In this document: positions 1-32,000 of the stretch, one piece after another
Layout of the letters: each line of letters starts with the position of its first letter
Numbering within the stretch: position 1 is the first letter of the stretch
NCBI RefSeq assembly: GCF_002310835.1
Contig: NZ_CP011041.1
Location: 1,470,001-1,502,000, forward strand
Direction of reading: 5' to 3'
Source: Pseudoalteromonas tetraodonis
GTDB taxonomy: Bacteria > Pseudomonadota > Gammaproteobacteria > Enterobacterales > Alteromonadaceae
DNA: 32,000 bases
Notes under the pieces: generated by a model
Databases searched by the model: none
What the model was told of the DNA's origin: nothing
The model's input: the letters and a program-made list of their open reading frames with translations, nothing else
Position numbers and translations under genes: made by a program

Positions 1-1
1 A

Positions 2-394
2 ATGGAAGCCTACGATATGGTACAAGAGAACGTAGCGATTGTTGATGCAGTTAAAAACTCATGTGCCGTTGTGCATTCAGACTCAGACACGACCATTCAG
101 CGCTTAAATCAAGAAGCCGCAAAAGTAATGTACAGTGCAAACCAAAATGGTTTTGATATTTCTGAGCAGCATGCAATTAAGTGGATCACGGCTAATGCCG
201 CTAAATCACTCGGCATTGAAGATAAAACAGGCTCACTTGAAGCGGGTAAACAAGCTGATGTGGTTATTTGGAATCAAAGCCCATTTAGCGTTTACGCAAA
301 AGCTGAGCAAGTGTTTGTTGATGGCGCAAAAGTTTACGATAGAAACGATAGCGCATTCCAAGCACAAAGTGATTTTATGTTAGGTCAACAATAA
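2..394 (+). CDS. amidohydrolase family protein, C-terminal part (gene starts upstream of the window)
   Basis: The frame is open from the window edge. The C-terminal motif GKQADVVIWNQSPF...VFVDGAKV parallels the C-terminus of the next ORF (GKAADVVMWSNDPF...MFINGVEV) and is typical of metal-dependent amidohydrolases. Confidence 0.75.
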   Translation: MEAYDMVQENVAIVDAVKNSCAVVHSDSDTTIQRLNQEAAKVMYSANQNGFDISEQHAIKWITANAAKSLGIEDKTGSLEAGKQADVVIWNQSPFSVYAKAEQVFVDGAKVYDRNDSAFQAQSDFMLGQQ

Positions 395-406
395 GGAGCA
401 CCCAGA

Positions 407-1648
407 ATGAAAAAATTATCACGTTCGTTTTCGCTTTCTCTGGTTGCTGCAGGGTTACTAGCATCGGGTGCGGTGAGCGCTCAATCTCTTGCTATAATTA
501 ACGCAACACTGCATACATCCTCAGATCAAGGCGTATTAGAGTCTGCCAGCATCGTAATGAATGATGGCAAAATTACTGCAATCAATCCTAGCGATGTTAA
601 AGCAGATGAAATTATTGATGCCAAAGGTCAAATCGTTACCCCTGGTTTTATTGCCACTGTAAATCAACTTGGTTTAGTTGAAGTCGGTGCGGTTGCAGGC
701 TCTCGCGATGCGGGAGAAGAAAAAGCAGGTATTGATTTTGATGCAAGCTTGGCATTTAACCCTCGTTCAAGCCTAATCCCTTATGCACGTAAAGGCGGTG
801 TTACTCGCGATTTGATCACCCCGTACGGCGGTGACAGCATATTTGCAGGCCTTGCCAGTGTGGTGGATTTAAGCGGAAGCTTTGAAAGCGTAAACAAAAA
901 GCAAGCGGCATTAGTGGTTCATTTGGGTGAGCGTAGCAAAGGCTCTCGTGCATTTACGTTGCAAACACTGATCAATAAGCTAGATGATCACCAAACCAAA
1001 GCAATCAAAGAAGCTAAAAAAGACGATGCTAAGCCAAGTGCTGAAGATAAAATAATGGCTAAAGTACTAAAAGGCGATATGCCATTACTAATTAGTGTGT
1101 CGCGTGCATCGGATATTATTGAACTTATAAAAGTGAAACAGCAGTTTGGGGTAAATATTGTTCTTAATGGTGCGCAAGATGCCGTTGTAGTTAAAGATCG
1201 TATCGCAAAAGCGGGTATTCCTGTGATCATCAGTGCAATGGATAACTTACCAGGCAGTTTTGATTCATTACATGCAAGCCTAAATAATGCCGGCATACTA
1301 GAAAAAGCCGGTGTTAAAATACTTTTAACTGTGGGTGGCGATGCCAGTCATAATGTTTACCAGCTCCGCTATGATGCCGGTAACGCAGTGTCTTATGGTA
1401 TGAGCCAGCAAGGCGCATTAAAAGCGATGACTTCAAATGTGGCTGATGTATTTGGTATTAATGCTGGTAGCTTAGAAGTGGGTAAAGCCGCTGATGTTGT
1501 AATGTGGAGTAATGACCCGTTTGAGCTGAGCAGCCACGTAAATAAAATGTTTATTAATGGGGTTGAGGTAAGTACTGAATCTCGCCAAGATAAACTGCGT
1601 GAGCGCTATACAACAGAATCAAACATGCCACGTGCATACACTAAATAA
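407..1648 (+). CDS. secreted amidohydrolase family protein
   Basis: 413-aa ORF with an AGGAG Shine-Dalgarno sequence 7 nt upstream and an N-terminal signal peptide (MKKLSRSFSLSLVAAGLLASGAVSA/Q). It has an amidohydrolase-like C-terminus and is followed by a terminator. Confidence 0.8.
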   Translation: MKKLSRSFSLSLVAAGLLASGAVSAQSLAIINATLHTSSDQGVLESASIVMNDGKITAINPSDVKADEIIDAKGQIVTPGFIATVNQLGLVEVGAVAGSRDAGEEKAGIDFDASLAFNPRSSLIPYARKGGVTRDLITPYGGDSIFAGLASVVDLSGSFESVNKKQAALVVHLGERSKGSRAFTLQTLINKLDDHQTKAIKEAKKDDAKPSAEDKIMAKVLKGDMPLLISVSRASDIIELIKVKQQFGVNIVLNGAQDAVVVKDRIAKAGIPVIISAMDNLPGSFDSLHASLNNAGILEKAGVKILLTVGGDASHNVYQLRYDAGNAVSYGMSQQGALKAMTSNVADVFGINAGSLEVGKAADVVMWSNDPFELSSHVNKMFINGVEVSTESRQDKLRERYTTESNMPRAYTK

Positions 1649-1664
1649 ACTTGTTTAGTTGAAT

Positions 1665-1692
1665 AAAAAAGGCCGCATTAGCGGCCTTTTTT
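1665..1692 (+). terminator. rho-independent terminator after the amidohydrolase pair
   Basis: AAAAAA-GGCCGC-atta-GCGGCC-TTTTTT. Confidence 0.8.
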
Positions 1693-1760
1693 ATGAACAG
1701 CTTTTACTTATACCAATCCGCAAAGTAAACCACTTAAATAAACGAATTGGTATTAGGCAC

Positions 1761-1790
1761 AAAAAAAAGGCGCTCTTTGGAGCGCCTTTT
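1761..1790 (-). terminator. rho-independent terminator of icd
   Basis: On the minus strand: AAAAGGCGCTC-caaa-GAGCGCC followed by T8. Confidence 0.8.
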
Positions 1791-1806
1791 CATTCATTTA
1801 ATGGAT

Positions 1807-4110
<2,304 letters not shown>

Positions 4111-4482
4111 TTAATGTATGCAATGAGTAGTCTGTTAGGTGTTGGTACTCGTATAACCTAAACAAGGTAAGAATAATCACACCTGACGGACTAGTGTCTT
4201 TTATAACTAAAATTTATGTAAATCTAAACTAGCCATTAGGCTAAAGTAATTACGTTTTACAGGATAAAGAGTGTAACAAGCTTGGCTAAAAAGGGCTAGG
4301 ATTACGCGCCAAACGCCAGCAGTTAAACATCTAATAGTGAAATTATTGGGGTAGATAAAATAAAATCAAGGAGTGGGGTTGAATTAACGAACAATGAAGC
4401 AATTAATATGGAAGTGGTTAGGGGTTTTAGGGAATTAAGCGAGGATCTAAATAGGTCGCTCGCTTTAGTCTCATATTTACAA

Positions 4483-4701
4483 TCACTCTAAAATATCGCC
4501 GTTAGGGGCTATATTAGTAGCGTGTAGACCTTTAGGGCCTTGTTGTAATTCGAAGGTAACATCTTGACCAGCTTTAAGCGTCTTGTATCCGTCCATTACA
4601 ATAGTGGAGTAATGAGCAAAAATGTCGTTCTCGCAACCGTCTTCTACGATGAAACCAAAACCTTTGGCGTTGTTGAACCATTTGACTTTACCACAAGCCA
4701 T
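4483..4701 (-). CDS. cspD: cold-shock-domain protein CspD
   Basis: 72 aa with KVKWFNNAKGFGFI...DIFAHYS motifs. It is divergent from clpS, as in enterobacterial synteny. Confidence 0.9.
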   Translation of the reverse strand: MACGKVKWFNNAKGFGFIVEDGCENDIFAHYSTIVMDGYKTLKAGQDVTFELQQGPKGLHATNIAPNGDILE

Positions 4702-4901
4702 ACTTCTACATCCTTCTATAAGTTGACTAATTTAGTTATCCTAAACTGTATTGTTTGCTAGACTGACTAAGGTTTAATCAATCACCATTTGACTGTAGTT
4801 TATTTAAGCAACCAGTCAAGTGTTTTGGGTTATTTTTTAACATTTTATTTATTTTTTTATTCAAGTTTGCTTGAGTTACAAAGACAAGACTATATTTAAT
4901 T

Positions 4902-5219
4902 ATGAGTGGTATGAAAGATTCTGGTGTTATCGACACCGTTCGCGATAGTGAAAAGCAAAAGTTGCAGCCACCGCGAAAATATAAAGTTGTGTTAAACAAC
5001 GATGATTACACGCCGATGGATTTTGTAATTGAGATCTTGATGACGTTTTTTAATATGGATAGCGATAGAGCAACTGATGTGATGCTGCAAATACATCAGC
5101 AAGGTAAGGGCATTTGTGGTGTTTACAGCGCCGATGTAGCACATACCAAGGCTGAGCAAGTTAACCGCTACTCAAGGGATAACGAGCATCCACTGCTATG
5201 TAGTTGTGAGCAGGAATAA
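4902..5219 (+). CDS. clpS: ATP-dependent Clp protease adaptor ClpS
   Basis: [24 protein letters not shown]...[12 protein letters not shown] closely matches ClpS, and the gene lies directly upstream of clpA. Confidence 0.95.
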
Positions 5220-5287
5220 ATACCACAAAGGTGAACTTTCATCTTTGAAGTGCGGTATAAAATTATTATCTCTGTAAGGGGTTGCCA

Positions 5288-7549
5288 ATGCTAAATAAAG
5301 ACTTAGAACTAACTTTGAACACCGCGTTTCGTGAAGCGCGTACACGTCGTCATGAGTTTATGACCGTAGAGCATCTTTTATTAGCTCTACTCGATAATCC
5401 ATCAGCTGGAGAAGCGCTTAATGCGTGTGGTGTTGACATTTCTGGATTAAAAACAGAGTTACTTGAATTTATTGATGAAACCACACCGGTTATTCCTGAT
5501 TTAGAAGAAGAACGCGAAACTCAACCAACGCTTGGTTTTCAGCGTGTATTACAGCGCGCAGTATTTCATGTGCAATCTTCGGGAAAAAATGAAGTGACTG
5601 GTGTAAATGTGCTGGTGGCTATTTTTTCTGAGCAAGAAAGCCAAGCAGTTTATTTACTTAAAAAGAATGATATTTCTCGCCTTGATATTGTTAATTTTAT
5701 TTCTCATGGGATTGCCAAAGGTGACGACGAATTAGGCGATGACACTGACGATATACATGAAGAAGTGCAAGAAGTTGCCAGTGAAGAAGCGAGTAAGCTC
5801 GACAGCTTTACAACTAACCTTAATATACACGCTAAAGAGGGTAATATTGACCCGCTTGTTGGCCGTGACAGTGAAGTAGAGCGCACAGTGCAAGTGCTGT
5901 GTCGTCGTAAAAAGAATAACCCATTATTGGTTGGTGAAGCCGGCGTGGGTAAAACAGCCATCGCTGAGGGTTTAGCGTATCGAATTGTTAACGAACAAGT
6001 GCCTGAAGTTATTGCTGATGCGGTTGTTTACTCATTAGATATGGGCGCTTTGCTTGCCGGTACTAAATACCGAGGCGATTTTGAGAAGCGCTTTAAAAGC
6101 TTATTAAAAGAGCTGCAAGCTAAACCAGGCTCTATTTTATTTATAGATGAAATTCATACCATTATCGGTGCAGGTGCTGCATCGGGTGGGGTAATGGATG
6201 CCTCAAACTTAATTAAACCGCTACTTTCCAGTGGACAATTACGGTGTATGGGTTCTACCACCTATGGTGAGTACAAAAATATTTTTGAGAAAGACCGTGC
6301 CTTGGTACGTCGCTTTCAAAAAATTGATGTGCTTGAGCCCAGTGTGGAAGACACCACTAAAATTCTTAACGGCTTAAAAGAGCGTTATGAAGCACACCAT
6401 GGTATTCGTTACACGCAAAAAGCGTTGAAGGCGGCAGCCGAGCTTAGCGCTAAGTACATTAACGAACGTCATCTGCCTGATAAAGCGATTGATGTTATTG
6501 ATGAAGCGGGTGCAAGCCAACGCTTGTTACCTACCTCTAAACGTAAAAAAACGATTGGTGTTTCTGATATCGAGCTGATTGTGTCAAAAATGGCGCGTAT
6601 CCCGCCACAAAATGTATCATCGTCTGATAAAGAAACGCTGAAAAACTTAGACCGTAACTTAAAAATGTTAGTGTTTGGGCAAGATCAGTCTATTGATGCA
6701 TTAACTTCTGCCATTCGTTTGTCGCGTTCAGGTTTAGCGAATGAGAACAAACCGGTTGGTTCGTTCTTATTTGCAGGCCCAACCGGGGTCGGTAAAACTG
6801 AGGTTACCAAGCAACTAGCTAAGTGTATGGGCGTTGAGTTTATTCGTTTTGATATGTCTGAATATGTTGAGCGCCATGCAGTGAGCCGTTTAATTGGTGC
6901 GCCTCCGGGTTATGTTGGTTTTGAACAAGGCGGCTTACTAACAGAAGCGGTCATTAAAAATCCACACGCTGTTGTACTTTTGGATGAGATTGAAAAAGCC
7001 CATCCAGATATCTACAACATTTTATTGCAAGTTATGGATCACGGTACGCTAACTGATAATAATGGTCGTAAAGCCGACTTTAGAAACGTCGTAGTCGTGA
7101 TGACCACTAATGCCGGCGTGCAAGAAACCACACGTAAGTCGATTGGCTTTAGTGAGCAAGACCATACGCACGATGCAATGGGTGAAATTAATAAAGTATT
7201 TTCACCAGAATTTAGAAACCGCTTAGATAACATTATTTGGTTTAATCACCTTGATAAAGAAGTTATTTTACAAGTGGTTGATAAGTTTGTTGTGGAGCTT
7301 CAAGCGCAACTAGACAAGAAATCAGTTAATCTTGAGCTGACGTCTAAAGCACGTGAATGGTTGGCTGACAAAGGCTATGACAAAGCAATGGGCGCACGCC
7401 CTATGGCACGTGTTATTCAGGAAGACCTTAAAAAGCAATTAGCAAACGAAATACTGTTTGGCGAGCTAATCTCTGGCGGTACAGTAAAAGTATCGGTTAA
7501 AGATAAAAAGCTGCGTTTTGATTACGAGAGTGACTTAACGCCAGCCTAA
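5288..7549 (+). CDS. clpA: ATP-dependent Clp protease ATP-binding subunit ClpA
   Basis: Two AAA+ modules ([16 protein letters not shown]) and a ClpA-type N-domain. I prefer the ATG at 5288, which has AAGGGG 6 nt upstream, over the TTG at 5282. Confidence 0.95.
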
Positions 7550-7570
7550 CCTATAAAAGTTAGCAATTTA

Positions 7571-7598
7571 AAAAGCCTGCTTTATGCAGGCTTTTTTA
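7571..7598 (+). terminator. rho-independent terminator of clpA
   Basis: AAAA-AGCCTGC-tttat-GCAGGCT-TTTTT. Confidence 0.8.
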
Positions 7599-7616
7599 TT
7601 TGCCAAAGAAATAGAC

Positions 7617-7650
7617 AACAAAAAACCCAGCAAAGGCTGGGTTTTTTGTT
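7617..7650. terminator. bidirectional hairpin terminator (serves infA on the minus strand)
   Basis: A-run, then CCCAGC-aaag-GCTGGG, then a T-run. Flanking A and T tracts allow function in both directions. Confidence 0.65.
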
Positions 7651-7750
7651 TATTAAATGTAATTACTGGCGAGTATCCATTAATTACATTTAATAAACGC
7701 TTAAAGCTAGTTTTCACTAGCCAAAAACTAAATCTCGTTTACGCACTTAC

Positions 7751-7987
<237 letters not shown>

Positions 7988-8059
7988 TTAATAGTTAAAC
8001 GCTGCAGATTTTGCCCAAAATACGCCAATAAGTAAAGGCGCAGGGGCTATTTTTGTAAA

Positions 8060-8764
8060 TTAAATAGCCAGCCACTGGTCATTGCACTGTTTTTGAGCAG
8101 GTAAAAACTGCGTTTTATAGTTCATTTTGTCGCATTCATCTATTTGATAGCCTAAATAAACAAATTGTTTTTGTTGCAGTTTAGCAAATTTAAGTTGCTG
8201 TAATATCATCACAGTGCCTAAACTAAAGTGCTCATAGTCAGGGTCAAAAAATGTATAAATTGCCGAAATAGCATTGTCCATACAATCAGTTACAGCAACA
8301 GCCACTAAGTTTTCTTGATCCCAAAGCTCTATAAAGGTAATGGTTAACCAGCTACAAAACAAAAAGCTTTGAAATTGTGATTTATCAGGTGGATACATAC
8401 TACCGTCTTGGTGGCGCAAGCTAATGTATTTACTGTAAAGTGGATAGTATTGTTCGCGTTCAACTTGAGAATATTTTACCTCAAAGCGGTTTTTTGCTTT
8501 GTTAAGTTTACGTTTTTGCGATTTTGTCGGCATAAACTCATCAGCTAAAACGCGCACAGAACCACACGCGCTGCAAATAGGGCAGTGCGGACGGTAAATT
8601 TGGTTACCACTGCGACGAAAGCCTAATGCTAACAATGACTCAAATTTAGTACTACTGTAACAACTCGGATCGAGTATGACCAACAGTTGCTCTTGGCGGT
8701 TAGGTAAATAACTGCATTCAAATGGTTGGCTTAGGCCAATACGAGCGGGAAGTTGTTCATTCAT
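8060..8764 (-). CDS. bpt: arginyltransferase-family Asp/Glu leucyltransferase (Bpt/Ate)
   Basis: 234 aa with CSYLP...CPxCxxC and an Ate-like C-terminal domain. It overlaps the aat stop by 8 nt. Confidence 0.85.
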   Translation of the reverse strand: MNEQLPARIGLSQPFECSYLPNRQEQLLVILDPSCYSSTKFESLLALGFRRSGNQIYRPHCPICSACGSVRVLADEFMPTKSQKRKLNKAKNRFEVKYSQVEREQYYPLYSKYISLRHQDGSMYPPDKSQFQSFLFCSWLTITFIELWDQENLVAVAVTDCMDNAISAIYTFFDPDYEHFSLGTVMILQQLKFAKLQQKQFVYLGYQIDECDKMNYKTQFLPAQKQCNDQWLAI

Positions 8765-9473
8765 AAATCGCTAATAGCTCCTGTGGTTGCCACATGCTGT
8801 CAGGTGGGGTGTAACATTGTGCTTTATTAAGTTTAGTTAAAAATTCTTCACGTGGAATAACGCTAGCACCTAACGACATTAAATAAGGATTTTCTAATTG
8901 GCAATCAATAAAATGCGCATTATGGCGTTTAAGCAAATTAACCAGCGCCCACATAGCCAGTTTGGAGCAATTTGTTTGATGATGAAACATTGATTCACCA
9001 CAAAAAACACCGGTTTGCATGATGCCATATAAGCCACCTGCAAGCTCTCCCTCGCGCCAAACCTCTAAACTATGAGCAATCCCATGGTGATGAGCTTTAA
9101 TGTACGCCTGTTGCATTTGCGGGGTGATCCAGGTGCCATCGGTATCAATACGCTGGTCGCGACATGCTTCTATCACTTCTTCAAAGGCATGGTTTATGGT
9201 TACGGTGACCGGGTGCTTTTTTAAATGTTTTCGTAGGCTTTTACTAACATGAAAGTCATTGAGCTCAACAATACCGCGCTCACTAGGCGACCACCACATA
9301 ATTGGCTCGTGCTCACTAAACCACGGAAAAATACCTTGGCTGTAGGCATTTTTTAATCGCGTTACCGATAAGCATCCACCAATGGCAAGTAAACCATCGG
9401 GATCATCTAATGCATGGTTGGGATCAGGAAAAGCAAAGTGGCTTTGAGCGAGTTGATAGAGTTGTTTAGTCAT
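8757..9473 (-). CDS. aat: leucyl/phenylalanyl-tRNA--protein transferase
   Basis: 238 aa with ...GLLAIGG...GIFPWF...WWSP...GESMF motifs of L/F-transferase. Confidence 0.92.
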   Translation of the reverse strand: MTKQLYQLAQSHFAFPDPNHALDDPDGLLAIGGCLSVTRLKNAYSQGIFPWFSEHEPIMWWSPSERGIVELNDFHVSKSLRKHLKKHPVTVTINHAFEEVIEACRDQRIDTDGTWITPQMQQAYIKAHHHGIAHSLEVWREGELAGGLYGIMQTGVFCGESMFHHQTNCSKLAMWALVNLLKRHNAHFIDCQLENPYLMSLGASVIPREEFLTKLNKAQCYTPPDSMWQPQELLAIYE

Positions 9474-9593
9474 AACACCGATTGAATAACTGCATGGTCA
9501 AGATAAAGTGTAACCTGTTGCTTTAAAATCACAAACCACAAATTATTGTGTCACTGCATAGGACTTACTTTCTAAGCGCTATTTTTGTTAGGC

Positions 9594-9623
9594 AAAAAAA
9601 AGCGCGTTTAAAACGCGCTTTTA
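9594..9623 (-). terminator. rho-independent terminator of acnB
   Basis: Perfect palindrome AGCGCGTTT/AAACGCGCT. On the minus strand it is followed by T8. Confidence 0.8.
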
Positions 9624-9655
9624 ATTATTAGCTTAAAAAGTGTTAACTAATCGGA

Positions 9656-12469
9656 TTAGCTAACCACTTTTACAGGTACTGCTTGTCCAGCGTTAAACTT
9701 AGTTGTCATTGCTTCTTCAACAGGTGTAAACGAGGTAAGGTCAATACCTTCAACCGCAGACTTATACTCTTCGATAGTCGGGAAACGACCAAGTACAGTA
9801 GAAAGTACTACAACCGGCGTAGAACCTAGTAGTGACTCACCTTTTTTCTCAGATGTATCGGCTACTACACGGCCTTGGAACAGACGAGTTGATGTTGCGA
9901 TAACAGTGTCACCAGGTTCTGCTTTTTCTTGGTTACCCATACATAAGTTACAACCAGGGCGTTCTAGGTATAGGATATTTTCATACTTAGTACGTGCCGC
10001 TGTTTTTGGTTTTTCATCGTCAAATTCAAAACCAGCGTATTTAGCAAGAATATCCCAGTCGCCTTCCGCTTTAAGCTCATCAACAATGTTGTATGTTGGT
10101 GGCGCAACAACTAATGGTGCTTTGAATGAGATAGAACCGTTTTTCTTCTCAAGGTTACGTAGCATGTGAGCAATAATTTTCATATCGCCTTTGTGAACCA
10201 TACACGAACCAACGAAACCTAAATCAACAGGTTTGTCGTTGTAAAAAGAAACAGGGCGGATCACATCGTGAGTATAACGCTTAGAAACATCATCGTTGTT
10301 CACGTCTGGATCGGCAATCATTGGCTCAACGATTTGGTCCAAATCAACCACAACTTCTGCGTGGTATTTAGCGTTGTCGTCTGGAGAAAGTGCTGGCTCT
10401 TCACCAGATTGAATACCTGCAATACGTTTGTCAGCTAAGTCGATTAGACCTTGTAGCGTTTGCGCTTCGTTATCCATACCTTTGTTGATCATGATTTGGA
10501 TACGTGATTTAGCAAGTTCAATTGACTTAATTAGCGTTTCATCATTTGAAATACAGATTGACGCTTTCGCTTTCATTTCTGCAGTCCAGTCAGTGAAAGT
10601 AAACGCTTGGTCAGCCATTAGGGTACCAATATGCACTTCAATGATACGACCTTGGAACACGTTTTCGCCGCCAAACTGCTTAAGCATTTGCGCTTGCGTT
10701 GCATGTACAACATCGCGGAAATCCATGTGCTTAGCCATTTTGCCTTTAAACGTCACTTTAACTGAATCAGGAATCGGCATCGCAGATTCACCGGTTGCAA
10801 GTGCAACAGCAACAGTACCTGAATCGGCACCAAAGGCAACGCCTTTAGACATACGTGTATGCGAGTCACCACCGATGATGATAGCGCGATCATCAATTGT
10901 AATGTCGTTCAATACTTTGTGAATAACGTCAGTCATTGCATGGTAAACGCCTTTCGGGTCACGTGCAGTGATCAAACCAAACTTATTCATAAACGCCATT
11001 AGTTTAGGAATGTTAGCTTGCGCTTTACTATCCCATACTGATGCAGTGTGACAACCAGACTGATATGCACCATCAACAAGTGGTGAAATCGTTGAAGCCG
11101 CCATGGCTTCTAATTCTTGTGCTGTCATTGGACCCGTTGTATCTTGCGAACCAACGATGTTCACTTTAACGCGAACATTTGAGCCTGCGTGAAGTGGCGT
11201 ATCTGATAGTACACCTACCGCATTACGGTTAAAGATTTTTTCAACCGCTGTTAAGCCTTGGCCTTCATGTGAAATTTCTTTTGAAGGTGCATACACAAGA
11301 GGAGTTTCAATGCCGAGCGTTTCAGCAGCAAACGTTTGTAGTTTCTTACCAAATACTACAGCGTATGAACCACCAGCTTTCATGAATTCAACTTTTTGCG
11401 GTGTGAACGCTGATGATACATCAACCAGTTCTTTATCACCGTTATAAAGCTTTTTCTCTTTTGTATTGATTGTTAATACAGTACCTGTGGCAACTGAATA
11501 AGCTTCTTCAAGCACTGCATCGCCATTTTCATCAGTTACAGTATTGCCGTCTGCATCTACTTTCTTAACCCAGTTTTTAAGATCAAGACCAATACCGCCG
11601 GTTACATCAACCGTCGTTAAGAAGATTGGTGCGATACCATTAGTACCTGCAACAACAGGTGCAATGTTGATGAAAGGAACGTATGGACTTGCTTGTTTAC
11701 CCGCCCAAAGTGCAACGTTATTTACACCAGACATACGAGATGAACCAACGCCCATGGTGCCTTTTTCAGCAATAAGCATTACTTTAGCATTAGGGTGTTT
11801 CTTTTGAAGTTCAACGATTTCTTGTTGTGCTTCTTCAGTGATCATACACTTACCGTGTAATTCACGGTCAGCACGTGAGTGGGCTTGGTTACCTGGAGAC
11901 AGTAAATCAGTTGAGATGTCGCCTTCACCAGCAATGTAAGTTACTACTTCGATTTTTTCTTCGATGTCAGGTAGTTTTGTGAAGAATTCAGCTTTTGAGA
12001 AACTCTCTAGTAATTCTTTAGCAATTGCGTTACCTGCTTCGTAGGCCGCTTTTATGCGCTCCATATCAGCATCGTATAAGAATACCTGAGTTTTAAGTAC
12101 TTCAGCCGCTTGTGCTGCGATTGCTGCGTCATCACCAAATGCTAAATCAATTAGCATTTCAATTGACGGGCCGCCTTTCATGTGTGAAAGCAGTTCAAAT
12201 GCAAATTCTGGAGTGATCTCTGCAACGTGCTCTTCACCTAAAATGATTTCTTTTAGAAACTGTGCTTTAACGCCCGCAGCACTAGTTGTTCCAGGTAAAG
12301 TATTATAAATAAAGAAATGCAGTGAATCTTTACGGTGCTCGTTATTAGTATCTTTAATTTGATTAATTATTTCTGATACTAGTTCAGCGCTATCGATTGG
12401 TTGTGGGCTTAATCCAAGCTCCGTTTTACGGGTTTGGATTTCTTCCATATATTTTGTATACAAACTCAT
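9656..12469 (-). CDS. acnB: aconitate hydratase B family (aconitase 2 / 2-methylisocitrate dehydratase), long 937-aa form
   Basis: AcnB architecture: an N-terminal HEAT-like region, then swivel and catalytic domains. Motifs include GSQDTTGPMT, GGDSHTR and GCNLCMGNQ. Confidence 0.88.
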   Translation of the reverse strand: MSLYTKYMEEIQTRKTELGLSPQPIDSAELVSEIINQIKDTNNEHRKDSLHFFIYNTLPGTTSAAGVKAQFLKEIILGEEHVAEITPEFAFELLSHMKGGPSIEMLIDLAFGDDAAIAAQAAEVLKTQVFLYDADMERIKAAYEAGNAIAKELLESFSKAEFFTKLPDIEEKIEVVTYIAGEGDISTDLLSPGNQAHSRADRELHGKCMITEEAQQEIVELQKKHPNAKVMLIAEKGTMGVGSSRMSGVNNVALWAGKQASPYVPFINIAPVVAGTNGIAPIFLTTVDVTGGIGLDLKNWVKKVDADGNTVTDENGDAVLEEAYSVATGTVLTINTKEKKLYNGDKELVDVSSAFTPQKVEFMKAGGSYAVVFGKKLQTFAAETLGIETPLVYAPSKEISHEGQGLTAVEKIFNRNAVGVLSDTPLHAGSNVRVKVNIVGSQDTTGPMTAQELEAMAASTISPLVDGAYQSGCHTASVWDSKAQANIPKLMAFMNKFGLITARDPKGVYHAMTDVIHKVLNDITIDDRAIIIGGDSHTRMSKGVAFGADSGTVAVALATGESAMPIPDSVKVTFKGKMAKHMDFRDVVHATQAQMLKQFGGENVFQGRIIEVHIGTLMADQAFTFTDWTAEMKAKASICISNDETLIKSIELAKSRIQIMINKGMDNEAQTLQGLIDLADKRIAGIQSGEEPALSPDDNAKYHAEVVVDLDQIVEPMIADPDVNNDDVSKRYTHDVIRPVSFYNDKPVDLGFVGSCMVHKGDMKIIAHMLRNLEKKNGSISFKAPLVVAPPTYNIVDELKAEGDWDILAKYAGFEFDDEKPKTAARTKYENILYLERPGCNLCMGNQEKAEPGDTVIATSTRLFQGRVVADTSEKKGESLLGSTPVVVLSTVLGRFPTIEEYKSAVEGIDLTSFTPVEEAMTTKFNAGQAVPVKVVS

Positions 12470-12750
12470 AGAAAACTCTCGGTAATTTACTTGATATGAA
12501 GTTTAGCATTTTAACTGATTTTACAGTTTCTAGTAATGCCTAAATGAATAAAGCTTTTATTCCTGACGATAATTATAGCTAGTTTTACTTATATAATTTG
12601 ACGGTATTTGTTGCTCACCCTTAGATCCTATCGTACCTAAGCCATTAATTGTATAAATACGATTGATTTTCAGTATAAATTTTGTGAATGTTTATACGGC
12701 TGCAATGAGTACTTTTCGGTGTTGGATGAGCCTTTATAATTTTTGGCCAC

Positions 12751-12776
12751 AAAAAAAGGGCTGAAAATTCAGCCCT
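12751..12776 (-). terminator. rho-independent terminator of trxB
   Basis: On the minus strand: GGGCTGA-attt-TCAGCCC followed by T7. Confidence 0.8.
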
Positions 12777-12795
12777 TACTATATGTTATGAAAAC

Positions 12796-13755
<960 letters not shown>

Positions 13756-14022
13756 CTAAACGTTTAATACGGTTTTAATGCGCCCGATTCTAAGAAAAAC
13801 AAGCAGGAAGTAAATAAAAGATGAGATTATTTTTTTTCGTAAATTCCGAAGCTGTTCATTAATGTGTACTAGCAAATGACTTACAAGCAGTGCTCGACTA
13901 ATAAATAGACTGTTAGCTAATAAAACGACGTTAATTCATGACCAGCCTGATTTTTTTTGTTATCTTTTAACTAATTTTGATTTGTCACTGCTTAATTATG
14001 TGACCTAAGTGAATAGGCAACT

Positions 14023-15348
14023 ATGTTATTTTGGCAAGAGAAACCCGCATTTGGGTTGACTTCAAAAGACGTTAACGTCTTAACCAATGCGCAAGAATAC
14101 CGTACGCAATTGTTAGATTTAATTGCCAACGCAAAAAAACGAATTTATATCACCACACTTTACTTACAAGATGATGAAGCGGGTCGTGAAATATTAGCTG
14201 CACTGCACAGTGCTTCGTTAGCTAATCCTGCGCTTGAGATAAAAGTATTGGTGGATTTTCATCGTGCGCAACGCGGTTTAATTGGAGCTGAAAAGTCAGA
14301 GGGCAATGCAAGCTTATATTGCGACGATTTAGAAAAATTTAATTCAAACGTTCAAGTGTATGGTGTCCCCGTAAAGGCAAAAGAACTGTTTGGGGTGTTG
14401 CATTTAAAAGGCTTTGTTATTGACGACACACTGCTCTACAGCGGTGCCAGTTTAAATAATGTGTATTTGCAATATAGCGACCGATACCGGCTCGATCGCT
14501 ACTTTTTAGTATCGCAAAGCGAATTATGTGACTCAGTAGTCGATTTTATCGAATCAACTTTATTAAGCTCTGAAGCGGTACCAAGAATTGATCAACGACC
14601 GCTTAAACGTATGGCTGACTTTAAGCTTGAACAAAAGCAACTTATGCGTGAGCTTAAATCGGCAAGCTATAAAAATGCGCAAGAGTTTAATACCCATGCA
14701 ATGGGTATTCGTTTATTTTTAGGGTTAGGCCGTCGTAATAACGAGCTCAATCGCTTAATTAAAGCGTTATTTGATACCACCGAGCAAGAGTTGGTGTTAT
14801 ACACGCCGTATTTTAATTTTCCAGCGCCTTTAATGCGCTCTTTACGTCGCTTATTAAAGCAAGGTAAGCAGGTGACTATTGTGGTGGGCGATAAAACCGC
14901 AAACGATTTTTATCTGCCACCTAGCGAGCCATTTAGTAAAATTGGTGCACTGCCGTATTTATACGAAACTATTTTGCACAAGTTTGTAAAATCGCAAAAA
15001 CGCCACATAGATAATGGCAACCTAAACGTATACCTGTGGAAACACGAGAGTAACTCGTTCCATCTAAAAGGGATTTGCTGCGACCGCAAAGTACATTTAC
15101 TCAGTGGGCATAACCTAAATCCGCGCGCGTGGGGGCTCGATATCGAAAATGGCATTCTGATAGAAGATCCTGAGCAAACGATAATGCGCGACATTGATAA
15201 TGAACGCCAAGAAATTTTAAAGCATTGTCGTCGTTTAACCGGTCCAAATGATTTAGAAACCATGGACGATTACCCGCAGCCGGTGAAAAAACTGCTTGGT
15301 CAAGCTAAGCGCGTAAAAGTCGATTTTATTATTAAACGATTTATATAA
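14023..15348 (+). CDS. pssA: CDP-diacylglycerol--serine O-phosphatidyltransferase (PLD-type PssA)
   Basis: Two HKD motifs (HLKGFVIDD, HLKGICCD). It is colinear with E. coli PssA, including IVGDKTANDFY...GALPYLYE. Confidence 0.92.
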   Translation: MLFWQEKPAFGLTSKDVNVLTNAQEYRTQLLDLIANAKKRIYITTLYLQDDEAGREILAALHSASLANPALEIKVLVDFHRAQRGLIGAEKSEGNASLYCDDLEKFNSNVQVYGVPVKAKELFGVLHLKGFVIDDTLLYSGASLNNVYLQYSDRYRLDRYFLVSQSELCDSVVDFIESTLLSSEAVPRIDQRPLKRMADFKLEQKQLMRELKSASYKNAQEFNTHAMGIRLFLGLGRRNNELNRLIKALFDTTEQELVLYTPYFNFPAPLMRSLRRLLKQGKQVTIVVGDKTANDFYLPPSEPFSKIGALPYLYETILHKFVKSQKRHIDNGNLNVYLWKHESNSFHLKGICCDRKVHLLSGHNLNPRAWGLDIENGILIEDPEQTIMRDIDNERQEILKHCRRLTGPNDLETMDDYPQPVKKLLGQAKRVKVDFIIKRFI

Positions 15349-15388
15349 TACGAGGGTCTGTTGACCACAGACCCTAAAATTTAGATAC

Positions 15389-15417
15389 AAAAAAAGCAGC
15401 TAATTAGCTGCTTTTTT
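15389..15417. terminator. bidirectional terminator between convergent pssA and ald
   Basis: A7-GCAGCTAATTAGCTGC-T6. Additional hairpins flank it at about 15352-15376 and 15421-15452. Confidence 0.8.
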
Positions 15418-15466
15418 AATGCTTATACCTAAATAATGACTTAGGTATAAGCAGTAACTATTATTG

Positions 15467-16588
15467 TTACGCGTTTTCTACTGCAGTACGTGGGTCAACA
15501 TATTCCATGTTGAACGCTTCAGCTACTTCTTTGTATGTTACTTGGCCTTTAATTACGTTTAAGCCTTTTAAGAAGTGAGCGTCATCTAGTAGTGCTTTTT
15601 TGTAACCTTTGTTTGCAAGGTTAATGATGAACGGTAATGTTGCATTATTAAGTGCAAACGTCGATGTACGTGGAACAGCACCAGGCATGTTAGCAACACA
15701 GTAGTGAACAACTTCATCAACGATGAAAGTAGGATCAGCGTGCGTAGTTGCTTTAGAGGTTGCAATACAACCACCTTGGTCAATCGCAACATCAACAATA
15801 GCAGCACCTGGCTTCATTGCTTTAATGTGTTCAGCAGTCACTAGTTTAGGTGCAGCAGCACCTGGGATAAGCACGCCACCAATTACTAGGTCAGCTTCTA
15901 ATACGTGCTTTTCAAGCGCATCAGCTGTTGAGTAAATAGCTTTAACTTTGTTACCAAACTGTGCGTCTAGTGCACGTAGTACGTCGATGTTACGGTCAAG
16001 TACAACAACCTCAGCACCTAAGCCAACCGCCATTTGTGCAGCGCTACGACCAACCATGCCGCCACCAATAACAACAACTTTAGCTGGCTCAACACCTGGT
16101 ACACCACCTAGTAACATACCACGACCGTGGTTTGCTTTTTCTAGCGCTTGTGCACCTGCTTGAATAGACATACGGCCCGCTACTTCACTCATTGGTGCCA
16201 ATAGTGGTAAACCGCCGCGTGCATCAGTCACTGTTTCATAAGCAATACAGATTGCTTTACTTTTAACAAGGTCTTCAGTTTGTGGAAGATCCGGTGCAAG
16301 GTGAAGGTAAGTAAAAAGAATTTGGTCTTCACGTAACATTGCACGTTCAACAGCTTGTGGCTCTTTTACCTTGATGATCATTTCTGCTTTTGCAAAAACG
16401 TCAGCAGCTGTTTCTAAAATTTCAGCACCTGCTTGAACATAATCATCATCTGTAAAACCAATGCCCATACCAGCGTTAGTTTCAACAATCACTTGGTGAC
16501 CGTGATTTACAAGTTCGCGAACACTCGCAGGAACCATACCTACACGGTACTCATGGTTTTTAATTTCTTTAGGTACACCAATAATCAT
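15467..16588 (-). CDS. ald: alanine dehydrogenase
   Basis: [17 protein letters not shown]..., a Rossmann motif VIGGGMVG, and 373 aa in length. Confidence 0.94.
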
Positions 16589-16727
16589 AATTTTGCCTTG
16601 TTAGAACGGGATAAAAATTTTTCACTATTATATTCTTGCTAGGGTAGTGTGTCTCACCTTTTTTTAAGGTCTTTGTAGTGTTAGTATCTGTTAAATCGAT
16701 TTTATTAGAATAAAAAACTAAAAAGCT

Positions 16728-17207
16728 ATGCATAACTTATTAGACCGTATTGATCGCAAGATTTTAGTCGAATTACAACTCGATGGCCGCCTGTCAAATG
16801 TTGAACTGGCCCGACGAGTTGGCCTAAGCGCCACGCCCTGTCTAGAGCGAGTGAAAAAGCTAGAGCGCGAAGGATATATTTTAGGCTACAAAGCCGTGGT
16901 TGATCCTGCCAAGCTTGGTCAAGGGCTTTCTGTGTATGTGGAAGTAACCATTACCAAAACATCGCCCGACGTATTTGAAGAGTTCAGTGCCGCTGTTAGA
17001 AAGCACGAAGAAATTATAGAATGTCATTTGGTTTCGGGTAATTTCGACTTTTTATTAAAAACCCGGGTTAACGATATGTCAGAATACCGAGGCGTGCTCG
17101 GTGATATATTATTAAAACTGCCTAATGTGAGTGAAAGCCGCACTTATGTAGTCATGGAAGAAGTAAAAGGTGAAGAGGGCGTGGTGATCCGTCCTTTTGT
17201 TGCTTAA
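16728..17207 (+). CDS. lrp: leucine-responsive regulatory protein
   Basis: LDRIDRKIL.ELQ.DGR.SNVEL..RVGLS.TPCLERV..LE and ECHLVSG.FD.LLKTRV..M..YR are colinear with E. coli Lrp. The gene lies upstream of ftsK, as in E. coli. Confidence 0.93.
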   Translation: MHNLLDRIDRKILVELQLDGRLSNVELARRVGLSATPCLERVKKLEREGYILGYKAVVDPAKLGQGLSVYVEVTITKTSPDVFEEFSAAVRKHEEIIECHLVSGNFDFLLKTRVNDMSEYRGVLGDILLKLPNVSESRTYVVMEEVKGEEGVVIRPFVA

Positions 17208-17403
17208 TGATAGAGTAACAGCCTTTAATATACTTTTATTGTTGCAGCCAACTTTGCTTTTTTAATAAGTGTACGACGAAATAATAAAAACTTGTTCATA
17301 ATCAGGCCATCATGGTTAAGATAAAGTGCATCAAAATACATTTCCTGCTAAGGTATTCTATTGCCAAGTGAGTGTAAAAAATAATAATGAGGGATAGGTA
17401 ATT

Positions 17404-19893
17404 ATGCGCCTAAACGGTGTACAAAGACTATTAGAAACGGGGCTGATCGTCAGCACCTTTGCAGCGGTATTTATTTTATGTGCTTTAATTAGTTTTCATC
17501 CTGCCGATCCTGCTTGGTCGCAAACGGGGGAATTTACCAACGTACAAAATATTACGGGTACAGCGGGCGCGTGGGTGGCCGACATACTATTACTTACCTT
17601 TGGCTGGCTTGCCTATTTTGTGCCAGCGGCTATTCAGCTGCTAGGTTACTTGGTGTTTAAGCAGCCACACCGTATTTTACAACTCGATTACACCACACTT
17701 GGATTACGCATTATTGGTTTTGCGCTGTTTATTACCTCAGCAACCGCTATTAGCAGTATTAATTTTGATGATATTTATAACTTTTCATCCGGTGGGGTAG
17801 TGGGTGATGTGATTGCATCAGCCATGATGCCAGCGTTTAATTTTACCGGTACCTCTATTTTACTACTGTGTTTCTTTTTTGCAGGGCTAACGCTGTTAAC
17901 GGGTGTGTCGTGGGTACAATTTGTTGATTACTTAGGTGATTTAATTGTTCGATTATACCGCTTTTTGGTGACCTATGCCCGAGGCTGGATGCAACGTGAA
18001 CGCATTGCAGGTAAAGTACAAGACGAGCAACCCGATGCTTATTTTGAAGACCATACACGCCAACAAGAACCTGAACTTGCTGATAAAAAAGCAGACAGAC
18101 CAAAAGCACTCGACAAACCAACAACTAAAGTAAACGCCCCTCAAGACGACGAATTTATGCCGTTTGACGAGCTTGACCAAATACTCGATCAAGAAATTAG
18201 CTTTAGCGCCATAGACGATGAACCTATGGACACCGAGGCAGCACTTAACGCGCTGGATCAAAGCCCTGTGGTTGAACCTGAAAAACCAGCAACAACCGTG
18301 GTTTCACCAGCAAGGCCAATTAACAAGCCAAAATCAGGGTTTCAACCGCCGCCAACTGCAAAAGAAAAGTTTGAGCAATTATTAGAGCAAGAGCCACCTC
18401 CGGGGCCATTGCCGTCACTGGATTTACTCGACAGACCCGACAAAGCTAAAAACCCAATTTCGCAAGAAGAGCTTGATAGCGTATCACGCCTTGTAGAAAC
18501 AAAATTACTTGATTTTAACGTGCAAGCCACTGTGGTTGGGGTTTACCCCGGGCCTGTTGTTACTCGTTTTGAGCTTGATTTAGCACCGGGTATTAAGGTG
18601 TCTAAAATTACAGGGCTGTCAAAAGATTTAGCGCGTTCACTTTCGGCAATTAGTGTGCGCGTGGTTGAAGTTATTCCTGGTAAAACCTATATCGGTATTG
18701 AGCTGCCTAATAAATACCGTGAAATTGTACGTTTATCAGAAGTCATAAACGCGCCTAAGTTTGAGCAAAACCCATCGCCGTTAACCATGGTGCTTGGTAA
18801 AGATATTGCAGGGCAACCTGTGTGTGCCGACCTAGGTAAAATGCCACACTTACTGGTAGCTGGTACAACCGGTTCAGGTAAGTCAGTGGGCGTTAATGTA
18901 ATGATATTAAGCTTACTGTATAAATCGGGCCCTGAAGATGTTCGTATGATCATGATTGACCCGAAAATGCTTGAGCTTTCAGTATACGAAGGCATTCCGC
19001 ATTTATTATGTGAAGTTGTGACCGACATGAAAGAAGCGGCTAACGCACTGCGTTGGTGTGTAGGTGAAATGGAACGCCGTTATAAGCTTATGTCGGCATT
19101 AGGTGTGCGTAACTTAAAAGGTTACAATCAAAAAGTAATGGAAGCCAAAGAAGCGGGCTACCCAATTATGGATCCATTATTTAAAGACACCGACGGCATG
19201 AAAGACGGCCCTGATGAGCTAGATAAATTACCTAGCATAGTGGTGGTTATTGACGAATTTGCCGACATGATGATGATTGTAGGTAAAAAAGTTGAAGAGT
19301 TAATTGCTCGTATTGCGCAAAAAGCGCGTGCTGCGGGTATTCACTTAATTTTGGCAACACAGCGTCCGTCGGTTGATGTAATAACCGGTTTAATAAAAGC
19401 GAACATACCTACACGTATGGCGTTTCAGGTATCAAGTAAAATAGATTCGCGCACCATACTTGATCAACAAGGCGCAGAAAACTTATTAGGCATGGGTGAC
19501 ATGCTTTATTTACCGCCAGGCACCAGTGTGCCAGAGCGTGTGCATGGCGCGTTTGTAGACGACCATGAAGTACATGCCGTGGTAAACGATTGGAAAGCCC
19601 GTGCTAAACCAAATTACATAGACGAGATTTTAAATGGCGATGCCACGGAAGATATTCTATTACCAGGGGAAGCCAGCGAGAATGGCGATGAAGAGTCAGA
19701 TCCGTTATACGACGAAGCGGTCGCCTTTGTAATAGAAACCGGTAAAGTATCGGTATCATCAGTGCAACGTAAATTACGTGTAGGCTATAACCGTGCTGCA
19801 CGTTTAGTAGAACAAATGGAAACATCAGGTATCGTGAGTGCACCAGGACACAACGGCGCGCGCGATGTATTAGTACCTAATGGAGCAAATTAA
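17404..19893 (+). CDS. ftsK: DNA translocase FtsK
   Basis: N-terminal transmembrane segments, an acidic/Pro-rich linker, a motor domain ([27 protein letters not shown]) and a gamma winged-helix tail. Confidence 0.96.
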
Positions 19894-20519
19894 TGAAAAA
19901 ATTAAGTAGTTTATTATTGGTATTGGGCAGTTTAGTTGCTATGCCAAGTTTTGCTGACGACAGCCAAGCATTACAAGATAAGTTATCGACCTTAAAAAGC
20001 TTTAAAGCACAATTTAAACAAAACGTAACCGACGGTGAAGGCCAACTGGTAATGCAAGGCCAAGGCAATATTGCCTTGCAACAGCCTTTAATGATCCGCT
20101 GGCAGCAAACTAACCCAGACGACACCTTATTTGTGTCAAACGGCGATAAAACCTATTACTTTGATAGCTTTGCTGAGCAAGTAACCATTATGAAAACTAG
20201 CGGTTTAATTGACTCTACACCGTTTATATTGCTCACCTCTAAAGACCCTGCGCAATGGGAAAAATACAGCGTGATCGCTACTGACTTAGGCTTTAGCATT
20301 ACCCCAAATAAAGGCGTAGAAAGCCAAGTAGAGCAGCTTGATATTACTTTTGCTGATAACGAGCAGGGGCTTGCAAAACTGGTGGTTAAAGATAACTCAG
20401 GCCAGCTATCTGCGTTTACATTTAGCAATGCACAGGTTAATACTGAGCTTGATAAAACAACTTTTGAATTTACCCCGCCAGCGGGTGTAGAAATAGACGA
20501 TCAGAGTAACGGTGAGTAA
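19893..20519 (+). CDS. lolA: outer-membrane lipoprotein carrier LolA
   Basis: Signal peptide and F.Q motifs of LolA. Its start is coupled to the ftsK stop (ATGA overlap). Confidence 0.9.
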
Positions 20520-21855
20520 TTTAGGATTTAACTTTGGGCCCGATGTGCGCCCACTCGCTGCGCGTATGCGCCCTTTATCGCTTAACGATTACATAGGGCA
20601 GCAACATTTACTAAGTAGCGATAAACCGCTGCATCAAGCCATTGTTGCAGGGCGTTGCCATAGTTTAATTTTATGGGGGCCGCCAGGGGTGGGTAAAACT
20701 ACGCTCGCGCAAATTATTGCCAACCATGCAGACGCTGAACTAATTCAAATGTCGGCAGTAACCGCTGGCGTTAAAGATATTCGCGATAGCGTAACCCAAG
20801 CGCGCGATAACTTACAAAGCCGTGGTCAGCGCACTTTGATGTTTGTTGACGAGGTACACCGCTTTAATAAATCTCAGCAAGACGCGTTTTTACCGCATAT
20901 TGAAGATGGCACTTTTATATTTGTTGGTGCCACCACCGAAAACCCCTCATTTGCGCTTAATAATGCGATTTTATCTCGCGCAAGGGTGTATGTATTAAAA
21001 TCCTTGCAAGAAAGCGATTTATACACAGTAATAGAGCGCGCACTCAAACAAGACGAACAACTTAGCCAAAAGCAAATCGTGATTGCAGATAACGCCAAAC
21101 AAGCGCTGTGCCAAGCAAGCGGTGGCGATGCTCGTAAAGTGCTTAATTTACTCGAGCAAGCAGTCGATTTAACCACTGAGCAAAACGGCAAGTACAACGT
21201 AGACGAACAGGTACTCAGCCAAGTTCTTCCCACGCATTTAGCTAAATACGATAAAGGCGGCGATGAATTTTACGATTTAATTTCGGCGTTTCATAAATCG
21301 GTGCGAGGCAGTTCGCCCGATGGTGCGCTTTATTGGTACTGCCGTATTTTAGCCGGTGGCGGCGACCCGCTTTATGTTGCAAGGCGCTTATTAGCAATTG
21401 CTACAGAAGACATCGGCAACGCCGATCCACGAGCGATGGAAGTGGCTTTAAACGCATGGGATATTTTTCAGCGTGTTGGCCCAAGCGAAGGTGAGCGCGC
21501 CATTGCACAGGCCACCTTATATTTAGCCAGTGCACCTAAAAGTAATGCGGTTTATATGGCGTTTAATCAAGCCAAACAAGACGCTAAAAACGAGCCAAGC
21601 TACCCGGTACCAGAGCATTTACGTAATGCCCCCACCAATTTAATGAAAGACTTAGGCTATGGCGCAGAGTATCGTTACGCGCATAACGAAGAAGGCGCAT
21701 TTGCTGCTGGCGAAAAATACCTACCGCCAGAAATGGATGGCAAACAATACTACCAGCCAAGTGATCGTGGACTTGAGCAAAAAATTAAACAAAAGCTCGA
21801 TTATTTAAAAGAGCGCGACGGACAAAGCCCAATAAAACGTTATGAGCATGATTAA
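20512..21855 (+). CDS. rarA: replication-associated recombination protein A (AAA+)
   Basis: [22 protein letters not shown], and a MgsA C-terminal domain. The GTG start overlaps the lolA stop. Confidence 0.94.
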
Positions 21856-22228
21856 ACTTTACATGATGATAGCCCTTGGCGGAGCGTCAGGAGCCTGTTT
21901 ACGGTTTTTTATTAGCGAAACCATGCTAAAACTCCTCGGTAGGGGATTCCCTTTTGGCACGTTGACGGTTAATATTCTGGGTTCATTGTTGATGGGCATT
22001 TTATACGGTTTAATAGATAAACAAGTTATTGCCGTCAGTCCTGCTAAAACCCTCATCGGAATTGGCTTTTTAGGTGCGTTAACCACCTTTTCAACATTCT
22101 CAATGGATTCGTTGTTGTTATTACAACAAGGTCACTTTATTAAAATGGCCCTCAATATCATCTTAAACGTGATGGTGTGTATTTTTATGGCTTGGCTGGG
22201 CCTTCAGCTAGTAATGCAAAAAGGTTAA
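21842..22228 (+). CDS. crcB: fluoride channel CrcB/Fluc
   Basis: Four transmembrane helices and the motifs GTL.VN..G and [13 protein letters not shown]. The exact start is uncertain (21842, 21848 or 21863) and overlaps the rarA stop. Confidence 0.88.
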
Positions 22229-23542
<1,314 letters not shown>

Positions 23543-23588
23543 AGTACTACCTGTAAGCTGTCAGTTTTTAGCTGTAAGCTTTAATAAA

Positions 23589-23624
23589 GAAAGCCGCTGT
23601 TTGTAATGAACAGTGGCTTTTTTG
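23589..23624 (+). terminator. rho-independent terminator of serS
   Basis: AAGCCGCTGTT-tgtaatg-AACAGTGGCTT followed by TTTT. It marks the end of the conserved block. Confidence 0.75.
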
Positions 23625-23783
23625 TGGGTAAAAGGTTAAAGGCGAAAGTAAAAGTCTAAGTTACGCTATTTGTCACTAAAAATAGTAAACCTGCCTCTAT
23701 TGTTTATTTGCACAACACTTTTTGTCTGATATTACTGATCTCCACCATTTTGGTGTGTTGCGCCATTTATAAACCATGAGTGA

Positions 23784-23895
23784 AGCTAACTAATTGTTTA
23801 CAGGTATTTATTTGAGGGCTAAGATAAATGCATTGTAATATATGGACATTTGTCGTTTTATAAACCGACAAATGTCGTAGACAAAATTGTTAGGC
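23784..23895 (+). other. attC-like recombination site (left, hybrid)
   Basis: AGCTAAC (23784-23790) is followed by arm TAATTGTTTAC. The complementary arm GTAGACAAAATT is followed by GTTAGGC (23889-23895). The central part can form two hairpins (GTATTTAT/ATAAATGC and a perfect 11-bp inverted repeat at 23845-23876). Confidence 0.5.
23812..23841 (+). promoter_or_regulatory. possible sigma70 promoter upstream of the two-gene unit
   Basis: TTGAGG-N18-TAATAT. The predicted transcription start falls at the first arm of the 11-bp inverted repeat. This is a weak call by eye only. Confidence 0.3.
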
Positions 23896-23922
23896 AACCC
23901 TGAAGAACAACCTGAGGAATAA

Positions 23923-24423
23923 ATGGAAAGTATATTATCAATACTAGGATCGGTTGCATCTATCGGGGCTGCGATATGGGCTTTTATCGAAGCTGGTAAG
24001 GCCGCTGATTCTGCGTCTCAGGCAGTACAAGTTAGAGACGAGATGATCGATCGTAGACGTTTAGTTGAAGTTTCAAAAGTTCATGCGCAAACAGATAGAA
24101 TTTTATCCGTCGTATCTAAGATAGGGCCGTCATGTAATATCAAAAAGCTAAAAGGCGTCGACTTTCATGGTATTGCAAAGGAAGTGGAAGAGTACGCAAG
24201 GTTTCTTAATGAGCAAAGCTCAAATTTCTCCGAACTCTTTGTAAATAAAGCTAGTTCTCTGTGTGGTGAGCTAAATGAGGATATTGAAGCATTATCAGAT
24301 GCATCTGACCCCGAATCTATTAAAGAAGTTGGGAAGAGGATTTACTACAAGATTAATAGCTTCATGCCCTTTGTCAAAGATCTCGCTGACGAGCGTCAGG
24401 AACGTCCTGTCTCAGCTAAATAA
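23923..24423 (+). CDS. hypothetical membrane-anchored helical protein (166 aa)
   Basis: GAGGA Shine-Dalgarno sequence 4 nt upstream. One N-terminal hydrophobic helix (ILSILGSVASIGAAIWAFI) is followed by a charged, helix-prone region. I recognise no family. Confidence 0.7.
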   Translation: MESILSILGSVASIGAAIWAFIEAGKAADSASQAVQVRDEMIDRRRLVEVSKVHAQTDRILSVVSKIGPSCNIKKLKGVDFHGIAKEVEEYARFLNEQSSNFSELFVNKASSLCGELNEDIEALSDASDPESIKEVGKRIYYKINSFMPFVKDLADERQERPVSAK

Positions 24424-24436
24424 AATGGAAGGTAAT

Positions 24437-24997
24437 ATGAAAATATCAGATGGTGAAAAACTAATACTCCTGATGCTGAGTGAACTGTATGAGAATCTTG
24501 AAATAGACGGTGAAATTGAACCGAAATTTATCCAGTCCGCAATATTCAGTAATAACTTATGGGCAATACCTTGGAAATATTCTGGGATACCTTTTGAGGA
24601 TCAAGATGATCCAGAAATTGTTAAAGAGGTTCTTGATATATTGGATATGTGGAGCTTTATTGAGCATAGTTATAAGCAGTTGTCGGACGGAGAAAAAGTA
24701 CAATTAGAAGAGGCGGCAAAACCGTTTGGAAAAGACCCTAAGTTTCCTGGGTTTGATGGAAATAATGAATCTTCCTATATGGGAATTGCATCTTTTATTG
24801 TTAATGATTTAGAGCGATTCGAAGAATTCAAAGGTAGAAATTTCAATTCTCATTGTCCATCTTTAGATGGGCACGGGAGAATGCTTTCCGTTTTCGAAGA
24901 GATTCGAAAAAATATGAACTTTGGCCCATTATCTGTTGATGACCTATGCCGCATTCTTAAAGAGCGTATTCATCCAAGTAACAGAGAAAATGCCTAA
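24437..24997 (+). CDS. YfbU-family (UPF0304) protein
   Basis: Colinear with E. coli YfbU: KLILLMLSELYENL vs QRLILSNQYKMM; VLDILDMWSFIEHSY vs IIDIMEMYHALHVSW; PGFDGNNESSYMGIASFIV vs LGFDAATEARYLGYVRFMV. GGAAGG lies 4 nt upstream of the ATG at 24437. I take the 24275 start in the ORF track as a spurious extension. Confidence 0.8.
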   Translation: MKISDGEKLILLMLSELYENLEIDGEIEPKFIQSAIFSNNLWAIPWKYSGIPFEDQDDPEIVKEVLDILDMWSFIEHSYKQLSDGEKVQLEEAAKPFGKDPKFPGFDGNNESSYMGIASFIVNDLERFEEFKGRNFNSHCPSLDGHGRMLSVFEEIRKNMNFGPLSVDDLCRILKERIHPSNRENA

Positions 24998-25069
24998 CAA
25001 GGCCAGCCAGAGGGATGCCAAAACCGCCGCTTCGCTCTGGTTTTGTCACCCCTGCTGGTGGCGTTAGCT
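24992..25069 (+). other. attC-like recombination site (right), 78 bp
   Basis: R'' GCCTAAC contains the YfbU stop codon. The imperfect arms GCCAGCCAGAGGGATGCCAAAACC / GGTTTTGTCACCCCTGCTGGTGGC have bulged bases around a 13-nt loop. R' is GTTAGCT (25063-25069). Confidence 0.55.
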
Positions 25070-25150
25070 CTCGAAGGATTGTTGAAGTGTTGAAGTTTTT
25101 TTTACTAGTGTTCGTTCTGGCAGCAAAAAAACCAAAGGGGTCAAATCTTG

Positions 25151-25224
25151 ACTTCTGACTTCAGAACTTAAATTTCTCAAAGCGGCTTGATTTAAGCCGT
25201 TATTTTTCTCTAAAAGCGCAGCGT
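25151..25224 (+). repeat. copy A of a roughly 70-bp repeat (ACTTC..TCAGAACTTAAAT..ATTTAAGCCG..CAGCGT)
   Basis: It aligns with 25783-25852. It contains the stem CTTAAAT/ATTTAAG and the hairpin CGGCTT-gattt-AAGCCG followed by a T-rich tract. Confidence 0.6.
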
Positions 25225-25406
25225 TTCCTATCCTCTTTGTGAATAAATCTCTTCATTAAAAAGCACTCAGATAACAACTTAACAGTTAGTTATGTTCTAA
25301 CTATTTGTTAAATAGTAAATTATCTTTGGATTTTGTTTCTTTATAATTTATTCTACGTACCTCATTGGCGGGTTAATAAGTTGGGGTCATATGCCAAAGG
25401 ATATTT

Positions 25407-25733
25407 ATGAGTACTAAAAGTAGACGATTACGCAAGAAATTGTATTTAGATGAATTTGCTATTCTAGGTTTTGAATTTACTTGTAATTTAAATGCTACTG
25501 AAGCGGAATTTGATTTATTACTAGATGGGCTTTTAGAATTCATCGATAAAAGAAAACTTTGTATTGCTGGTGGAGGTGACTGTAAGTCATTCAGTGGCTT
25601 TATTTGTTCTGTTCATCGTTATGGTTCGGCGACTAATCAAGATAGAGAAGAAGTTGAGCTTTGGTTAAAGTCTAAAGAAAATATTTCAAATATTGTTGTT
25701 AGTCAATTAGTTGATGCAAACTACGGAGTGTAA
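25407..25733 (+). CDS. YggL/DUF469-family protein
   Basis: SRRLRKKLYLDEFAILGFEF... is colinear with E. coli YggL (SRRLRKKMHIDEFQELGFSV...). AAGGA lies 5 nt upstream of the ATG. Confidence 0.8.
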   Translation: MSTKSRRLRKKLYLDEFAILGFEFTCNLNATEAEFDLLLDGLLEFIDKRKLCIAGGGDCKSFSGFICSVHRYGSATNQDREEVELWLKSKENISNIVVSQLVDANYGV

Positions 25734-25782
25734 TGATTTATCTAAAGATTATTTGGTTGAAGACCAAAATGAGCAAATATTA

Positions 25783-25852
25783 ACTTCATATATCAGAACT
25801 TAAATCTTATTGCGACTTATTTAAGCCGCTCTTTGCATATTATACACAGCGT
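25783..25852 (+). repeat. copy B of the roughly 70-bp repeat
   Basis: It shares an exact TCAGAACTTAAAT 13-mer, ATTTAAGCCG and CAGCGT with copy A, at roughly 70% identity overall. Confidence 0.6.
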
Positions 25853-25889
25853 GATAAGTCGGGTTGTCTCAAGTAAATTTATCATTTTT

Positions 25890-25965
25890 GTCGGATGGCG
25901 TGGCTTCGCCACTTATCCGACCTACGTCTAAAGGTAGGTTGGTTAAGCCGAAGGCGCCACCCAAC
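25890..25965. repeat. REP doublet (REPIN-like)
   Basis: GTCGGATGGCGTGGCTTCGCCACTTATCCGACCTAC, an 8-nt spacer, then the inverted partner GTAGGTTGGTTAAGCCGAAGGCGCCACCCAAC. Each unit is a palindrome flanked by GTAG/CTAC and resembles the E. coli REP form G.CGGATG....CTTATCCG.CCTAC. Confidence 0.6.
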
Positions 25966-25974
25966 AGAGTTCTA

Positions 25975-26103
25975 ATTTAGGTGACACAAGTTGATGATTT
26001 AATTAATTTAGTTACTAATTTATGTGTTTATAACCCTCTAAAAGCAGCGAAATTGTCATGAATGTCATTAGTAACACTACAATAATCACTGACTCTTGAG
26101 CTT
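25975..26103 (+). repeat. direct repeat DR1: duplicated promoter region plus first 15 codons of the alpha/beta-hydrolase gene
   Basis: It aligns with 28661-28789. The last roughly 100 bp differ at about 7 positions. The ATG at 26058 opens MNVISNTTIITDS and then hits a stop. Confidence 0.85.
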
Positions 26104-26180
26104 AATTGTAAAAGAGCGAAGTAAGGTTGAAGTTTTAACGCCATGGTTCTGTCGGGCTTGGTCTATAAATTGTACTTATA

Positions 26181-26345
26181 TTATTCAACAGCTTTTAAGC
26201 GTTTTGTAATGGCTTGAAGTTTATCTTCTAGTGTAAAAGACAGAATTAAGGTTTCTTCTACAATTTCTTTCGTTTCATCAACTAAGCCTACTAGCTCCGA
26301 CTCTTGCTCTTCATCTAAGCCTAGAGTGATCATTTTTGATTGTAT
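26181..26345 (-). pseudogene. 3' fragment (last 54 codons plus stop) of the IS-disrupted response regulator gene
   Basis: Read on the minus strand from the duplicated ATA codon, it gives IQSKMITLGLDEEQESELVGLVDETKEIVEETLILSFTLEDKLQAITKRLKAVE*. This is exactly in frame with ...NDLSQA(I) at 27612-27614. Confidence 0.8.
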
Positions 26346-26353
26346 TGTAGTGG

Positions 26354-27534
<1,181 letters not shown>

Positions 27535-27578
27535 TTTTTCACCCAAATTTGTATGCTTATTAGCATAACATTTCTTTC

Positions 27579-28562
27579 TTAATGGGTGACCAAAATCACT
27601 GTACCACTACATATAGCTTGAGATAAGTCATTTACGAGTATTTTTATTTGTTTATCTTGCTCTGAGCATAGCTTTTTTATGGTACTAAAATCATCAGCAA
27701 GTTGACTTTTTAGAGTGTTTAAAGCTTGTTGGCGAATGTTGGCTTTTTCTAATTGTTGTTCAATAAATTCTATCCGGCTTTCTATAATGGTAAGCAAAAT
27801 AGCGAAGTTATCTCGAAGGCGACCGAGTAAACCTTCATCCTTTGTATTTATTCCTTTTACAAGCATTGAACAAGAAGGCGCGTTAAATAATAAATTAGAG
27901 CTAAATGGAACTATTCGCTTGGCTCTTCTGCCTAGTTCTAGAATTTCTTTTTCCAAGTCAGAAATAGTTTGTTTTGGGAATTGGTGATATTGGTTTGCTA
28001 CCCTAAACTCTACGCAACAGCTGGCGCCTGCATTAGTAAAATAGCGCTGTACGTTAGCAAATAATGTGTCTAAATCCGTTACCTCAAGATTGTCAGTAAA
28101 AAATGTGACTAATTCTCCAAGTTCGCTTGCTTGTTGCATTGATGTAAAAGCGGTAGATGAAGCGACTTCGAACATTTCTTTTAGATTATTTCGCTCTGTA
28201 ATGCGCAGTTCTACACGCTTTAATTTTTCGTTAAGTTCCTTAAAATCTACTGGCTTGGCAATATAATCATCACCGCCATAGCCATAAGCTGTGAGTTTGT
28301 CTTCACTCGATGTTAAGGCTGAAATAAATATAATTTCACAGTCGTCATACGCACCACATTCTTTTATTTCTTTAACCAAGTCGTAACCCGTGAAATCATT
28401 ACTAAGTAAGATATCCATTAGGACTACTTGAGGCTGATGTTCCTCCATTAAAGCTAATATAGGCTCGCTGCCATCAGATGAGGTAATGTCATGTTGCTTG
28501 GATAGGACCATTTCCATGATATTTCTATTTTGAGGGTTATCATCGACGGACAATATTTTCAC
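27579..28562 (-). pseudogene. response regulator (REC domain plus uncharacterised C-terminal domain), truncated by the IS
   Basis: The REC motifs are present: DD at residues 7-8, the phospho-acceptor D in VVLMDILL, ISALT and IAKP. The native sequence ends at 27612, and the last 11 codons ([10 protein letters not shown]) are read from the IS end. Confidence 0.85.
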
Positions 28563-28660
28563 ATGCTCTCCTAATTAACTATTCTCATCCTTCTTCAATA
28601 TAATAGCCATGGAAATGGCTACCCGCAAACAATCGACTTATGTATATTTTTCATTACTTA

Positions 28661-28789
28661 TTTAAGTGACACAACTTGAACCCTTAATTATGGTAGTTAC
28701 TTAATTTATGTGTTTATAACTCTATAAAAGCAGCGAAATTGTCATGAATGTCATTAGCAACACTACAATAATTACTGACTCATTAGCTT
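28661..28789 (+). repeat. direct repeat DR2 (functional copy: upstream region and start of the alpha/beta-hydrolase gene)
   Basis: Partner of 25975-26103. Confidence 0.85.
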
Positions 28790-29649
28790 CGTGGCATAAG
28801 AGCCAATCGACGTTTCAATTTCAAGGTCATGACATTGCATATCATGTACAAGGCGAAGAGGGCGCGCCGTGTTTATTGCTGATCCATGGTTACCCAACCG
28901 CAAGTTGGGATTGGCATAATCAATGGGCTGCGCTCACTCAACACTTTAAGGTATTTACTCTGGATATGCTGGGTTTTGGTTTTAGTGATAAACCAAAAAA
29001 TAGTCGTTACACCATTAGCATGCAAGCGGATTTACTGACTCATTTTTTACAGCTTTTTAATGTAAAAGCAGCGCATATTTTAAGCCACGATTACGGTGAT
29101 ACGGTAGCGCAGGAACTACTTGCTCGAAGCAACTTAAATGAGCCATATGCCATAAAAATACAAAGCGTTTGCTTTCTCAACGGCGGGCTATTCCCTGAAA
29201 CACATAAACCGGTATTACTGCAAAAGTTGCTACTTAGTCCACTTGGCGGATTTGTGTCGCGACTTGCTAACTATAAAAGTTTTAAGCGTAATTTTGACAA
29301 TATATGTTCTATACCACTTGCTGAAAAAGAGCTAAACGAATTGTGGCAGTTAATTGAATACAAACAGGGTAAGCCTGTAATGGCAAAACTGATTTATTAC
29401 ATCACAGAGCGTAAATTACATCGTGCTCGTTGGGTTGGCGCTTTACAGCACGCTGAAATACCCATGCGTTTAATTTGCGGTATGGACGACCCCGTTTCGG
29501 GTCGCCACATGGTTAAACGCTATCGCGAGCTAATCACTAATTCAGATATTATTGAACTGGAAGGGGTAGGCCATTACCCCCAATTAGAACAGGCAAATCA
29601 AGTAATCAAATGCTTTATTGAATTTCATCGGCTAAAGGTGACGCATTAG
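28744..29649 (+). CDS. alpha/beta-fold hydrolase (epoxide hydrolase / haloalkane dehalogenase-like)
   Basis: LLIHGYPTASWDW, a nucleophile elbow SHDYGD, and a C-terminal GVGHYPQLEQ (catalytic His). Confidence 0.85.
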   Translation: MNVISNTTIITDSLASWHKSQSTFQFQGHDIAYHVQGEEGAPCLLLIHGYPTASWDWHNQWAALTQHFKVFTLDMLGFGFSDKPKNSRYTISMQADLLTHFLQLFNVKAAHILSHDYGDTVAQELLARSNLNEPYAIKIQSVCFLNGGLFPETHKPVLLQKLLLSPLGGFVSRLANYKSFKRNFDNICSIPLAEKELNELWQLIEYKQGKPVMAKLIYYITERKLHRARWVGALQHAEIPMRLICGMDDPVSGRHMVKRYRELITNSDIIELEGVGHYPQLEQANQVIKCFIEFHRLKVTH

Positions 29650-29681
29650 GTTTTAAAAGTTGGATGTTGAGATAGGTACTC

Positions 29682-29710
29682 TTGACACTAAAATCTTTGA
29701 AAAGTATATT
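29682..29710 (+). promoter_or_regulatory. near-consensus sigma70 promoter for the metallopeptidase-lipoprotein pair
   Basis: TTGACA (29682-29687), a 17-nt spacer, then TATATT (29705-29710). Confidence 0.5.
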
Positions 29711-29769
29711 GGACTAGTTAGAGGAACTAATAGAATTGTTAAACAAAAGCATTTTAGCAATTATTACTA

Positions 29770-30597
29770 ATGATAATGGAATATAAAATGGATTCAACAG
29801 CTGCGAACCCGCAAAAACACTCTCTTACGCTCGATATTTTTGAAGAGCATCTTCATAAAGCAATTGATAAACCCACTGTTAATTATCGTATGGTACGGGT
29901 AGGGCCCTCTCGAAATGGCCGAGGTACCAAGCTAAAAGTTCATAACGGGGCTCATAAAGCAACTTGGGCTAAAACGACCATTAATAGTCGTTTAAGAACC
30001 ATCAATATTGATGTTTATCTTAATTTTAAACAAAACAGTTTGCAACAAGGCGATTATCTTAAATTAAAAACGTTGGCTATAGCTGGTATTAAACAATATT
30101 GGTCAAATACAATTACAGTGGCGGGTGTGCGTTTTAATGTAATAGTTAATCCTTTACATAAAAGTAGTTCTGATGCCATTCCTGTAGACCTAGAGATAGA
30201 GGAAAGTGAAAGTTATGGTCGTTCAATGAACCCAGCTATATTAGGTATTGATGCGAGTTTTATTTATCAAAGAGGATCTGTAACAGCTGGTATACCATCA
30301 AAATTGATTGATGATGAGTTTAAGTTGGTTTCAGCGCATGAGTTTGGCCATTCTATACTTATGTATGTAGGAGGTATTAATTTATCTTGGGGTCATAAAG
30401 GTAGTACAAATGTTCTCCTTCAAAATGTTAAAGCGTCTTCTCCAGGTTATCCAAATCAAGGAAAGATTGATCTCATGAAGTATTACAATGACACAAAAAA
30501 TACCGCTAATCTGAAGCAACGCATTACACGCAGTGAAGCGATTGAAGTTGATATAAAAAGATTAATTTGGAGTTCTGAGGTTCTATGGAAAGATTAA
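29770..30597 (+). CDS. HExxH zinc-metallopeptidase-like protein, no signal peptide (candidate toxin/effector)
   Basis: The only recognisable motif is SAHEFGHSIL...SWGH. AT-rich codon usage. The start is uncertain (29770, 29776 or 29788). Confidence 0.65.
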   Translation: MIMEYKMDSTAANPQKHSLTLDIFEEHLHKAIDKPTVNYRMVRVGPSRNGRGTKLKVHNGAHKATWAKTTINSRLRTINIDVYLNFKQNSLQQGDYLKLKTLAIAGIKQYWSNTITVAGVRFNVIVNPLHKSSSDAIPVDLEIEESESYGRSMNPAILGIDASFIYQRGSVTAGIPSKLIDDEFKLVSAHEFGHSILMYVGGINLSWGHKGSTNVLLQNVKASSPGYPNQGKIDLMKYYNDTKNTANLKQRITRSEAIEVDIKRLIWSSEVLWKD

Positions 30598-30977
30598 AGG
30601 TATTAATTTTTGGATTACTAATAACTTTTGTATTGAGCTCATGTTCAAGTATTTATTGGGCTAGTGTTAAAAACTCTACGGCTGAAGAGTTAATGGTTAA
30701 AGTGGTGTTTAAAACTGAGCACGGTACTCAGGTAATGGACATGCCATTAAAAGCAGGTGAAGTAAATGTTTGGCAATATGAACAGTCATCAAGTGAATCA
30801 AAAATAATGGATAAATATTTATCTTCAATTGAGATAAGTGACGGCAGTGGCTGTTACTTAGTCTTTAATAAAGAAGAGATAAAAAAGAAGGTTAAAAATA
30901 CAACGCGGCAAATCGTAATTTCTCCTGATGATTTTCAAAAAGCCTGCGAGAGGAAAGTTAATTTAAACACACCATAA
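30585..30977 (+). CDS. small lipoprotein (candidate cognate immunity/inhibitor)
   Basis: Lipobox in MERLKVLIFGLLITFVLSS|C. GAGG lies 5 nt upstream, and the gene overlaps the upstream gene by 13 nt. Confidence 0.7.
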   Translation: MERLKVLIFGLLITFVLSSCSSIYWASVKNSTAEELMVKVVFKTEHGTQVMDMPLKAGEVNVWQYEQSSSESKIMDKYLSSIEISDGSGCYLVFNKEEIKKKVKNTTRQIVISPDDFQKACERKVNLNTP

Positions 30978-31044
30978 AAATCTTTTGTAAAGCTTCCCTA
31001 AAGGGTCTGACCTTAAGTATAAATTTAGCTTGCTGCTACTTTTA

Positions 31045-31096
31045 GTCTCGTAGGATTTATTTTAAAAGTTAAACATTAAAATAAATCCTACGAGAC
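31045..31096. terminator. bidirectional hairpin between convergent genes
   Basis: Perfect 20-bp stem GTCTCGTAGGATTTATTTTA / TAAAATAAATCCTACGAGAC with a 12-nt loop. Confidence 0.7.
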
Positions 31097-31120
31097 AATC
31101 ACCATTCATTTAAGTGAATA

Positions 31121-32000
31121 TCACTTTGGCGTTACCAGCATCAGCTTTGCCTCTTTGCCATCCGTTAATATCGCTACATTACCTTCAGCAGTGACAAACA
31201 CATCTCTGAGCCTACCTGTGGCTTCTGGGAAAATATGAGTCTGGGTGTATTCATCATTCGCTAAATTAATACTGTAGAGCTTTTTATCGACCAGAGTAGT
31301 AATAAGCACGTGGCGTTGCAGTGAAGGGAAGGCTGCATGGTTATCGCCATAATACGCCATGCCTGATGGCGCAATTGAGGGCGTCCAATCTACGGTTGGT
31401 TTAGCCATTCCAGGGTAGTCTCTAAAGGGGGATATACGTGCTTGTGAATAATCGTCACCGTTAGTGATTACCGGCCAGCCGTAATTGGTGCCAGCTGTTA
31501 AATAATTGAGTTCGTCACCGCCAGCGGGGCCGTGTTCGTGGCTAATAATTTGCTGTGTATCGTAATCATAAACCAAGCCTTGCAAGTTACGGTGCCCGAG
31601 TGAATAAATAGCATGCGCGTTAGCGTTTTTGTGACTAATAAACGGGTTATCGTTTGGTATTGTGCCGTTTAAATTTATGCGTAATGTTTTGCCAAGTTGA
31701 CTGGTAATAACCTGTGCTTGCTCGCGGTAGTCAAAACCATCACCACTTGAAAATAATAAGGTACTATCTGGCAATACAAGCGCGCGGCCAGAATAATGCT
31801 GCGGTGTGCCCTTATCGGTGACTACTTTATAAATAACTTTTGGCGTTGAAAATTGCGCACCATCAAACGTGGCTTTGGCTATTACTAGCCTGTTTGCATC
31901 AAGCTCGCCTTGGGCATAGGTAAAAATAACGTCTTTTGAATCACTGTAATTAGGCGAAAGTACTATATCGAGTAAACCGCCTTGCCCTGCAACGTATAAG
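31121..32000 (-). CDS. PQQ-dependent sugar dehydrogenase (YliI/sGDH family), 5' end beyond the window
   Basis: GHRNLQGLVYD, HEHGPAGGDELN and GTNYGWP. The same frame is open upstream of the TTG at 31774 to the window edge (...GGLLDIVLSPNY...). Confidence 0.88.
   Translation of the reverse strand, partial: LYVAGQGGLLDIVLSPNYSDSKDVIFTYAQGELDANRLVIAKATFDGAQFSTPKVIYKVVTDKGTPQHYSGRALVLPDSTLLFSSGDGFDYREQAQVITSQLGKTLRINLNGTIPNDNPFISHKNANAHAIYSLGHRNLQGLVYDYDTQQIISHEHGPAGGDELNYLTAGTNYGWPVITNGDDYSQARISPFRDYPGMAKPTVDWTPSIAPSGMAYYGDNHAAFPSLQRHVLITTLVDKKLYSINLANDEYTQTHIFPEATGRLRDVFVTAEGNVAILTDGKEAKLMLVTPK

What the first reader, a model, noticed from the sequence alone, without database searches (positions are those of the whole stretch)
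23784..25069. Integron-cassette insertion footprint: crosswise-complementary attC core boxes around a 1,174-bp unit
Two imperfect palindromes flank the two-ORF unit. The left one runs AGCTAAC...GTTAGGC (23784-23895) and the right one GCCTAAC...GTTAGCT (24992-25069). GCCTAAC and GTTAGGC fit the integron attC boxes R'' = RYYYAAC and R' = GTTRRRY exactly. AGCTAAC and GTTAGCT each deviate at one position, and it is the same complementary position in both. The right R'' is the exact reverse complement of the left R', and the left R'' is the exact reverse complement of the right R'. This is the pattern produced when a circular cassette carrying attC GCCTAAC...G|TTAGGC recombines at G|TT into a resident attC AGCTAAC...G|TTAGCT. 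Other classic cassette traits are present: the stop codon of the last ORF sits inside R'', the arms carry bulged bases, and only 33 nt separate the cassette start from the first ATG, so the unit is promoterless. No intI gene is in the window, so this would be a CALIN-like or solitary attC context next to serS.
Basis: partly seen in the sequence, partly recalled or inferred. Interest (0 to 1): 0.72.

Follow-up and report, generated by a model that had tools for sequence, protein, structure and literature searches.

The report
Integron cassette at an integrase-less attI
The 1,174-bp two-gene unit is a genuine integron gene cassette, but it sits at the conserved attI site of a Pseudoalteromonas chromosomal integron that has lost its integrase gene, not inside a second attC; it is a new example of a known kind of element.

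Summary
All four heptamers, the 1,174-bp spacing, the stop codon inside R'' and the 33-nt leader are exactly as described. The right site (24992-25069) is a true attC. A covariance model built only from 20 attC sites of other cassettes in other Pseudoalteromonas genomes hits these exact coordinates (39.2 bits, E 1e-6).

The left site is not an attC. It scores 13.4 bits (E 0.7) on the wrong strand, and its terminal stem has no comparative support. It is the conserved attI/promoter platform of a chromosomal integron downstream of serS. In sibling strains with an identical SerS, the same sequence lies about 118 nt from a full integron integrase gene (TIGR02249, 490 bits) with a LexA box. In all 24 aligned loci, homology ends at the same G|TT, after which each carries a different cassette.

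Right R'' being complementary to left R' is the real cassette signature: it holds exactly in 26 of 30 consecutive junctions. The other half, AGCTAAC versus GTTAGCT, is coincidence, because the AGC part varies among loci.

In this window intI and its promoter are replaced by 77 bp. The same cassette (an unknown membrane protein plus a YfbU-family protein) also sits in a Shewanella algae array. Verdict: new member of a known kind, modest interest.

The parts
22238..23542 (+). serS. This is the conserved chromosomal gene upstream of the integron platform.
   Evidence: Pfam hits to Seryl_tRNA_N and tRNA-synt_2b. An identical protein is found in loci L001-L010, which all have different content downstream.
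23643..23719 (.). A 77-bp filler or scar that replaces intI, its LexA box and its promoter.
   Evidence: Window 23551-23642 matches L008 7320-7410, and window 23720-23800 matches L008 8571-8651. The 1,160 bp in between in L008, which include intI at 7558-8520, are absent here. tblastn with IntI finds nothing in the window even at E 10. The same filler is present in L001, L005, L006 and L041/L042.
23720..23889 (+). Conserved integron platform remnant. It holds the intI-proximal spacer, a putative cassette promoter Pc and attI up to the crossover G at 23889.
   Evidence: It is 91% identical to the region next to the intI start codon in L008. The 112-nt core (23784-23895) aligns without any indel in 24 loci from at least 17 Pseudoalteromonas genomes. 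Homology ends right after GTT(A) in every locus.
23797..23825 (+). Putative Pc promoter inside the platform: TTTACA, 17-nt spacer, TAAGAT.
   Evidence: This is a consensus scan hit. The -35 hexamer is invariant, and a TAnnnT -10 hexamer is kept at the same spacing in nearly all of the 24 loci. Function is inferred, not shown.
23845..23876 (.). Perfect 11-bp palindrome (GACATTTGTCG N10 CGACAAATGTC) inside the attI region. Its role is unknown.
   Evidence: It is the only helix in the consensus fold of the 24 loci. None of its 11 pairs shows a compensatory change; single changes break or wobble the pair. This fits a double-stranded DNA protein-binding site better than a selected hairpin.
23877..23895 (+). 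attI core with the recombination point G23889|T23890. TTAGGC already belongs to the cassette.
   Evidence: The sequence ...GTAGACAAAATTG|TTAGGC is read directly. All 24 loci share ...ACAAARTTG|TT and diverge after it.
23890..25063 (+). Integron gene cassette, 1,174 bp. It consists of a 33-nt leader, ORF1, ORF2 and the attC up to the G of R'.
   Evidence: R'' GCCTAAC is the exact reverse complement of the junction 7-mer GTTAGGC. The same rule holds exactly in 26 of 30 junction-to-next-attC steps across loci. The same gene pair, with the same start (GTTAGGC|AGTCTC...GAACAACCAGAGGAATA) and an attC at the same place, lies in a Shewanella algae cassette array in L039/L040.
23923..24423 (+). Cassette ORF1, 166 aa. 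It has an N-terminal hydrophobic helix and matches no known family.
   Evidence: There is no Pfam or NCBIfam hit, and PADLOC gives only noise. There are 107 homologues, up to 94% identical in Vibrio cyclitrophicus and 87% in Shewanella algae. A YfbU gene lies directly downstream in every neighbourhood examined (L038-L040), and both families are named from several of the same species.
24437..24997 (+). Cassette ORF2, 186 aa, a YfbU-family protein. An in-frame ATG at 24425 is an alternative start.
   Evidence: PF03887 YfbU, E 5e-21. PDB entries 1WPB and 4LR3 (YfbU), E about 2e-5. The stop codon at 24995-24997 lies inside R''.
24992..25069 (+). attC site, 78 nt. R'' is GCCTAAC at 24992-24998 and R' is GTTAGCT at 25063-25069. 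The crossover is G25063|T25064.
   Evidence: Model R1, built from 20 attC sites of other cassettes without this one, gives 39.2 bits, E 1e-6, a full-length match at exactly these coordinates on the + strand. The bottom strand folds better than the top strand.
25064..25127 (+). Truncated remnant of an older downstream cassette. It starts with TTAGCT and has no attC of its own.
   Evidence: This stretch is present only in loci with this same cassette (L011-L019 and L043). The conserved right flank shared by all strains starts at about 25125-25133 with 'AACCAAAGGGGTCAAATC'. R1 finds no second attC.
25407..25733 (+). yggL. This is the conserved chromosomal gene that bounds the variable region on the right.
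   Evidence: PF04320. It is present downstream of the variable segment in all serS-linked loci where the flank was recovered; L009's array runs beyond the fetched DNA.

Best explanation
Between serS and yggL this Pseudoalteromonas chromosome carries the remains of a sedentary chromosomal integron. The platform's attI site and a probable cassette promoter are intact (23720-23889). The integrase gene, its LexA-controlled promoter and about 1.16 kb in all have been replaced by a 77-bp filler (23643-23719).

One complete gene cassette (23890-25063) occupies the first slot. It was inserted by integron-integrase-catalysed recombination between double-stranded attI and the folded bottom strand of the circular cassette's attC, with the crossover at G|TT. 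That event made the attI junction read G|TTAGGC, which is complementary to the cassette's own R'' GCCTAAC. It also made the attC end read G|TTAGCT, where TTAGCT is the first six bases of the cassette that previously occupied the first slot. About 64 nt of that older cassette survive (25064-25127).

Shown steps: the identity of attC, attI and the cassette boundaries; the integrase at this locus in sibling strains; and the absence of intI here. Inferred steps:
- The insertion happened in an intI-carrying ancestor or donor, or by an integrase supplied in trans.
- The two promoterless ORFs are transcribed from the TTTACA-17-TAAGAT promoter in the platform.
- The cargo, a small membrane protein plus a YfbU-family protein, is an abortive-infection type anti-phage module.

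Without a cis integrase the cassette is now fixed, unless an integrase acts in trans or the segment is replaced by homologous recombination.
For: attC:
- Model R1 excludes this cassette and was trained on 20 sites whose RNAalifold consensus shows an R box, an unpaired spacer, and an L box with one extrahelical column. Ten of its 14 pairs covary.
- R1 hits 24992-25069 at 39.2 bits, E 1e-6.
- The bottom strand is more stable than the top strand, -21.5 versus -17.4 kcal/mol.

Cassette boundaries:
- R'' is the reverse complement of the upstream junction 7-mer in the window and exactly so in 26 of 30 steps across loci. About 1 in 64 would be expected per step by chance.
- The same cassette, with the same first bases and an attC overlapping the YfbU stop codon, sits in a Shewanella algae array. 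That array has three attC hits of 30.7-45.4 bits.

attI:
- The left element lies about 118 nt from the start codon of a 320-aa integron integrase in L008 (TIGR02249, 489.7 bits against a cut-off of 265), together with a CTGT-N8-ACAG LexA box.
- Full-length intI sits at the same distance in L027, L035 and L037. Five further loci keep only the N-terminal 100-150 codons, although in L036 the fetched DNA ends there.
- In all 24 aligned loci, homology ends at the same G|TT, followed by different cassettes.

intI loss.

Hypervariable slot: ten loci with an identical SerS protein carry eight different contents between serS and yggL.

Cargo:
- The second ORF hits PF03887 YfbU.
- A single-gene YfbU-domain system, Kamadhenu, gives abortive-infection phage resistance in Lactococcus (PMC11381338).
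- First-slot cassettes of sibling strains hit fused PARIS AriAB (668 bits), PDC-S31/DUF2971 and PDC-S15/FRG.
Against: - No integrase is in the window, and the rest of this genome could not be searched. Who catalysed the insertion, and when, is therefore unknown.
- A precise empty site (attI joined directly to TTAGCTCTCGAAGG) was not found in the fetched loci or in the metagenome collection.
- R' GTTAGCT departs from GTTRRRY at one position.
- The MFE places single-base bulges on both arms, not only on the R''-L'' arm as in textbook attC sites. The extrahelical-base pattern is predicted only.
- The promoter is a 9-of-12 consensus match, and the region has no more such matches than shuffles do.
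- PADLOC 2.0 has no hit for either cassette protein, so the defence role rests on analogy and neighbourhood.
- The official IntegronFinder attC model was not available. R1 is a genus-specific stand-in.
Confidence: 0.9

Rival explanations
1. A solitary resident attC (AGCTAAC...G|TTAGCT, about 112 nt) sat next to serS. A circular cassette recombined into it by attC x attC, which produced two hybrid attC sites with crosswise-complementary boxes.
For: Both complementarities are exact in this window. TAAC...GTTA at the ends of the left site are invariant in 24 loci, and the W sequence folds with a 5-bp terminal stem.
Against: - The attC model scores the left site at 13.4 bits, E 0.7, on the minus strand. 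That is the same level as random hits elsewhere in the window.
- The consensus fold of 24 orthologues contains no terminal stem and no covariation.
- Changes in the right arm (GTAGACAAAATT to GGATACAAAGTT) are not compensated in the left arm.
- The AGC of the left box varies among loci (AGT in most intI-linked ones), and array-terminal R' boxes in other loci with AGCTAAC are not GTTAGCT.
- The element is the intI-proximal region in integrase-carrying strains.
Confidence: 0.04
2. The cassette did not enter this chromosome by site-specific recombination at all. A pre-assembled attI-cassette segment, made in an intI-carrying donor, was imported by natural transformation and homologous recombination, using the serS/attI side and the yggL side as homology arms. 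Cassette diversity among integrase-less strains would then reflect allelic replacement rather than integrase activity.
For: - The same 77-bp intI-deletion filler is shared by W, L001, L005, L006 and L041/L042, although their first cassettes differ.
- W is a mosaic. Upstream of about 23755 it matches L006-type sequence, and from there through attI it matches L008-type sequence.
- Arrays in all strains end at one conserved boundary, 'AACCAAAGGGGTC', which often cuts the last attC. This is not what integrase activity alone would produce.
- Transformation-driven cassette exchange in chromosomal integrons has been described (PMC12614218, abstract).
Against: This does not change what the parts are. 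The G|TT junctions and the R''/R' rule still require integrase action at some earlier point. A trans-acting integrase in the same genome cannot be excluded, and some Pseudoalteromonas genomes carry two platform copies.
Confidence: 0.4
3. The two palindromes are ordinary intergenic repeats or terminators (REP-like) with no link to integrons, and the box matches are chance.
For: Rfam has no family hit anywhere in the window. Short AAC/GTT boxes are common in an AT-rich genome.
Against: An integrase sits at the locus in siblings, the attC model hit is significant, the 26-of-30 complementarity rule holds, and the same cassette lies in a Shewanella array. The left element occurs once or twice per genome in the species-representative genomes scanned (18 hits in 15 genomes) and is followed by cassettes in 24 of the 25 loci compared. 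Rfam does not appear to contain an attC family, so one search is uninformative.
Confidence: 0.01

Closest known systems
Sedentary chromosomal integrons of Vibrionales, Alteromonadales and Xanthomonas. The closest parallel is the Xanthomonas ilvD-linked integron, whose intI is often inactivated (10.1101/2025.06.18.660453, citing Gillings et al. 2005).
   Same: - The platform sits at a fixed chromosomal locus, here downstream of serS.
- The integrase is TIGR02249-type and has a LexA box.
- The attC sites form a genus-typical family of about 100 nt, and cassette content is strain-specific.
- intI is frequently truncated or lost while attI and cassettes persist. Of 18 species-level loci, only 3 have a full-length intI, 5 have N-terminal fragments and 9 have none within the fetched DNA.
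   Different: - Arrays at this locus are very short, with one to about five cassettes in the DNA fetched, rather than tens to hundreds.
- In this window the integrase is completely gone rather than pseudogenised.
- Cassettes differ between strains that share the same intI-deletion scar. In Xanthomonas, strains with the same intI lesion usually share identical arrays.
CALIN (cluster of attC sites lacking an integron integrase) as defined by IntegronFinder (PMC4889954; version 2: 10.1101/2022.02.28.482270).
   Same: An attC-bounded cassette lies with no intI nearby.
   Different: There is only one significant attC, so the default threshold of two attC sites in version 2 would not report it. Unlike a generic CALIN, it retains a recognisable attI and promoter platform. 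It is better described as an integron that lost intI than as a stray attC cluster.
Vibrio cholerae repeats (VCR) and class 1 attC sites (59-base elements).
   Same: The architecture is the same: R'' RYYYAAC, an AAR spacer opposite GGC, an L box with an extrahelical base, a variable central stem, and L'-GGC-GTTRRRY. The stop codon lies inside R''. The bottom strand is more stable.
   Different: The sequence of the central part is unrelated. R' is GTTAGCT, with C at a purine position. The resemblance to the VCR sequence is recalled from memory and was not tested against VCR sequences here.
attI sites of known integrons (attI1, attIA).
   Same: - The site lies between intI and the first cassette.
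- The crossover is at G|TT of a GTTRRRY-like box, preceded by ACAAA.
- It is conserved alongside its integrase while the cassettes vary.
   Different: - This one is embedded in a 112-nt block that is invariant in length.
- That block holds a perfect 11-bp palindrome 13 nt from the crossover and an inverted TAAC box 100 nt upstream. Neither is a described feature of attI1 as far as I recall.
- Integrase binding sites were not mapped.
Kamadhenu, a single-gene YfbU-domain abortive-infection system from lactococcal plasmids (PMC11381338).
   Same: It has a YfbU (PF03887) fold protein of about 180 aa on a mobile element. Other first-slot cassettes at this locus are recognised or candidate defence genes, including a DUF2971 protein, the domain of the Aristaios system described in the same paper.
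   Different: Here YfbU is always paired with an upstream 166-aa membrane-anchored protein of unknown family. No sequence comparison with Kamadhenu was possible, and no phenotype is known.

Membership tests
attC site (right site, 24992-25069) | Terminal inverse core and core boxes: R'' RYYYAAC and R' GTTRRRY. | tested here: met
   GCCTAAC fits exactly. GTTAGCT fits 6 of 7 positions. In an array the last six bases of R' come from the next cassette.
attC site (right site, 24992-25069) | A match to an attC covariance model, covering the R box, unpaired spacer, L box with extrahelical base and variable centre. | tested here: met
   R1 was built from 20 independent Pseudoalteromonas attC sites and gives 39.2 bits, E 1e-6, full length, + strand. 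The IntegronFinder model itself was not available.
attC site (right site, 24992-25069) | The recombinogenic bottom strand folds better than the top strand and carries bulged bases. | tested here: met
   Bottom strand -21.5 kcal/mol (z -3.97); top strand -17.4 kcal/mol (z -2.44). There is a 3-nt asymmetric spacer and single-base bulges. The bulge positions are predictions only.
attC site (right site, 24992-25069) | Recombined by an integron integrase. | not testable with these tools
   This needs an in vivo or in vitro recombination assay.
Integron gene cassette (23890-25063) | Circular-permutation signature: the cassette's R'' is complementary to the 7-mer at its upstream junction. | tested here: met
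   GCCTAAC against GTTAGGC in the window. The rule holds exactly in 26 of 30 steps across loci.
Integron gene cassette (23890-25063) | Promoterless ORFs in one orientation with a short leader, ending at an attC. | tested here: met
   The leader is 33 nt with a GAGGAA ribosome-binding site. Both ORFs are on the + strand, and the stop codon lies in R''. The one internal promoter-like hit (24072-24101) lies within ORF1 and is at chance level.
Integron gene cassette (23890-25063) | The same unit is found as a discrete cassette in other integrons. | tested here: met
   In Shewanella algae L039/L040 the same gene pair (87% aa identity) has the same start after GTTAGGC and is followed by an attC, inside an array with two further attC hits.
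attC site (left site, 23784-23895) | A match to the attC model in cassette orientation. | tested here: not met
   13.4 bits, E 0.7, minus strand only. This is the same range as background hits.
attC site (left site, 23784-23895) | An end-to-end imperfect palindrome maintained in orthologues. | tested here: not met
   The consensus fold of 24 loci keeps only the internal 11-bp palindrome. No pair shows a compensatory change, and right-arm changes are uncompensated.
attI site (left site) | Lies directly upstream of a divergently transcribed intI. | tested here: met
   This holds in L008, L027, L035 and L037 (full-length intI) and in 5 loci with intI fragments. It does not hold in the window itself, where intI is deleted.
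attI site (left site) | Cassette arrays begin at its G|TT, and the site is conserved while the cassettes vary. | tested here: met
   24 loci share ...ACAAARTTG|TT and diverge immediately after it.
attI site (left site) | Bound and recombined by its cognate IntI. | not testable with these tools
   This needs a recombination assay with the L008-type IntI.
Complete integron | intI present next to attI and the cassettes. | tested here: not met
   There is no tblastn hit to IntI anywhere in the 32-kb window at E 10 or below. The 1,160 bp holding intI in L008 are replaced by 77 bp.
CALIN (IntegronFinder 2 default) | At least two attC sites without an intI nearby. | tested here: not met
   There is only one significant attC in the window. 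The next best hit scores 16.9 bits, E 0.11, in the conserved yggL leader. The definition is from 10.1101/2022.02.28.482270.
REP-type genome-wide repeat | Many dispersed copies per genome, unlinked to an integrase or cassettes. | tested here: not met
   The left-element pattern gives 18 hits in 15 genomes among the species representatives of GTDB (185,579 species), one or two per genome, all in Pseudoalteromonas. In the 24 of 25 loci with the attI core (all but L026), cassette-type sequence follows. There is a single copy in the window.
YfbU family (cargo ORF2) | A match to PF03887 above the gathering score. | tested here: met
   75.8 bits against a cut-off of 25, covering profile positions 1-164 of 166. 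The NCBIfam equivalog score is below its cut-off, 56.5 against 90. It is therefore a divergent member, not an orthologue of E. coli YfbU.
Anti-phage system (cargo) | A match to a known defence model, or a demonstrated phenotype. | tested here: inconclusive
   PADLOC 2.0 gives no hit for ORF2 and only noise for ORF1. A YfbU-domain system, Kamadhenu, was published after that database release (PMC11381338).

The most novel reading that the evidence does not exclude
At this serS-yggL slot, cassettes keep being exchanged even though the cis integrase is gone. Five distinct first-slot contents sit behind one and the same intI-deletion scar: the YfbU pair, fused PARIS, a weakly SIR2-like gene, a 204-aa ORF and a small-ORF cassette. 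If this turnover is catalysed by an integrase acting in trans on an orphan attI, then integrase-less single-slot attI platforms would be active receivers of mostly defence cassettes, not dead relics. Current tools ignore this class of locus, because a single attC falls below the CALIN threshold.
Probability: 0.25. Interest if true: 0.55.

Novelty: new member of a known kind. Interest (0 to 1): 0.35.

Why it matters
It gives a clean, comparatively verified example of a single integron cassette retained at an orphan attI after complete loss of the integrase. Default IntegronFinder settings skip this configuration.

It also documents a Pseudoalteromonas chromosomal integron at a fixed serS-yggL locus, with these properties:
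- The integrase is lost or truncated in most lineages.
- In the strains scanned, the first slot often carries recognised or candidate anti-phage genes: PARIS, PDC-S31/DUF2971 and PDC-S15/FRG.
- That context nominates the widely transferred pair of ORF1 and a YfbU-family protein as a candidate two-gene defence module.
- The attI block carries a strictly conserved palindrome whose role could be tested.

None of this changes how integrons are understood. It extends known biology to another genus, and it raises a testable question about cassette turnover without a cis integrase.

Tried and rejected
- **Rfam scan.** The scan of the whole window at gathering thresholds gave 0 hits. This is uninformative, because no attC family appears to be in Rfam.
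- **First attC scans.** My first rule-based scans were too strict and missed most sites. I replaced them with a curated alignment and a covariance model.
- **Precise empty site.** The predicted junction ACAAARTTGTTAGCTCTCGAAGG has 0 matches in metagenome contigs. The remnant start GTTAGCTCTCGAAGGATTGTTGAAG also has 0 matches. The remnant occurs only in loci that also carry this cassette. A look-up anchored on YggL brought one more allele (L041/L042/L046) but no empty site.
- **intI remnant.** tblastn found none in the window.
- **Filler origin.** I asked whether the 77-bp filler derives from intI-flanking DNA of L008, L035, L037 or L027. No similarity was found.
- **Defence annotation.** PADLOC and PDB sequence searches gave no usable annotation for ORF1.
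- **REP-like or terminator explanation.** Considered and rejected (see the rival explanations).
- **Left-site terminal inverted repeat.** I considered that the repeat TAACTAATTGT / ACAAAATTGTTA marks an attC-like fold. There is no comparative support.
- **Not attempted.** I did not predict the structure of ORF1. I did not search the source genome for another intI, because only the window and fetched loci are accessible.
Full report
**Observation.**
- AGCTAAC lies at 23784-23790, GTTAGGC at 23889-23895, GCCTAAC at 24992-24998 and GTTAGCT at 25063-25069.
- From T23890 to G25063 is 1,174 bp.
- The unit holds two same-strand ORFs: 23923-24423 (166 aa) and 24437-24997 (186 aa).
- The TAA stop of the second ORF lies inside GCCTAAC. 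The first ATG is 33 nt from the proposed cassette start and is preceded by GAGGAA.
- As single-stranded DNA, the bottom strand of the right site folds at -21.5 kcal/mol (z -3.97). The top strand folds at -17.4 kcal/mol. The fold has a 5-bp terminal R-box helix, a 3-nt asymmetric spacer and single-base bulges.
- The left site also scores well (z about -4.5), but mostly because of an internal perfect 11-bp palindrome at 23845-23876.

**Context.** The flanking genes are rarA, crcB and serS on the left and yggL on the right. I looked up contigs that encode the identical SerS protein.
- Ten places have the same flanks but eight different contents between serS and yggL.
- In two of them (L008 and L009) a 320-322-aa tyrosine recombinase lies directly after serS on the opposite strand.
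- Both are integron integrases by NCBIfam TIGR02249: 489.7 and 458.5 bits against a cut-off of 265.
- The lineage therefore has an integron at exactly this locus. The organisms are Pseudoalteromonas (record titles).

**The left site is attI, not attC.**
- In L008 the intI start codon is followed by a LexA-type box (CTGTATATATAGACAG). About 118 nt from the start codon comes a sequence nearly identical to window 23720-23893.
- A pattern drawn from this element found 18 loci in 15 Pseudoalteromonas genomes among the GTDB species representatives.
- Of those 18 loci, three have full-length intI at the same distance. Five have only the N-terminal 100-150 codons, although in L036 the fetched DNA ends there. 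Nine have none in the DNA fetched, and one is cut by the contig end.
- I aligned these with the SerS-anchored loci. Twenty-four copies of the 112-nt block corresponding to 23784-23895 align without a single indel.
- All share ...ACAAARTTGTT. Every locus then continues differently: GTTAGGC, GTTAGGT, GTTAAGT, GTTAGAG, GTTATAC, GTTAGCC, GTTATGT and so on.
- This is the behaviour of an attI site with its crossover at G|TT.
- The RNAalifold consensus of the 24 copies keeps only the internal palindrome. None of its 11 pairs shows a compensatory change, and the terminal TAAC...GTTA stem is not part of the consensus.

**The right site is attC.**
- Starting from each attI junction, I collected attC sites from other cassettes in other genomes and aligned 20 of them. 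The window's own cassette and its copies were left out.
- RNAalifold recovered the canonical attC layout on its own. It found TAAC/GTTA pairing, an unpaired AAR/GGC spacer, a 5-bp L helix, one extrahelical column, three more pairs and a GG/CC clamp. Ten of the 14 pairs show double-sided compensatory changes.
- The covariance model R1 built from this alignment was run over the whole window with filters off.
- The left site reaches only 13.4 bits (E 0.7) and only on the minus strand. That is indistinguishable from background hits inside serS and elsewhere.

**Cassette signature.** A cassette excised as a circle and reinserted at G|TT carries, at its upstream junction, the complement of its own R''.
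- I used the R1 hits in all loci and walked from each attI junction or attC to the next attC.
- The R'' 7-mer was the exact reverse complement of the preceding junction 7-mer in 26 of 30 steps, including the window.
- Only three or four positions are free, so chance would give about 1 in 64 per step.
- Two of the four exceptions span about 2.8 kb and probably hide a missed site. One has a mutated TAAT, and one differs at a single base.
- The second (left box against right R') is not. GTTAGCT is a frequent R' in this pool, found in the window, L001 and L010, and also at the L034 attI junction. Loci whose left box is AGCTAAC end their arrays with GTTATAA, GTTAAAT or GTTATAG.
- The TTAGCT after the window's attC is the start of an older cassette. 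About 64 nt of it remain (25064-25127) before the flank shared by all strains begins at 'AACCAAAGGGGTCAAATC'.

**Loss of the integrase.**
- Window 23551-23642 matches L008 7320-7410, and window 23720-23800 matches L008 8571-8651.
- The 1,160 bp between these in L008 hold intI, the LexA box and the intI promoter. In the window they are replaced by 77 unrelated bp at 23643-23719.
- tblastn with IntI finds nothing in the 32-kb window.
- The same filler is present in L001, L005, L006 and L041/L042, whose first cassettes all differ.
- The window is also a mosaic. It is L006-like up to about 23755 and L008-like from there through attI.
- Either cassettes have turned over since intI was lost, which needs an integrase in trans, or homologous recombination shuffles the scar, the attI type and the cassette independently. 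The data cannot separate these.

**The cassette elsewhere.**
- ORF1 has 107 homologues and ORF2 more than 770. They occur in Vibrio, Shewanella, Psychrobacter, Aeromonas, Agarilytica and others, and several of the same species are named for both.
- In Shewanella algae (L039/L040) the pair is 87% identical. It starts right after GTTAGGC with a conserved leader and ends in an attC that overlaps the YfbU stop codon (30.7 bits). Two more attC sites follow downstream (45.4 and 39.1 bits).
- In Vibrio cyclitrophicus (94% identity, L038) the pair sits outside any array. It has GTTAGGT on both sides and a degenerate attC (GCCTAAT...; 13.8 bits). This is a possible secondary-site insertion.

**Cargo.**
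- ORF2 is a divergent YfbU-family protein: PF03887 at 75.8 bits, and PDB entries 1WPB and 4LR3 at E about 2e-5.
- ORF1 has an N-terminal hydrophobic helix and belongs to no known family.
- A single-gene YfbU-domain system, Kamadhenu, confers abortive-infection phage resistance in Lactococcus. The same paper describes a DUF2971 system, Aristaios (PMC11381338).
- First-slot cassettes of sibling strains include a DUF2971/PDC-S31 protein (L008), a fused PARIS AriAB (668 bits, L001) and PDC-S15/FRG (L010).
- Integron cassettes that encode phage defence have been reported (10.1101/2024.07.02.601719; PMC12614218).
- I therefore infer, without direct evidence, that the ORF1-YfbU pair is an anti-phage module.

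**Expression.** A TTTACA-17-TAAGAT match lies inside the platform at 23797-23825. The -35 hexamer is invariant, and a TAnnnT -10 hexamer is kept at the same spacing in nearly all of the 24 loci. It is the natural candidate for the cassette promoter, but the region has no more promoter-like matches than shuffles do. This step is inferred.

**Comparison with the known.**
- The right site meets every attC criterion I could test, and the unit meets every cassette criterion.
- The left site fails the attC tests and meets the positional and comparative criteria for attI.
- The locus is not a complete integron, because it has no intI. It would also not be reported as a CALIN under the IntegronFinder 2 default of two attC sites.
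- The closest parallel is the Xanthomonas ilvD-linked integron with its widespread intI inactivation (10.1101/2025.06.18.660453).
- I found no paper in the searchable library that describes this Pseudoalteromonas serS-linked integron. Large IntegronFinder surveys have probably listed the intI-carrying versions.

**Verdict.** The finding is a new member of a known kind and of modest interest. The open question is how cassettes differ among strains that share one intI deletion.

Noticed in passing
window 26364-27590: An IS3-family element (orfA 27223-27546, orfB 26354-27184, minus strand) splits the response-regulator gene. Residues 1-324 map to 28562-27591 and residues 311-370 to 26363-26184. 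Sibling strains have an intact 370-aa gene.
   Followed up: partly
window 25128-25205 and 25760-25834: A repeat of about 78 nt (74% identity) flanks yggL on both sides. The first copy begins the boundary 'AACCAAAGGGGTCAAATC' where the cassette arrays of all strains end. That boundary often cuts the last attC mid-site (L041, L010, L007), and extra copies occur inside some arrays (L001, L010).
   Followed up: partly
window 25277-25313: A 37-nt palindrome in the yggL leader (ACTTAACAGTTAGTTA...TAACTATTTGTTAAAT) is the second-best hit of the attC model (16.9 bits, E 0.11). It is conserved in all strains, including L004, which has no attI element. It is probably a yggL regulatory element rather than an attC relic.
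   Followed up: partly
window 23845-23876: A perfect 11-bp palindrome lies 13 nt upstream of the attI crossover. It is essentially invariant in 24 loci and shows no compensatory changes. It would lie in the leader of cassette transcripts and could be an operator or an accessory integrase or host-factor site.
   Followed up: partly
L001 7689-9284; L008 8757-9635; L010 8715-9446; L005 7701-8639; L009 10496-11743: Cassettes at this locus in sibling strains, mostly in the first slot, are recognised or candidate defence genes. They are fused PARIS AriAB (668 bits), PDC-S31/DUF2971, PDC-S15/FRG, a weak SIR2-like protein and a type II restriction-enzyme-like protein.
   Followed up: partly
L038 (Vibrio cyclitrophicus CP065206.1) 4001-5190: The same ORF1-YfbU cassette (94% aa identity) lies outside any array, near ssb and dndB. 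It is bounded by GTTAGGT on both sides and has a decayed attC (R'' GCCTAAT). It looks like an integrase-mediated insertion at a non-att secondary site.
   Followed up: no
L009 7508-8560: A second integrase type, about 61% identical to the L008 type, occupies the same position after serS in a strain with the identical SerS. It has a different attI, and IS1595 and IS110 elements sit in its array. This suggests replacement of the whole platform at one locus.
   Followed up: no
L030 (P. neustonica), genes downstream of attI: The first gene after attI, in cassette orientation, encodes a tyrosine recombinase about 28% identical to IntI.
   Followed up: no
L022 and L035; L024 and L026; L032 and L034: Three genomes carry two copies of the attI platform element. 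In strain P1-25 one copy is serS-linked with intI and the other lies elsewhere with no intI within 2.5 kb. L026 is a degenerate copy that lacks the attI core.
   Followed up: no
window 23543-23650: Short tandem motifs lie just after serS (AGCTGTMAGCT units) and after its terminator hairpin (AAAGG-type units). Their copy number varies between strains with the identical SerS.
   Followed up: no

Follow-up and report, generated by a model that had tools for sequence, protein, structure and literature searches.

A two-gene integron cassette on the chromosome of Pseudoalteromonas tetraodonis encodes a membrane-anchored helical protein, ORF1, and a YfbU-family protein, ORF2. The pair most likely constitutes a compact two-component phage-defence module of the abortive-infection type, a candidate assignment that is drawn from comparative sequence analysis and that we hold at about even strength. 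Three groups of observations bear on it: (i) the cassette occupies an integron slot that carries other defence candidates in sister strains, (ii) the two genes stay adjacent and their products co-diverge, and (iii) ORF2 is related to a validated abortive-infection protein. All coordinates refer to the analyzed stretch of 32,000 nt, which is called the window below.

Boundaries and spread of the cassette

The cassette spans about 23890..25063 of the plus strand (~1,174 nt), as defined by comparison with the copies in Marinomonas rhodophyticola and Alteromonas genovensis. The 93% nucleotide identity to these copies is confined to 23888/9-25065/6, a span that runs from G/TTAGGC to the GTT of the attC hairpin. 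The 5' boundary is the crossover between G and TT (G/TT) in a GTTAGGC core site (23889..23895, plus strand), so that the cassette starts at 23890. This core is where homology changes from the attI region of the sister strain L054 to the Marinomonas and Alteromonas cassettes. A GTTRRRY sequence is seen again ~30 nt 5' of ORF1 in most related loci.

At the 3' end, an imperfect 27-nt inverted repeat (I2) and folding delineate an attC on the minus strand (24992..25069). Its R'' (GCCTAAC, 24992-24998) overlaps the ORF2 stop codon; the last positions of its R' (GTTAGCT, 25063-25069) belong to the downstream sequence and are off consensus. Folded as DNA, the minus strand forms a single bulged hairpin of -21.5 kcal/mol (z=-4.2), compared with -17.4 for the plus strand. 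An R''/R' imperfect palindrome whose bottom strand folds better than the top, and folds into a bulged hairpin, is a canonical attC, and the same layout is repeated 3' of ORF2 in many homologous loci. The attC calls were based only on CTAAC...GTTAG-type sites and comparative boundaries; a relaxed regex-and-fold search produced many false positives in coding DNA, and its strict form misses R' GTTAGCT.

Comparison with the cassette elsewhere and with the otherwise occupied site places a G/TT boundary at both cassette ends. The preliminary description had taken the two genes for one mobile unit, and these boundaries, together with the 93% identity to the Marinomonas and Alteromonas copies, bear this out. 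Proteins at least 90% identical to ORF1 and ORF2 were found in Pseudoalteromonas, Vibrio, Alteromonas, Marinomonas, Shewanella, and Corallincola; judging from these identities, the cassette is sporadic and has recently moved among at least six genera. Downstream of the cassette, the right flank is conserved from ~25125 (79-94% in sister strains) and includes an intrinsic-terminator-like hairpin found by terminator scan (25181..25201, plus strand). Rfam and tRNA scans of the window detected no RNA genes.

The attI region and the serS-yggL slot

The cassette is in the first, attI-proximal position of a small chromosomal integron in the serS-yggL interval of a P. tetraodonis-type chromosome. The attI region (23720..23892, plus strand), which has lost its integrase gene, was delineated by comparison with L054 (CP076084.1): it shares 95% identity with the sequence lying between the integrase gene and the first cassette of that strain, and this identity ends at ...AAAATTGTTA, position 23892. 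The L054 integrase (321 aa) contains Phage_int_SAM_4 and Phage_integrase domains and shares 44% identity with IntI1 (E=8e-92). The segment 23648-23720 of the window stands where L054 has ~1.15 kb holding intI. No integrase was found in the 32,000-nt window; since the homologous position is occupied by IntI in L054 and the window retains attI, the integrase is read as lost from this strain. The intI gene is also absent from most strains sampled, and the integron is tiny, usually with one slot.

Two elements were located within the attI region. A sigma-70-like site (TTTACA-17-TAAGAT, 23797..23825, plus strand) points into the cassette and is identical in sequence in the L054 attI region; this site is a candidate Pc and may act as the promoter for the cassette, with the qualification that the consensus scan that found it performed, taken whole, no better than chance for the region. 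Between this site and the crossover there is a near-perfect palindrome of 16+16 nt (I7, 23845..23876, unstranded), an inverted repeat with 94% complementarity that is 90-100% conserved in sister strains and is possibly a binding site of IntI or of a regulator. The segment 23786-23893 was also considered as an upstream attC and rejected, as the L054 comparison identified it as attI sequence and its fold is branched rather than a single hairpin.

In other strains with identical SerS, this attI is followed by different cargo, namely a fused PARIS AriAB (PADLOC E=2.6e-201), a DUF2971/PDC-S31 protein (E=9.5e-18), small unknowns, and a protein weakly similar to SIR2. The accessory location proposed in the preliminary description holds, and its cassette reading is strengthened by a genuine attI, by an integrase kept in a sister strain, and by PARIS and other defence candidates in the slot. 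The canonical attC, the G/TT boundaries, the promoterless leader, the insertion at attI, and the sister-strain IntI are shared with the cassettes of sedentary chromosomal integrons, from which this locus differs by its tiny size, usually a single slot, and by the absence of the integrase in the window strain and most strains sampled.

The membrane-anchored protein ORF1

ORF1 (23923..24423, plus strand, 166 aa) is preceded by a Shine-Dalgarno sequence, GAGGAA, at 23914-23919. Its N-terminal transmembrane helix covers residues ~4-22 (nt 23932-23988), and its cytoplasmic part is a helical bundle. The mean Kyte-Doolittle value of residues 4-22 is 2.1, and a value of at least 1.6 was found near the N-terminus in 102 of the 119 full-length representatives of the family. 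The small residues S6, G9, S10, A12, S13, A17, and A20 are invariant in the transmembrane helix. In the AF2 model (pLDDT 83), a helical (four-helix) bundle follows a long helix at the N-terminus. Hydropathy, family conservation, and this model agree with the single N-terminal transmembrane helix and helical part described earlier from the sequence.

The ORF1 family includes 259 clusters (E<=1e-3) among 1.84 billion representatives. As the preliminary description had anticipated in recognizing no family for this protein, ORF1 matched no family in Pfam, PADLOC, or PHROG. Foldseek searches against PDB and a viral structure library returned generic helical bundles only (E >= 0.04), and a profile search of PDB sequences gave no meaningful match. 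PADLOC matches to AbiTi and CARF were taken as chance because they are weak and inconsistent. Relative to the Marinomonas and Alteromonas copies, dN/dS is 0.02-0.08 for both ORFs and ~0.02 for ORF1. Both ORFs are real genes under strong purifying selection, and the conservation of the 166-aa ORF, on which the earlier proposal had been made to depend, is evident from this ratio and from the 259 clusters.

The YfbU-family protein ORF2

ORF2 (24437..24997, plus strand, 186 aa) was assigned to the YfbU family (PF03887) by Pfam, a PDB sequence match, and Foldseek. The PF03887 match scores 75.8 bits (cut-off 25, E=5e-21) and covers profile positions 1-164 of 166; the sequence matches the E. coli YfbU structures 4lr3/1wpb (E about 1e-5) and also phrog_6084 (E=3e-42). 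In the AF2 model of moderate confidence (pLDDT 74), the only meaningful Foldseek match is 4lr3_A (probability 1.0, TM 0.46-0.52), and ORF2 is thus predicted to adopt the two-domain, all-helical fold of E. coli YfbU. The YfbU-like identity proposed for the second protein therefore holds.

The Shine-Dalgarno sequence of ORF2, GGAAGG (24427..24432, plus strand), was read directly from the sequence of the spacer that separates it from ORF1 and is the one reported earlier. There is an alternative in-frame ATG at 24425; the homologues consistently start with MK[IL][ST]DGEK, which favours the start at 24437. ORF2 is 40-56% identical to plasmid and P2-like prophage copies, 26-28% identical to lactococcal YfbU proteins, and 24% identical to E. 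coli YfbU. Its subfamily, which has an extra segment preceding the GFDGNNE motif, is proteobacterial and resides on plasmids, prophages, and cassettes rather than in core genomes.

Conservation of the gene pair

The spacer between ORF1 and ORF2 is exactly 13 nt (24424-24436), in agreement with the tight pairing noted before. Homologous pairs are separated by 9-21 nt or 1 nt or overlap by 4 nt, a spacing that fits co-translation of the two genes. A yfbU gene lies directly 3' of ORF1 in 26 of 29 genome loci (two of the others have another partner and one is cut by a contig end, giving 26/28 evaluable loci) and in 56 of 62 evaluable metagenome loci; only 1 of these 62 holds an ORF1 relative without either of two partners. 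Pairing at ~90% extends across Gamma-, Beta-, Zeta-, and Deltaproteobacteria, in and outside integrons. It is found in Alcanivorax, Vreelandella, Photobacterium, Psychrobacter, Aeromonas, and Vibrio, and it is kept on a Raoultella IncFII plasmid, the ORF1 of which is only 25% identical. The two proteins co-diverge (Mantel r=0.81, a value reached in 0 of 5000 permutations).

The question raised earlier, whether YfbU homologues recurrently follow a single-pass membrane protein, is answered clearly for this YfbU subfamily, as YfbU follows the ORF1 relatives in ~90% of evaluable loci. The membrane partner proved not to be universal to accessory YfbU proteins. Close relatives of ORF2 are found unpaired in a P2-like prophage, next to an FRG-domain partner, or as a ribbon-helix-helix fusion. 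One YfbU with 55% identity is carried as cargo by a P2-like Yersinia prophage, at its end. For a named P2 defence hotspot at this Yersinia yfbU position we found no published support; the hotspot described is gpA-gpQ. Some ORF1 relatives are paired with a different 140-aa protein instead of YfbU. This protein was considered as a cryptic YfbU, a relationship left unsupported by hhalign probabilities of 1.7% and 4.9% and a short shared motif only. Judging from these arrangements, partner swapping among relatives of ORF1 and YfbU is modular, which, like the prophage cargo and the phrog_6084 match, counts in favour of a link to defence.

The neighbourhoods of the pair are heterogeneous. Those in V. 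cyclitrophicus (DndB, SLFN_AlbA_2, SNIPE) and Photobacterium (GmrSD_N, putAbiC) resemble defence islands, and TIR proteins were found near the pair in Alcanivorax and among the pooled neighbours; for the 147 pooled neighbours, scanned with Pfam and PADLOC, the result is family counts, not enrichment. Several neighbourhoods are plainly metabolic or housekeeping, for example in Aeromonas, where the pair lies between metabolic operons, and that in Psychrobacter is also non-defence. Since the neighbours in integron arrays are independent cassettes, association with them is weak evidence.

Comparison with known systems

The closest functional precedent is Kamadhenu, a single-gene system of lactococcal plasmids whose 180-aa, YfbU-only protein, deposited as pUCCL624_130, is a validated abortive-infection determinant escaped by a G22 mutation in the Sak-like SSAP of the phage (PMC11381338, PMC12184496). 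The view in the preliminary description that the function of the YfbU family is still unknown no longer holds in full after these experiments (PMC11381338, PMC12184496). ORF2 resembles Kamadhenu in the extent of PF03887 across the whole protein, in size, and in its location on mobile DNA. The sequence comparison was made with a proxy, the lactococcal plasmid YfbU of pUCCL629C (a frameshifted record from the same strain collection), to which ORF2 is ~26% identical and with which it shares the motifs GFDGN.E and LNSH.P; ORF2 is about equally distant from the core YfbU of E. coli, a protein that may have no role connected with phages. Kamadhenu belongs to Gram-positive bacteria and is encoded by one gene, whereas YfbU here comes with an upstream membrane protein in ~90% of loci. 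As Kamadhenu works as a single gene, ORF1 is without precedent in that system.

In E. coli, yfbU is reported to be required for MazF-linked death following DNA damage (PMC2646832). The yfbV-yfbU locus is similar to the cassette in the YfbU fold and family and in having a small membrane protein gene directly 5' on the same strand; yfbV is annotated as encoding a terminus macrodomain insulation protein. The E. coli locus differs in being core chromosomal, in the 24% identity of its YfbU to ORF2, and in a YfbV that is unrelated to ORF1.

Lambda RexAB and the RexAB-like Sucellos resemble the pair in the joint encoding of a proposed soluble sensor and a membrane-anchored partner, and Sucellos also in its packaging as a two-gene integron cassette. 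Searches revealed no sequence or fold similarity between them and the pair, and the single transmembrane helix of ORF1 contrasts with the several helices of RexB. The comparison concerns a possible mode of working, not family membership. The N-terminal ~60 residues of several ORF1-family members weakly match the SLATT and Saf_2TM domains of CBASS-like conflict systems, covering the second transmembrane helix of those domains and the next helix. The best scores (14-16 bits in 5 of 23 ORF1-family members, against cut-offs of 26-30) fall short of membership; furthermore, ORF1 has one hydrophobic helix, not two, and no nucleotide-signalling partner. Neither ORF1 nor ORF2 was matched by PADLOC, and no toxin or antitoxin match was found for either protein in Pfam or PADLOC.

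Possible function of the pair

We infer the defence function, the sensor and actor roles, the trigger, and the promoter as follows. ORF2, as the conserved, Kamadhenu-related core, would sense a sign of infection, for which a phage protein of recombination or ssDNA annealing, or the DNA damage it causes, is a possible candidate. ORF1, as a single-pass partner in the inner membrane, would oligomerize and so convert the signal from ORF2 into membrane damage or growth arrest; alternatively, it may keep YfbU at the membrane in an inactive state that a trigger relieves. The transcript would start outside the cassette, at the Pc-like promoter on the attI side, and both genes would be co-translated from it. 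Integron cassettes have yielded such functions before: of the V. cholerae cassettes of unknown function that were tested, 18% conferred phage resistance, including two-gene ones such as Sucellos (10.1101/2024.07.02.601686). A bolder version, which we regard as improbable, makes ORF1-YfbU an unrecognized and widespread abortive-infection system: an oligomeric YfbU would sense phage recombination proteins or lesions and gate a single-pass, glycine-zipper-like ORF1, with collapse of the membrane potential as the outcome; the unrelated 140-aa protein would be a second sensor able to drive ORF1 as a portable effector; and yfbV-yfbU, with the role of YfbU as a 'death protein', would represent a domesticated form of the same membrane-coupled logic.

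The pair could instead be a toxin-antitoxin or addiction module that stabilizes the cassette or its carrier element, with one protein toxic (ORF1 at the membrane or YfbU as a 'death' factor) and the other neutralizing it. The boundary between toxin-antitoxin and abortive-infection systems is a soft one. Small, tightly coupled, co-directional, and co-diverging genes with copies on plasmids suit such a module, cassettes of this kind are common in chromosomal integrons (10.1101/2024.07.02.601686), and E. coli yfbU acts as a 'death gene' (PMC2646832). A ribbon-helix-helix-YfbU fusion on a Xanthomonas citri plasmid, beside a RelE/ParE gene, even has the architecture typical of autoregulated antitoxins; however, the ribbon-helix-helix domain is confined to this fusion variant, and neither protein of the pair has a DNA-binding domain or a recognized toxin or antitoxin domain. 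The ORF1 start lies just 33 nt inside the cassette boundary, which probably leaves no room for an autoregulated promoter of its own, the nearest promoter-like site being in attI, outside the cassette. Moreover, both proteins exceed the usual size of type II partners, and solo YfbU copies without a partner exist. We consider an addiction role rather unlikely.

A non-defence accessory role is somewhat unlikely in our estimate. Here the pair would be a membrane-associated module of stress response, DNA damage, or chromosome handling, loosely like yfbV-yfbU and useful in some environments, and the E. coli gene order, the many contexts without a defence link (Aeromonas, Psychrobacter), and the lack of a phage phenotype for most integron cassettes assayed (10.1101/2024.07.02.601686) are all in line with it. 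An hhalign probability of 0.1% between the ORF1 family and YfbV of E. coli rejects homology of the two and weakens the analogy. The sporadic cassette with recent transfer among at least six genera, the PARIS and PDC-S31 cargo of the slot in sister strains, and the presence of the ORF2 subfamily on plasmids, prophages, and cassettes rather than in core genomes also count against such a role. That ORF1 and ORF2 are functionally independent, adjacent only through joint capture in a cassette, is highly improbable. Accessory YfbU relatives do occur solo or with other partners, and ORF1 relatives can pair with the 140-aa protein, but a pairing of ~90% across four proteobacterial classes and down to 25% ORF1 identity, the fixed spacing (9-21 nt or overlapping), the co-divergence, and the near absence of ORF1 relatives lacking both partners (1/62 evaluable metagenome loci) speak against independence.

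Implications

The locus is a very clean one-slot chromosomal integron and a site of defence-cargo swapping, with PARIS, DUF2971/PDC-S31, and ORF1-ORF2 between identical flanks. The swapping appears to be ongoing even without an integrase, which bears on natural cassette exchange. YfbU is a widespread family with solved structures and no known mechanism, for which the lactococcal abortive-infection system and the E. coli cell-death phenotype are the only leads; a rigidly conserved membrane partner provides a concrete, testable entry to its function. If the pair is defensive, the defence catalogue would gain a compact system of 1.2 kb and a new family of membrane proteins, and the reach of Kamadhenu-type immunity would extend to Gram-negative bacteria of marine origin, Vibrio parahaemolyticus among them.

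The two genes and their products

ORF1 (23923-24423, plus strand) encodes a 166-aa protein and ORF2 (24437-24997, plus strand) a 186-aa protein. Reading of the sequence confirmed the arrangement given in the preliminary description, with a 13-nt spacer that contains GGAAGG at 24427-24432. ORF2 has alternative frames, namely a 240-aa frame at 24275-24997 and an in-frame ATG at 24425, and the start at 24437 is likely because homologues uniformly begin MK[IL][ST]DGEK. Public annotations of ORF2 differ in length: 240 aa overlapping the 3' end of ORF1 (ATD02969.1), 190 aa, and 186 aa (RefSeq). The consecutive numbering of ATD02968 (serS), ATD02969 and ATD02970 (yggL) suggests that ORF1 is unannotated in that record. 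Comparison with the Marinomonas and Alteromonas copies, at 7% nucleotide difference, gave dN/dS values of 0.02 for ORF1 and 0.06-0.08 for ORF2, and an exhaustive profile search of 1.84 billion representatives found 259 ORF1-family clusters; both are real genes.

The second protein had been described as YfbU-like and the first as an N-terminally anchored protein of no recognised family, and both descriptions hold. ORF2 covers the whole Pfam YfbU model (PF03887) with a score of 75.8 bits (cut-off 25) and matches phrog_6084, and a sequence search with it retrieves 4lr3 and 1wpb, two structures of E. coli YfbU (E ~1e-5). The Foldseek check that had been proposed for both proteins gave 4lr3 as the sole meaningful match (probability 1.0, TM 0.46-0.52) to the AlphaFold model of ORF2 (pLDDT 74). 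In the model of ORF1 (pLDDT 83), a long N-terminal helix leads into a bundle of helices, and structural searches with this model returned generic bundles only.

ORF1 has no family match in Pfam, PADLOC or PHROG. Members of its family are nearly all 160-175 aa long, with no domain fusions among the 259 clusters. The Kyte-Doolittle mean over residues 4-22 is 2.1, and 102 of 119 full-length representatives have a hydrophobic window of at least 1.6 at about position 5. The YfbU identity of ORF2 and the conserved membrane helix of ORF1 are thus firmly established. The N-terminus of ORF1 carries no basic residues and a K/R-rich stretch follows the helix, which by the positive-inside rule favours an N-out, C-in anchor over a cleaved signal peptide. 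Small residues at a spacing of 3-4 (S6, G9, S10, A12, S13, A17, A20) are invariant or nearly so; such conservation exceeds what a passive anchor needs and suggests specific helix-helix packing. The first ~60 residues of several family members match the effector domains Saf_2TM and SLATT_1 below threshold, a similarity that may serve as a lead, not as a classification.

A two-gene cassette at the attI site

The unit is clearly an integron cassette of two genes inserted at a genuine attI, which bears out the earlier proposal that the pair moves as one mobile unit. Nucleotide homology of 93% with loci of Marinomonas rhodophyticola and Alteromonas genovensis starts at 23888/9 and stops at 25065/6. 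The left end of the cassette is the G of GTTAGGC (23889-23895), and the right end is the GTT (25063-25065) closing an imperfect palindrome; the stop codon of ORF2 overlaps the first box of this palindrome, GCCTAAC. The bottom strand, treated as single-stranded DNA, forms a single bulged hairpin (-21.5 kcal/mol, z=-4.2) and folds better than the top strand; an imperfect palindrome with a better-folding bottom strand is the signature of attC. The same layout, with the stop codon in GCCTAAC, a hairpin, GTTRRRY, and GTTAGGC ~30 nt 5' of ORF1, was found in many unrelated genomes.

The attI side was identified by comparison with the sister strain CP076084.1 (L054), where a 321-aa tyrosine recombinase that shares 44% identity with IntI1 along its entire length (E=8e-92) is encoded just after serS on the opposite strand. 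Over the 173 nt from this intI to the first cassette, the sister strain is 95% identical to window 23720-23892, the identity ending at ...AAAATTGTTA, and window 23648-23720 stands in place of the ~1.15 kb that holds intI in L054. This comparison indicates that the window retains the attI region but has lost intI, and that the two-gene cassette occupies the first position. A LexA-box-like stretch, CTGTATATATAGACAG, directly precedes the intI start in the sister strain (L054:7521-7570) and suggests SOS control of this gene, as in other integrons; the window lacks the stretch, which was lost along with intI. A sigma-70-like site (TTTACA-17-TAAGAT, 23797-23825) is directed towards the cassette and is kept in the sister strain. 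Only 33 nt separate the cassette boundary from the ORF1 start codon, so that expression of the cassette presumably depends on this site.

Alternative cargo of the serS-yggL slot

Exact-sequence matching assigns the window to Pseudoalteromonas tetraodonis or a close relative. The upstream part of the window is core genome (icd, clpS-clpA, aat, acnB, trxB, lrp, ftsK, lolA, rarA, crcB, serS), and the accessory location ascribed to the pair was confirmed when the window's own SerS was looked up in other assemblies. Among strains with an identical SerS, the serS-yggL interval (window 23543-25406) is variable. Three of the eight loci compared (L047-L049) carry a 531-aa fused PARIS AriAB (PADLOC E=2.6e-201), and the sister strain with intI carries a DUF2971 protein matching the candidate PDC-S31 (E=9.5e-18); DUF2971 is also the domain of the lactococcal system Aristaios (PMC11381338). 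L051 encodes a 312-aa, weakly SIR2-like protein (E ~1e-4), and the other three (L050, L052, L053) encode small proteins without matches or assigned function. Of the seven cargo types, two or more are recognised defence genes or defence candidates. In this Pseudoalteromonas group the interval forms a very small chromosomal integron that usually holds just one cassette. Cassette swapping at attI seems to proceed without a local integrase, since the cargo differs while intI remains in one of the eight places.

Several features surround the slot. The ~60 nt from the attC crossover to the conserved flank (25064-25125) are strain-variable, have a short TGTTGAAG...GTTTTT motif in common with the corresponding stretch of the sister strain, and may be left over from an earlier cassette or from the end of the array. 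A 46-nt direct repeat (76% identical) lies on either side of yggL, each copy followed by a GC-rich hairpin; the copy at 25128-25173 starts the conserved right flank, and the other lies at 25760-25805. The AT-rich spacer downstream of yggL holds a GC-rich palindromic REP-type element (gtcggatggcgtggcttcgccacttatccgac..., 25885-25965). Further on, an IS3-family element (HTH_Tnp_1 and rve ORFs) adjoins a response-regulator gene (26354-27546, minus strand, and 27579-28562). The insertion may have truncated the 3' end of this gene, because its product has 327 aa, versus 370-372 aa in sister strains.

Conservation and partners of the pair

Near-obligate pairing and co-divergence of ORF1 and ORF2 are firmly shown. 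In a survey of one genome per species, YfbU lies directly 3' of the ORF1 relative at 26 of 29 loci, with spacers of 9-21 nt, 1 nt, or a 4-nt overlap; one locus is cut by a contig end and two have a different partner. The gene-neighbourhood survey suggested at the outset thus found the pairing recurrent, also among 74 metagenomic contig loci, where YfbU is directly downstream in 56, absent in 6, and not evaluable in 12. Pairwise distances of ORF1 and ORF2 correlate across 28 pairs (Mantel r=0.81, 0/5000 permutations). Copies at least 90% identical occur in six or more genera, and over 100 of the contigs are from V. parahaemolyticus, which indicates recent horizontal transfer. The pair is also found on a Raoultella IncFII plasmid (ORF1 25% and ORF2 56% identical) and outside integrons in Psychrobacter, Aeromonas, Vibrio cyclitrophicus, Alcanivorax, Vreelandella and Photobacterium.

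Roughly 10% of the genes in the ORF1 family have no YfbU after them and are instead preceded by a gene for a conserved 140-aa protein, 3-12 nt upstream (L018:500-922, L022:265-687; also L081, L082, L095, L103-L105, L116). This gene was found at both exceptional genome loci and at five of the six YfbU-less metagenomic loci. Its product has no Pfam or PHROG match and no detectable relationship to YfbU, and looks like a second partner for the membrane protein.

The YfbU side is modular as well. ORF2 belongs to a proteobacterial subfamily on mobile DNA. A solo member, 55% identical to ORF2, lies among small genes carried as cargo at the right-hand end of the P2-like Yersinia prophage vB_YenM_324 (gp36; L042:5974-6552), which has no ORF1 relative. 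On the Cupriavidus necator megaplasmid pBB1, the stop codon of a subfamily gene overlaps the start of an FRG-domain gene (L032:3001-4301), and on Xanthomonas citri plasmids (pXcaw58, L031:3836-4558) an N-terminal ribbon-helix-helix-YfbU fusion adjoins a RelE/ParE gene. In E. coli, yfbV precedes yfbU on the same strand (L034:2295-3327), a gene order resembling the cassette; YfbV, annotated as terminus macrodomain insulation protein, is a small membrane protein that is not homologous to ORF1.

Possible functions

The function of YfbU had been thought wholly unknown; this is contradicted by Kamadhenu, a 180-aa YfbU-domain protein of lactococcal plasmids that confers abortive-infection-type resistance (PMC11381338). 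In every escape mutant, the change affects G22 of a Sak-like single-strand annealing protein encoded by the phage (PMC12184496). E. coli yfbU is reportedly needed for MazF-linked cell death after DNA damage (PMC2646832). ORF2 is 26-28% identical to lactococcal YfbU proteins, with the GFDGN.E and LNSH.P motifs in common, and 24% identical to E. coli YfbU. On Lactococcus plasmid pUCCL629C, a YfbU gene of Kamadhenu length (180 codons, L056:4001-4542) contains a frameshift that splits its annotation into two overlapping fragments; it is a pseudogene, or else the frameshift is an error in sequencing.

It is documented that chromosomal integron cassettes harbour small defence systems: when V. cholerae cassettes of unknown function were tested, 18% proved active in defence, including two-gene ones such as the RexAB-like Sucellos (10.1101/2024.07.02.601686). 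On the proposed question of a location in defence islands, the neighbourhoods are mixed: they look defence-like in V. cyclitrophicus (DndB, SLFN_AlbA_2, SNIPE), Photobacterium (GmrSD_N, putAbiC) and Alcanivorax (TIR proteins), and other sites are plainly housekeeping. The 147 pooled neighbours include TIR proteins, a type IIG restriction-modification/DrmMI-like protein, PD-Lambda-4_B and several PDC/HEC candidates, as well as transposases, integrases and ordinary metabolic genes. Neighbourhoods are weighed lightly here because cassettes in an array are independent; the alternative cargo at the same attI counts for more.

From these comparisons, we give an even chance to a phage-defence module with two components and of the abortive-infection type; its conserved core would be YfbU, and ORF1 would serve either as a membrane effector or as a membrane tether and regulator. 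The exchange of partners on both sides agrees with the shuffling of sensors and effectors that is typical of such systems, and also with toxin-antitoxin shuffling. An addiction module, a reading that overlaps with abortive infection, is unlikely. A non-defence role of the pair in stress or DNA handling is rather unlikely. Mere co-capture of two independent genes, set beside their near-obligate pairing and co-divergence, is very improbable.

The kind of system is already known, since the antiphage activity of one YfbU-domain protein has been validated and integron cassettes are already recognised as carriers of defence. What is new is a near-obligate membrane partner, from a family without annotation, for YfbU; an alternative 140-aa partner for this membrane family; and the one-slot integron context beside serS. 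The pair is directly testable.
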